64,000 bases of DNA from Octopus vulgaris (lineage: Eukaryota). The DNA lies in assembly GCA_951406725.2 (NCBI GenBank), contig OX597817.1, positions 24,552,001-24,616,000 of the forward strand, written 5' to 3'. The translations under genes and the position numbers were made by a program. Below, one piece after another: positions 1 to 64,000 of this stretch; the first letter of the stretch is position 1; the number at the start of each line of letters is the position of its first letter. The notes below the pieces were generated by a model. It saw only the letters and a program-made list of their open reading frames with translations, was not told where the DNA came from and did not search any database.

Positions 1-160
1 ACCAAGTGTAAACTTAAAGAAGCTGACAGGCTAGAAGTGCTGCCTCACCCTGTCTGCAGTCCAGACTTTGCATCATCAAATTACCACCTTTTCAGAGCCA
101 TGACTCATTTCCTGCATCAACAGAGCTTCATCCATGTAGATGAGTCTAATTTAAAGAGAT
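1..160 (+). mobile_element. mariner transposase C-terminal fragment (decayed, cut by window edge)
   Basis: Frame 1 reads LEVLPHPVCSPDFASSNYHLFRAMTHFL, matching the mariner HPPYSPDLAPSDYHLF motif. Confidence 0.85.
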
Positions 161-816
161 GATTGATAAGTGTTACTTAATTTAATCATTAATATGGCTT
201 GGTCAATCTGTAAGTGGTTTGTGTACTATCAATGGATATGTCTCCGTTTCTAGTTTGAAAATCAGTGCTTACATCATGTTTAATATGAATTACATTAGAA
301 TCTTATCAGATGCTAAAAAAATTTCTTTTGTATTGTTTGGTGTTATCTTTTTCATTTTTGATGGAAATTATGGTTTCATTACCAAACTACTGCTTAGTAC
401 TGCTAGATGACCTTTTTTTACAGTTAAACATCCAACTGTAAAATAGGAGTCGAACATATCTTTTTGCCAGCTAAGCATACTGGAACATACAGACTTATGC
501 AAATTGCACAGTCACAACACAATTTAGACTGTTATCCAGGATATTAATTTCACTGCATTTTTATTTCATTTAGCCTTTCTACATGAAATGTTTCCTTAGG
601 TTTAAAGCATATAGACGTGATGTGCAATACACAGTTACACTGTTTAAGCATAGTATCTGCATTGAGAATTCATAGAATTTTACTTCAAATGGGCATAATT
701 CTTTTTTTCATCTTTTCCAGTTCACCAATGCTTGGTTGCCTCTTTTCCTAGATTTTTCAATTTAGATAATTTTCTCTTGTTCTTTTAGAGATATACTTTA
801 GCTTGCTGAAATGTAA

Positions 817-886
817 ATGCATACATATATTTATGTATGTATATGTATGCATATACATACATATACACATGCACACATAAATACAT

Positions 887-947
<61 letters not shown>

Positions 948-1005
948 TGTATATATAAATGTATATATATATGTATATATAAATGTATATATATATCTAT
1001 ATATG

Positions 1006-1040
<35 letters not shown>

Positions 1041-1048
1041 GTATATAT

Positions 1049-1089
<41 letters not shown>

Positions 1090-1200
1090 CATATATATAT
1101 ATATATATACATATATGCATGTATGAATGTACGCATGCATGCATACATATATGAACGCATATATGTCTATGTATGTATGTATGTAAGTATGCATGTATGT
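817..1200. repeat. compound (TA)n/(TATG)n microsatellite
   Basis: Direct reading; it explains the YI-rich ORFs on both strands. Confidence 0.95.
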
Positions 1201-2204
1201 GAAGAGAAATTTTAGAATTCGATATCTGAAAAGTTTTGCTTTCATGTTTCTGTGAGAGTGGTCAAGCTGGCCCTATAGTAGGATTATCTATTCATTTTCA
1301 AAAACCATTTCATCTGCACCATCTCTCTCTTATAGAGTAAATTCCATTATGCTGAAAATTTCCAGAGCCAAAAGTAATCAACTCCATCATGATATCTGTT
1401 CATGTAGGCATCATGTTTACTGATCAATTTGATTCGATTGTCTCTTCACGGTCATTAGATATTCTGTAGTTAAAGTTTCTATATTGTACTAAGTAGTATG
1501 TTTCTGGCACTTTCTAGTGGGAAAGCTTTGTTACAATGCATTGATAAATAACTTCATGATCAAAGCTTCTAGTTTCTTTAGCAATACCAAATCAATCGAT
1601 TTTTCCTCATTTTAATTTTTCCTGGGCATTAACATAAAGGGTTTTTTCTTTTTCAATTTTCTCAACATTCGTTTAACTTTCTTGACATGCCTTTATCATG
1701 AAAATAAGTCGAAGACTTTCGTCCTACTGTGGCATGATATTTTAATATCTTTGCATCTAAGGATATTCATTTTGAGGTCCAAATATGAAGTTCTCCAAGT
1801 GCAATTTTAAGTTACAGCCTAGAGGCCATATGATTGTATTTTACTTCAACCATATCAGTATTCTTGACATGCTTGCAGTTTTATCTGTGAAGCTATTTTT
1901 TCCCTTCATGATGATGTTTTTTACTTTAAACCAGTCATACATTTATAAAAACGTTTTTACATATTTCAACTTGATTATTGTTCTAATATGTGCAATGTCA
2001 GTATATAGATGTAAGCACAAGCTAGCAGTTATGTAGATACTCATTTACAACAAGAGAAGAACTCATTTTCCTTTTCATACATTAAAACTAGTTGGAGAAG
2101 CTGTCACTCATAAATGGTTTTCCCTGTTGGTAATTAACACTTGAAAAAAATTATTTTCCACTTGAATTTACTTTCAATTACTTTCATATGGGAACTAAAT
2201 GCAA

Positions 2205-2424
2205 CCCTTTCGTTACTGTATTTATTTTGAGATGCTCTCTGTTTCTTTCAATTATTTTAAATATAACAAAGAATTTAGTAAAATAGCTTAGTTATCATTA
2301 AGCTAGTGTTAGGAACATAAATTGTGACTAAGGTTTGGTGGAAGATTTTAATTCAAAACTTATGAAAACACGACATTTTTACTGAGAGCTAGAGCCGGTT
2401 TCAGCCAGGCTGGAAACGAAAGGG
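2205..2424. mobile_element. piggyBac-type MITE
   Basis: Terminal inverted repeats CCCTTTCGTT...AACGAAAGGG; right flank TTAA, left flank degenerate (GCAA); related to 49522-49739. Confidence 0.7.
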
Positions 2425-2524
2425 TTAATGTCTGCTTTCAAATGAGGTATATATATAAATTCTATAAGAAATTTATTAGTTTTGGCACCCATCTTTCTCA
2501 AATCCTGTAGCATCTAGTCACACA

Positions 2525-2745
2525 TACTCTTTTTTTTACTTGTTTCAGTCATTTGACTGTGGCCATGCTGGAGCACCACCTTTAGTCGAGCAAATCAACC
2601 CCAGGACTTATTCTTTATAAGCCTAGTACTTATTCTATCGGTCTCTTATGCCGAACTGCTAAGTTACGGGGACGTAAACACACCAGCATTGGTTGTCAAG
2701 CAATGATGGAGGGACAAATACAGACACACAAACGTATACACACAC

Positions 2746-2780
<35 letters not shown>

Positions 2781-2923
2781 CACGACAGGCCTCTTTCAGT
2801 TTCTGTCTACCAAATCCACTCACAAGGCTTTGGTTGGCCTGGGCAAGGTGCCATACTGTGGGACTGAACCCAGAACCATGTGGTTCATAAGCAAGCTACT
2901 TACCACACAGCCACTCCTACACC
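2525..2923 (-). mobile_element. tRNA-derived SINE family A
   Basis: A box TGGCTGTGTGG, B box GGTTCAGTCCC, internal (TA)/(TG) tract, tail ...CAGCATGGCC...GAAACAAGTAAAA; many copies in the window. Confidence 0.9.
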
Positions 2924-3246
2924 TACACATATTGAATTTTTATTCATACAGCTAAAGTATTAGCTGCTTCAAAAAACAAAACCGAGTCTAATTTTCAAAA
3001 TATACTTTACATAACTTTTACATTATATTATGATTTCCTTTTTGACTATGCTTAAAGAACAGTGAGCACTTTAAAGACAATCAACAAGTTATGGTTAACT
3101 CTCAGTGACCTATTTTTATTCTATTTTACAACCATTTTTCGCAAGTCTCCTCAGGAAGGTATGGCCATTACTAAACACATTCTATTCCTTCTGTCAATTT
3201 TAGTTAATAGCAATTTATAATTCATAGAGGGCAGCTCATTATTCTG

Positions 3247-3386
3247 TAGCTTGCTTACCAACCACATTTTTCCGGGTTCAGTCCCACTGCGTGGCATCTT
3301 GGGCAAGTGTCTTCTGCTATAGCCCCGGGCCGACCAATGCCTTGTGAGTGGATTTGGTAGACGGAAACTGAAAGAAGCCCGTCGTA

Positions 3387-3424
<38 letters not shown>

Positions 3425-3634
3425 TACGTGTTTGTGTGTCTGTGTTTGTCCCCCTAGCATTGCTTGACAACCGATGCTGGTGTGTTTACGTCCCCGTCAC
3501 TTAGTGGTTCAGCAAAAGAGACCATTAGAATAAGTACTGGGCTTACAAAAGAATAAGTCCCGGGGTCGATTTGCTCGTCTAAAGGCGGTGCTCCAGCATG
3601 GCCGCAGTCAAATGACTGAAACAAGTATAAGAGT
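3247..3634 (+). mobile_element. SINE family A (5'-clipped)
   Basis: Near-identical to other family A copies from TAGCTTGCTTACC to GAAACAAGTA. Confidence 0.9.
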
Positions 3635-4111
3635 ATATATAACCATTATGTAACTAATTAAAAACATAATTTGTAATTTTATATTATTTTTATGCTTCTC
3701 TTATAGAATGAAGTTAAGGTGGTAAATTTTGGTAAAATTGGATCTGCAAGCTAGTTTCATTTTCAGATTAGAACTGCTTTGTCTTATTACTGCTTACTAA
3801 TGCTCAAGAAAATACATGAATTAGAAAAAAATCCCATTTCTCTTCCCTCCATAAACTTGAGATTTCTTGGATATGTAAATCATTATTGTTGTTTAATGTT
3901 GTTTAAAAGAAAGAAGTGAAATGTATAAAATCTAAGATAAATTAATGTTTGTACCTAGCTGCCCCTTCTTTTACTCAATGGGCTACATTTGTAGCTTATC
4001 AGATTGATCACATGATCATGTGATCAACCAGGCTATCAGATGTCATTACACATCACTGGTCACAATGTGCTTTTGCATTGTTTTTACCTCAAATGACACC
4101 ACTCTGTTGGC

Positions 4112-4420
4112 TAAAAAGCACTATCCAAATCGTGGCCGATGCCAGCGCCGCCTCGACTGGCTTCCATGCCGGTGGCACGTAAAATGCACCAATCCGACTG
4201 TGGTCATTGCCAGCCTCGCCTGGCACTGTGCAGGTGGCACATAAAAAGCACCCACTACACTCACGGAGTGGTTGGCGTTAGGAAGGGCATCCAGCTGTAG
4301 AAACACTGCCAGATAAGACTGGAACCTGGTGCAGCCTTCTGGCTTTCCAGATCCACGGTCGAACCGTCAAACCCATGCTAGCATGGAGAACGGACGTTAA
4401 ACGATGATGATGATGATGAT
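4112..4420 (+). mobile_element. SINE-like family C with (GAT)n tail
   Basis: GGCGTTAGGAAGGGCATCCAGCTGTAGAAAC core and ...GGACGTTAAAC(GAT)n end; at least 7 copies in the window. Confidence 0.85.
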
Positions 4421-5437
4421 TTCCCCCTTATCAAAAGGGGAACCAGAGAAACATGAAATGAAGTGTTTAGCTCAAAAACACAATGTACCACCCAATCTGA
4501 GAATCAAACCCATGATCTAACGATCGCGAGGGCAACAGATTGATAAATGTAGTAAATGGAACAAAGTGATAGACAATTCCTTCCTAAGTACTTATAGATA
4601 ATAGATGTTAGCATATTAGTACTATTGAAAGAGTTTGGATTCTATTCCAGCTCAAATTATACTTAATGTTATTTGTCTTGTTGATGCAAGAGACTCATAA
4701 AACCCAGAATTATGCAGTCCATTACTCTGAAGGATGTATCATGTTCTCAGCCTTTTTACTGGCATCTGTTGTGGAATCTGCTACTAAAAGACATAAGCAG
4801 ATCAGGAACTGGTTGCCGTAATTAAAGTTGTGTGGGAAACAGAAAACCATTATTCCTAAGGAAGTTTTAATTTCTGTTATTAATGCCACATTAGCAGTCA
4901 AACTTCTAAGATGCTTTTAAAGGATCTTTTTACAATCTTAGCCACAAAGCAACTTTCCAAATTAAAGTTAATCTTTATGCTAACTTGCAGCTATCTATAT
5001 GTTCAACTTTCAAATTAACAGCTGTCACATTAAAGGCATTGAATGATATTTTTCATTAGTAATTAGGTGTTAAATTTTAAAAAAAAAAGAAAAGAAAAAA
5101 AAACCTGTTCCACCCATAAAACTCAAGAATTTGATTAAAATATTTCATGTTCATTTGTTTATCCCTGAGATATTTGCTGAGTCAAGAAAATTGTCTGCTC
5201 CAAGCAAATATGCTCTCCTCTATTAATGTCACATCATCTATTGCAGAGGACAAGACAGAAAATGTCATGTATGGTTCACTGTATCGTGTTAAGCAATCAA
5301 AACACCATTGTGTCATAGCAAAGGAAGATGTACAACATTAATTTCAGAGTAAATGCAAAAATAATATCTAAACTAAATTCTCATATTTCTCGCCTGGAAT
5401 ATATTACTTGACATTGAATTGTTTTTCATTTGGCGTA

Positions 5438-5811
5438 TACTCTTTACTCTTTTACTTGTTTCAGTCATGTGACTGTGGCCATGCTGGGGCACCTCCTTTA
5501 GTTGAGCAAATTGACCCCCAAAACTTATTCTTTGTAAGCCTAGTACTTATTCTATCAGTCTCTTTTGCCAAACCACTAAGTTACGGGTATGTAAACACAC
5601 CAGTATCGGTTGTCAAGTGATGTTGGGGGACAAATACAGACACACATACATATATATATATACGGGCTTCTTTCAGTTTCCATCTACCAAATCCACTCAC
5701 AAGCCCGAGGCTATAGTAGAAGACATTTGCCCAATATGCCATGCAGTGGGACTGAACCCAGAACAATGTGATCCGTAAGCAAGCTACTTATCACACAGCC
5801 ACTCCTACACC
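5438..5811 (-). mobile_element. SINE family A
   Basis: Matches family A over its full length. Confidence 0.9.
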
Positions 5812-6273
5812 TAGCAAAACTGTTAGTATATATTACTGAGTACTGACTCGTGCTCAAATACATACAGACATGCAGAGACACAGGCATGTATCCAGGCACA
5901 CATGCACATATGCACACAAAGAGACACATACATAAACATTTACGTATACATACGCACCCACACAAGTCCTTCCTTTTAATGGGTGAAATGAAATTCTCCA
6001 TATCTCCCAACAGGAACATTTTTGTTATTTTTACCACTAAGGGAAAATGAAAAAGTGCAGTACTATACACCTTGACTATTTACACATTGCAAAATCCAAT
6101 AAAGAAAACTCTCTGACTCATGGATTACTGAAGTAGAAAGCAATGCATGAGTTATTTCCAGATGCAAGTAATAGAATGGACTTTGCGAAAGGCACAAAAA
6201 TTGAGGTTGAAACAGTAAACAGTAAAAGTGTAAAAAAAAAGAAAAGAAATTCTGTATATAATGTTTAGCCCAG

Positions 6274-6570
6274 GTTTTTTTTTTTGTTCCTTCTCGAGCC
6301 ATGCCTGGCTCATAAGGGCCGGTTTCCTGGTTTCCTTGGTGTATAGGTTTCCCACCTGGACAGAACGCCAGTCCATCGCAGGTGAGCTGCAAGATGCAGG
6401 AGGAAAGAGTGAGAGAAAGTCAGCAGAAGTTCGCCATTACCTTCTACCAGAGCCGTGTGGAGTTTAGGTGTTTCGCTCATAAACACACACATCGCCCGGT
6501 CTGAGATTCAAACCTGTGATCCCTCGACCATGAGTCCACTGCTCTAATCCACTATGCCATGTGCCTCCAC
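6274..6570 (-). mobile_element. tRNA-derived SINE family D (tail type 1)
   Basis: tRNA-like head GTGGAGGCACATGGC...GGTTTGAATC, A-rich tail, 10-bp TSD TTTAGCCCAG (6264-6273 and 6571-6580). Confidence 0.85.
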
Positions 6571-7099
6571 TTTAGCCCAGATTAACACAAATCATGCTGA
6601 CTTATAATGAAAAGCATTTCTGCTTTAGCTATGCCATCATTTTTATTTTTAATCCATACATTGTATATCGTTATTCAAAGTGTTTATCAATTTTTAAGAT
6701 GGTTGAGTTATATTTGTAGGAGATTTGGTTGCTATTTTCTGTTGGTTTAGAGATTTAGAGGCACCTCCTCTGGTTTATCAGAAGATTGTACGAGAGATTT
6801 GTATCTAAATCTCAAGAAAGTGCAGTGTATAACTATAGAGTCTGAAATTAAACTGTGAGCAGCTTACCTTATCATGAGATGAGAGGATAACATGTTGATG
6901 TGCCCACAATTTTGAGACTTTTATTGATATATGAGAATGAAACTTCAAAAGTGTTGATTAATTGATCAAGCTACTTCAATGACTCAATCTAAGAAGCCGT
7001 AGTGTAATTAGTGTACTTAGAGAATATACTAGAAATGGGTGGGAAATTGTTACCATTTTCTGTTAAGTCATAGCGTAAAGTTCTCTACCAACTTTTCTA

Positions 7100-7497
7100 G
7101 GCTTAGCTGTGTAGTAAGAAGTTTGTTTCTTAGTCACATGGGTTGTGGGTTCAGTCCCATTACATGGCACAAGGGCAAATGTCTTCTATTATATATGTTT
7201 CTTTATTACCCACAAGGGGCTAAACATAGAGGGGACAAACAAGGACAGACAAACGGATTAAGTTGATTACATATACACCAGTGTGTAACTGGTACTTAAT
7301 TTATCGACCCCCCCCCCAAAAAAAAAAAAGGAGGAAAGGCAAAGTCGACCTTGGTGGAATTTGAACTCAGAACGTAACAGCAGATGAAATACAGCTACGC
7401 ATTTCACCTGGCGTGCTAACATATCTCTTCTATCATACCCCATGCTGACTGAAGCCTTGTGAGGAGATTAGGTAGACAGAACCTGAAAGAAGTTCAT

Positions 7498-7530
<33 letters not shown>
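7100..7530 (+). mobile_element. old SINE family A copy interrupted by a family B insertion
   Basis: Head at 7100-7193 resumes at 7426; TSD TCTTCTAT(T/C)ATA. Confidence 0.75.
7197..7420 (-). mobile_element. tRNA-derived SINE family B
   Basis: Reverse complement of the family B copy at 50974; contains GAGTTCAAAT and the CTTTGCCTTTC...GGGTCGATAAATTAAGTACCAG core. Confidence 0.85.
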
Positions 7531-7532
<2 letters not shown>

Positions 7533-7539
7533 ATGCACT

Positions 7540-7787
7540 AGGTATTAGCTATGGACACATACATAAGAGGTGCAGCAATATCAGCAAGGTTAACTGGGAA
7601 AATAGTTTTTGTGTGTGGAAGGTTCACAAGTACAATTAACAGTTAAAATGTACAGAAAATAGATTCCATCATACGTCAGTGGGGAAAACTAGAAGTAGCT
7701 GATAGCTTCTCCTACCTAGGTGACCAAGTCAGTGGGTGGGGTGGATGCTCCAAGGGCTAGCTGCTAGAATAAGAATAGGCTTGGGAA
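7540..7787 (+). mobile_element. RTE-like LINE ORF2 fragment (decayed)
   Basis: Translates to KLEVADSFSYLGDQVS...AARIRIG, typical of the region C-terminal to RT in RTE-type LINEs. Confidence 0.6.
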
Positions 7788-8014
7788 GGCAGCGAGCTGG
7801 CAGAAATGTAAGCACACCGAGCAAAATGCTTAGTGGTATTTCGTCTGCCGCTACGTTGTGAGTTCAAATTCTGCCAAGGTCAACTTTGCCTTTCATTCTT
7901 TTAGGGTCGATTAAATAAGTACCAGTTATGCATTGGGGTCGATGCAATTGACTTAATCCATTTGTCTAGCCTTGTTTGTCCCCTCTGTGTGTAGCCCCTT
8001 GTGGTCAGGAAAGA
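7788..8014 (+). mobile_element. SINE family B
   Basis: Full copy with a 20-bp TSD AATAAGAATAGGCT(T/A)GGGAA (7768-7787 and 8015-8034). Confidence 0.9.
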
Positions 8015-8034
8015 AATAAGAATAGGCTAGGGAA

Positions 8035-8238
8035 TGTGCTGTGTTTAAGAAGACCTGGTATCATGTCAACGGTTCCTTTGCTGGTGGCATGTAAAAATCC
8101 CCCACTATACTCTTGGAATGGTTGGAATTAGGAAGGGAATCCAGCTATAGAAACTTTGCCAAATCACAGTAGAACCTGGTGTCAAACTGTCCAAACCATG
8201 CTGGCATGGTAAGCTGATGTTAAACGATGATAATGATA
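8035..8238 (+). mobile_element. SINE-like family C (diverged)
   Basis: TTAGGAAGGGAATCCAGCTATAGAAAC core and GTTAAACGATGA end. Confidence 0.7.
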
Positions 8239-8435
8239 ACGTTTACTGTTTTGACATCGCAAGATAGTTGTGATGCAAGTGATGTCCTTAATTTTCAGTA
8301 TTCTGTGAAAATGTGTCTAGTCATGGGGAAATATCACCTTACTTGGTAACAAGTAAGGGTTTGTGACAGGAAGAGCATCCACAAAAAATTCACTTTAACA
8401 AAATCCTGTCTGACCATGTGAGTGTGGATAAGTAC

Positions 8436-8808
8436 GTGGAGGCGCAATGGCCCAGTGGTTAGGGCAACGGACTCGCGGTCATAGGATCGCGGTTTCGATT
8501 CCCAGACCAGGCGTTGTGAGTGTTTATTGAGCGAAAACACCTAAAAGCTCCACGAGGCTCCGGCAGGGGATGGTGGTGATCCCTGCTGTACTCTTTCACC
8601 ACAACTTTCTCTCAATCTTACTTCCTGTTTCTGTTGTACCTGTATTTCAAGGGGCCAGCCTTGTCACTCTCTGTGTCACGCTGAATATCCCCGAGAACTA
8701 CGTTAAGGGAGTGTTCAGCCACTTACACATTAATTTCTCGAGCAGGCTGTTCCGTTGATTTGGATCAACCGGAACCCTCATCGTCGTAACCGACGGAGTG
8801 CTTCCACC
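8436..8808 (+). mobile_element. tRNA-derived SINE family D (tail type 2), inserted into an older repeat tail
   Basis: A box TGGCCCAGTGG, B box GGTTTCGATTCC, TGGATAAGT duplicated on both sides; host repeat (about 8245-8860) ends in (GAT)n. Confidence 0.8.
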
Positions 8809-9002
8809 AATATATATGGATAAGTGCACATTAAAATGACAATGATGATGATGATGATGAAGCTAAAGTCCTCAGATTGAAAGACAAAATGTATATTGCA
8901 TGTTCTGACTTTTCTACCTCACTCAATTTTTAGTAACCATAATTTATGAATTTGCTGTAACCAGGAACTGAAACTGTGATTTTGCTTTCTGGTAATCCAT
9001 AC

Positions 9003-9065
9003 CTTCTCTGTAGATTTTGTAGCTCATGCCGCAAACTTTCTCTTCCAATTGACTTCCTTGTCAAA
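9003..9065 (-). other. candidate exon of an unidentified transcript
   Basis: ATTTAAAAG acceptor, AG|GTATGG donor, 63 nt, open frame LTRKSIGRESLRHELQNLQR; no homology recognised. Confidence 0.2.
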
Positions 9066-9758
9066 CTTTTAAATGTAGAATAGACTGATTTTATTTTTCC
9101 CATTTGTTTTAATGTTTAAATTTCTATAAAATTCTTTATGAGTAATCAAAGTGGAACTTAAAAATAATAAAACATAAATAAAACCCAATTTTGTTAGAAT
9201 ATGTTTCCACAATATTATTATATTACCCAAGTTATTTAAACAGATTCACCAGGGTATTTCACTTACCAGAACATAACAAAACAATTTGCCCATATATAAT
9301 TCGATAAATATAAATAAACATTAATTCTTGCTTGTTATGGAGATAATAAACAAAATCTCTTTATATTAATCTTCAGAACTCTCAGTGAGAAGTTTTATGT
9401 ATATACGTGTATATAAGTATAAGTATGTATAGGTGTGTGTGTGTTAATTTTAGTGCACCAGCAATATATTGGCTGGCCAGCTATGTATGTATGTATATAT
9501 GTATGTATGTATATATGTATGTATGTATATCTGCATGTAGGTAGATAGGTAGGTAGGTATGCTTGGATGCATCTATTTATGTATACTCACATTTCTATAT
9601 GTATGCGTGTATGCTTTATGTGTTTGTTGTTGCATGTATGCACAGTTATGTATAGTTTGATGTTTATGCTGTTAAGGTTGTGCATGTATATAAGCTGAGG
9701 TAAATGTTCACATGTGTATATGGTAACATATATCTATGAAGACTTATATACAATTTGC

Positions 9759-10023
9759 ATGTATATATATATGTATATATATTTATATATATACACACAC
9801 ACATATATAAAAACATACATATATATACATATATACATGGATATATATATATGTAAATATACATGTATATATATGTATATATATTTACACACACACACAT
9901 ATATAAAAACATACATATATATACATATATACATAGATATATATATATGTAAATATACATGTGTGTATATATATATATATATATACATTACATATATGTG
10001 TGTATACATACATATATATATAT

Positions 10024-10071
<48 letters not shown>

Positions 10072-10118
10072 TACATATATGTGTGTTTACATACATATAT
10101 ATACATATATATATACAC

Positions 10119-10181
<63 letters not shown>

Positions 10182-10185
10182 TGTG
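9759..10185. repeat. compound (TA)/(CA) microsatellite with a duplicated block of about 100 bp
   Basis: The interrupted block containing TATAAAAACATAC...GTAAATATAC occurs twice. Confidence 0.9.
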
Positions 10186-10559
10186 CATTCACTGATTGAT
10201 TTCAGTGTAAAAGACTTGATTCCCTCAGAGACTATTGCTGTGATCTCATCTACCATAATTGATTAATGTACAGGGTGGTTTCTCCTGATTTTCAAGAACA
10301 ATAAACAAACATCTATTGATTTACAAACTGAACTCTTGTAATTAATACCCAAAACCACATCTGATAGGTATCTTTATTGTTTTAAGCTTTGTTTTTCGTT
10401 TGTAAGATGTCTACAAAAAAATACATTAATAAACATACACATGAATGCACATATTTTCTCATCAGGCTTGTAGAAGTATTGAATATCTCACATAATTTTT
10501 ATTCTTGCTTTTATTTCTTTTTTTTTTATTCTTGTGTTGCTTTTTTTTTTTTGTTTTAC

Positions 10560-10696
10560 CTAATCTTGGTCATCGCATTTGAAGATCTTCAGTTCTTCAT
10601 CTATGAATGCGTAACTGCGAAGAAGAGAGGTGTGACTCAGTTGATAGTTGCAAAGGTGAATTCCCCGAGGAAGATGTTTATTTCCACGTGTAAATC
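10560..10696 (-). other. candidate exon of an unidentified transcript
   Basis: Strong acceptor TTTTCTTTTACTTTTAAATAG and donor AG|GTAAAA; 137 nt; one frame is open to a terminal TAG (FTRGNKHLPRG...KCDDQD*). Confidence 0.35.
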
Positions 10697-10814
10697 CTAT
10701 TTAAAAGTAAAAGAAAATATGTATATTCTGTGATCTAGAAACAATCTTGCTATGTATTAGGATCAAATTTTGCATGATCCCTGAGACAATTTTACATGTC
10801 AAGTGAACATTTAC

Positions 10815-10865
10815 CTGGACTGATTGTAAGTGAATTTCTTTGACAGAAATTGAAAGAAGAGTACT
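10815..10865 (-). other. candidate exon of an unidentified transcript
   Basis: CAG|GTAAAT donor, weak acceptor, 51 nt, phase-compatible with the 10560-10696 candidate across a 118-nt intron. Confidence 0.25.
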
Positions 10866-11019
10866 CTGTGTGTACATATATTTATATATACAAACTCACA
10901 CACACACACACACCCACATATATGTATATATATATATATATATATGTTGAGAGAGAGAGAGATAGATAGATAAATACATATATACATACATGTATGTAAC
11001 CACATGTGGATCATTGACA

Positions 11020-11210
11020 ATTTTTATTCTCCATCCTTTTCTCTTGGATTTTCCTCCATCTCCTGTTTTTGATGAAGTGCTTTGCTTGAAACGTAAAAAT
11101 TACCTTTCTTTCTTTCCTTGAGCATCTGCCAACAATTTGCATGTACCACGTCCTCATGCTGTTTTTTTTTTTTCTTGTTTGTTCTTCATATTTTCTGGGG
11201 ATTTACATAT
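11020..11210 (+). mobile_element. Penelope-like terminal repeat fragment (old copy)
   Basis: Diverged copy of 50087-50294, with TTGATGAAG...GAAACGT; lies between TA tracts. Confidence 0.55.
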
Positions 11211-11329
11211 GTACGTGTGTATATATATATATATATACACACACATACATCATTGTCATCACCATCATCATCTAATGTCCATTGTCAATGTTGGCATGGG
11301 TTGGATTGTTTGATCAGGGCGGTTTTTGG

Positions 11330-11590
11330 CAACGAGTATAGTATGAGTTCAGGGTACAAGTAGGAGTTCACCAAAGTTCAGTCTTCAGTCCCCACTTGTT
11401 CATCATAGACTTCCAGGCAATAACGAAGTAATATATGTCAGACCGCATATAGGAGCTCCTCTATGCTGATGATTTTGTTCTTGTAGCAGAATCACTAACA
11501 GAACTAGAGAAGATGTTTCAGGTGTGGAAGCAAGGTCTAGAATCAAAGGGCTATAGAGATAATTTAGCAAAAATCAAAATCTTAGTAAGT
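11330..11590 (+). mobile_element. RTE-like reverse transcriptase fragment (pseudogenised)
   Basis: One frame with two stops: VQVGVHQSSVFSPHLFII...ELLYADDFVLVAES...GLESKG. Confidence 0.85.
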
Positions 11591-12030
11591 ATCAGGCTAA
11601 GTGAAAAAATAAGCAATGTGTTGAAACATGAAATTCATCACAATATTTTTCAATAATGCATAAATTTTATTCATCAAAGTACCATTACAATCAACACATT
11701 TTTGGCAATAGGTTACAAGTTTATTTATGCCAGTAACATAAAAATCTGGACTTCTGGACCTGATGAACTCCTTGAATACACTTTCAGTATCAGTTTGATT
11801 TTTGAACTTTTTCTCTCTCAGGAAACCATCTAAGTGCTTGAAAAAGTGGTAGTCATTAGCAGAAAAGGTCTGGGGAATAAGTTGGGTGAGGAAGAACTTC
11901 ATAGCCAAGTTCTCTCGACTTCTGGAGCATCATTAGGAAAATGTGTGGTCAAGCATTGTCATGAAGAATGATTGGCCCTCTTCTGTTGACCAGTCTGAGA
12001 TGAAGGAGTAGCCTTTTTTCGTTCATTTTT
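11590..12030 (-). mobile_element. mariner transposon 3' fragment
   Basis: LVNRRGPIILHDNA*PH and DYHFFKHLDGFLREKKF...FYVTGINKLV...KCVDCNG; ends at TA|TCAGG. Confidence 0.85.
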
Positions 12031-12310
12031 GCAATGCTTTCTTCCTTTGTCAACACAATACATGCATATTGTGTTGATGAAGGAAGAAAGCATATGTTTT
12101 GCATTAATCCAGAAACTGGAATCAATTCACAATTAACATGAGATCTTTATAAGTACTTCAAGCATGCTGGAGACAGGTTGTTTTCACCCTGTCTCCCTTG
12201 ATATAATCATATACATATGTAAATTATTAATTTAATGTATTAATTAACTATAAATTTTTATAGCATACTGACTACTTGATAAAAATCATTAACATGATTT
12301 TTATCCTTAA

Positions 12311-12933
12311 GTGGCTGTGTGGTAAGTAGCTTGCTAACCAACCACATGGTTCCGGGTTCAGTCCCACTGCGTGGCATCTTGGGCAAGTGTCTTCTGCTAT
12401 AGCCCCGGGCCGGCCAATGCCTTGTGAGTGGATTTGGTAGACGGAAACTGAAAGAAGCCTGTCGTATATATATGTATGTATATATATATGTATGTGTGTG
12501 TGTATGTTTGTGTGTCTGTGTTTGTCCCCCTAGCATTGCTTGACAACCAATGCTGGTGTGTTTATATCCCCGTCACTTAGCGGTTCAGCAAAAGAGACCG
12601 ATAGAATAAGTACTGGATTTACAAAGAATAAGTCCTGGGGTCAAGTTGCTCGACTAAAGGCAGTGCTCCAGCATGGTTGCAGTCAAATGACTGAAACAAG
12701 TGAAAGAGCATATATATATGTGTCTGTGTTTGTACCCCTAGCATTGCTTGACAACCGATGCTGGTGTGTTTACGTCCCCGTCACTTAGCGGTTCGGCAAA
12801 AGAGACCGTTAGAATAAGTACTGGGCTTACAAAGAATAAGTCCCGGGGTCGATTTTCTCGACTAAAGGCGGTGCTCCAGCATGGCCGCAGTCAAATGACT
12901 GAAACAAGTAAAAGAGTAAAAGAGTAAAAGAGT
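12311..12933 (+). mobile_element. SINE family A with tandemly duplicated 3' half
   Basis: Copy 12311-12708 is followed directly by a second microsatellite-plus-3'-half (12709-12933) ending (GTAAAAGA)n. Confidence 0.9.
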
Positions 12934-13058
12934 ATATATATATATATATATATATTTTCAATAGCTGGAAATCTGAAGCTACATTTGAATTTCATAAAAC
13001 ATTTGGTAATAAGTTATCAGATGATTATGAAAATTAATGAATAAAATTTACATACCCC

Positions 13059-13094
13059 GGTGCAGGTGTGGCTGTGTGATAAGAAGCTTGCTTC
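13059..13094 (+). mobile_element. 5' head of a split old SINE family A copy
   Basis: GGTGCAGGTGTGGCTGTGTGATAAGAAGCTTGCTTC; the rest of the SINE resumes at 15720. Confidence 0.85.
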
Positions 13095-13594
13095 TGGTTC
13101 CGGTCGTTAGTGTTCTTCACTGTACCCTTGAAGTCGTCACGCTGGTGTGCAGCTGGCGAAAATTGAATACCTAAGACGCTCTACCGTAAGGTAAGACTTT
13201 CTGCTTTTTGAGTCCAGTAGGATTTGTTACCTATAGGTCTTATTTTTTTTGTACAAGCAAGGAGTCCTTACTGGATTCGGAGCTTTTTGTCTGCCTTGCG
13301 GTGGAGACGTGTGCGTTCTCTCACATAATTGTGAGAAATTGTTTAATTCTCATTTGATTATTGTCCAGGAGTACTTTTTGGCCGAATATTAATTTCTTTA
13401 CTAGCATTTGAACTCTCTTTTCACAGCTATCATTTATTTTTTAAAAAAAGAACTTTAGTGAACTATTGTTTTTATTTTTTCTTCCCTTTTGTTGTGTCTT
13501 TCCTTCTTTTTCTGTGTATCTTTTTTTATTTGAAGCCGTATTGTGAACTGTATTTGAACTTTTTTAAAAAAAAGAATGGCAATGGAATTAGGAA

Positions 13595-14401
13595 TTGATA
13601 CCTTCCAAAACATGGATAAAGGAGCTCGAGGGGAGGACGGTGGTGTTGAGGACTTGTTCAGAGTCACTTGATGCCATAGCCATCTTCCTGAGGGTCACAA
13701 TTCTGAAGGAGCTGGCAGAGTACATGCCAGCCATTGAATTTATTTCACGGGGAGTCGGGATTGCAACGGTCTGGTTGCTGTTTGACTCCCCACAGGAAGC
13801 TTGCGATTTTGCGGGTCGGCCCCTGGAGGGCAAGGAAGTTATGTTTCTTCCCAGTTATTGTGGGAAGAAGCTGATGAGGGCTTGGGTCTGTGGTTTACCA
13901 CCTGGAATTGAGCCCGAGTGGATGGAGGATTCTATCCACTGGGGTCTGGGTGGTGGCAGTGCCGAGCTGCTTAACGTGAAAATTTTGCCTGCGGCTGATT
14001 GGGAGTGGTCAAAAGCTGTTTTGATCCGGTGGACCCAGTCGGCCCAGAGTCTGGTTTTTCCAGATTTTTTTAGGATGGCCGAGTCTAGGTATCCGGTGAT
14101 GCGCGAGGGACGCCCTTCCAAGTGTCATCTGTGCCTGGAGACCGGTCACATCGGGAAGAGCTGCCCCAGGGACCAAAATAGGATCCTGGAGCAGTTGATG
14201 GAGGAGTCGCTCCCTGCTCCTTCAATGGAGGGAGGGGGGAGGAGGGTGACGAGGAGGTTTCCACCTCCTCGAAAAAACGAAAGCGAAAGGTGCCCACCGA
14301 AGGACTCGAGGCTGCGGGAGAAAAGAAGGACACCAACCTCCCGCGGCCCAAGGGTAAAAGAAAAGAAAAAAGAAAAACGGGACATTGCCGGCGGGTTGTG
14401 A
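13595..14401 (+). CDS. gag/ORF1-like nucleic-acid-binding protein with CCHC zinc knuckle (L1/Tx1-type ORF1 architecture); probably frameshifted near its start
   Basis: 268-codon GC-rich ORF; CHLCLETGHIGKSC = CX2CX4HX4C at 14123-14164; basic tail; upstream ATGGCAATGG (13576) is one base out of frame. Confidence 0.7.
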   Translation: MIPSKTWIKELEGRTVVLRTCSESLDAIAIFLRVTILKELAEYMPAIEFISRGVGIATVWLLFDSPQEACDFAGRPLEGKEVMFLPSYCGKKLMRAWVCGLPPGIEPEWMEDSIHWGLGGGSAELLNVKILPAADWEWSKAVLIRWTQSAQSLVFPDFFRMAESRYPVMREGRPSKCHLCLETGHIGKSCPRDQNRILEQLMEESLPAPSMEGGGRRVTRRFPPPRKNESERCPPKDSRLREKRRTPTSRGPRVKEKKKEKRDIAGGL

Positions 14402-14810
14402 CACGCCGCCAGCGTCTCCCTATTCTTCTTCGGCGGGTGTGCCGCTGGAGGAGGAATTTGTAGTCCTCTTTCACAAGGGAGGAACTGTGCAGAATGAAAT
14501 TTAAAAAATTGAAAGGAAGGGCCAGTGGGAGGGGCTTCTGTCCTGCACGGGGGACCCTGAGTGGCCTTCGCAGGTGGCTGCGGAGGTCTTATGGGATAGT
14601 GATCTGTGCAGGATAACGAATTCCTTCCCAGCGGACTCCTATAGATATATGGCCAAGTGGTCTGGCTTGGAACCGAATAGATGCTTCAATGAAGCAAGGA
14701 GCCTGGTTGGACGAAAAACTTGAAGTATTGAACGTTTGGACTCAAAAAGAGTCTACAAAATGTAAAAAAAAGTGAAAGGATTATTGCCTCGTGGGTGTGT
14801 TTTTTCAATA

Positions 14811-14940
14811 TTGAACAATGTACGAGGTTTATAGCCTCATTGTGCTTCAAAAAGGAAAAAAAAAGAATTCTGAACTATATAAGAGGTTTATCGCCTCATT
14901 GTGTTTTTTATTAAAAAAAAGGAGGAAAAAAAGAACAATG
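14811..14940 (+). repeat. about 60-bp imperfect tandem duplication in the E1 3' region
   Basis: GAGGTTTAT(A/C)GCCTCATTGTG followed by an A-rich run occurs twice. Confidence 0.8.
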
Positions 14941-15100
14941 TTTTAGAGAAGCGAAAGTCGGCGGACGCTTTTCGTCTTCTCCCATCCTAATCATCCTTGC
15001 ATCATTATCATTCATCCCATTAATGTCTGTGTCCAGCCCGCAAGCTTCTCTCTGTGTGCTGCCCTTGTGGCAAATTAAATGAAATAAAGAACCTTGCTTC

Positions 15101-15705
15101 CGGTTGAACAGTGAGAAAAAAGAAGAAAAACAGAGAAGGTTGTCGAGGTAGGTGATTTTGTTTGTTGTGAGCTGGGCATAATTTATTGCGTGTGAATTAT
15201 TTTTTCAGTAAATTGTGCTCAGCTCTGGGACAATTCCGCCTGCTCTCGGCGGCTGCTGTTTTTGTACATCGAGAATTTATTGAATTCAGTTTTGGTGGGG
15301 CGTATCCTCGCCCGAATAGAACATGTTGCTGTTGCAGTTACCGTTGGCTGTAGCCAGCATTGTGTTTGAATTTGTGGATTAATTTACCAATTAACGGACA
15401 AAAAAAATGATTTATGCCAAGGACCCTATCCACATTAGGCCGGGATTACCTGTTGGCCGGGAGATTGGATTTTTGCCGTGTGAACTGTTTTTCTATTTTC
15501 CGTTTATCCTTCCTGATTTTCTCTTTCCTTTTGAACTATTAATTAATTTTTGGACTTACTTTGTTTTATTATTTTTTTTTATACCTTTTTTACATTCTCT
15601 TTGAACTTTGAACTTTTTTTAGAAATTTTAAGACTTTCTTTTTTTGCACATGGCAAAAACACAAGCTTCTCTGTATAAGGCCTATATGGCCAATTTAATG
15701 AAATA
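15101..15705 (+). mobile_element. element E2: non-coding relative of E1
   Basis: Bounded by target copies 15087-15100 and 15706-15719; shares TGAACT motifs, ATGGCA and the 3'-terminal 45 bp with E1. Confidence 0.7.
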
Positions 15706-15719
15706 AAGAAGTTTGCTTC

Positions 15720-16018
15720 TGAAAAACATGGTACCAGTTACAGTTTCATCACATGGCACCATGAGCAAGTGTTTTCTACTAAAGCCTTGAGCTGACCAAA
15801 GCCATGTGAGTGGTTTTAGTAGACAAAAACTCTGTGTGTGTGTGAGATTGTCTCTCTCTACTGCTTAACAATCAGGGTTAATTTGTTTACATCCTTTTTT
15901 ACCACTGGTTTGGCAAAAAGAGACAACAGAATATGTACCAGGCTTAAATAAGAAATTAGTATGGTGATTGATTTATTTTACTAAATATGGCCTGAGTCCA
16001 TTGAAACAAGTAAAAGAG
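15720..16018 (+). mobile_element. remainder of the split SINE family A copy
   Basis: ACATGGTACC...CATGGCACC...GCAAGTGTTTTCTAC...GACCAAAGCC...GAAACAAGTAAAAGAG, collinear with family A. Confidence 0.85.
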
Positions 16019-16249
16019 AAAATCAAATGTATATGTAAAAAATGAGATATCTAACAATACAGAAAAGAAGGAATTACTACTCAGAATAGCTGGCGGAACT
16101 TATCAGGATATTGAAAATTGACAAGAAAAATCCAGCCTCAATGTCTGAGATAAGTTAAGATTAATTTTTTGGATCATTAGCACCATAAAAGATAAACCAA
16201 ACGATTGGTAGAGTAGATGTAAATATTAAATATTTTCCATCCTTAAACC

Positions 16250-16465
16250 TTACGCCTTTAAACCAACCATATCTGGTCAAATATTGTATCAGTTTTATGT
16301 CCAAACTGACCAGATTTGCCTCTTACATCTACCCTTTAAAGTTATTCTAAAAATTTTAAGTCATATCATCGTAATCTTGAAGCTTTGAGATGATACTCAT
16401 GAGTGAAACATGATTACTTTTGAATGCAAAAAATTACATTTGACAATAATCTGAATGCTAAAGGG
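16250..16465. mobile_element. degenerate piggyBac-type MITE
   Basis: Right end GCTAAAGGG|TTAA is clear; left end is eroded. Confidence 0.4.
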
Positions 16466-16628
16466 TTAAAGATAAGGTTAACATAGAAAAAAGAAAACAA
16501 AATATTTTTAAGACAAATTTTATAACATTAAAATATTAAATATCTAATATCCTAAACTGATATTATATTTAATCATTTCAATTCCTTATTTAATTTTTCT
16601 TTCTTCTATATCTTCATACTGAAAGATA

Positions 16629-19600
16629 TATATTGCCATACTGTTGTGACCATCAAATTGTTCTTTTTGAGTCTTTCCCATGTCTGCTTTATCCTCTAAA
16701 TTAATTTTTGAATACATATTGCCATATGCCATACTGTTGTGACCATCAAATTGTTCTTTTTGAGTCTTTCCCATGTCTGCTTTATCCTCTAAATTAATTT
16801 TTGAATACATATTGCCATACTGTTGTGACCATCAAATTGTTCTTTTTGAGTCTTTCCCATGTCTGCTTTATCCTCTAAATTAATTTTTGAATACATATTG
16901 CCATACTGTTGTGACCATCAAATTGTTCTTTTTGAGTCTTTACCATGTCTGCTTTATCCTCTAAATTAATTTTTGAATACATATTGCCATACAGTTGTGA
17001 CAATCAAATTCTTCTTTTGAGTATTTCCCATGTCTGCTTTATCCTCTAAATTAATTTTTGAATACATATTGCCATACTGTTGTGACCATCAAATTGTTCT
17101 TTTAGAGTCTTTCCCATGTCTGCTTTATCCTCTAAATTAATTTTTGAATACATATTGCCATACTGTTGTGACAATCAAATTCTTCTTTTTGAGTCTTTCC
17201 CATGTCTGCTTTATCCTCTAAATTAATTTTTGAATACATATTGCCATACTGTTGTGACCATCAAATTGTTCTTTTTGAGTCTTTCCCATGTCTGCTTTAT
17301 CCTCTAAATTAATTTTTGAATACATATTGCCATACTGTTGTGACCATCAAATTCTTCTTTTTGAGTCTTTCCCATGTCTGCTTTATCCTCTAAATTAATT
17401 TTTGAATACATATTGCCATACTGTTGTGACCATCATATTGTTCTTTTTGAGTCTTTCCCATGTCTGCTTTATCCTCTAAATTAATTTTTGAATACATATT
17501 GCCATACTGTTGTGACCAACAAATTGTTCTTTTTGAGTCTTTCCCATGTCTGCTTTATCCTCTAAATTAATTTTTGAATACATATTGCCATACAGTTGTG
17601 ACAATCAAATTGTTCTTTTTGAGTCTTTCCCATGTCTGCTTTATCCTCTAAATTAATTTTTGAATACATATTGCCATACAGTTGTGACAATCAAATTGTT
17701 CTTTTTGAGTCTTTCCCATGTCTGCTTTATCCTCTAAATTAATTTTTGAATACATATTGCCATACAGTTGTGACCATCAAATTGTTCTTTTTGAGTCTTT
17801 CCCATGTCTACTTTATCCTCTAAATCAATTTTTGAATACATATTGCCATACTGTTGTGACCATCAAATTCTTCTTTTTGAGTCTTTCCGATGTCTGCTTT
17901 ATCCTCTAAATTAATTTTTGAATACACATTGCCATACTGTTGTGACCATCAAATTGTTCTTTTTGAGTCTTTCCCATGTCTGCTTTATCCTCTAAATTAA
18001 TTTTTGAATACATATTGCCATACTGTTGTGACCATCAAATTGTTCTTTTTGAGTCTTTCCCATGTCTGCTTTATCCTCTAAATTAATTTTTGAATACGTA
18101 TTGCCATACAGTTGTGACAATCAAATTGTTCTTTTTGAGTCTTTCCCATGTCTGCTTTATCCTCTAAATTAATTTTTGAATACATATTGCCATACTGTTG
18201 TGTTGCCATACAGTTGTGACAATCAAATTCTTCTTTTTGAGTCTTTCCCATGTCTGCATTATCCTCTAAATTAATTTTTGAATACATATTGCCATACTGT
18301 TGTGACCATCAAATTGTTCTTTTTTAGTCTTTCCCATGTCTGCTTTATCCTCTAAATTAATTTTTGAATACATATTGCCATACAGTTGTGACAATCAAAT
18401 TGTTCTTTTTGAGTCTTTCCCATGTCTGCTTTATCCTCTAAATTAATTTTTGAATACATATTGCCATACAGTTGTGACAATCAAATTGTTCTTTTTCAGT
18501 CTTTCCCATGTCTGCATTATCCTCTAAATTAATTTTTGAATACATATTGCCAGACAGTTGTGACAATCAAATTGTTCTTTTTGAGTCTTTCCCATGTCTG
18601 CTTTATCCTCTAAATTAATTTTTGAATACATATTGCCATATAGTTGTGACAATCAAATTGTTCTTTTTGAGTCTTTCCCATGTCTGCTTTATCCTCTAAA
18701 TTAATTTTTGAATACATATTGCCATACAGTTGTGACAATCAAATTGTTCTTTTTGAGTCTTTCCGATGTCTGCTTTATCCTCTAAATTAATTTTTGAATA
18801 CATATTGCCATACAGTTGTGACCATCAAATTGTTCTTTTTAGTCTTTCCCATGTCTGCTTTATCCTCTAAATTAATTTTTGAATACATATTGCCATACAG
18901 TTGTGACAATCAAATTGTTCTTTTTGAGTTTTTCCCATGTCTGCTTTATCCTCTAAATTAATTTTTGAATACATATTGCCATACAGTTGTGACAATCAAA
19001 TTGTTCTTTTTGAGTCTTTCCCATGTCTGCTTTATCCTCTAAATTAATTTTTGAATACATATTGCCATACAGTTGTGACCATCAAATTGTTCTTTTTGAG
19101 TCTTTCCCATGTCTGCATTTATCCTCTAAATTAATTTTTGAATACATATTGCCATACTGTTGTGACAATCAAATTGTTCTTTTTGAGTCTTTCCCATGTC
19201 TGCTTTATCTTCTAAATTAATTTTTGAATACATATTGCCATACTGGTTGTGACAATCAAATTGTTCTTTTTCAGTCTTTCCCATGTCTGCTTTATCCTCT
19301 AAATTAATTTTTGAATACATATTGCCATTCTGTTTTGAACAATCAAATTGTTCTTTTTGAGTCTTTCCCATGTCTGCTTTATCCTCTAAATTAATTTTTG
19401 AATACATATTGCCATACAGTTGTGACAATCAAATTTTTCTTTTTGAGTCTTTCCCATGTCTGCTTTATCCTCTATATTAATTTTTGAATAAATATTGCCA
19501 TAAAGTTGTGACAATCAAATTGTTCTTTTTCAGTCTTTCCCATGTCTGCTTTATCCTGTAAATTAACTGTAAGTCCTTATTGTCATACTGTTTTGACTAT

Positions 19601-22600
19601 CATATTGTTCTTTTTCAGTCTTTCCCTTGTCTGCTTTATCCTATAAATTAACTGTAATACATATTGCCATACTGTTTTGACCATCATATTGTTCTTTTTC
19701 AGTCTTTCCCTTGTCTGCTTTATCCTGTAAATTAACTGTAAGTCCTTATTGCCATACTGTTTTGACCATCATATTGTTCTTTTTCAGTCTTTCCCTTGTC
19801 TGCTTTATCCGGTAAATTAACTGTAAGTCCTTATTGCCATACTGTTTTGACCATCATATTGTTCTTTTTCAGTCTTTCCCTTGTCTGCTTTATCCGTAAA
19901 TTAACTGTAAGTCCTTATTGCCATACTGTTTTGACCATCATATTGTTCTTTTTCAGTCTTTCCCTTGTCTGCTTTATCCGGTAAATTAACTGTAAGTCCT
20001 TATTGCCATACTGTTTGACCATCATATTGTTCTTTTTCAGTCTTCCTTGTCTGCTTTATCCGGTAAATTAACTGTGAGTCCTTATTGCCATACTGTTTTG
20101 ACCATCATATTGTTCTTTTTCAGTCTTTCCCTTGTCTGCTTTATCCGGTAAATTAATTGTAAGTAATTATTGCCATACTGTTTTGACCATCATATTGTTC
20201 TATTTCAGTCTTTCCCTTGACTGATTTATCCGGTAAATTAACTGTAAGTCCTTATTGCCATACTGTTTTGACCATCATATGGTTCTTTTTCAGTCTTTCC
20301 CTTGTCTGCTTTATCCGGTAAATTAATTGTAAGTCCTTATTGCCATACTGTTTTGACCATCATATTGTTCTTTTTCAGTCTTTCCCTTGTCTGCTTTATC
20401 CGGTAAATTAACTTGTAAGTACCTTATTGCCATACTGTTTTGACCATCATATTGTTCTTTTTCAGTCTTTCCCTTGTCTGCTTTATCCGGTAAATTAACT
20501 GTAAGTCCTTATTGCCATACTGTTTTGACCATCATATTGTTCTTTTTCAGTCTTTCCCTTGTCTGCTTTATCCGGTAAATTAATTGTAAGTCCTTATTGC
20601 CATACTGTTTTGACCATCATATTGTACTTTTTCAGTCTTTCCCTTGTCTGCTCTATCCGGTAAATTAATTGTAAGTACTTATTGCCATACTGTTTTACCA
20701 TCATATTGTACTTTTTCAGTCTTTCCCTTGTCTGCTTTATCCGGTAAATTAACTGTAAGTCCTTATTGCCATACTGTTTTGACCATCATATTGTACTTTT
20801 TCAGTCTTTCCCTTGTCTGCTTTATCCGGTAAATTAATTGTAAGTACTTATTGCCATACTGTTTTGACCATCATATTGTACTTTTTCAGTCTTTCCCTTG
20901 TCTGCTTTATCCGGTAAATTAATTGTAAGTCCTTATTGCCATACTGTTTTGACCATCATATTGTTCTTTTTCAGTCTTTCCCTTGTCTGCTTTATCCGGT
21001 AAATTAACTGTAAGTCCTTATTGCCATACTGTTTTGACCATCATATTGTTCTTTTTCAGTCTTTCCCTTGTCTGCTTTATCCGGTAAATTAACTGTAAGT
21101 CCTTATTGCCATACTGTTTTGACCATCATATTGTTCTTTTTCAGTCTTTCCCTTGTCTGCTTTATCCGGTAAATTAATTGTAAGTACTTATTGCCATACT
21201 GTTTTGACCATCATATTGTTCTTTTTCAGTCTTTCCCTTGTCTGCTTTATCCGGTAAATTAACTGTAAGTCCTTATTGCCATACTGTTTTGACCATCATA
21301 TTGTTCTTTTTCAGTCTTTCCCTTGTCTGCTCTATCCGGTAAATTAATTGTAAGTCCTTATTGCCATACTGTTTTGACCATCATATTGTACTTTTTCAGT
21401 CTTTCCCTTGTCTGCTTTATCCGGTAAATTAATTGTAAGTACTTATTGCCATACTGTTTTGACCATCATATTGTACTTTTTCAGTCTTTCCCTTGTCTGC
21501 TTTATCCGGTAAATTAATTGTAAGTACTTATTGCCATACTGTTTTGACCATCATATTGTACTTTTTCAGTCTTTCCCTTGTCTGCTTTATCCGGTAAATT
21601 AACTGTAAGTACTTATTGCCATACTGTTTTGACCATCATATTGTACTTTTTCAGTCTTTCCCTTGTCTGCTTTATCCGGTAAATTAATTGTAAGTACTTA
21701 TTGCCATACTGTTTTGACCATCATATTGTTCTTTTTCAGTCTTTCCCTTGTCTGCTTTATCCGGTAAATTAATTGTAAGTACTTATTGCCATACTGTTTT
21801 GACCATCATATTGTACTTTTTCAGTCTTTCCCTTGTCTGCTTTATCCGGTAAATTAATTGTAAGTCCTTATTGCCATACTGTTTTGACCATCATATTGTT
21901 CTTTTTCAGTCTTTCCCTTGTCTGCTTTATGCGGTAAATTAATTGTAAGTACTTATTGCCATACTGTTTTGACCATCATATTGTACTTTTACAGTCTTTC
22001 CCTTGTCTGCTTTATGCGATAAATTAATTGTAAGTACTTATTGCCATACTGTTTTGACCAACATATTGTACTTTTTCAGTCTTTCCCTTGTCTGCTTTAT
22101 CCGGTAAATTAATTGTAAGTACTTATTGCCATACGGTTTTACCATCATATTGTACTTTTTCAGTCTTTCCCTTGTCTGCTTTATCCTGTAAATTAACTGT
22201 AAGTACTTATTGCCATACTGTTTTGACCATCATATTGTTCTTTTTCAGTCTTTCCCTTGTCTGCTTTATCCGGTAAATTAACTGTAAGTACTTATTGCCA
22301 TACTGTTTTACCATCATATTGTACTTTTTCAGTCTTTCCCTTGTCTGCTTTATCCGGTAAATTAATTGTAAGTACTTATTGCCATACTGTTTTGACCATC
22401 ATATTGTTCTTTTTCAGTCTTTCCCTTGTCTGCTTTATCCGGTAAATTAACTGTAAGTCCTTATTGCCATACTGTTTTGACCATCATATTGTTCTTTTTC
22501 AGTCTTTCCCTTGTCTGCTTTATCCTGTAAATTAACTGTAAGTCCTTATTGCCATACTGTTTTGACCATCATATTGTTCTTTTTCAGTCTTTCCCTTGTC

Positions 22601-25600
22601 TGCTTTATCCTGTAAATTAACTGTAAGTCCTTATTGCCATACTGTTTTGACCATCATATTGTTCTTTTTCAGTCTTTCCCTTGTCTGCTTTATCCTGTAA
22701 ATTAACTGTAAGTCCTTATTGCCATACTGTTTTGACCATCATATTGTTCTTTTTCAGTCTTTCCCTTGTCTGCTTTATCCGGTAAATTAATTGTAAGTCC
22801 TTATTGCCATACTGTTTTGACCATCAGTTGTTCTTTTCAGTCTTTCCCTTGTCTGCTTTATCCTGTAAATTAACTGTAAGTCCTTATTGCCATACTGTTT
22901 TGACCATCATATTGTAATTTTTCAGTCTTTCCCTTGTCTGCTTTATCCGGTAAATTAATTGTAAGTCCTTATTGCTATACTGTTTTGACCATCATATTGT
23001 TCTTTTTCAGTCTTTCCCTTGTCTGCTTTATCCGGTAAATTAATTGTAAGTCCTTATTGCTATACTGTTTTGTCCATCAAATTGTTCTTTTTCAGTCTTT
23101 CCCATGTCTGCTTTATCCGGTAAATTAACTGTAAGTACTTGTTGCCATACTGTTTTGACCATCATATTGTAATTTTTCAGTCTTTCCCTTGTCTGCTTTA
23201 TCCGGTAAATTAATTGTAAGTCCTTATTGCCATACTGTTTTTACCATCATATTGAACTTTTTCAGTCTTTCCCTTGTCTGCTTTATCCGGTAAATTAATT
23301 GTAAGTACTTATTGCCATACTGTTTTGACCATCATATTGTTCTTTTTCAGTCTTTCCCTTGTCTGCTTTATCCAGTAAATTAATTGTAAGTCCTTATTGC
23401 CATACTGTTTTGACCATCATATTGTTCTTTTTCAGTCTTTCCCTTGTCTGCTTTATCCTGTAAATTAACTGTAAGTCCTTATTGCCATACTGTTTTGACC
23501 ATCATATTGTTCTTTTTCAGTCTTTCCCTTGTCTGCTTTATCCGGTAAATTAACTGTAAGTCCTTATTGCCATACTGTTTTGACCATCATATTGTTCTTT
23601 TTCAGTCTTTCCCTTGTCTGCTTTATCCTGTAAATTAACTGTAAGTCCTTATTGCCATACTGTTTTGACCATCATATTGTTCTTTTTCAGTCTTTCCCTT
23701 GTCTGCTTTATCCGGTAAATTAACTGTAAGTCCTTATTGCCATACTGTTTTGACCATCAAATTGTTCTTTTTCAGTCTTTCCCTTGTCTGCTTTATCCGG
23801 TAAATTAACTGTAAGTACTTATTGCCATACTGTTTTGACCATCATATTGTTCTTTTTCAGTCTTTCCCTTGTCTGCTTTATCCGGTAAATTAACTGTAAG
23901 TCCTTATTGCCATACTGTTTTGACCATCATATTGTTCTTTTTCAGTCTTTCCCTTGTCTGCTTTATCCGGTAAATTAACTGTAAGTCCTTATTGCCATAC
24001 TGTTTTGACCATCATATTGTTCTTTTTCAGTCTTTCCCTTGTCTGCTTAATCCGGTAAATTAACTGTAAGTCCTTATTGCTATACTGTTTTGTCCATCAA
24101 ATTGTTCTTTTTCAGTCTTTCCCTTGTCTGCTTTATCCTGTAAATTAACTGTAAGTCCTTATTGCCATACTGTTTTGACCATCATATTGTTCTTTTCAGT
24201 CTTTCCCTTGTCTGCTTTATCCGGTAAATTAACTGTAAGTCCTTATTGCCATACTGTTTTGACCATCATATTGTTCTTTTTCAGTCTTTCCCTTGTCTGC
24301 TTTATCCGGTAAATTAACTGTAAGTCCTTATTGCCATACTGTTTTGACCATCATATTGTTCTTTTTCAGTCTTTCCCTTGTCTGCTTTATCCGGTAAGTT
24401 AACTGTAAGTCCTTATTGCCATACTGTTTTGACCATCATATTGTACTTTTTCAGTCTTTCCCTTGTCTGCTTTATCCGGTAAATTAACTGTAAGTCCTTA
24501 TTGCCATACTGTTTTGACCATCATATTGTACTTTTTCAGTCTTTCTTTTGTCTGCTTTATCCGGTAAATTAATTGTAAGTACTTATTGCCATACTGTTTT
24601 GACCATCATATTGTTCTTTTTCAGTCTTTCCCTTGTCTGCTTTATCCGTAAATTAACTGTAAGTACTTATTGCCATACTGTTTTGACCATCATATTGTTC
24701 TTTTTCAGTCTTTCCCTTGTCTGCTTTATCCGGTAAATTAACTGTAAGTCCTTATTGCCATACTGTTTTGACCATCATATTGTTCTTTTTCAGTCTTTCC
24801 CTTGTCTGCTTTATCCGGTAAATTAATTGTAAGTCCTTATTGCCATACTGTTTTGACCATCATATTGTTCTTTTTCAGTCTTTCCCTTGTCTGCTTTATC
24901 CGGTAAATTAACTGTAAGTCCTTATTGCCATACTGTTTTGACCATCATATTGTTCTTTTTCAGTCTTTCCCTTGTCTGCTTTATCCGGTAAATTAACTGT
25001 AAGTCCTTATTGCCATACTGTTTTGACCATCATATTGTTCTTTTTCAGTCTTTCCCTTGTCTGCTTTATCCGGTAAATTAACTGTAAGTCCTTATTGCCA
25101 TACTGTTTTGACCATCATATTGTTCTTTTTCAGTCTTTCCCTTGTCTGCTTTATCCGGTAAATTAATTGTAAGTACTTATTGCCATACTGTTTTGACCAT
25201 CATATTGTTCTTTTTCAGTCTTTCCTTGTCTGCTTTATCCGGTAAATTAATTGTAAGTACTTATTGCCATACTGTTTTGACCATCATATTGTTCTTTTTC
25301 AGTCTTTCCCTTGTCTGCTTTATCCTATAAATTAACTGTAAGTACTTATTGCCATACTGTTTTGACCATCATATTGTTCTTTTTCAGTCTTTCCCATGTC
25401 TGCTTTATCCGGTAAATTAACTGTAAGTCCTTATTGCCATACTGTTTTGACCATCATATTGTTCTTTTTCAGTCTTTCCCTTGTCTGCTTTATCCGGTAA
25501 ATTAACTGTAAGTCCTTATTGCCATACTGTTTTGACCATCATATTGTTCTTTTTCAGTCTTTCCCTTGTCTGCTTTATCCGGTAAATTAACTGTAAGTCC

Positions 25601-28600
25601 TTATTGCCATACTGTTTTGACCATCATATTGTACTTTTTCAGTCTTTCCCTTGTCTGCTTAATCCGGTAAATTAACTGTAAGTCCTTATTGCCATACTGT
25701 TTTGACCATCATATTGTTCTTTTTCAGTCTTTCCCATGTCTGCTTTATCCTATAAATTAACTGTAAGTACTTATAGCCATACAGTTTTGACCATCATATT
25801 GTTCTTTTTCAGTCTTTCCTTTGTCTGCTTTATCCGGTAAATTAACTGTAAGTCCTTATTGCCATACTGTTTTGACCATCATATTGTTCTTTTTCAGTCT
25901 TTCCCTTGTCTGCTTTATCCTGTAAATTAACTGTAAGTCCTTATTGCCATACTGTTTTGACCATCATATTGTTCTTTTTCAGTCTTTCCCTTGTCTGCTT
26001 TATCCTGTAAATTAATTGTAAGTACTTATTGCCATACTGTTTTGACCATCATATTGTTCTTTTTCAGTCTTTCCCTTGTCTGCTTTATCCGGTAAATTAA
26101 CTGTAAGTACTTATTGCCATACTGTTTTGACCATCATATTGTTCTTTTTCAGTCTTTCCCTTGTCTGCTTTATCCGGTAAATTAACTGTAAGTACTTATT
26201 GCCATACTGTTTTGACCATCATATTGTTCTTTTTCAGTCTTTCCCTTGTCTGCTTTATCCGGTAAATTAACTGTAAGTACTTATTGCCATATTGTTTTGA
26301 CCATCATATTGTTCTTTTTCAGTCTTTCCCTTGTCTGCTTTATCCGGTAAATTAACTGTAAGTCCTTATTGCCATACTGTTTTGACCATCATATTGTTCT
26401 TTTTCAGTCTTTCCCTTGTCTGCTTTATCCGGTAAATTAACTGTAAGTACTTATTGCCATACTGTTTTGACCATCATATTGTTCTTTTTCAGTCTTTCCC
26501 TTGTCTGCTTTATCCGGTAAATTAACTGTAAGTCCTTATTGCCATACTGTTTTGACCATCATATTGTTCTTTTTCAGTCTTTCCCTTGTCTGCTTTATCC
26601 GGTAAATTAACTGTAAGTCCTTATTGCCATACTGTTTTGACCATCATATTGTTCTTTTTCAGTCTTTCCCTTGTCTGCTTTATCCGGTAAATTAACTGTA
26701 AGTCCTTATTGCCATACTGTTTTGACCATCATATTGTACTTTTTCAGTCTTCCACTTGTCTGCTTTATCCTGTAAATTAACTGTAAGTACTTATTGCCAT
26801 ACTGTTTTGACCATCATATTGTTCTTTTTCAGTCTTTCCCTTGTCTGCTTTATCCGGTAAATTAACTGTAAGTCCTTATTGCCATACTGTTTTGACCATC
26901 ATATTGTTCTTTTTCAGTCTTTCCCTTGTCTGCTTTATCCGGTAAATTAACTGTAAGTCCTTATTGCCATACTGTTTTGACCATCATATTGTTCTTTTTC
27001 AGTCTTTCCCTTGTCTGCTTTATCCTGTAAATTAACTGTAAGTCCTCATTGCCATACTGTTTTGACCATCATATTGTTCTTTTTCAGTCTTTCCCTTGTC
27101 TGCTTTATCCTGTAAATTAACTGTAAGTCCTTATTGCCATACTGTTTTGACCATCATATTGTTCTTTTTCAGTCTTCACTTGTCTGCTTTATCCTGTAAA
27201 TTAACTGTAAGTCCTTATTGCCATACTGTTTTGACCATCATATTGTTCTTTTTCAGTCTTCACTTGTCTGCTTTATCCTATAAATTCACTGTAAGTCCTT
27301 ATTGCCATACGGTTTTGACCATCATATTGTTCTTTTTCAGTCTTCACTTTTCTGCTTTATGCGGTAAATTAACTGTAAGTATTTATTGCCATACGGTTTT
27401 GACCATCATATTGTTCTTTTTCAGTCTTTCCCTTGTCTGCTTTATCCGGTAAATTAAATGTAAGTCCTTATTGCCATATTGTTTTGACCATCATATTGTT
27501 CTTTTTCAGTCTTTCCCTTGTCTGCTTTATCCTGTAAATTAACTGTAAGTCCTTATTGCCATACTGTTTTGACCATCATATTGTTCTTTTTCAGTCTTTC
27601 CCTTGTCTGCTTTATCCGTAAATTAACTGTAAGTCCTTATTGCCATACTGTTTTGACCATCATATTGTTCTTTTTCAGTCTTTCCTTGTCTGCTTTATCC
27701 GGTAAATTAATTGTAAGTACTTATTGCCATACTGTTTTGACCATCATATTGTTCTTTTTCAGTCTTTCCCTTGTCTGCTTTATCCGGTAAATTAATTGTA
27801 AGTACTTATTGCCATACTGTTTTGACCATCATATTGTTCTTTTTCAGTCTTTCCCTTGTCTGCTTTATCCGGTAAATTAACTGTAAGTCCTTATTGCCAT
27901 ACTGTTTGACCATCATATTGTTCTTTTCAGTCTTCACTTGTCTGCTATTGATTTTGCCTTATTGCCATACTGTTTTGACCATCATATTGTTCTTTTTCAG
28001 TCTTCCTTGTCTGCTTTATCTTAAATTATGTAAGTCCTTATTGCCATACGTTTGCCATCATATTGTTCTTTTCGCTTCTTCTGCTTTATCGTAAATTAAC
28101 TGTAAGTTTATTGCCATACTGTTTTGACCATCATATTGTTCTTTTTCAGTCTTTCCTTGTCTGCTTTATCGTAAATTAACTGTAAGTCCTTATTGCCATA
28201 CTGTTTTGACCATCATATTGTTCTTTTTCAGTCTTTCCCTTGTCTGCTTTATCCGGTAAATTAACTGTAAGTCCTTATTGCCATACTGTTTTGACCATCA
28301 TATTGTACTTTTTCAGTCTTTCCCTTGTCTGCTTTATCCGTAAATTAATTGTAAGTACTTATTGCCATACTGTTTTGACCATCATATTGTTCTTTTTCAG
28401 TCTTCACTTGTCTGCTTTATCCGGTAAATTAATTGTAAGTCCTTATTGCCATACTGTTTTGACCATCATATTGTTCTTTTTCAGTCTTCACTTGTCTGCT
28501 TTATCCTGTCAATTAGCTCTAAGTCCTTATTGCCATACTGTTTTGACCATCATATTGTACTTTTTCAGTCTTCCTTTTGTCTGCTTTTTCCGGTAAATTA

Positions 28601-30862
28601 ATTGTAAGTACTTATTGCCATACTGTTTTGACCATCATATTGTTCTTTTTCAGTCTTCACTTGTCTGCATAATCCTGTAAATTCCCTGTAAGTCCTTATT
28701 GCCATACTGTTTTGACCATCATATTTTTCTTTTTCAGTCTTTCCCTTGTCTGCTTTATCCTGTAAATTAACTGTAAGTACTTAATGCAATATTGTTTTGA
28801 CCATCGTATCGTTCTTTTTCAGTCTTTCCCTTGGCTGCTTTATCCTGTAAATTAAATGTAAATCCTTATTGCGATATTGTTTTGAGCATCATATTGTTCT
28901 TTTTCAGTCTTTCCCTTGTCTGCTTTATCCGGTAAATTAACTGTAAGTCCTTATTGCCATACTGTTTTGACCATCATATTGTTCTTTTTCAGTCATTCAC
29001 TTGTAAGCTTTATCCAGTAAATTAACTGTAAGTCCTTATTGCCATACTGTTTGGCCATCATATTGTACTTTTTCAGTCTTTCTTTTGTCTGCTTTTTCCG
29101 GTAAATTAACTGTAAGTCCTTATTGCCATACTGTTTTGACCATATTGTTTTTTTCAGTCTTCACTTGTTTGCATTATCCTGTAAATTCACTTTAAGTCCT
29201 TATTGCCATACTGTTTTGACCATCATATTGTTCTTTTTCAGTCTTCCTTGTCTGCATTATCCTGTAAATTCACTGGAAGTCCTTATTGCCATACTGTTTT
29301 TACCATCATATTTTCTTTTTCAGTCTTCACTTGTCTGCTTTATCCTGTAAATTAACTGTAAGTCCTTATTGCCATACTGTATGACCATCTTATTGTTCTT
29401 TTTCAGTCTTCACTTGTCTGCATTATCCTGTAAATTCACTGTAAGTCCTTATTGCCATACTGTTTTTACCATCATATTGTTCTTTTTCAGTCTTCTCTTG
29501 TCTGCATAATCCTGTAACTTAATTGTAAGTCCTTATTGCCATACTGTTTTGACCATCATATTGTTCTTTTTCAGTCTTTCCCTTGTCTGCTTTATGCGGT
29601 AAATTAACTGTAAGTCCTTATTGCCATACTGTTTTGACCATCATATTGTTCTTTTTCAGTCATTCCCTTGTCTGCTTTTTCCGGTAAAGTAACTGTGAGT
29701 CCTTATTGCCATACTGTTTTGACCATCATATACTACTTTTTCATTCTTTCCCTTGTCTGCTTTATCCGGTAAATTAACTGTAGGTCCTTATTGCCATACT
29801 GTTTTGACCATCATATTGTTCTTTTTCAGTCTTTCCCTTGTCTGCTTTATCCAGTAAATTAACTGTAAGTCCTTATTGCCATACGGTTTTGACCATCATA
29901 TTGTTCTTTTTCAGTCTTCACTTGTCTGCATTATCCTGTAAATTCACTTTAAGTCCTTATTGCCATACTGTATGACCTTCTTATTGTTCTTTTTCAGTCT
30001 TCACTTGTCTGCATTATCCTGTAAATTCACTGTAAGTCCTTATTGCCATACTGTTTTGACCATCTTATTGTTCTTTTTCAGTCTTCACTTGTCTGCTTTA
30101 TCCTGTAAATTAACTGTAAGTCCTTATTGCCATACTGTTTTGACCATCATATTGTTCTTTTTCAATCTTCACTTGTCTGCATTATCCTGTAAATTCACTG
30201 GAAGTCCTTATTGCCATACTGTTTTTACCATCATATTTTTCTTTTTCAGTCTTCACTTGTCTGCATAATCCTGTAAATTCACTGTAAGTCCTTATTGCCA
30301 TACTGTTTTGACCATCATATTGTTCTTTTTCAGTCTTCACTTGTCTGCATTATCCTGTAAATTCACTGTAAGTCCTTATTGCCATACTGTTTTTACCATC
30401 ATATTGTTCTTTTTCAGTCTTCACTTGTCTGCATAATCCTGTAAATTCACTGTAAGTCTTTATTGCCATACTGTTTTGACCATCATATTGTTGTTTTTTA
30501 TTCTTCACTTGTCTGCTTTATCCTGTAAATTAACTGTAAGTCCTTATTGCCCTACTGTATGACCATCTTATTGTTCTTTTTCAGTCTTCACTTGTCTGCA
30601 TTATCCTGTAAATTCCCTGTAAGTCCTTATTGCCATACTGTTTTTACCATCATATTGTTCTTTTTCAGTCTTCACTTGTCTGCATAATCCTGTAAATTCA
30701 ATGTAAGTCCTTATTGCCTTCCTTTTTTTACCATCATATTGTTCTTTTTCAGTCTTTTCCTTGTCTGCTTTTTCCTGTAAATTAACTGTAAGTCCTTATT
30801 ACCATACTGTTTTGGCCATCATATTGTTCTTTTTCAGTCTTTCCCATGTCTGCTTTATCCTC
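16629..30862. repeat. tandem satellite, about 167 units of 84-86 bp
   Basis: Unit TTGCCATACTGTT(G/T)TGACCATCA(A/T)ATTGTTCTTTTT(G/C)AGTCTTTCCC(A/T)TGTCTGCTTTATCC...; period counted as 86 (17241 to 17327), 85 (20941 to 21026) and 84 distally; copy number is length/85. Confidence 0.98.
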
Positions 30863-32284
30863 AATTATAGAGAAGGACGATTTTCTTAAATTGTTGCATT
30901 ACGTTGCCGTAGATTGCATTAAATAAATGTTGTATTAAATAAATGCAACCCGATTCTATCATTTTGTATTGTGAATGTTTTTGAAGCGTAATCAAATTTT
31001 ATAAACAGTACAGTTTTTACAATTCTTTTCAACACCACTAGCTATTAAAATGGCCCACGTAGTAGCAATCAGTTGACTACGTGCTTGACCCAGGTTGAAT
31101 TGATGTTAGTCTTTTAATTTCTATGAAGAAATTTTAAACACCATGTTTTTAGGAAGGTTATAATTGAATTGACTATATTATTACATTTCTTCAGGTTTTC
31201 TAGTCTATAAGTTCGTAAATACTTCCTATAAAAATGACTTAGTACAAGAGCTGAATTAGTCATTGATTCAGAAAGAAATTTCAAAGCTTGGAGCAAAAGT
31301 CTCTTCCCTACTTAGCAATGGAGAGGGAGGTTTGTAATGTATGGTATATAACAAAAACAGGTTAGAGAATCATCCATTACATTTACTGGCAACAAAACGC
31401 TTCTTGCTTTCTCTTGCTAAGAAACGGCTGAATGAACAATGTGTGGGCTCTGTGCAATGTTGTGTTGGCTTTGAATATGGAGAATTTTCAAAGTTTGAGA
31501 AAGAATGTGGGAACATGCTGTGTTAGAAGTTCATTGTTTCTACATGTGCATAATCATATAGATATAAAATGTGGTGAGTAGAATGGTGATTGAGATTTTG
31601 ATGCATAATATCTATAATTAGATATATAGAGAGAGGATAATTGTTGGCTCTATTCAAGGCTCTTTATCACTTAGTCAGTGTAAGAAGGACAGAACTCACG
31701 ATTCTTTTCAGGACATCCTAAAATGGTAGAAGAAAAGAGTAGTTACCTCCAGACCAATGACCTGGTCTTAATATTTACAACCATGTTTATTTTACTAAAA
31801 GCATTCACTGGAGTTAAATTGTGTGATGCATTAAGCCTACTACCTAATAATATAAAATGACCCTCTTATAGGCTTCCCTGCCATTTCTGTTCAAATTTCA
31901 CTCACAAAGTTTCAATTAACTTACTGTAGTTAAAGTCACTTACCTAGGTCACTGCCCACAGGTATGTCATTGAAACCATGCAGTCACACAGCCATTCCTT
32001 ACACCTATCTCTAGATAACTTGAAACACATATTTAACTGTTATACGCATTGGGAATGCCATACTGCTGATAGGTGTTGATGTTAAACTTAAATTCCATGA
32101 ACCAAAACAACATCTGTAATATTATTTAGGTGCTATATCATTAGAAAATATGGGGAATGTTCTACCTTATTTATTGTTGATGTCAGACGACTTGCTTTAA
32201 TCAATATCTACAATATGTGAGTTATTTCAAATTACTTATGGAAAAACTATCCACAAGATAAATAGTTAAAATGGCTGAATCATC

Positions 32285-32540
32285 ATTATAATCATCATCA
32301 TCATCATCGTTTAACGTCTATTTTCCATGCTAGCATGGGTTGGGTAGTTCGACCGGGGTCTGGGAAGCCAGGAGGCTGCACCAGGCTCCAGTCTGATCTG
32401 GCAGTGTTTCTACAACTGGATGCCCTTCCTAATGCCAATCACTCTGTGAGTGTAATGGATGCTTTTTACGTGCCACCAGCACAGGGGCCAGGGGAGCCTG
32501 GCAATGACCACAATCGATTAATGCTTTTTATGTGCCACCA
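32285..32540 (-). mobile_element. SINE-like family C
   Basis: (CAT)nCGTTTAACGTC...GGATGCCCTTCCTAATGCC. Confidence 0.85.
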
Positions 32541-33737
32541 AATGTATTGTATTATTATTTAAAGTATCATATTCAGTTTGAATGAAGCAATGTGTATGAA
32601 GAAACTAGTCAGCATGGATAAGTGAGATAAGTAAGAAGATATGATTAAAGTAACATATAATACTTTTAACAGGTACAAGGCCTCAAATTTGAGGAGGAAT
32701 GTAAGTGATTGTATCAACCCAGTACTTGACTAAGACTTTAATAATCCTACAAGGATAAAACCACAACTGACCTTTAGAATATTTAAACTCAGAATGTAAA
32801 GAAATGCAACAAAATACTACAAACATTTATCCAACAATTTGTTTCTGGAATTCATTATCTTTAGATTTCCTGTTAATTAGGAAAATGGTAAATTTAGGAA
32901 AAAGTGAATAATTTTTAGATTTATCTTTCCCATATCTGATAGCAAGCAAAACACATAACCACTGACTGAAAAGCTGTTAAAATTATTCAGTGCTTTGACC
33001 CTATCTTTATGTTCTTAATGTATTCAATATGATGTACTATCCAGATTCATTGTCACATGTCACCTAAATAATAAGATCTTAACCATGCTATTTGATGTGG
33101 AAAATAACTGCTACGTTATTTACAGAGCCTTATAAGTTTATACATTTGTCAGTTTCATACGTGAATATGTTTTAGGGAGAGACTCCAGAATAAAACAAAA
33201 AAACGTGTTCAAATATGTTTTATCTTTATTATTTGAACATGTCACATGAGATAGCTCTCCTATATGGTAACACGATAGCAACCTGTTGATTTCAGAAAGT
33301 TTCTAAAAAAATAGTAAAATCTGATGTTATCCATGAAATAGCTGTCTGTAGATATTGCAAATATACTTGCAGAAGAAAGTGCAGCATGATAAAATAAAAT
33401 TTGCATCTTTACACACAAAAATGTGTGTACAGCAAAAGAAAATGTTGAACGTGAATACATACTGTAAAAATATTGCCAAAGTTTGCTGGGAAATGTATAT
33501 AAGAGAACAAGAAAAAGTTCAGCCCAAAGAAAGCTCAAAGCTTAATGGTGATGCAAAAAGGAAGATTGCGTACATAGAAATATGTGTATGCCCAGGCAAA
33601 TATTATGCAGGGAATAAAATTCCCAAATAAAAATTTTAATGACATGTGTATGAAAATACTGCACTACACATGGATTTAATGAGCAACAACACAACCCTAC
33701 TAAAATAGAGGGAAATGACCTTAAATAATGTCAAGTT

Positions 33738-34108
33738 GGCGCAGGAGTGGCTGTGTGGTAAGTAGCTTGCTTACCAACCACATGGTTCCGGGTTCAGTCC
33801 CACTGCATGGCACCTTGGGCAAGTGTCTTCTACTATAGCCTCGGGCCGACCAATGCCTTGTGAGTGGATTTGGTAGACGGAAACTGAAAGAAGCCCGTCG
33901 TATATATATATATATGTGTGTGTGTTTGTCCCCCTAGCATTGCTTGACAACCGATGCTGGTGTGTTTATGTCCCTGTCACTTAGCGGTTCGGCAAATAAG
34001 TACTGGGCTTACAAAGAATAAGTCCCGGGGTCGAGTTGCTCGACTAAAGGCGGTGCTCCAGCATGGCCGCAGTCAAATGACTGAAACAAGTAAAAGAGTA
34101 AAAGAGTA
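33738..34108 (+). mobile_element. SINE family A (full length, young)
   Basis: GGCGCAGGAGTGGCTGTGTGG to (GTAAAAGA)2. Confidence 0.92.
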
Positions 34109-34423
34109 GGCTCTAGAAAGTCCCTATACTTATGCAAAATAAGTTTTAATTAAGTTACATGAAAAAATAGGATAAGTTTTTTTTTACCTCAATATTTCAG
34201 TAGTTATGAGATTTTCCTCAATATTTCAATAGTTACGAGATTTGACTTTACATTTGATAGTAAATATTCAACTCTAAAATAACAAATCTACCGTGATTAT
34301 AACTACAAGTCTACATCAGCACCACCATGAAGAAAGTTCACTAGCCAGCAATAGTAAGGAGGAGGAGACAAAACAGAGACCACTAAGAATACACATGAAA
34401 TATATACATTTGTGTGTGTGTAT

Positions 34424-34818
34424 ATACTCTTTTACTTGTTTCAGTCATCTGACTGCGGCCATGCTGGAGCACTGCTTTTTTTTTTTTTAATCAAGCAATT
34501 CGACCCCAGGACTTATTCTTTTTGTAAGCCCAGTACTTATTCTATCGGTCTCTTTTGCCGAACCACTAAGTAACGGGGACATAAACACACCAGCATCGGT
34601 TGTCAAGCAATGCTAGGGGGACAGACACAGACACACAAACACACACACGCATATATATATATACATATATACGACGGCCTTCTTTCAGATTCCGTCTACC
34701 AAATCCACTCACAAGGCTTTGGTCGGCCCGAGGCTATAGTAGAAGACACTTGCCCAAGGTGCCACACAGTGGGACTGAACCCGGAACCATGTGGTTGGTA
34801 AACAAGCTACTTACCACA
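34424..34818 (-). mobile_element. SINE family A
   Basis: Matches family A; tail-to-tail with the 33738 copy. Confidence 0.9.
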
Positions 34819-35044
34819 TATATATATATAATCTCTATATGTGTGTGTGTTAAACAAAATGAGACAATAAAGCCAAAGCAGTGTGAAATTTCTGGGGCAT
34901 TTATAAAGACAAAGGTAGCCTTACAACTGTTTCAGAGATATGTGGGATATCCCTTCATCAGAAACGATATGAGAGAGTTAAATAGCATTTACATAGCCTT
35001 ACCTGCCATTTGGGGTCTTTTGGATACCAAAACCTCTCATATAT

Positions 35045-35309
35045 CATGATCATCATTTAACGTCCGCTTTCCATGCTAGCATGGCTTGGGGGATTTGACT
35101 GAGGTCTGGCAAACCAGGTGGCTGCACCAGACTCCAATCCGATCTGGCAGAGTTTCTACAGCTGGATGCCATCCCTAACGCCAACCACTCCGGTTGGTCA
35201 GCGACAGGGTATATCAGAAGACACTTATCCAAGGTCCCACACTGTGGGATTGAACCCAGGATTATGTGGTTTGGAAGAAAGCTGCTTACCATACAGCCAC
35301 ACCTGCACC
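35045..35309 (-). mobile_element. family C 3' part joined to an old family A head
   Basis: Family C sequence at about 35045-35195, then AGAAGACACTT...CAGCCACACCTGCACC. Confidence 0.7.
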
Positions 35310-35337
35310 TATATATAAGTCAAGGTATATATATATA

Positions 35338-35570
35338 TTTCTTTACTATCTACAAGGGGCTAAACATATAGGGGGGGACAAACAAGGACAGACAAACGGA
35401 TTAAGTCGATTACATCGACCCCAGTGCAAAATTGGTACTTTATTTATCGACCCCGAAAGGATGAAAGGCAAAGTCTACCTCGGCGGAATTTGAACTCAGA
35501 ACGTAACGTCAGACGAACTACCGCTAAGCATTTCGCCCGGCGCGCTAACATTTCTGCCAGCTCGCTGCCT
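35338..35570 (-). mobile_element. SINE family B (full length)
   Basis: Matches family B; GTCAAGGTATATA duplicated on both flanks. Confidence 0.9.
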
Positions 35571-36175
35571 TATGTCAAGGTATATATATATATATCATTT
35601 ATATGCATATGTAGGGGAATTTGTTTTGGGATTTGAAAATGCACCTGAATCTGATAAATGTGTGGTTGTTCTTAAATAGATTTATTCATATACCAAACTA
35701 GTTTCAGCAATTTTTTGATTATCAATGGTACAAATATATATATATTTAAAAAAGGTGGGATTTAAGAGAGTTTTAAATTACAAAGTAAAAATTGGACAGA
35801 TATCTTTAAATCATCAAGTATTCAAATGTTCACAGAAGTTTTAATGATTTTAACAGAGCTAGATAGTTAATATTAATGCTAAGCAAAGATCGCAACAAAT
35901 GTACATTATTGAAAGTTCAGTCATATTGAGTTTTATAAAAGTGAAGAAGAAAGAGAAAATAGAGAGAAAGAAAAAATGTTTTTTTTTTACCATTTCTGTC
36001 GTGGTGCGTATAGTTCTTTTTTCAGTTTCAATCTCAGTGCACTGGCCTCTTCACCTTTCAAGGCTTGTGGGAATAGTAAGATACTTTGTGTTCAATCTTT
36101 TAGTATATATACATATATACATGGGAATACACTTCTTTCCATATATATATATATATATATATTATTCTTTCCATA

Positions 36176-36460
36176 TCATCATCATCGTCGTCGTTTAGCG
36201 TCCGTTTTCCATGCTAGCATGGGTTGGACAGTTCTACTGGGGTCTGTGAAGCCAGAAGGCTTCATCAGGCCCAGTCAAATCTGGCAGTGTTTCTACGGCT
36301 GGATGCCCTTCCTAATGCCAACCACTCCGTGAGTGTAGTGGGTGCTTTTTACGTGCCACCCGCACAGGTGCCAGACCCAGCTGGCAAACGGCCACGAACG
36401 GATGGTGCTTTTTATGTGCCACCGGCACGAGGGCCAGCCGAGGCTGGCAATGGACATGAA
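36176..36460 (-). mobile_element. SINE-like family C
   Basis: Family C core with two 5' modules; TATTATTCTTTCCATAT repeated on both sides. Confidence 0.85.
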
Positions 36461-37385
36461 ATGGGGTGGTGATATATATATATATATATATATATTATTC
36501 TTTCCATATATATATATATTTATATTATGGCTGCCCCCTCATTATCGAGTATGGCCATTGCATGAAGCTTAACTGTTACTGGTGCTGTGATCGAATGTGA
36601 CATTTTAGCCCAGCTAAAGATCTACAGTGTCTTGTACAGAATTGGCAACTAAATTGCCTCAGTAAAGCTGGACCCAAGAGTCATCTCCGTAGTCATAAAG
36701 TGAGACAGATGAGTAACACACCATACTAATCATATCTGTCGGGCATGTGGAAGAGAGTGTAATTTGGCAGGAGGACTTAAACGACATGCAAAGGTACATG
36801 AAGCCGAGTTACAACTACAGCCGGCTATTACCGGTAAAGGTTTTAGTTGCCGATTCTGTACAAGACACTGTAGATCTTTAGCTGGGTTAAAAAGTCACAT
36901 TCGATCTCAGCACCAGTAATAGCCGGCTGTAGTTGTAACTTGGCTTCATGTCGTTTAAGTCCTCCTGCCAAATTACACTCTTTTCCACATGCCCAACAAA
37001 TATGATTAGTATGGTGTGTTACACCACCACCAGTGGCCAGGCTGTCACTCATCTGTCTCGCTTTATGACTACGAAGATGACTCTTGGGTCCAGCTTTACT
37101 GAGGCAGGGTCTTGCACAGACATTGCATGTCAGAATCAAAGAAAGACCCTTCCCATCTGGAAGTGTAACAGCGATGCCCTTCCTGACATCCCCCCTTACT
37201 TTCTCATGTGCAACTCAAGATTTCTCAAAAGTAGCTGTCACCTCGTGCACAATCCTTCTCCACCTGCTACGATCAATAGCTATGCCTTCCCATGTGTCAG
37301 GAGAGATGCAAGCATCTCTTAAGGAAGCCTTCAGCAAGACCTTATACCTCTTTTTTGGTTTATGTAGAGGTCGTTCTCCTTTAGC

Positions 37386-38546
37386 TCACTCTCCATAAAA
37401 GAGTTGTTTTGGCATCCTTGAATCCTTCATCCTGACCAAATGACCACTCCATCTGAGCCTTTGCTTTAACACAAGAGCTTCTATACTTTCACACCGAGAG
37501 ACTTCCAATATTTCAAGATCACTGATGCGGTCCTTCCACTTAATGCCATCGATTCGTCTGAGGCACATCTGATGGAAACGTTCCAGTTGTTTAAGGTGGT
37601 ATCGATATGTGACCCACGTCTCGCAGGCATAGAGAAGAGAAGGGAGCACACATGCCTTGTACATCTTCATCTTTGTCTTTCTGCATATGTCTTGCCGACT
37701 CCAGAGGTGCTTTTCTAGCCTTCCGAAAGCAACACTTGCTTTCCTAATTCTATATGGAATTTCATCATCCAAATTGCTATATCTATTAATAGTGCTTCCC
37801 AGGTGGACAAACTGATCAACTAGATCAAGTCGTTTACCATAAACATAGATATTTGGTACGCTATATTGCTTACCAGGGGCAGGTTGATGCATGACAACAG
37901 TTTTCTTGATATTGACTGTCAATCCTAAGGCAGTGCAAGCATCAGAGAATGCATTCAGAATGTGTTGCATATCAATCTCTGTGTGTGCTACTAGCTCACA
38001 ATCATCTGCATACAAAAGGTCTCTTATGATAGAGGTAAATACCTTTGTTTTTGCAGCAAGGCGCCTGATATTAAATATGCTGCCAGAGTTTCGATAATGG
38101 ATGTAAACACCGTATCTGCAGTTTCTGAATGCAATAGAGAACACCATCGCAAAATATATAGAAAATAGGGTCAGTGCCAGAATATTCCCCTGTTTCACTC
38201 CATTGTGTATTGAAATGGGCTCTGAAATTTTCCCTCTAACATTCACCCTACCATTCATGTCTTCATGGAAAGATCTAACCAAAGCAAGGAACTTTTCAGG
38301 ACACCCAAGTTTCTGGAGGACTTTCCACAATGCTTTTCTAGTGACGGTATCAAAGGCTTTTGTTAGATCGACAAAAACCTGATACAAATCCAGACCCTGT
38401 TCCACACACTTCTCCTGAAGCTGTCTAGCTGAAAAGATCATATCAGCAGTGCCACGTCCCACACGAAAGCCAGATTGACTTTCTGGAAGAACACAATCTG
38501 CAATGTATTTCAGCAGACGATCCAGAAGTATCTTGCATAAAACCAT
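37386..38546 (-). pseudogene. reverse transcriptase domain of the RTE LINE
   Basis: 386-codon ORF with QSGFR, DLTKAFD, GVKQG and YADD; flanked by a frameshift and a stop. Confidence 0.92.
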
Positions 38547-39706
38547 CCTACGGCAGACATCAATGATACTCCCCTATAATTACCACAATTATTCCTGTTG
38601 CCCTTTCCCTTATACAGGACCACCATTACTGCATCTCTCTAGTCCTCAGGGACAGATTCTCTAGTCCATATCTTACCAAACAAAGAGTGAAGTTTCTGCA
38701 GAAGTTTCTCAACACCATGTTGTAACAACTCCACATGTATGCCATCCATACCCGAAGACTTCCCATTATTCAACCTTGAGATAGTCATTGCAACTTCTTC
38801 CAACTTTGGTGGTTCTGCGAGTGCTGCCTTCACAGGTAATTCAGGGATGAGATAGAGAACATCCTCACTAACTAGACTGCTGATTCAAAAGTTCATTAAA
38901 GTGTTCTTGCCACCTTCGCAGAATTCCTTGTGAATCACGAAGAAGTTCTTTACAATCCCTGCTTCGAAGTGGTGTCATCAGGGAAGATGTCGGTCCATAA
39001 ACTTCTCGCAAGAGACCATACAACAGCTTTGTGTTATTAGAATCTGATGCCACCTGTATCTCATCAGCCTTCTTACTCCACCACGTATCCCTCATCTGAG
39101 AGAGCCTTTGCCTCACACGTGATTTTACGTCCTTGAGTTCCCTATGCAACACTTCTCTTTCCCGTGGCTTTGCTGACAAATAGCATGACAAAGTACATCT
39201 TTTATCAGCCAATAAATCATCTATATGTTCATCATTTTCTTTAAACCAATCTTGATGCTTTCTTTGTATCAATCCCAGAACTTTATTGCCTATATCATAA
39301 ACTGACATTTTAAGGGTCGGCCAATCCTCCCCAATATCGGCAGCATTCATTTCCTCTCGTAAAGTTCTCTTCATACTATTACACATTTGACGATCAACAT
39401 TCAGTCATTTAGGCAGGGTAATCCCTGCAGCTCGGATTTTATGTTTTGTGACTAATTTCATTTTTGCACGTACTAGGCGGTGGTCAGTCCCACACTCAGC
39501 TCCACGAAGAACACGAACACACTGCACATCTTTCTGTCTCGCACCTTAACAAGGATGTAATCCAGAATATGCCATTCTTTAGATGCAGGGTGCATCCATG
39601 TAGTCTTAAACTTATTCTTTTGTTGAAACATGGTATTGGTAACACTCATACATCTGCAGCCAAAGCATGCCATTACTATTACAATTCCCCACCCCATGCT
39701 TTCCAA

Positions 39707-40326
39707 TTACAGTCCATGTGTTAAAATCCCTCTAGCATTAAAGTCACCCAGTACGATGACTTTGTCTGCCCAAGGGATATTTCTTATAATGCCCTTCAAA
39801 GCATGGTAGAAAGAAAGTCTTTCGTCATCAGTATAGCACATAGTTGGAGCATACACACTCACAAAGGTCACATAATTTCTTTTAACCAAAGGAATTCTCA
39901 TGGACATAAGACGCTTGTTAATTCCGATTGGGAATTCTTCCAACTTGTCCACAAGAGTAATCTTAACAGCAAATGCCACTCCAGCTGCTCCTCTAAACTC
40001 TTCATTCCTCCTTTTCCAAAAGAACGTATATTTTCCACAAGATTCTGTAAGATGACCATCTCCAGGTAATCTCGTCTCAGATAAAGCAACGATGTCAAGA
40101 TCATAGCGTTGAAGCTCCTTCGCAATAAGCACAGTCCTTCTTTCAGGACATTCAGGGGACTTGCAGTCAAGCAGTGTCCGTACATTCCAACAGCCAATAT
40201 TCAATATTTTCTTTGGTTCTATCACAGTAGCATGATGACGGCCAGGTTCAGACTGTGATGCTCTGGATCCCCTGCCGGGCCAGACTCTTTCAGCTGATGC
40301 GGTTCCAGAGTCCTTACTGCCATTTA
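39707..40326 (-). pseudogene. APE-type endonuclease domain of the RTE LINE
   Basis: WNVRTL, ALSETR, YAPT and GDFNA motifs; the frame stays open upstream to about 40326. Confidence 0.9.
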
Positions 40327-40337
40327 TTTTTTTTATT

Positions 40338-40845
40338 ATGTCAGGTCACTTTCGAGTGCTACTGGTAACATGTAACCCAGTACAACCTGTTGCATGGTCG
40401 GGTCGTCAGTGACTAAACCGGCAACCCCACCAAGCTTGCTTGGTGAGGAAGGTGTTTATTGGACACCCTGCGGGATGAAAAACAAAACCCATCAAAGGGC
40501 GGAGGGACTCTTGAGAGTCAACGGCCATCCAATAAAAGTCTTAAGGCTGTATCATGTGCGGGGACATAGAAATAATCGGACTGAATACTCAATCGCACAG
40601 TTAAACCATTGGGAGTGAAGGACTCCTAGTCTTTGTTAGGGCATCCTTCAAGGAGAAGGTAACTCAGGTAACTGGGATAACTCCAACATAAAACCTGCGG
40701 CTCATTGGTTACCGATGATGTTGAATTGTTCTTCTTTTCGGATTATGGCTGGTGTTGCTTAGTGAGTGGGATTGACTCAGTGCACAGCCTTTCCTCACTT
40801 AAAAAAGGAATCTTCTTGCACAGACATAGCACGATAACAACATTA
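40338..40845 (+). mobile_element. RTE 5'-UTR-like segment, head-to-head with the LINE
   Basis: GC-richer block containing AGGGCATCCTTCAAGGAGAAGGTAACTC...AAAACC, resembling RTE leader motifs as I recall them. Confidence 0.4.
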
Positions 40846-40959
40846 AATTAATTAACTAATTCATTATTGTTGATGGCACTGTGAGTCTCAACTGAATAGC
40901 TGGCTGTAGCCTTAAAAAGCAAAAAAATCAATGATGTACCAAAAGAGTATAAAAGTATA

Positions 40960-41006
40960 CATATAAATACATACATACATATATGTATATATATATATAT
41001 ATATAT

Positions 41007-41089
<83 letters not shown>

Positions 41090-41135
41090 CGCACATATAT
41101 ATATATGTATGTATGTATATATATATATATATATA
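40960..41135. repeat. compound microsatellite
   Basis: (TA)n, (CA)n and (TACA)n. Confidence 0.95.
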
Positions 41136-41136
41136 T

Positions 41137-41525
41137 CATCATCATTATTTTAACGTCCGATTTCCATGCTAGCATGGGTTGGACGATTTGACTGAGGACT
41201 GGCAAACCAGATGGCTGCGCCAGGCTCCAATCTGATCTGGCAGATTTTTCTACAGCTGGATGCCCTTCCTAACGCCAACCACTTCCAGAGTGTAGTGGGT
41301 GCTTTTATGTGCCACCGGCACGAGGGACAGTGTGGCGGTACTGGCAACAGCCATGCTCGAAATGGGTTTTTTTTATGTGCCACCAGCACAAGTCCCAGTA
41401 AGGTGACACTGGAAACGATCACACTCAAATGGTGCTTTTTACAAGCCACTGGCACAGAAGCCAGACAGCTGCTCTGGCAGTGATCTCGCTCAGTTGGAGC
41501 TGTTGGCACCCCACTGGCACAGGTG
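41137..41525 (-). mobile_element. SINE-like family C with extended modular 5' region
   Basis: Family C core plus about four diverged GTGCTTTT...GCCAC(C/T)(G/A)GCAC modules. Confidence 0.8.
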
Positions 41526-41599
41526 CCAGTCATTCAATTTGGTTCAATTTCGATTTTACTTCGATTTTATTTGGTTCAATTTCGATATATATATATACA

Positions 41600-41775
41600 T
41601 ATACATACACACAACAGGTTTCTTTCAGTTTCTCTCTACCAAATCCACTTACAAGGCTTTGGTCAGTGACAGGCTAGAGAAGGAGACGTTTGCCCAAGGT
41701 CACACACAGTAGGACTGAACCCAGAATAATGTGGTTTGGAAGAAAGCTGCTTACCATACAGCCACACCTGAACCT
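41600..41775 (-). mobile_element. SINE family A 5' half (old)
   Basis: TTCTTTCAGTT...CAAATCCACT...GGACTGAACCC...CAGCCACACCTG. Confidence 0.75.
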
Positions 41776-41825
41776 ATATATATATATATATAATATATTA
41801 ATTTATCTATACCTATATATACATA

Positions 41826-41886
<61 letters not shown>

Positions 41887-42971
41887 CATTTATTATTACA
41901 GAAAACCTTTTTGTTTCTTTGTTTTTATATATTTTACATTATCTATACACAACCAAATAATTTAGATCGTCTTAAATTGCAGCAATATTTCAAATACAGT
42001 CACAATTTTAAATCACCATCAAATATAGAATTATCCTTTCCAAGAATTTAATATTGCTTTCATTAACATAGATTGGAGATAAATCCCTTCATATTGATTA
42101 TTAATTAAGCACTACATAAAGCAACATAGAGGTGGCGATGAGGATGCTCATTTGAATAATGTTGTGTTAAAGAAGAGAAAGCTGAGGAGGGAGAGCAAGA
42201 AAGGGGGAGTGAAAGGCTGAGAGACAGGGAGACAGAGAGATGACGATGATAAAAAGTAAGATTTGCTGAGAGAAAGTGAGTGTATATATGAGTGTGTATG
42301 TCAGTAAATTATGACTAATTGTAGTTGTGTATTTTTATACATAAAAGTATGTGACTATGTTTATATGTTTATGTGTGCATGCTTGCAAATTTGACATTTT
42401 TGCTTGACTTGTTATTTCTTTGATATATGAATTTCTCCGTCTTAGGAAATGGATAACTTTGGAGAAGTTTACAGATTTTCTATCAATGTAATTAATTCAG
42501 GAATATTCAGAAGCAACATTTGGTCTTCATGTAAATTAGTGTTTAAATCTCAATGAATTAACTGCTTAACTTGTAATTATTGTGAATGCTACACTTTCTA
42601 AAGATAAGTATCATTGTTCATTCAGGTTTTATATTTAGGATTAATTAATTATTTCTGTGTAATAGCAATTATTCAGTGTGTTTCAAACTAATTCATGTCA
42701 TAAAGTGAATAATAATAATAGCAATCTATTCGTATTATCAATACCTCAGATTTCTACTGCAGACACGTAATTCTGCATGTTATTATTAACTTTGCAATAA
42801 CTGAGGGGTCAAGAGCAAACACAGTGTTTCTATCAGAACTACTCAATATGAGACATTGTGAGCTCATATTCCAAATGCTGGATAAAACAGTAACTGTAAA
42901 CCTGGCATGATACTCTAATTGGTGTCAATATTAGTTAGAGAGTAGGTATACGTATGACTGAGAAGTTAATA

Positions 42972-43112
42972 TTAGGTTGTCCCAAAAGTTCGTAAACACT
43001 TGCGAAAATTGAATTTTTACTCGCCAAGTACTAACAAAAACAACAAAAATTATTCCTCAAAATAAAGACCATTATTTTCCAAGACTTTCTACGAACTTTT
43101 GGGACAACCTTA
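42972..43112. mobile_element. Tc1/mariner-type MITE (141 bp)
   Basis: 23-bp TIR TTAGGTTGTCCCAAAAGTTCGTA with one mismatch; TA on both flanks. Confidence 0.88.
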
Positions 43113-43149
43113 TAGTTAAACTCTATTTACAAACGATAGATTTGAATGC

Positions 43150-43340
43150 ACCTGCCAGCCTCGCCTGGCACATAAAAAGCACCCACTACACTCACAGAGT
43201 GGTTGGCGTTAGGAAGGGCATCCAGCTGTAGAATCACTGCCAGATCAGACTGGGCCTGATGCAGCATCCTGGCTTCCCAGACCCCCGGTCGAACTGTCCA
43301 ACCCATGCTAGCATGGGAAGCGGACGTTAAACGATGATGT
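43150..43340 (+). mobile_element. SINE-like family C (5'-truncated)
   Basis: Near-identical to 4208-4410. Confidence 0.88.
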
Positions 43341-44174
43341 ATGCTACAGGAAAAGAGAATTCCTCATCAATTCTATCCATCTAACAATTTTCTCTATTCC
43401 TGGGGGTCGTGGTGGTAGTGGTGGTGGTGGGGAGTTGTTGGGGTAGAATCTTCAGGTGCCTCTTCCATAAGGTCCTATCAGAAGAAATATTCGTTGTGCT
43501 TTCTCACTAGATTCCTAAGTCTGTCAAACTGAGACTACACATATTATCCAACCACCTTGTTGATCTATATCTAGGTTTCCTGTCTGTTGGCTTGGCTTGA
43601 AGAATATATCCAGTAATACTATCCTGAAACATCTAATCACAATTTCTTAGCAGCTGAGCTGTGAAATATTTTACTCAGGTAACTCATCATGCAATTTATT
43701 TCATTTAATCATCCACCTCAGTTTGTAAATATTTAGAATTTTCTTAACTTTACCTGTCCAAAATGCTCAAAATATTTGAATGAACAACAAAGATATGATG
43801 AGTATAAGATGGCTTGTGGTTTAAACAAGATTAGTTAGATATTGTGCAATCTGTATGGGAGTTTTGGTCAATCCATTTGTCAGGCTATATAGGAGCATAA
43901 AATCTTAAAAGAACTCAAATATTTACTTCAATCTATAAAATAGAATATAGAAATTATCATGAAGATTAGGAATGAATTTTTGTTGTAATAGGATGAGATG
44001 TGGAAAAGCCCTTTTGTTGATCCATCCAGCCTATATCTACATAAAATGAAAAGCCTTAAATCAATAGTGATGACATTATTAAATGACTACTTGTGACATA
44101 TTTTTAAAGACATTTTTGCAAAGCCAAAAATGGCAATGAGAAATATTTCTACATTCTCAAAAAATAAAAAGAAT

Positions 44175-44460
44175 ATACATACATACATTTATACATACAC
44201 TTATACATAAGTATATATATATATATATATGTGTGTGTGCACGTGTGTATGTATATATATATGTGTGTGTGTATATGTATATATATATATATGCGTGTGT
44301 GTGTGTGTATGTATATATATATATGTGTGTGTGTGTGTGTATATGTCTATATATATATATGTGTGTGTGTGTGTATATGTCTGTATATATATATATATGT
44401 GTGTGTATGTATGTAGATATATATATATATAGATGTGTATGTGTGTTAACATATATGTAT
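44175..44460. repeat. alternating (TA)n/(TG)n microsatellite
   Basis: Direct reading. Confidence 0.95.
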
Positions 44461-46043
44461 GAAAAAAGAATTTACAGAAAAATATATGAACCTAGATTAT
44501 TCTAATCTGATCTTCCATTTTCTTGAACTAAGATAAAAGTTGATGAATATTGGCTTTTAGAAGTACAAGCTGCACGACAATTTTATAACAATTGAAATCT
44601 TTTGAGCATTTATCTGTCAAATGAATTCCGTTTAGAAGTTTATATTTATAGCCTTTAAAATTTCATTATTCTTAAGTCTGAATTTTCTTAGATTCTTTAC
44701 TGTGTGTGTGTGTGTAGTTCATGTAGTAAGAATTCTTTTGTAAACTTTTGAGAAACTATGGAATAATTCTTTTTTAGAATAATGGATCACAAATCACACA
44801 TAAAATTATAAACAATAGTATCATGTAAATACTGGCTTGAAAGCCCTTTGGGTAGAAAAACTTGAAGTCTGCCTATATCCACTGATAGAACACCTGTCAT
44901 GTCAATGGGAGATGTTGGCTCATGTCCCACAGGCAGCTTTCAAATTTCCTTGTACAAGTGTTTACAACCCAATATTTACTGGCTATAACTCTATGTGCTT
45001 CAAAAATCACTATTCTACAAAAGATATATGTATGTATGGATGTACGTACATACATAGATATATATGATAGATAGATAGCTAGATATAAATATTTATTTTA
45101 GTGTTAATACTGCTTCTATCACTAATAGTTACTTTTTGATAAGTCTACTGGCTATTTGTGATGTATAGAGTATCAACATCTTTTCGGATACTGTTATTCT
45201 ATACATCATGACTGGCAAGATTTGACTGGCATGTGGTGACCAGTGCTTCCCACTGATGAGGCCCAGTAGACCTAAATCACATAATATGGAAAATTTGGTA
45301 CCCATGACAGAATATTTTCATCTGCTACGATATGCTTTGCATAAGAATATACAGGAAATACTTTTACTTAAAATTTATGATTTGAAGCAACATAACTTTA
45401 GACCCTTTCCTCTTGATTAACTAATTGACATATTGAATTATCTGTGCCTGCACAAATCAGTTTGGAAATTCAACTACTCAATTTCCGTAATAGTTGTGTC
45501 AATAAATCCCTTTAGAGTCAGAAATGATAACATTGGTACTGGTCAATTAATAATGTTCCCTTTTAGGTACAAGCAAACATTGTATCAAACACAGTATCTT
45601 TTTATAAACCATCCTTTCCATCGTAGCTGTCCTAAAACTTTTAGTACATCAGAGAAGTGTTTGTTCATATCATAGATGTTATTGTTGCCTGGACTAATTT
45701 GGGTTTGGCTTGTATTCTTCACAAGTATCTTGGCATAGGCAAATATGAAACCTGAAGGGTCAAGTTGGATATCATGTTCATATGAAATAGATTCCTCAAT
45801 CAAAAGATATAAAATGATTTCTTGGAAGGGATTCAAGTAGATAGAGTGCAATTGATTTCACAGTTCTTTGGATAAGTTCAATGTGCAATATCTATTCTAA
45901 CTGAGTAGAGTTTGAGCAACATATACTTGCAGGCCAAGGAGGAAGTTTCTATGTGGTTACTACATCTGCTAGAAATATCAACCAAAAAAAGATGTTTGAT
46001 TGCACATCACAGTAAAAACTATATGTTTCTTACATATCCCATA

Positions 46044-46675
46044 TACTCTTTTACTCTTTTACATGTTTCAGTCATTTGACTGTGGCCATGCTGGAGCACC
46101 GCCTTTAGTTGAGCAAATTGACCCCAGGACTTATTCTTTGGAAGCCTAGTACTTATTCTATCAGTCCCTTTTGCCGAACCGCTAAGCTACGGGGACATAA
46201 ACATACCAGCATCGGTTGTCAAGCGATGTTGGGGGTGGGGGAGACAAACACATACACAGAAACATATACATTTATATAGTTAATCCAAACAAGAAAACAC
46301 AAAAAACACAACAACGTGAGGACGTGGAACAAATAAAGTATTATTGGACGCTCAGGAAAGAAGGGAAGAAGGAGGGTTTAACGTTTCGAGCGGAGCTCTT
46401 TGTCGGAAACATAGGAGAAGGAAAGATCCAGAGAAGGGAAGACAGAAGAAAAAAAATCGCCAACGGTGCACATGAGGTCACATTATATATATATATATAT
46501 ATATATATACACGATGGGCTTCTTTTCAGTTTCTGTCTACTAAATCCACTCACAAGGCTTTGGTCAGCCTGAGGCTATAGTAGAAAACACTTGCCCAAAG
46601 TGCCATGCAGTGGGACTGAACCCAGAACTATATAGTTGGTAAGCAAGCTACTTACTACACAACCACTCCTACGCC
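46044..46675 (-). mobile_element. SINE family A carrying an insertion in its internal microsatellite
   Basis: Family A halves at 46044-46278 and 46484-46675. Confidence 0.88.
46279..46483 (-). mobile_element. Penelope-like terminal repeat fragment
   Basis: Reverse complement of 50087-50294; CCGACAAAGAGCTCCGCTCGAAACGTT motif; inserted in (TA)n. Confidence 0.6.
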
Positions 46676-46825
46676 TATATATATATATTTACAGTAATAT
46701 CATCACAATTAATTATATCCTTATAACAGATGAATCAATGATTGAAGCCTCTAAGTGAATTAATAAAGCAGTTTCTACACAGTAGATTGATCAACTGAAA
46801 TTAACAAATCTTTCTCAAATCATAA

Positions 46826-47204
46826 CTCTTTTACTCTTTTACTTGTTTCAGTCATTTGACTGCGGCCATGCTGGAGCACCACCTTTAATTGAGCAACTCG
46901 ACCCCGGCACTTATTCTTTGTAAGCCCAGTACTTATTCTATCGGTCTCTTTTTTGCCGAACCGCTAAGTGACGGGGACGTAAGCACACCAGCATCGGTTG
47001 TCAAGCAATGCTAGGGGGACAAACACAAACACACGCACATATATATATATACATATATACGACAGGCTTCTTTCAGTTTCCGTCTACCAAATCAACTCAC
47101 AAGGCATTAGTCGGCCCGGGGCTATAGCAGAAGACATTTGCCCAAGATGCCACGCAGTGGGACTGAACCCGGAACCATGTGGTTGGTAAGCAAGCTACTT
47201 ACCA
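46826..47204 (-). mobile_element. SINE family A
   Basis: Matches family A. Confidence 0.9.
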
Positions 47205-48734
47205 CTGTCTTTAGAATGAAAAAAAACGATATGATGTGCCAGTGGAGCAACTGCATACTACATGTGATATTATTAACAAGATGTTTTTAAATAACCTGAG
47301 AAGGTAATTTTGATTGGTTGGGAAGTGTGTTGCTAGGTGTTGGCTTCAACGAGTCACTGACTGATTTTTCCTTGGTGTCTCATTTGTCGTTGTTGTCCAA
47401 TCACAACTTATATATATTAACCTTAGGTGCAAAAACATTCCAATCAAAGCCTGTAAGCTTTTTTTTTTTCCAGTGAACAAACAATACACAGTGGGGAACT
47501 TTTCGACTTAACAGAAAACACATTAGTGCCAAACAGACTCTATGTCTCAAGAACTCAATAGTTCACTCATAGCCTATTCCACCATTCCAATTTCATTACC
47601 TTCTCACACATACCAGTGAAGAAAGAACCTTTTCATTGATTGAAACATCGTTTTTTTTTTATATATTTCAACAATGCACTTTTAAACATTGTCTAGTCAC
47701 GTATATTATCATCTACGTATTGTCAAATAGATTTTCAGCCTCATATTTTGACACCTTTTTTATTGAACAATTTTATCTGCATCCATCTTTTCCCCCACTT
47801 TGATCTTATATTGCTTGAACATTTTTATGTATCACCTTTTCTTTTTGGTGTTTTTTACCTGACACATTTAACTGTTTACATTTATTTCTTAAATTGTATT
47901 TAAACTTTATTTACATTATTGGTCATTTTCATATAATAGCATAATAATACTCAATGTTTATCAAAATCGGGAAAACGATCATAGTTCACCTTCATCAAAA
48001 TATCAGAATGAGATTAATCACCAATTAAGAATATAAGACTTACATATATATGTACTTATGTCTGCATATGCATATGTGTGTTTATGTGTGTGTGTGTTGT
48101 GTATTTGTGTGTGTATGTGTATGTGTGTTAAAAGTTATGCAAAAGTGAGTGTAGTTTTTTTGTTAATTGACAGAGATTGTTTAAATTGCCCTTGTTTGTA
48201 GAATAACTCTCCCACAAACTTGCTGGCCTTGTGCCAAAATTTGAAATGAATATTAGTTGCACTGTCCTTGAATGGCCTGCAAAGAGTATATACACAGTGC
48301 CTTTCTCAAGCCAAGTGAACATAAAAAAAGGGTCAGCCTTGAATCAACCATGAACATTCTAGGTTTTTGCCTTTCTAGAAATATATGAATTAATGTATCC
48401 TTTTTTAGTGATGGTATGATGTGTGGAAAATTTATCTCCTTTTCTAATAGGAGAAATGAATACTTGGATGTAATTTGTAGCTATTGCACATGGACATAAA
48501 GTTAAAGCAAATCTATAAAAATTGAAATTGTTTGCGATAAAAAGAGTCAGTCCAGATTGTGTAAACTTATGATCAACAGATGTTTCAGACAGGACTACCC
48601 TTACATTTTCAAGAATAATTATTTCATGTCTTGTCTTATTTAAAAGACAAGGCAGTGGTTTTCATGGTGTACTGGAGATCAAGGCAAAAAAGTTACCAAT
48701 GTATTTACATGTCAACAAAATTTATTGACACACT

Positions 48735-48945
48735 TTCTTTCTTTTTCTTTCTTTTACTTGTTTCAGTCATTTGACTGCGGCCATGCTGGAGCACCGCCTT
48801 TAGTCGAGCAAATCGACCCCGGGACTTATTTTTTTTAAGCCCAGTACTTATTCTATCGGTCTCTTTTGCCGAACTGCTAAGTGACGGGGATGTAAACACA
48901 CCAGCATCGGTTATCAAGCAATGCTAGGGGGACAAACACAGACAT

Positions 48946-48978
<33 letters not shown>

Positions 48979-49149
48979 CATATATACAACAGGCTTCCTT
49001 CAGTTTCCGTCTACCAAATCCACTCACAAGGCATTGGTCAGCCCGAGGCTATAGCAGAAGACACTTGCCCAAGATGCCACGCAGTGGGACTGAACCCGGA
49101 ACCATGTGGTTGGTTAGCAAGCTACTTACCACACAGCCACTCCTGCGCC
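48735..49149 (-). mobile_element. SINE family A (full length)
   Basis: Matches family A through CCACTCCTGCGCC. Confidence 0.9.
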
Positions 49150-49257
49150 TATCGAAATTTTATAAAAACACTGTTTTAATCTTATAAATTTAGAAACAAT
49201 TTTTATAGGAACGTATTGCTTACATAGATTTTCTTTTCCCCAAAACTTTTTCTACTA

Positions 49258-49462
49258 AAAGCACAAGGTCAGAAATTTTGAAGGAGAGCTGTCTAATCGA
49301 TTCCATGGATCCCAGTCTTCAACAGGTATCTATTTTATCAATCTTGAAAGGATAAAAGGCAAAAATCAACCCTGGGGGAATTTGAACTCAGAACTTAAAG
49401 ATGGATGAAATGCTGCTAAGCATTTTGCCTGATGTGCTAATAATTCTACCAGCTCACCACCT
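49258..49462 (-). mobile_element. old SINE family B relative
   Basis: GAAAGGATAAAAGGCAAA...GAATTTGAACTCAGAAC...CCAGCTCACCACC. Confidence 0.7.
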
Positions 49463-49521
49463 TTCCTTGCACAAGTAATAAAATTATAAATAACACACTT
49501 TTCAAGGTGCTAATCTATTAA

Positions 49522-49739
49522 CCCTTTTGTAACCGCATTTCTGTTGACATATGGTACCTTTGTTTCAGTTAATTTTAAAATGTAATGAATTTAGTACAAT
49601 AATTTTGTCATTTTTAATCTAGAGTTTGGAATATAAATTAATCTGAAATTTTAATGAAAGTTTTAATTTAGATCACGTTAAAACGGAAAGTTTGTATCAT
49701 AGAACCGGGGGCAGTTTCAGGCAAATTGTATCAAAAGGG
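49522..49739. mobile_element. piggyBac-type MITE
   Basis: TTAA|CCCTTTTG...CAAAAGGG|TTAA with an intact TTAA TSD. Confidence 0.85.
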
Positions 49740-50051
49740 TTAACGCTTTTGATCTAAATTAATATTTTCTATCAAAATTTCAGGCAAACTTTCCTCACAC
49801 TAAATAAATAATGACAAAATTATTTTACAATATTCTTCCTTATTTTAAAAATTAACAGAAGCAAAACACTGTTGGCACATCCAAGTTACTTTAGCATGTT
49901 TGGGATGTACTTTATGAATAACTGACAATAAATAACGTGTGCTATTATTTTTTGTTACTATAGATATCATCCATTGTAACATTTGTGTACAGAATGTCCA
50001 GTTCACAAAAATCACACCAAATTGAGTATATTTTTTCAATCTGTTCATTTA

Positions 50052-50086
<35 letters not shown>

Positions 50087-50294
50087 CATGTGACCTCGTG
50101 AGCACCGCCAGCAATTTTTTTTCCTCTGTCTTCCCTTCTCGGGATCTTTCTTTCTCCTTTGTTTCCAACGAAGAGCTCTGCTCGAAACGTTAAACCCTCC
50201 TTCTTCCCTTCTTTCCTGAGCGTACAATAATACTTTATTTGTTCCACGTCCTCGCATTGCTGTGTTTTTTTTGTGTTTTCTTGTTTGGATTAAC
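50087..50294 (+). mobile_element. Penelope-like terminal repeat fragment
   Basis: CCAACGAAGAGCTCTGCTCGAAACGTT hammerhead-like core; flanked by microsatellite; second close copy at 46279. Confidence 0.6.
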
Positions 50295-50973
50295 TCTCTC
50301 TCTCTATATATATATATATATACACACATATATATATTTTTCCAGCAGTTGAATGAATAACAGCATTTAAGAATTAATAAATAATAGAACATTTGATCAC
50401 TGCAATAAAGAGATATATAATATCAAAATGATTACCAGCATTTTGGCAATCATTTTGGTGTCTTTAGTCATTATTAATATATGAAGATTTGAAGATAATG
50501 AAAAGTTACATAACCTCCTGTAGGATCTGATAACTTTCTTGATTTACCCACTTTTTAATATACCATCGGCAAAGTTCCAGAACATTCTATAAGCGATTTG
50601 GCAGGAAGATTTCAGCTCACCTGTTGATCTGGCTGGTGAGCCACAATCACATGAGCTGAATGCTTTGTGGCAGCTGCAATCCAAATTTGGGAAAAATGAA
50701 TATGATAGTTCAGAACAAAATGTCATTTCACTACAATACCTTTTGCAATACAAAGTCTGAAAACCACTGCATGAAGGTATGTTTTGAGAAAAATCACCTG
50801 CTATTTCTAGTTGGTTGAATGACTATATAGAGGCAAACTTCTTCATTGGTTCATATTAGGGTGTATATAAGAGGATGCAGAGACTGTGCCAGGGTCTGAT
50901 TCTTTCTATAATAAATCAGTTGTCTTTTACATTGAATGCTGCTACAGTAAATGGTATTGACCAACACTCATAA

Positions 50974-51204
50974 GACGGCGAGCTGGCAGAAACGTTAGCA
51001 TGCCGGGCGAAATGCTTAGTGGTATTTCATCTGCCGCTACGTTCTGAGTTCAAATTCTGCTGAGGTTGACTTTGCCTTTCATCCTTTCGGGGTTGATAAA
51101 TTAATTACCAGTTACGCTCTGGGGTCGATTTCATCGACTTAATCCGTTTGTCTTTCCTTGTTTGTCCCCTCTGTGTTTAGCCCCTTGTGGGTAGTAAAGA
51201 AATA
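50974..51204 (+). mobile_element. SINE family B (full length)
   Basis: GGCGAGCTGGCAGAAACGTTAGC head, GAGTTCAAAT B-box-like motif, TSD TATTGACCAACACT. Confidence 0.9.
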
Positions 51205-51673
51205 GTTATTGACCAACACTGCAGTCTAATTTTGATTTTATGCATTGGCATGAGGCTGATCAAATTCTTTCTGCTTTTCTCTGGATATAATAAAATATGC
51301 AACACACTGATTCTTTTTCACTTAACTAAATTCCTTACTAACAAGATAAAATAGATTTCATCAATTTTCGACAGTTTTATTTAGATTTTATGGTAAATTA
51401 GCAAAACTTTGGACTATAACAATTAAAAAAAAAAGAGTGATAATTTTTCCCAATAAAAAACAGACAGAAACTTTTTATATATTTGGATTAATAAGATGTT
51501 CTTAGTATGGAAAATATGAGTCTTGTAACTAAATTAATAATTGGTGATTTTTAAATTTTGACAACAAAATCAAAAATGTCCAACAAAACTTTTTAAGTAC
51601 TTAAATGATTGAAAGATATTATTTTCATAATTGAATTAGCAATTTAACAGAAATAATAAAATTTTCCATTTCA

Positions 51674-51978
51674 CCCTTTTGAGAACCAACCCACCTGATC
51701 TCTTTTGGTTCCATGACACAAAACTGATGGTTTTATAGCGTTCTAGTTTAAATTAAAACTATCCATCATAATTTTATTTAAGCAATATTTTATGTTCTAA
51801 ACAACAGCTTAATAAGAATAAAGATTGTAATTTTATGAAATCCTCCATATTGTAATTATTTTCAAATTTAATTGAAAAATTTAGACAATATCTTTCAGTA
51901 TAAGTTAAACTTACATAACTAGATTTGAATAGAAATATCTTTGCAACAGATGAACAATATTTTAAAAGAAATAAAGGG
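51674..51978. mobile_element. degenerate piggyBac-type MITE
   Basis: TTCA|CCCTTT...AAAGGG|TTAA. Confidence 0.55.
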
Positions 51979-52259
51979 TTAACTTACATTTTAACCATGT
52001 CTTTTCTGAATTTGGGTAAACTGCTTTATAATAAGAAGGAAAAAAGGAAACTGAATATTTATTTATTATTAATATTTAATAGATAACCAATATAAGTACT
52101 AGAATTGTACAGACAAATGGTTGCTTATTACTTTATGTAGTAACCCAAGAAATTTTGATGAATAAAAATAATATTTGTGATGAGAACAATCATTATCTAA
52201 ATGATTGATTTTAATTGAAAAAAAAAGACAAAGTGAGATCTTCTGAATTTAAATTAAAT

Positions 52260-52700
52260 GTGGAGAGGTATGTAGTAATATATATCTGGAAGATCCTGGA
52301 AGGAATTGTGCCAAATTTTGGCATTGAAAGCTACACCAATGCCAGAATGGGATGACACTGCATAGTGCCAAAGATCCCAGCAATGTCATCACACTTCAGG
52401 ACCAGTTACTGCAACAGCCTGGGTTTCAAGGGCCCACATCTTTTTAATATTCTCCCAAAGAGTCTGAGGAACTTGCACAAAGTAGATGTAGGGGTTTTTA
52501 AATCAAAGCTGGACCTCTTCCTGTCGAGTATCCCAGATGAACCTATCTCATGGCAAAAGGTGCAAATGAGGATAGCTATATAAAACTCCATTCTTCACCA
52601 AGTGCCACATATTAAAGGAGGTTCTTAGTAATAACAGTGTAGCAAAAGGCGGTGCATCAGCATGGCCGTGGCTCTGAGCTGTTTCTAAAAAGAAAAAAAA
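52260..52700 (+). mobile_element. CR1-group LINE 3' fragment
   Basis: IYIWKILEGIVPN...GPHLFNILPKSLRN...FKSKLDLFLSSIPDEP followed by a 3' UTR and an A-rich tail. Confidence 0.75.
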
Positions 52701-52997
52701 ATATAGTGAGGGATGGGCATAATATTTAGCTCTACAATGAATACTGGGCATATTTTGGATTTATTAAACTTCATTATCAAAGAATAATCTAAGTGTGATT
52801 TCCTTAGCCCTTCGTAATTCCTGATTAATTAGTAACACAAATAAAGATCATTGAGGCCATGCCCATATTGTTTTCCATCAGTTACAGTTCATTTAGGACT
52901 ACATTATCCAATGTATTCCTTCTCTAAGATTGTAGGGGAAAATTTAAAAGGAAAACTAACTGCTATTTCTAACAGGCCAAGTGAAGTCATCTCTCTC

Positions 52998-53292
52998 ACC
53001 CTTTTCAAGCCTAGCCAGGCTCATGGGCCCAGTTTCTGTGGCGTATGTGTTCCCCCCAGCTGGACTGGACACCAGTTCATCACAGCATTACTCAAGAAAC
53101 AGGAAGAGAGAGTGAGAGAAAGTTGTGGTGAAAGAGTACAACAGGGGTCACCACCACTCCCTGCTGGAGCCTTGTGGAGCTTTCAGGTGTTTTCGCTCAA
53201 TAAACACACACAATGCCTGGTCTGGGAATTGAAACCGCGATCCTTCAACCGCAAGTCCGCTGCCCTAACCACTGGGGTTTTGCATCTCCACA
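52998..53292 (-). mobile_element. SINE family D (tail type 1)
   Basis: Head shared with 8436 and tail shared with 6274. Confidence 0.75.
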
Positions 53293-54371
53293 AGTGATGT
53301 CATAGATAACACATAATGGGCAGTGCTTCCCCAAACCTTGTATTTGAAAATGGAGATAACTGGATGAAGTTAGCTTGTGCAATATTTAGTTTAAATTGTT
53401 GCATTTAAATGGTCACTAAGAAATATAGGAACAGATATGTTTCTGAGATGGAATGAATGAGAAAAGAGTTCAGTGCAGGAAAATGTTGTATGAGATTTGG
53501 TGGTAGAAAAAAGTCAGTGTGTTAAGGAAATGTGTGTACATGTGTGTGCATTCATGTGTGTGTGTGTACACATGTGCCAGTTTTTGCGTATGTGTGTGTA
53601 GTTCAAATAGAACTGAATTTTGTTATCTACTCACAGGTCTTCCCTGATACAACAGATCCATGATCAATGCAGAGGCAAATCCTAGCTTTTAAACCAGAGC
53701 TTAAAAATTTAAAGATCAAAACCGTAAAACTGATAAAATGTTCATGCACATAGCATGTATGTACCATCTCTCATAAAAACGAAAGATGTGTAACAGAATC
53801 CAAATTCTTATTTTGCATTCATTTATATATTTTGCAACACATATCTCTGTAAAAGGCACATGTTGCATTCTTTGCATTCATGCAGAAAGAGCCTTTGATT
53901 CAAAAACATTTTCCACATTCAACCTTTTTATCATTTTCCTGTGGTGGGTACCCAGGATAACACTATCTACTGTATCTTTAACTAAGCTCGACCTTGTTTT
54001 TAAAGCATTGGACATCAAGAGTTACATTACCCTGGAAACATATATATGCACCTCCTTCGATTTTAAGACAAAAGAGTATGACAGAGTATTTGATATTTAG
54101 TTGGTATTTCTAGCAGGTCAATTGACCCCAGAGATTTTCTCTCACTGAGTTATTGTCACAATGTATATGTATGAAGGAGCACTATTTACACCTTGAATTC
54201 ATATAAGATTAGCTAACTGCTATTTGTCATTATACCATAACAGTTGTCCTCTAATACCAAAACTGAAAATGAATCAAAAGTGAATATCTATGTTGATGCT
54301 CGACCCACAATAAACAGCAGCCAAAGCACCATCAAATCATATCCATTTGTCTTAAAATGAAAGGAGACGCA

Positions 54372-54591
54372 TACTCTTTTACTCTTTTACCTTGTTTCAG
54401 TCATTTGACTGCGGCCATATTGGAGCACCACCTTTAGTGGAGCAAATCGACCCCAGGACACTTATTCTTTGGAAGCCTAGTACTTATTCTATTGGTCCCT
54501 TTTGTCGAACCACTAAGTTACTGGGACGTAAACACACCAACATCGGTTGTCAAGCAATATTGGGGGGACAAACACCGACACACAAACATAT

Positions 54592-54622
<31 letters not shown>

Positions 54623-54793
54623 CATATATACGATGGGCTTCTTTCAGTTTCTGTCTACCAAATCCGCTCACAAGGCTTTGGTCAGCCCGAGGCTATAGTT
54701 GAAGACACTTGCCCAAGGTGCCACGCAGTGGGAATGAATCCGGAACCATGTGGCTGGTAAGCAAGCTGCTTACCACACAGCCACTCCTGCGCC
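54372..54793 (-). mobile_element. SINE family A (full length)
   Basis: Matches family A. Confidence 0.9.
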
Positions 54794-55667
54794 AAGATAT
54801 ATGTTTTCAGGATAATGTAACTCCCAATGTCCAATGCTTCAAGAACAAGGCCAAGATGATTGTAGATTCAATGCTTTTGCTCATAGCTTCAATGAATCAA
54901 GGTTAAAATGAGGCTGGGAAATCGAAATAATGATGTAAATGTTACAAAAGCTCATTTAGACATTTACTAATTGATTATATTCACTTGTTAATCTGATGTT
55001 TGATGGTAACAGAAAGAGGAAAAATATTCCTTGGCTTTACTTTAGTGATTTTCCTATCTAATTTCAAATGTGGATCTTATTTCCAAGTAATGTAAACTAT
55101 GTGAAATAATTATCAAAACAAGATAAAACTGGACTTTTGGTTTCCATGCAGAAATTTTAGCTTCTACTAAAATTAAATATTATGTAGTTCATTAGTAAAT
55201 TATACTGATTGTATCTGTTCATTTGTTGTATATATCTTATGTAAAGTATATATGATAATATTTAACACTATGACTTTGAACATTCTTTAATATTACCACT
55301 GTAAAGCATATCACTAAATGTAAAATTTACCACATACTTAAAAATGTCTACTGGGAAGGAAGAATCCTATATAACATGATAGAAGTATTTATTCTCAGAA
55401 ATTCTTTAATCTCAGATCTTCCATTGGAATTCAATAAATTATTTCTTTCTTGGGCTATTTTTCTTATACCAACTTCCAACTTCTTTTAAATTAAATTGTT
55501 TGAAACTTGAGACATATTTTTTCCTTCATGGGCAAATTTATGTCAGACTTTCAAGAGTAAAAACTAAACTTAGGCTCTGCCTCAAGCATAAGATGAACTG
55601 AAATCATTATTTTTCTAGAAGCATAAAATAAATCAATATTAAAGTGTCTAGTATTGTATCTGGAATA

Positions 55668-56025
55668 TAATCTCATTCTCGCTCACAACATCATAAGCGG
55701 AAAGTGCAACCTCTTGAAAGAGCTGTTCTTCACTCCTGCTCCAGAGCGTGGGCTGCGGGGTCACTCCGAAAAGCTATATCTACGAGGATTTCATCTCAAT
55801 CGAAGGAGAGGGGCTTTCTCCATCCGGATTGCGGTTCCGTGGAATAAGCTGCCGGACGTGATAGTGAAGATGCCGGCGACCGCTCGGTTCAAAGTCATTT
55901 TTGACCAGAAATGGCCTGAACTCTTTGTATGACCACCCTCCCTGTACATAACTCCCTGTCCCACTACATGGCCTTGCTTTTGCTTTTTGAGCCAATACAA
56001 ATTGAACTGAATTGAATTGAATTGA
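55668..56025 (+). mobile_element. CR1-clade LINE 3' fragment with (ATTGA)n tail
   Basis: LRGHSEKL...RRGAFSIRIAVPWNKLP...FKVIFD, a short 3' UTR and a pentanucleotide tail. Confidence 0.85.
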
Positions 56026-56276
56026 AAAAAAATCTTCACTTTTTAATTTGTACTTAGAAGTGTCGTAGCCTACTTGATAACATTAATGGAAAATGTTAAT
56101 GGGCATCTTTATACATTTATGTCGTTGAGTTGTGTAACGTTCAGTATCATGTCTTCGGAAGCTTTGTTCTCTGCAGCTTCATCTGTGATTTGTATCTAAG
56201 TTGTTTGGGACATTTCGATAGTCGTGAAAAAAAAGTGCATGAACAATATTAGTTATAGAAAGAAGTGAAGTGAACT

Positions 56277-56436
56277 AGGAGTGGCCGTGTGGTAAGTAGC
56301 ATGCTTACGAACCACATGGTTCTGGGTTCATTCCCACTGCATGGCACCTTAGGCATGTGTCTTCTACTGTAGCCTCGGGCCGACCAAAGCCTTGTGAGTG
56401 GATTTGGTAGATGGAAACTGAAAGAAGCCTGTCGTA

Positions 56437-56474
<38 letters not shown>

Positions 56475-56679
56475 TGTGTGTGTGTCTGTGTTTATCCCCC
56501 CAACATCGCTTGACAACCGATGCTGGTGTGTTTACGTCCCCGTAACTTAGCAGTTCAGCAAAAGAGACCGATAGAATAAGTACTAGACTTACAAAGAATA
56601 AGTCCTGGGGTCGATTTGCTCGACTAAAGGCGGTGCTTCAGTATGGCCACAGTCACATGACTGAAACAAGTAAAAAGAG
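56277..56679 (+). mobile_element. SINE family A
   Basis: Matches family A. Confidence 0.9.
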
Positions 56680-56859
56680 CATCATTTTATACTTTTAGAT
56701 CTACTCATGTCACAGTTGACAATGCATAAAATCCCTTCAGTTTCAAATAAGTGCTCGGCATATTTTGAAGTTGAATTTTATCAATAATTCTCCTTCCATG
56801 GAAATGTTTGACAATGCACCAAAGTAAGTAGCAGTGGTTAATCAAAGCAGAGTTGAGTA

Positions 56860-57293
56860 TGTAACAGGATGAGAGGTCCCCACACTGGATGGGTGCAGCT
56901 CGCATCCTTTACATAAAAATATTAATCGAAGGAAAGAGTCAAGACTTCTGGTTAACTTCAACAGCATAAATATTTTATTTCTGGATTCGCAATATATATA
57001 TTCCTCTTTCTGGGCGAATTGGCAGCCTAGGAGCTTGTCACAGTAGTCAAGTGGAGTGAGCCAAATCCTGTCCGTTCAAGCATAGTGTAGCAACGCCACG
57101 AGGTAGCAGCTTGAGAGAGGTGCTAAAACACAACTGTCTTGTTCGGCTGTCAGCATTTGAGAGGATGATACGAGGGAAATTTCGCTGCTGCTAGTTTTCT
57201 GTGCATGCACATGAGGGGACTTCTGGCAGGCCTCCCGGAAGAATCCAACTCTGCGCATGCGTGCTGGAGATTTCCAAGATGGGGGTCACTACA
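56860..57293 (-). mobile_element. probable solo LTR (434 bp)
   Basis: GC-richer block bounded by TGTA...TACA, with TATATATA then AATAAA on the minus strand; no clean 4-6-bp TSD (only TA on both sides). Confidence 0.45.
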
Positions 57294-57389
57294 TATGCCT
57301 ATTTTTTCATAGACTTCAGTTAAGAGTAAATATTCCGTAAAACATTAGGTGAATTATGCATTACAGGAAAATTAATCATTATGCAGTAG

Positions 57390-57553
57390 TATATGTGTAT
57401 ATATATATATATATGTATGTGTGTCTTTGTGTAGCTGTGTTTGTCCCCCCCAGAAACACTTGACAACCGATGCTGGTGTGTTTACGTCCCTGTAACTTAG
57501 CGGTTTGGCAAAAGAGACTGATAGAATAAGAACTAAGCTTAGTTACAAGATCT
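57390..57553 (+). mobile_element. SINE family A internal fragment
   Basis: CTTGACAACCGATGCTGGTGTGTTTACGTCCC...GATAGAATAAG. Confidence 0.8.
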
Positions 57554-57916
57554 GGATTCGCAATATATACATTCTTCTTTCAGGGTGAATCAGCAGCCTA
57601 GGAGCTCGTCGCAGTAGTCAAGTGGAGTGAGCCAAATCCTGTCCGTTCAAGCATAGCATAGCAATGCTTCAAGACTGATAGAATAAGTACTAAACTCAGT
57701 TATAAGATCTCTTCATCTCATAGTAATTTATGGCTATGTACTGCAGCTACACAAGTATACTAATTGGTTGATTAAAACATTCGAAGTATGAAGATAACTT
57801 TTTTTTTACCAGCAGTTAAAATTAAAATTTCTCACCTCATTTATAAATCATTCACACCCTTGTTTTACTATATCCTATAGAATCATCTAGATACATATCA
57901 CATATATAGAAACATA

Positions 57917-58101
57917 TACTACTACTACTACTACCACCACCACCACCACCACTACTACTACTACCACCACCACCAGCATCACCACTACTACCACCACCAC
58001 CCACCACCACCACCACCATCACTACTACTACCACCACCACCAGCATCACCACTACTACCACCACCACCACCACCACCACCACCACTACTACTACCACCAC
58101 C

Positions 58102-58132
<31 letters not shown>

Positions 58133-58164
58133 CCACCACCACCACCACCACTACTACTACTACC

Positions 58165-58199
<35 letters not shown>

Positions 58200-58257
58200 C
58201 ACTACCACCACCACCACTACTACTACTACCACCGCCACCACTGCCACTGCTGCTGCA
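57917..58257. repeat. compound (ACC)n/(ACT)n trinucleotide repeat
   Basis: Direct reading; explains the poly-V and poly-G/S ORFs. Confidence 0.95.
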
Positions 58258-58375
58258 TTGTCTGTAGATGAGCGCTATCAACCACTTATCTCTTCAATTT
58301 ATCTTTCCTGCATTGCTATTGGTAAATTGCTCTTCAGTAGACCTGAGTCTTCACTTAGTCAAAGATAAATATATT

Positions 58376-58545
58376 ACTTTCTACAATATGCACAAGGCCT
58401 GAAATCTTGTGGGGGGAGGAGTGTATTGATTAAATCAGTCCCTGTGTGCAACTTGTACTTATTTTATTGACCTTCACAAAAGAAGGCAAAGTTGACCTCA
58501 ATGGAATTTGAACTCAAAATGTAAAGACAGACAAAATTCCACTCA
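58376..58545 (-). mobile_element. old SINE family B relative
   Basis: AAGGCAAAGTTGACCTC...GGAATTTGAACTC. Confidence 0.6.
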
Positions 58546-58559
58546 GCTCATCACCACCT

Positions 58560-58939
58560 TACTCTTTTACTCTTTTGACTGTGGCCATGCTGGAGTACCA
58601 CTTTTAGTCGAGGAAATCGACCCCAGGACTTATTCTTTGTAAGCCTAGTACTTATTCTATCGGTTTCTTTTTGCCGAACCACTAAGTTACGGGGACATAA
58701 ACACACCAGCATCGGTTGTCGAGCGATGTTGGGGGAACAAACACAGACACACAAACATATACACACACATACATATATTTATATATATATATACGATGGG
58801 CTTCTTTCAGTTTCTGTCTACCAAATCCACTCACAAGGCTTTGGTTGGCCCAAGGCACTAGTAGAAGACACTTGCCATGCTGTGGGACTGAACCCGGAAC
58901 CATGTGGTTAGTAAGCAAGTAACTTCCCATACAGCCACA
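58560..58939 (-). mobile_element. SINE family A
   Basis: Matches family A with small deletions. Confidence 0.88.
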
Positions 58940-59324
58940 TTAACTGGAACTCATCATAACAGACAGAATGCAAGTTTTGTTACATCATGTCACACAGCCC
59001 TGTCACATGTGATGCTACTTCAAAGTAGATTACGCCACTCCCCACCATTTCACCCCACATTCCACCACAACACAATGTGCTGATTCTCACTACCGTACAC
59101 CATACCATAATGCGTCTCACTACTCCGCACCACTTCGACACACCATTCCATTACATCACACAACATAGTTTGGATTTTATGGAAAGAGTTAAAGTAGATA
59201 ATTACTGGGGTAAATTTAATCCACAAACTTACTCCCTGAAATAGCAACCTTTGTACTTCTGTGAGAAACATTACTATCAATGTAATCATTGTTATTCTTG
59301 ATGGTGGTAGTGGTGTTTCTGCCA

Positions 59325-59553
59325 GTGGCGAGCTGGTAGAAACCTTAGCACGCCAGGTGAAATGCGTAGCCGTATTTCGTCTACCTTTACGTTCTGAGTT
59401 CAAATTCTACTGATGTCAACTTTGCCTTTCATCCTTTCAGGGTTGATAAATTAAGTACCAGTTACGCACTGGGCTCGATGTAACCGACTTAATCCGTTTG
59501 TCTGTCCTTGTTTGTCCCCTCTGTGTTTAGCCCCTTGTGGGTAGTAAAGAAAT
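59325..59553 (+). mobile_element. SINE family B
   Basis: Matches family B; GGTAG..GTGTTTCT on both flanks. Confidence 0.9.
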
Positions 59554-59784
59554 AGGTAGCTGTGTTTCTTTTGTTAATAGCAAAACCAATATACAGCAAA
59601 ATATTGTTGGCAGCTGCAGCAGTAGTAGTAGTGGTGGTCGCAGCAGCAGAAGCAGCAGTAGCAGTAATAGTAGTAGTAGTAGTTTCAATGATATTGGTCT
59701 CAAAATTCAGCCTGATACAAATATAACTATTAAATTATTGGATATTTAAATTGAATAACTTATGTTTGGGCAATGTGCATACAG

Positions 59785-59817
<33 letters not shown>

Positions 59818-61677
59818 ATTTTGGTGTGCGTATAGATATATATTTAAGTTACAGAGCAAAAACTTTGCTCTTTTGCTTGATTTCTTTTTATGAATACTGT
59901 TTACTATTCTGAAGCTGTCCCTAGAAAAGATCTTGATTAAAGGTTAATGAGAACCAGCACAACCACCTACACTGCTACTACTATTACTACTACCATCAAC
60001 ACCAAAACCACCACCATCAACAACAACAACAACACCGAAACTATCATCATTGTTGTTGTTGTTATTTGTTTCTTTTATTAATGGTAAATTAGAAAATGTA
60101 AATTTTCTTCAAAGCAGACAAATACACCCCAGGCATAATACTTATTTATGCCTTGTCACAATAGTTCTTCAATTGGAAAATGCCTGCTCACTTCATAAAA
60201 TAATTCTAATATTTCAATTTGAAAGCATTTTAGTATGTTTTTTTTTTTTTTGTTTTTTGGGGTTTTTTTTTGGTTTTTATTTACCTCTTGATGTGGGTTT
60301 TGAAATGTTTTTTGTTTTTGCATTAAATTTATTTTTGCATTGAAATTCTTTATTTTTCATTCATGTTTAAATTTTCTTTTGATTGATTGTTTTATTTTCA
60401 CCCATTACAAAACACTTTGGTAAATATAGAATTCAGACATTAGGAAACTATTCCTTTAGTATTTAGTATTGCTGTTCTTTGTCTATTTACTAGCAGCACA
60501 TTGAAATAATCAGCTTGAAGCGAAACAAACCTGTCAATGCAAATTTCAACACTTATCTCCAAGGCATTAATGCCAATATTGAAGAGGAACTGGATTATTT
60601 TGAATTCTATTTTTTTTTTTGTAGTTCGTTTTATTTTATTTTATTTTATTTTATTTTTATTACATTAGCAATTGTATAACATTACAAACAAATCCCCTGT
60701 CTCAGAACAAATCAGAACTAAACAGAAAGGAACCAAAAATTAAATGAAGAAATATTTAATAAAAAAACAAAAAACAAGTAAAAAATGAACACAAAAAAAC
60801 ATTAATGCAGAAATGTTTTATGAAAGCTTCGAAACTATTTAGAATATAGTTAAGTGAAATAACTACACTTGAAATAAATCACTTTGTTCATTGTATATAA
60901 CTTATTCTTTTGCAATAGAGTAATTTAGATATAGGACAAAAAAACACAAAATGGCAACATTTCCAGCATCATTTCTAATTTCAATACACAAAATAACTGA
61001 AACATGATATGTTTCAAGACTTTCATCTAGTAATAAGTTGATGATATGTACATTAGCAATATATAAAAATTCATACTGTTAGTGATGCGTATTTGATTTT
61101 AACTGAACTTTATGTGTAACCAAAATCTATTATACTGTTAATTTGTCATTAAAGAAATCATACGATGATCAAATTTGGCCTTATAATGATTTCTTATTAG
61201 ATCTGATCAGATCAAAGAAAAATTGAAATTAGAGCTGTATGCCATATATTATTGTACTTTTATTGAAGTCCTAGACCGACACTAAGCATCATCACTTTGT
61301 AATAGAATTTATCTGACTCTTTTCTCAGTTGCTTGTTTCGCTGACAGTGTTTAATCTGATGTCTCTCATGACTCCAATTTACATAGAAAATCCAGTTAAC
61401 ATATGCACCATCACTTGTTCCATATCCCTAGAAATCAAAATAGCTAGGTAATGCAATATGAATAGGTCTGTATCAAGGGGATATCTGACATGCTGTCCCA
61501 CAGAAGATTCACAATATCCTGATAACGGATTGATACTATCATGATAATAGATTGAATAAATTATAAATGTAAATGTATGTTGTGTCTTCACCACTGCCAA
61601 TGTTTATAACAATGAATGACTCAACACAGTGATATATATAGTTTTAAGTTCATATGCTAACCATCAGCTTGAATACA

Positions 61678-61719
61678 CATATATGTATATATATATATGT
61701 ATATGTATATATATGTATG

Positions 61720-61750
<31 letters not shown>

Positions 61751-62087
61751 GTATGTATATATATATATATGTATATATATGTATGTATATATATATGTAT
61801 GTGTATGTATGTATGTATATATATATGTATATATATGTATGTATATATATATGTATGTATATATATATGTATGTATATATATATATATATGTATGTATAT
61901 ATATATGTATGTATATATATATGTATGTATATATATATGTATGTATATATATATGTATGTATATATATATGTATGTATATATATATATATGTATATATAT
62001 ATGTATGTATATATATATATATGTATATATATATGTATGTATATATATATGTATGTATATATATATTTGTGTATATATGTATGTATA
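61678..62087. repeat. (TATG)/(TA)n microsatellite
   Basis: Direct reading. Confidence 0.95.
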
Positions 62088-63644
62088 TTTATATATATAT
62101 ATAAAACTGAGAATATGTGTCTGTCTGTCTGTCTGTGTGTTTTCCTGAAACTTGAGAACTACACAACCAATTTCATTCAAGTTTTACACATGCCTTACTT
62201 AGGGTCCATGTAGTTTCATGGGCAAAAAAATGTTCAACTTCTTGCCCATAGCAATATCATATCCTCTCCACTATTTTGGTATTATGTGTTAAAAGTGAAA
62301 CAAAAACATTTCTCTATTTTATGTCAGATATTTTCACTTTAACAATAAAAATTAGAGATAATAATAACAATTATATGTAGTAAGTAATAATTAAAATCAA
62401 CCTAAAGTATAATATAATCATAACATAACAAAAGTAAAAATAGCAATTGGTATAAAATTGCATCGATGACTTGAACTTGAATAAGTGGTTTCACATGAAT
62501 GGGAATAAATTAAAAATAAAATTAGTGTGCAGAAATGGAATAGTCCAGATGGAGCTGTGCACATACCGTTTACCACGGCTTTTACATTAGATTATCTGCT
62601 AATTAGCTAGCATTAAGTATCTATATGAAGTTTGGCTGTATGTAATGTCTGTTTTCTCGAACAGCCGCTTCTACTGAGTACTGTTGTTGGTTTATTTCTT
62701 ATACATAAAGGTCTATAGCTTCAACTGCGTACTGCTTTTTGATTCACCGTAAGGTTTGTTGTTGTTATTATTATTGTTTAACTATTGTTATCACGTTTGT
62801 TGGTTCCTCGTAAGGGAAATGTTGTGTTGCATTTGTTAAATAATTGTAATCTGTAACCCTCCCCCTTTGGGAGAAGGAGCTTTGGTTATTGTTTAAAAAT
62901 TGAATTGTGTCCCTGTTTGGGGAAATTGACAATATTTTCACCGTTTATATGGAAGCATATTGTTAGAATGCCTTCGATAGAAGAAAGTCCAAAAATGAAT
63001 TTTGCTACAGTCATTGGCGGGCGTGAACGCATTAAAATTAAAATGGAAGAAATACAAACCTATTTCGGATTGATCACCGACAAAGATGGTGAATCTAGGA
63101 TAACACCACCAAACGAAATAAAAACTTAAATTAAAGAAAAGACTATTGTCTATAAAGTATATAATGTAGAGAAAAAAAGATTTGAACACCTGAAGGAAAG
63201 CACCATCGAAAAGTGTCTTGGTGCGACTATGAAAGATATCTAACCAGAGGCAATAAATTCGCCACAATAGAAGCAAGGTTCAAGTCAACAGAGCATGCAA
63301 GGGAGTACTCGACTCGAACCTTGCAAAGTGGAAATATTTTATTTTTACCTTTATATCTGGGACGTAGGATGTCCCAGATAAAAATTTAAAATGTCCCCCC
63401 AGAAGTAGAGGTAGGCTGGATTGTAGCCATACAATTGATCGAAATTGCAAGAAACGGGCCTACAATTCCAGTCTGTTATATATTTTGAGTATTGTTATCA
63501 CTAGCGATATCAAGATATAACTTTGTATTTTGTATTTTATGTGTAGATGTATATATATAGATGTACATGTAATATGTACACATATATATACACATATATA
63601 CATGCACTAGCACTATGGCCCGGCAACGACGGGTCATAATGCTA

Positions 63645-63645
<1 letters not shown>
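62088..63645 (+). mobile_element. probable non-autonomous Helitron (pairing of the two ends is uncertain)
   Basis: 5' A|TTTATATATA...AAAAC...(GTCT)n start resembles Helitron 5' ends with TC mutated to TT; 3' GC-rich hairpin 63614-63638 then CTAG|T. Confidence 0.5.
62968..63432 (+). pseudogene. element E3: decayed, 3'-truncated homolog of the E1 gag/ORF1-like gene
   Basis: 63234-63419 aligns without gaps to E1 (from 13736) at 18/62 identities; two stops and one frameshift; N-terminal MNFATVIGG. Confidence 0.75.
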
Positions 63646-63691
<46 letters not shown>

Positions 63692-63784
63692 GATAACACA
63701 AGATAATTACTTCCATAAACAATAATCCAACTTGCTTTCATCAATAGAATTGATATGGAAGAATCACCAGAGGCACTTAATTAT

Positions 63785-64000
63785 TACTCTTTTATTCTTT
63801 TACTTGTTTCTGTCATTTGACTACGGCCATGCTGGAGTACTGCCTTTAGTTGAGCAAGTTGACCCCAGGACTTTTTCTTTGTAAGCCTAGTACTTATTCT
63901 ATTGGTCTCTTTTGCAGAACTGCTAAGTTACAGGGACATAGACACACCAACATCAGTTGTCAAGTGATATTGGGGGAAGGACACCCCCCCCCCACACACA
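63785..64000 (-). mobile_element. SINE family A 3' half (cut by window edge)
   Basis: TTTTACTTGTTTC...GGCCATGCTGGAG... Confidence 0.85.

Follow-up and report, generated by a model that had tools for sequence, protein, structure and literature searches.

In the available excerpts of the papers cited here by PMC number, several retrotransposons of the Tx1 group insert into specific multicopy targets: Keno into U2 snRNA, Mutsu into 5S rRNA, Dewa into a tRNA-Leu spacer, and Kibi and Koshi into microsatellites (PMC4494074, PMC3706591). Others aim at transposons, namely Tx1L at Tx1D in Xenopus, Tx1-Mar at Mariner-N4_AMi, Tx1-9_AMi at Harbinger, and Tx1-8_Crp and Tx1-4_AMi at LTR elements (Kojima 2015, PMC4494074). 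HAL1 is a non-autonomous derivative of mammalian L1 that codes for ORF1p only and has several origins (PMC5753468). Dada DNA transposons insert into tRNA genes close to the A box or the anticodon (PMC3706591, PMC8869645), and the R2Bm transcript keeps 27 nt of its target (PMC6895275). A 2026 annotation of octopus repeats includes L1-Tx1 families, with 13 recently active and 80 in a supplementary table; the words 'target' and 'nested' are absent from its main text. In the literature, Repbase and subscription papers aside, we found no earlier report of a SINE-targeting LINE or of a SINE head as a target.

We analysed 64,000 nt of the Octopus vulgaris genome (contig OX597817.1, positions 24,552,001 to 24,616,000 of the forward strand; hereafter the window), in which a SINE is interrupted by two retroelements, E1 and E2. 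We consider it very likely that an L1/Tx1-type LINE system targets the SINE head and that E1 and E2 are dead ORF1-only passengers, likely moved in trans by an autonomous partner. The system resembles the transposon-targeting Tx1 elements in its APE-RT enzyme and CCHC ORF1, its preference for an abundant transposon, its tandem stacking, and its non-autonomous passengers with the same target, which in the described systems are SINEU (PMC4494074). Unlike those, it strikes the Pol III head of a SINE, itself a retroelement, at a single defined base, and its duplication has a fixed length of 15 bp, whereas Tx1-Mar inserts into two regions of a DNA transposon, near positions 240 and 830 (PMC4494074). 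The passenger of the present system, moreover, encodes an ORF1 of its own. It shares with Keno, Mutsu, Dewa, Kibi and Koshi the site-specific insertion into multicopy, small-RNA-related DNA, but their targets, as described in the same excerpts, are host genes or simple repeats, while the target here is a selfish repeat and, unlike in spacer targets, the cut lies inside a tRNA-like promoter.

A sequence-only reading of this DNA had described the SINE as split, with a 14-mer present at 13081-13094 (no mismatch), 15087-15100 (one mismatch) and 15706-15719 (one mismatch). The three positions hold, as does the interruption by two tandem elements on the + strand; the duplicated unit is 15 bp long, however, as seen from perfect 15-mers in young copies, and the SINE body accordingly resumes at 15721 and not at 15720. 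The features of the locus are as follows.

13059..13080, + strand: 5' part of the SINE head with the A-box equivalent, upstream of the insertion site (matches intact heads in the window; aligns to tRNA genes)
13081..13095, + strand: target-site duplication, copy 1, 15 bp (14-mer matches, paired duplications)
13096..15086, + strand: E1, a full-length but dead ORF1-only non-autonomous retroelement of about 2.0 kb (colinear relatives; both ends on target genome-wide)
13576..14699, + strand: remains of the E1 ORF1 (relatives with intact ORF1)
15060..15072, + strand: 3' hairpin of E1, 4-bp stem and 5-nt loop (common to the autonomous partner)
15087..15101, + strand: target-site duplication, copy 2, at the E1/E2 junction
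15102..15705, + strand: E2, member of a sister ORF1-only subfamily, with an internal deletion (relatives match up to the junction)
15679..15691, + strand: 3' hairpin of E2 (outer pair G-C; T-A in E1)
15706..15720, + strand: target-site duplication, copy 3
15721..16018, + strand: old, decayed rest of the SINE with the B-box equivalent and body (similarity to young empty and window copies)

The head at 13059-13080 and the body from about 15721 align to intact SINEs of the window (best 79% over 148 nt), and the remainder, which has further matches to window copies, shares 72% identity with a young empty copy over 126 nt. Allowing up to two mismatches, the 14-mer has 13 matches in the window against 0.49 expected, a number reached in none of 100 shuffles; the ten matches outside the locus are mostly unbroken copies of the same SINE head. 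The three duplicated 15-mers around E1 and E2 show 1–3 differences. Among this genome's tRNA genes, tRNA-Lys-like and tRNA-Ala ones give the best local alignments to the head (z about 5 relative to shuffles); neither ARAGORN nor Rfam called a tRNA in the SINE head in the window. With its tRNA-homologous head and high copy number (at least 84,349 exact heads in the genome), the target repeat is a tRNA-derived SINE. Octopus SINEs OK, OR1 and OR2, of which OK is said to be a tRNA-Lys-derived family, were reportedly described by Ohshima and Okada in 1994. When the head is aligned with tRNA genes of this genome, the duplicated 15 nt run from the 3' strand of the D arm into the anticodon arm; the earlier placement of the site between the A and B boxes near the anticodon arm can thus be refined, the first cut falling directly after the A-box equivalent. 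Pol III transcription of the SINE would be lost upon insertion.

E1 consists of a 5' UTR, ORF1 and a 3' region of about 390 nt, has no ORF2, and is colinear with its relatives (for example L092, 81.5% over 1.87 kb). Its ORF1 start codon at 13576 is out of frame with the open frame 13592-14401, which contains the CCHC knuckle at about 14120-14167, and a second frame break lies near 14337-14383; relatives have an intact ORF1 of 394-427 aa. E2 comprises a 5' UTR and, from the ATG at 15650, the initial four codons of ORF1, which near 15661 run directly into the final ~45 nt of the tail. Its relatives match positions 14-561 of E2 and then run on into ORF1, and none of its 39 other best genomic places spans the deletion junction. 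ORF1 of full-length E2 relatives is 64-74% identical in DNA to that of E1. The two elements had been said not to align, which does not apply to their last 60 nt (78% identity with the 14-mer included, E 4e-9); the accompanying view that they are no simple local duplication is upheld, as only the tails are shared and the subfamilies differ. E1 is also no truncated partner, belonging to an ORF1-only lineage with its own ORF1 and only a ~40-nt tail in common. E1 and E2 are dead, enzyme-less passengers, and neither is simply an autonomous copy cut short.

A longer APE-RT element with the same tail and the same target, as the earlier reading had suggested seeking, was recovered through two loci carrying tail plus target (L211, L178); a search with zf-RVT yielded other families of this genome with ends away from the SINE. 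The intact partner measures 5.45 kb and encodes a CCHC ORF1 and an APE-RT-zfRVT ORF2 of 1,133 aa with the motifs NVRG, ETK, GDFN, DRI, TDH and YADD. Pfam domains Exo_endo_phos (PF03372), RVT_1 (PF00078) and zf-RVT were found on pieces of the partner family, the first two over cut-off; zf-CCHC in ORF1 was likewise over cut-off, with C, C, H and C invariant in the alignment. The best solved relative of ORF2 is human L1 ORF2p (E 6e-67, versus 7e-20 for R2). Four copies (L263-L266) have an intact ORF2, are about 99% identical to one another, and are all flanked by perfect 15-mer duplications. The partner endonuclease presumably nicks the SINE head at the site. The intact copies examined lie in a 'TAAC' variant of the SINE, while the E1 and E2 subfamilies lie mostly in an 'AAG..TTCC' variant, so E1's own partner was probably an older family that has since decayed; some older RT copies (L229, L235, L249) sit on the latter variant.

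Judged from domain layout and a named homolog, the partner system likely falls within the Tx1 group, as had been supposed. The RRM plus CCHC ORF1 is consistent with Tx1 (excerpt of PMC5203782). An RT tree of 29 rows (11 of our own and 18 of 120 database matches), lacking curated references, places the partner in a 13-row clade (100/99) that also contains an Argonauta protein and further families of this genome; outside this clade, on a long branch, lies a coral protein (36% identity) that bears the name 'Transposon TX1 149 kDa'. Named relatives in databases are almost none, with one octopus protein for ORF1 and mostly unnamed matches for ORF2.

The E1 lineage is old, ORF1-only and HAL1-like: it has ORF1, lacks ORF2 and multiplies as a family. 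In most paired loci the duplications lie about 2.0-2.3 kb apart, and no ORF2 match was found inside ORF1-only copies at E 1e-8. The ORF1-only subfamilies share a 3' region of 76-165 nt and, at E 1e-4, do not match the partner elsewhere in their DNA. Passenger ORF1 is 25% identical to partner ORF1 and is predicted to contain two RRM-like domains and a knuckle; its model (pLDDT 83) resembles proteins with tandem RRMs (best Z 8.8, rmsd 2.9, 81 aligned). Values of dN/dS are mostly 0.10-0.27, with one outlier pair at 0.56 (L112, a short ORF, dS 0.05), and suggest purifying selection on passenger ORF1. A young ORF1-only copy occurs in runs presumed to be RNA, once as a 2,083-nt contig, which implies neither transcription nor its start. 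Passengers and partner share a tail of about 40 nt with a covarying 4-bp hairpin, whose pairs are formed in 111, 112, 113 and 117 of 119 tails, counted as sequences and not as independent events. The outer pair is T-A in 95 and G-C in 16, with changes on both sides, a pattern found in none of 5,000 shuffles; folding of the tail is no better than that of shuffles (z -0.2 to -1.9). Like HAL1 as excerpted (PMC5753468), the passenger is non-autonomous, ORF1-only and long-lived; unlike HAL1, it is an invertebrate and site-specific element. It works like HAL1 but is no HAL1 member, because it has a Tx1-type RRM-RRM-CCHC ORF1 and a hairpin tail without poly(A) at most junctions.

These elements often carry internal deletions (L021, L032, L035, L053, L087 and E2), and the ORF1-only copies might instead have arisen again and again by deletion from an undetected autonomous family that has an E1-type ORF1 and would then be the source of the low dN/dS. 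One locus, L303, does have an E1-type ORF1 upstream of partner ORF2, but it is a single chimera of an ORF1-only copy and the partner, with one junction at a 6-nt overlap and a frameshifted ORF2, and was rejected as such an autonomous element. None was found among the best 150 of 9,902 ORF1 candidates, the only ones that the scoring covered. We regard this origin as unlikely given the one homologous 3' region without a trace of ORF2 in all ORF1-only subfamilies compared, the young near-identical copies of 2.24-2.26 kb with matching ends (L171-L176, L186), and the persistence of low dN/dS among close ORF1-only relatives.

Genome-wide, the target is strongly enriched at the element ends, with SINE body or a further family member coming after it, as the sequence-only reading had anticipated. 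The 3' ends lie on the SINE site at 25 of 30 E1-family loci (24 of 29 without the window's own), at 36 of 38 loci of the older RT family and at 15 of 16 of the young RT family, every located tail of both RT families being on target. In other zf-RVT LINE families, taken as controls, 1 of 25 located ends was on target (30 loci examined), and so were 157 of 200,000 random window positions (0.08%). Sequence specificity has been assigned where more than 20% of flanks are of one target type (excerpt of PMC4494074); the corresponding values here are 83-95% in three sets and 4% in controls. At the 5' ends the target precedes 27 of 30 elements, 23 after a SINE head and four after another member's tail, and mixed tandem arrays of passengers and partners occur (L222, L304, L185, L190). 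The insertion point is one fixed base in a fixed orientation within the SINE head. A tail-only pattern gave 163 genomic matches, and among 100 listed and sorted by hand, 86 were on target, three were internal tail repeats and 11 were off target or unclear. Specificity for the SINE site is strong but not absolute, because 5 of the 30 E1-family ends and these 11 of 100 listed tails are off target.

The landing pad had been proposed to be the SINE or its parent tRNA; the first part stands, and the second found no support, the 12-nt target core with fewer than three mismatches occurring in none of 30 sampled tRNA-like loci (about seven isotypes). That a genuine tRNA gene or a short motif is the true or ancestral target, with the SINE head struck through resemblance only, would fit the tRNA origin of the head, the frequent AAGAAG at the start of off-target flanks, and the use of tRNA genes near the A box or anticodon by Dada (PMC8869645). 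Dada shares this position in tRNA-type promoters, but, in the excerpts cited, consists of DNA transposons with an unrelated enzyme, real tRNA genes as targets and short duplications. On-target flanks run into SINE body or family members, exact heads are abundant, and we give this explanation little credence.

The repeat bounding the elements is derived from the target, because private SINE variants are copied to both ends (L009, L011, L021, L023, L041, L120, L190), 5'-truncated copies are inserted at the same base as full-length ones, and an off-target copy (L002) is flanked by its own, different duplication; something similar is seen at L014 and L016. Neither consistently unrelated flanks nor a 14-mer always borne by the element, the outcomes named beforehand as speaking against targeting, were thus found, and the idea of the 14-mer as a fixed element part fails both at the 3' copy and in truncated copies. 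Truncated copies join head and duplication at nine or more distinct 5' truncation points (L007, L008, L009, L011, L015, L017, L023, L026, L029), and the insertions are independent events, marked by 5' truncation and a duplication of the target site. Within a pair, the duplications differ on average by 1.83 bases versus 3.15 when shuffled (0 of 10,000; 70 pairs); the pairs tested include duplicated loci as well as six internal repeats, and subfamily confounds the comparison. That one ancestral SINE insertion spread as a composite by retrotransposition or segmental duplication, so that the flank reflects ancestry, is most improbable: near-identical duplicate loci exist (five on C14; L087/L088) and head and body are the same in all copies, but the many truncation points largely refute it, the site is used by many distinct autonomous and ORF1-only subfamilies, and three or four SINE variants are occupied, with locus-private variants duplicated.

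In some subfamilies the element itself apparently brings along the 3' half of the upstream repeat copy. Mismatches within duplications are skewed to positions 9-15 (62 versus 13 in 62 pairs); since 13 truncated or unrecognised pairs show the same skew (25 versus 9), the element-borne 5' end rests on three small groups of recurrent variants. As in R2, exact junctions would be aided by target sequence retained at the 5' end of the RNA, here suggested by the recurrent 5' variants; R2 has a restriction-like endonuclease and a ribozyme (excerpt of PMC6895275), whereas here about 7 nt appear to be element-borne, judging from few loci.

Under the targeting model that we favour, a sequence-specific L1/Tx1-type LINE would insert at a fixed base just after the A-box equivalent of the SINE and leave a 15-bp duplication taken from the target, and ORF1-only passengers would likely be moved in trans by the intact 5.45-kb partner at the same site. 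Whether this amounts to a three-tier system seems to us evenly balanced; it would comprise a base-precise active Tx1-type LINE, which has the Pol III promoter of the dominant SINE in this genome as its niche and tracks changes in SINE subfamilies, and an ancient, separately selected ORF1-only lineage hijacking it via the tiny 3' hairpin, with target-mimicking RNA ends in both that serve exact junctions.

Tx1 elements aiming at other transposons were already known, and the SINE-head target is what is added here. Pol III heads of SINEs are a new target class for site-specific retrotransposons and a self-renewing safe harbour, in which another parasite provides tens of thousands of dispensable sites. 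If the three-tier reading is true, the system would provide the first description of a SINE-specific retrotransposon; it would also suppress SINE promoters naturally and supply a compact APE-type enzyme whose 15-bp target is precise. The 99%-identical intact partners and the sister families with other targets form a natural series for APE endonuclease specificity, the determinants of which bear on tools for site-specific gene insertion. In repeat annotations of these genomes, such nested copies get split or mislabelled. A divergent ORF1 under apparent purifying selection opens a long-standing question to tests: does ORF1p act in cis, and for what reason does a non-autonomous element retain ORF1?

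Three copies of a repeat had been placed around two retroelements, E1 and E2, that interrupt a tRNA-derived SINE, and all three lie at those positions, the window holding 13 matches at ≤2 mismatches against 0.49 expected. The head and body around E1 and E2 both match unbroken copies of this abundant SINE within the window, which confirms the split. The duplicated stretch of SINE head, the target, is 15 bp and not 14 bp long, and E1 and E2, said not to align, have their last 60 nt in common (78% identity). Insertion in the head stood and was refined by alignment to the tRNA genes of this genome, which puts the cut directly 3' of the A-box equivalent. Window features are (forward-strand numbering):

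12310-12934, further copy of the split SINE, upstream and close by, with the target unoccupied and the 3' part tandemly duplicated (208 bp)
13059-13080, SINE head
13081-13095, target copy
13096-15086, E1
15087-15101, target copy
15102-15705, E2
15706-15720, target copy
15721 onwards, SINE body
16631-30860, 14-kb satellite directly after the split SINE (85-bp unit, ~168 copies, 94-95% matches)
57933-58241, (ACC)n tract, ~103 units

E1 and E2 are dead members of an ORF1-only lineage, the passenger, because the ORF1 of E1 is frameshifted (a 269-aa open frame with a CCHC knuckle is part of it), relatives lack ORF2 and E2 is internally deleted. A protein search with E1-type ORF1 gave 9,902 candidates, and among the 150 scored many have open frames near 400 aa. 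ORF1-only copies with both ends available are ~2.0-2.3 kb long, and no ORF2 was seen in them. The first 561 nt of E2 are matched by relatives that then continue into an ORF1 homologous to that of E1; in E2 the fourth ORF1 codon is joined straight to the tail, a junction absent from the other 39 best genomic places. Subfamilies differ in their 5' ends and have a 3' region of 76-165 nt in common; one (L102, L112, L117) carries an internal tail duplicate 238 nt before the true end. An AlphaFold model of passenger ORF1, built from 13 aligned ORF1s (pLDDT 82.8), resembles tandem-RRM proteins (Foldseek E ~1e-4; VIA-align best Z 8.8, rmsd 2.9, 81 aligned), and the predicted layout matches tandem-RRM-like domains followed by the CCHC knuckle. 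ORF1 has been under selection, with dN/dS (Nei-Gojobori, first 204 columns of 23 ORFs chosen as intact) of 0.15-0.23 between distant subfamilies, where dS is near saturation, and 0.10-0.27 between close ones, apart from a single 0.56 from a short ORF. The sole database homolog of E1-type ORF1 is an Octopus sinensis protein. The ORF1-only family is probably common to related species, since runs of four organism codes contain 0.28-0.73 of a young copy's words (L175:300-2900, a query including SINE parts) and one run from a second organism covers its ORF1.

Throughout the genome (2.8 Gb in 227 contigs) insertion occurs at a fixed site and in a fixed orientation. With the target itself left out of the queries, 3' ends were on target at 25 of 30 E1-family loci (including the window's own) and, among RT-bearing loci, at 36 of 38 in the older set and 15 of 16 in the young one, against 1/25 located ends of other zf-RVT families and 0.08% of random positions. 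RT-bearing loci that missed had no tail within the stretch examined; the enrichment anticipated by the sequence-only reading is thus borne out. At 5' ends the target lies directly upstream in 27/30, behind the SINE head (23) or another member's tail (4). A tail-only pattern, slightly biased towards SINE flanks by excluding G as last base, had 163 genomic matches; by hand count 86 of the 100 listed are on target, including five near-identical duplicates on one contig, 3 are internal tail repeats and 11 are off target or unclear. Given at least 337 exact tail-plus-target junctions and at least 84,349 exact SINE heads, both lower bounds, an occupancy on the order of 1% is probable. The parent tRNA had been proposed as an alternative landing pad; the SINE rather than the tRNA gene looks like the target, because none of 30 sampled tRNA-like loci, a partial sample of about seven isotypes, has the 12-nt target core with <3 mismatches.

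The duplicated repeat derives from the target, and insertions were independent. Locus-private target variants occur at both element ends (L009, L011, L021, L023, L041, L120) and at three junctions in L190; nine 5'-truncated copies, all with different break points, adjoin SINE head and target; and the off-target copy L002 has a different duplication of its own, L014 and L016 being similar. These observations rule out the copying of one ancestral SINE-plus-element composite, and also a repeat that is part of the element in all copies. They are stronger evidence than a shuffle test in which paired copies differ by 1.83 bases versus 3.15 when shuffled (0/10,000 shuffles), as its 70 pairs take in duplicate loci and six internal-repeat pairs and are confounded by subfamily. 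In three small groups of full-length copies (3, 2 and 3 loci) an unusual variant at positions 9-15 recurs in the upstream repeat at different loci and the downstream repeat differs, suggesting that some of the target site is carried at the 5' end of the RNA. Mismatches are skewed to positions 9-15 overall (62 vs 13); this is no specific mark of an element-borne 5' end, as truncated or unrecognised pairs are also skewed (25 vs 9).

Longer APE-RT copies with the same tail, which the sequence-only reading proposed to look for, exist on the same SINE site. RT-bearing copies were reached from tail-plus-target loci, and a protein search recovered a young RT family with open frames of 1,140-1,150 aa. 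Four copies examined from this family, the partner, are 5.45 kb each and ~99% identical, all with a perfect 15-bp duplication inside a SINE head. ORF1 has 467 aa from its ATG in L263 and is disrupted in the remaining copies; ORF2 (1,133 aa) has endonuclease, RT and zf-RVT motifs, with human L1 ORF2p as nearest solved protein. Partner and passenger ORF1 are only 25% identical, and DNA similarity is confined to the last 19-38 nt. This shared tail holds a hairpin (4-bp stem, 5-nt loop, outer pair T-A or G-C) whose pairs are intact in 111-117 of 119 tails, counted as sequences and not events; tail folding energy by itself is unremarkable. Mixed arrays, such as passenger-partner-passenger inside one SINE (L222), tie passenger to partner. 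The helper of E1 was likely an older family, because intact copies of the partner lie in the 'TAAC' variant of the SINE and E1/E2 types in 'AAG..TTCC'. One chimera (L303, G000:C4:127352600-127358900) joins a near-full ORF1-only copy at a 6-nt overlap to the partner's 3' 3.8 kb, both outer ends being on target; template switch or deletion would explain it.

Under target-primed reverse transcription, an established process, the partner endonuclease would nick the SINE site, element RNA ends would pair with the target, and the partner machinery would recognise the passenger tail in trans; ORF1p may package its own RNA in cis. The SINE would lose its Pol III promoter, the A and B boxes being displaced 2.6 kb apart. 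CTTCCGG repeats form where the target meets the E1-type 5' end (window 13090-13105 and relatives); GCGCATGCGC-like words stand at the start of other subfamilies. Both presumably resemble promoter motifs, of ETS and NRF1, a likeness suggesting that the target may complete an internal Pol II promoter.

On an RT tree built from families of this genome and database hits, the partner groups with other families of this genome and an Argonauta protein (support 100/99); it is a candidate member of the Tx1 clade in the strict sense. Its sister is an intact Tx1-like family (L156, L159-L162; G000:C2:73040500-73069500 and others) with a 1,140-aa ORF2 and a 5.4-kb tandem array; one downstream flank recurs at 5/5 listed loci, which probably makes it a second family with sequence specificity. 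Further Tx1-like families have a downstream flank common to 2 loci (L165, L166), end in an (ATT)n microsatellite (L169) or have varied flanks (L151-L154); several carry a similar small hairpin before a terminal AATAAA. The Tx1-like families are a radiation of targets within a single genome.

According to Kojima 2015 (PMC4494074), Tx1 families target Tx1D, Mariner-N4, Harbinger, LTR elements, U2 snRNA and microsatellites. The same paper describes passengers, SINEU, that use a target of Tx1 families, and these resemble the ORF1-only passengers here in having a target in common with another element. HAL1 has ORF1 as its sole reading frame according to PMC5753468, and PMC5203782 regards an ORF1 with RRM and CCHC domains as in keeping with Tx1. 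R2 RNA retains target sequence (PMC6895275), and Dada transposons insert into tRNA genes, at the A box and anticodon (PMC3706591, PMC8869645). A published repeat annotation for octopus (PMC13282606) gives numbers of L1-Tx1 families and, in the text available, leaves targets unmentioned; the available text of PMC3747384, PMC4758252, PMC9115989 and PMC9223172 holds nothing on this SINE-targeting system. Literature searches brought up no SINE-targeting LINE; Repbase reports and subscription papers could contain one. We are confident, short of certainty, that the system is real, extends beyond the window and is a new variant within an already described class, the sequence-specific Tx1-type retrotransposons, its novelty lying in the SINE Pol III head as target and in a site-specific ORF1-only passenger lineage.

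Follow-up and report, generated by a model that had tools for sequence, protein, structure and literature searches.

Why should two retroelements nested in one SINE of Octopus vulgaris each carry, shortly before the 3' end, a motif that is the reverse complement of the site into which it is inserted, and does that motif choose the site or follow it? The locus that raises the question lies in a 64-kb window (the whole stretch of DNA analysed, 64,000 nucleotides) and reads in the order SINE head, target copy, E1, target copy, E2, target copy, SINE remainder. Both elements are non-autonomous LINE derivatives that encode ORF1 alone; they sit one behind the other in the SINE head, flanked by target duplications of about 15 bp. 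The host SINE we take to be tRNA-derived and of octopus type; ARAGORN and Rfam, run on it, returned no tRNA or Rfam match. The features, all on the + strand, are these:

13059..13080, +: 5' head of the A-type SINE that the insertions split; matches other SINE heads in the window
13081..13095, +: target copy 1, the 5' target-site duplication, AAGAAGCTTGCTTC
13096..15086, +: E1, a HAL1-like, ORF1-only non-autonomous LINE derivative of about 2.0 kb, of an A-type family
13576..14595, +: ORF1 of E1, with a frameshift near 14233-14320
14123-14164, +: CCHC zinc knuckle in E1 ORF1
15040..15049, +: anti-target motif of E1, GCAAGCTTCT, complementary to target positions 2-11 (evidence: covariation)
15060..15072, +: terminal hairpin of E1, TGCC-loop-GGCA, a predicted RT recognition element
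15083..15088, +: AATAAA across the E1/target junction, with no poly(A) tail after it; a putative poly(A) signal (evidence: sequence)
15087..15101, +: second target copy, separating E1 from E2, AAGAACCTTGCTTCC, with a single change
15102..15705, +: E2, a member of a sister ORF1-only family that has lost an internal segment, the deletion being joined at 15661/15662
15662..15670, +: anti-target motif of E2, CAAGCTTCT
15679..15691, +: terminal hairpin of E2, GGCC-loop-GGCC, a compensatory variant of the E1 hairpin
15706..15720, +: third target copy, AAGAAGTTTGCTTCT, with a single change
15721..15831, +: degenerate rest of the interrupted SINE, which matches the SINE at 12296-12720 at 74.5%

Elsewhere the window holds a large tandem satellite (16600-30500; more than 110 copies of a unit of about 70 nt shifting to 85 nt), a broken LINE on the minus strand (36843-40345; endonuclease at 39707-40345 and RT pieces at 37386-38573, Pfam RVT_1 and Exo_endo_phos) that is presumably RTE-like, and a long trinucleotide microsatellite tract of CAC/TAC type (57850-58370).

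The sequences on which the original prediction was built are in place: the target AGAAGCTTGC occupies 13082-13091, its reverse complement GCAAGCTTCT appears without mismatch at 15040-15049, and the E2 motif stands at 15662-15670, with no other occurrence of the target or of either motif in the 64-kb window. The predicted spacing of about 45 nt likewise holds, the motif starting 47 nt (E1) and 44 nt (E2) before the element ends at 15086 and 15705. It had also been claimed that the similarity of E1 and E2 begins exactly at the motif, but full-length sisters match E1 for at least about 30 nt further upstream; the apparent start arises because the internal deletion of E2 ends at the motif. E2 matches the full-length element L034 at 90% on either side of this gap of about 1.25 kb, and the deletion fuses the start of ORF1 (15650-15661) to the motif. 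The single mismatch of E2 is indeed a G-U pair, and the target copy downstream of E1 (AAGAACC, 15087-15093) sets a C-C mismatch against the E1 motif; given that the 5' target copy is intact, both mismatches are probably later point changes.

The genome (2.8 Gb, 227 contigs) was searched with the 3' end of E1 (1515 candidate matches, 40 scored) and with its ORF (9902 candidate matches, 150 scored). Among 20 loci fetched around ORF matches, full-length sisters of E1 measure 2.0-2.3 kb and hold a single CCHC-knuckle ORF between target duplications; the intact E1-ORF relative L131 matched zf-CCHC weakly (E 0.008, below the cutoff). E1 and E2 are HAL1-like in that full-length copies carry ORF1 only and share a hairpin-AAATA end with an autonomous family. 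This autonomous partner, found via the tandem array L139, is 5.45 kb long with ORF1 and an APE-RT ORF2; in L151-L153, also 5.45 kb, ORF1 bears a CCHC knuckle and ORF2 has 1133 aa. Partner ORF2 contains Exo_endo_phos and RVT_1 domains, many of its copies are 98-99% identical with open frames, and the family, judged from these sequences, is intact and very young. The closest solved structure to ORF2 is human LINE-1 ORF2p (E 3.8e-67, versus 8e-20 for R2), and the partner has the L1-group layout of two ORFs, with an N-terminal APE, RT and a C-terminal zinc finger in ORF2. The ORF1 of the ORF1-only elements is only about 24-26% identical to that of the partner. 5'-truncated copies occur (L064, L097, L104, L112), and target-site duplications together with 5' truncations mark the autonomous partner group as TPRT-type. 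Its sequence-specific insertion into a repeat is a mark of the Tx1 clade, although the homolog search for a clade assignment returned nine unnamed proteins with no named Tx1 reference among them. As a separate observation, head-to-tail arrays bring together ORF1-only and autonomous elements of different families within a single SINE, with one target copy between units (L136, L139; G000:C1:223692297-223706814); among the matches listed they reach up to 7 units at 2-kb spacing.

All element ends share one form: hairpin, AAATA, then directly AAG(A/T)AGCTTGCTT, without poly(A). The site has two variants, A (AAGAAGC) and T (AAGTAGC), and more than 1,000 exact junctions were found in total, 717 of the T and 318 of the A variant, as against 0 for a reversed-pattern control. 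A family specialised on C or G targets was considered and rejected; only 22 such junctions exist, and these are point variants, as their motifs follow the SINE background. Among 79 elements with both junctions, the target copies are of the same variant in 74, the other 5 being internal look-alike sites or C/G point variants, and private host changes are common to both copies; the duplication is therefore host DNA. Across 56 tails the terminal hairpin is paired in 93.5% of cells, with two-sided changes in 3 of 5 pairs.

Several irregular ends deserve mention. In L086 (1300-1580; G000:C1:111115384-111118403) a 5'-truncated insertion begins with an inverted copy of its own 3' end and of the target; this product of fold-back creates an antisense target copy upstream of the tail. 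Five further elements (L039, L043, L146, L147, L262) have a hairpin-AAATA-target-like end duplicated internally, some 240 nt before the true 3' end. The 5' junctions of L131-L150 and L246-L249 carry family-heritable letters such as CGCTAAC, TTCTCAC and TTCC on T hosts, which suggests that the RNA 5' end may carry target-like sequence used for 5' joining.

Two target variants allow the relation between motif and site to be followed, and the covariation that the original prediction called for holds genome-wide (AAGAAGC versus AAGTAGC) and in independent lineages. By exact patterns across the genome, motif and target match in 161 of 165 autonomous-type junctions (the T-motif lies on T in 140 and on A in 3, the A-motif on A in 21 and on T in 1), and 450 of 489 ORF1-only junctions are concordant, the remainder being 28 T-motifs on A and 11 A-motifs on T. 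When loci were picked by the junction only, 30 for each variant, T targets had a T-fitting motif in 17/30 and an A-fitting one in 0/30, A targets an A-fitting motif in 16/30 and a T-fitting one in 1/30, and 26 loci had neither 6-mer. Duplex energies over 215 junctions agree: the cognate target is the better partner for 131 of 138 ORF1-only tails (3 worse, 4 ties) and 19 of 21 autonomous tails, compared with 9 of 22 unclassified and 3 of 33 motif-less tails; an earlier pass had dropped 7 of 171 junctions as false or rearranged. Likewise, the best duplex that the segment from -110 to -22 forms with its cognate target is stronger than shuffles allow (p<=0.05) for 86% of 105 distinct ORF1-only tails, for 77% of 13 autonomous tails and for 0 of 29 motif-less tails. 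The caveat that the motif is largely the palindrome AAGCTT no longer applies, since the T-type motif AGCTAC is non-palindromic and occurs in antisense only.

Trees point the same way with fewer events. The ORF1 tree (89 rows, 71 with both traits) has 5 target and 5 motif changes, with 4/4 starred independent pairs concordant; the tail tree, from which the motif was cut out, has 7 target and 6 motif changes, with 3 pairs agreeing, 0 opposing and 1 uninformative; the ORF2 tree, rooted on relatives, has 4 of each, 2/2 concordant pairs and A as the ancestral state. Pooled over the ORF1 and ORF2 trees, 6/6 starred pairs are concordant, a sign-test p=0.031 that is overstated because the A-type rows of the ORF2 tree were chosen by the concordant pattern and the mismatched family described below is absent from the ORF1 tree; each test alone falls below significance. 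Further, only one target base varies, and the covariation therefore rests on one position. The target complement nevertheless stands at two distances (45 and about 80 nt) in unrelated flanks and is kept through indels. In these SINE-targeting L1/Tx1-like retrotransposons, the 3' UTR carries the motif as a conserved copy, in antisense, of the insertion site, and the motif follows the target variant.

Relatives with 60-65% ORF2 identity use other insertion sites and lack the motif, which consequently does not stay constant where the target differs; constancy there is what the original prediction had named as fatal to it. L193-L201 and L318-L324, at this distance, end in AAATAAAGAAA and are followed by fixed sequences of TCCTTTCGG type and TACGCCCGC type; they probably represent further site-specific families with different targets. 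A general pairing between motif and downstream flank was not found at 28 loci of such relatives (own flank -6.3, swapped -5.6 kcal/mol). One candidate, a GGGCGCGTTT motif before a ACGCCCGC site in two copies (-12.5), was set aside, its shuffle quantiles being 0.04-0.09 and five other elements at the site showing none.

Conserved as it is, the motif does not itself choose the site. A motif-less non-autonomous family inserts at the same base (39 exact junctions, 20 A and 19 T), with 7 target-variant changes among 33 copies and, in the one fold made, a local hairpin where the motif would be; since this family is precisely targeted, a helix formed by the motif is dispensable. Conversely, in one family whose motif is T-type, 28 of 31 copies lie on A targets, and those on T, 3 in number, form a slightly different sub-type; the variant therefore comes down from the site that the donor itself occupied and is not read from the motif. 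This mismatched family is young (median pairwise distance 2.7% over 110 nt, 8 copies) and has expanded to at least 28 copies; one mismatch is therefore no bar to expansion. A guide that is necessary and dictates the target, as in a bridge-RNA-like system, is not what these two families display. Motif-bearing families are, however, more faithful to their variant overall: the nearest neighbour is on the other variant in 3 of 115 motif-bearing copies versus 8 of 32 of the motif-less family (p=0.0002).

What the motif may do instead is, in the reading that we prefer and hold with about even confidence, to pair with the read-through target copy on the element's own RNA and so close a helix around the terminal hairpin. 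Standard 3' processing at AATAAA leaves sequence beyond the signal on the RNA. As the junction completes AATAAA, such processing would leave target sequence, some 15-25 nt, on the element RNA, and the invariant, tail-less junctions of AAATA with AAG are consistent with read-through-primed TPRT of the R1Bm/R2 type. The predicted probability of tail-motif pairing is 0.75 with the cognate and 0.49 with the swapped target in 116 ORF1-only tails and 0.92 versus 0.63 in 14 autonomous tails, compared with 0.20 versus 0.21 in 29 motif-less tails. Read-through tail and endonuclease would set site and variant, with the tail pairing to the bottom strand at the nick, in the manner of R1Bm and R2. The helix between motif and tail would enclose the hairpin and be opened by the nicked bottom strand, the motif keeping the tail in register until displaced by the primer strand; once free of the tail, it might catch the released top strand. 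Given that one mismatch is tolerated, a lineage can switch target before its helix is repaired, the motif tracking the switch with a lag. An earlier model of a read-through helix thus keeps its soft form, the pairing of motif and read-through copy, and loses the clause that only matched copies make a competent RNA, which the expansion of the mismatched family contradicts.

The RNA tail and the top DNA strand are identical in sequence, so that pairing with one is inseparable by sequence from pairing with the other, and wobble-type motif variants point both ways between sense and complementary strands. It is accordingly conceivable, if rather unlikely, that the main partner of the motif is the top DNA strand displaced in TPRT while the tail pairs with the bottom strand, a two-strand RNA-DNA recognition that recalls bridge RNAs, the motif proof-reading or stabilising without finding the site. 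The covariation data fit this equally, as do the rarity of other-variant neighbours among motif-bearing copies (3/115 versus 8/32) and the presence of young A-type elements (median neighbour distance 3.7%) in A-type SINEs that are old (median divergence 13%), even though T-type SINEs were there as well; among 57 uninterrupted SINE heads in the loci fetched here, intact T sites number 27 and A sites 3. Against it stand the T-motif family on A targets (28/31), the 11 A-motif copies on T targets and the upstream flank: extension of the pairing into GGT gains more than the 3' flank in 69 of 79 contexts yet does no better than permuted letters (-2.6 vs -2.8; -3.7 vs -6.2 kcal/mol), and was rejected. 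In its widest version, offered only tentatively, the LINE RNA would engage both target strands, the tail on the nicked bottom strand and the antisense motif capturing the top strand by strand exchange; if true, an APE-type retrotransposon of a eukaryote, co-evolved with its SINE target, would possess a step of RNA-DNA recognition that is both natural and re-programmable. Pairing with the top strand after site choice is also what is left of the earlier proposal that element RNA binds the top strand or SINE RNA and helps to select the site, the selecting role being contradicted by the motif-less and T-motif-on-A families.

More doubtful is that the motif has no function, its covariation reflecting shared descent and timing (A old, T young) or template switching that homogenises a quasi-palindrome. 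A-type SINEs are indeed older (12.7% versus 5.7% divergence for T-type), the tail tree yields just 3 concordant starred pairs, the inverted junction of L086 demonstrates that antisense target copies can arise by fold-back, and motif-less and mismatched families thrive. Yet switches recur in autonomous and ORF1-only lineages with 6/6 starred pairs concordant, A and T families overlap in age, the motif core survives indels in two unrelated flank contexts, and the inverted 3' end expected from fold-back is not seen after the motif. Least probable of all is that the motif pairs with target sequence at the 5' end of the RNA, transcribed from a start in the SINE head, or that the motif cDNA pairs with the primer strand, in aid of circularisation or second-strand synthesis. 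The family-heritable, target-like letters at positions of about 9-15 of 5' junctions fit such a role, and the variants ACAAG, GCCAC and GCAAC are wobbles only on complementary strands; but GTAGC, TAAGC and GCTGC are wobbles only in sense pairing, and the 3' tail lies 45-80 nt from the motif whereas the 5' end is 2-5.5 kb away.

The nearest relatives in habit are Tx1-clade LINEs, which, according to the accessible part of one study, insert into other transposons (Tx1L into Tx1D, crocodilian Tx1-Mar into Mariner-N4_AMi). Like the octopus system they comprise an L1-group APE-RT LINE whose site in another repeat is fixed, they insert in tandem, and they have non-autonomous partners with the same target (PMC4494074). 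The octopus target differs in being a SINE head, and the likeness derives from insertion habit, not RT phylogeny. That same part of the study ascribes target choice to the endonuclease and mentions no complementary motif ('complementary' occurs 0 times; PMC4494074). HAL1 (half-L1), as the available text presents it, is similarly a non-autonomous L1-group derivative with ORF1 only, but the octopus elements are site-specific, non-mammalian, of many families and without a poly(A) tail (PMC5753468). In R1Bm, SART1Bm and R2Bm, the accessible sections report, pairing of RNA and target leads to an accurate start of reverse transcription; that RNA is target-sense and pairs with the bottom strand, whereas the octopus motif is antisense, internal and covarying (PMC7265360, PMC10499050). 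Conserved LINE 3' stem-loops have been described as well, in a source available in part (PMC3747384). A 2026 octopus repeat annotation recognises 13 recently active L1-Tx1 families, its main text, in the portion available, giving neither target sites nor nesting (PMC13282606). A literature search, with Repbase and most subscription papers outside its scope, turned up neither a description of the present SINE-targeting system nor an antisense motif whose sequence covaries with the target of a LINE. Target-specific Tx1-like LINEs are thus already known, and the covarying anti-target motif is the new part within the literature searched.

In the usual view, APE-type LINEs choose targets mainly through the endonuclease, and target-sense RNA homology just sharpens priming. 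An antisense motif that tracks a one-base target change in several lineages points to an extra RNA pairing step. The genome supplies its own controls: a young autonomous family, non-autonomous families whose motif matches the target, mismatches it or is missing, and a target in two variants. What RNA-target pairing contributes to TPRT can thus be tested directly, which is relevant to retargeting LINEs for gene insertion. In the bridge RNA or seekRNA of IS110/IS1111 elements, the element RNA is complementary to the target and changes with it. The octopus element RNA likewise carries a target complement that changes with the target; unlike those systems, the LINE works through an endonuclease and RT, not a recombinase, and it can do without its motif, which does not determine the site.
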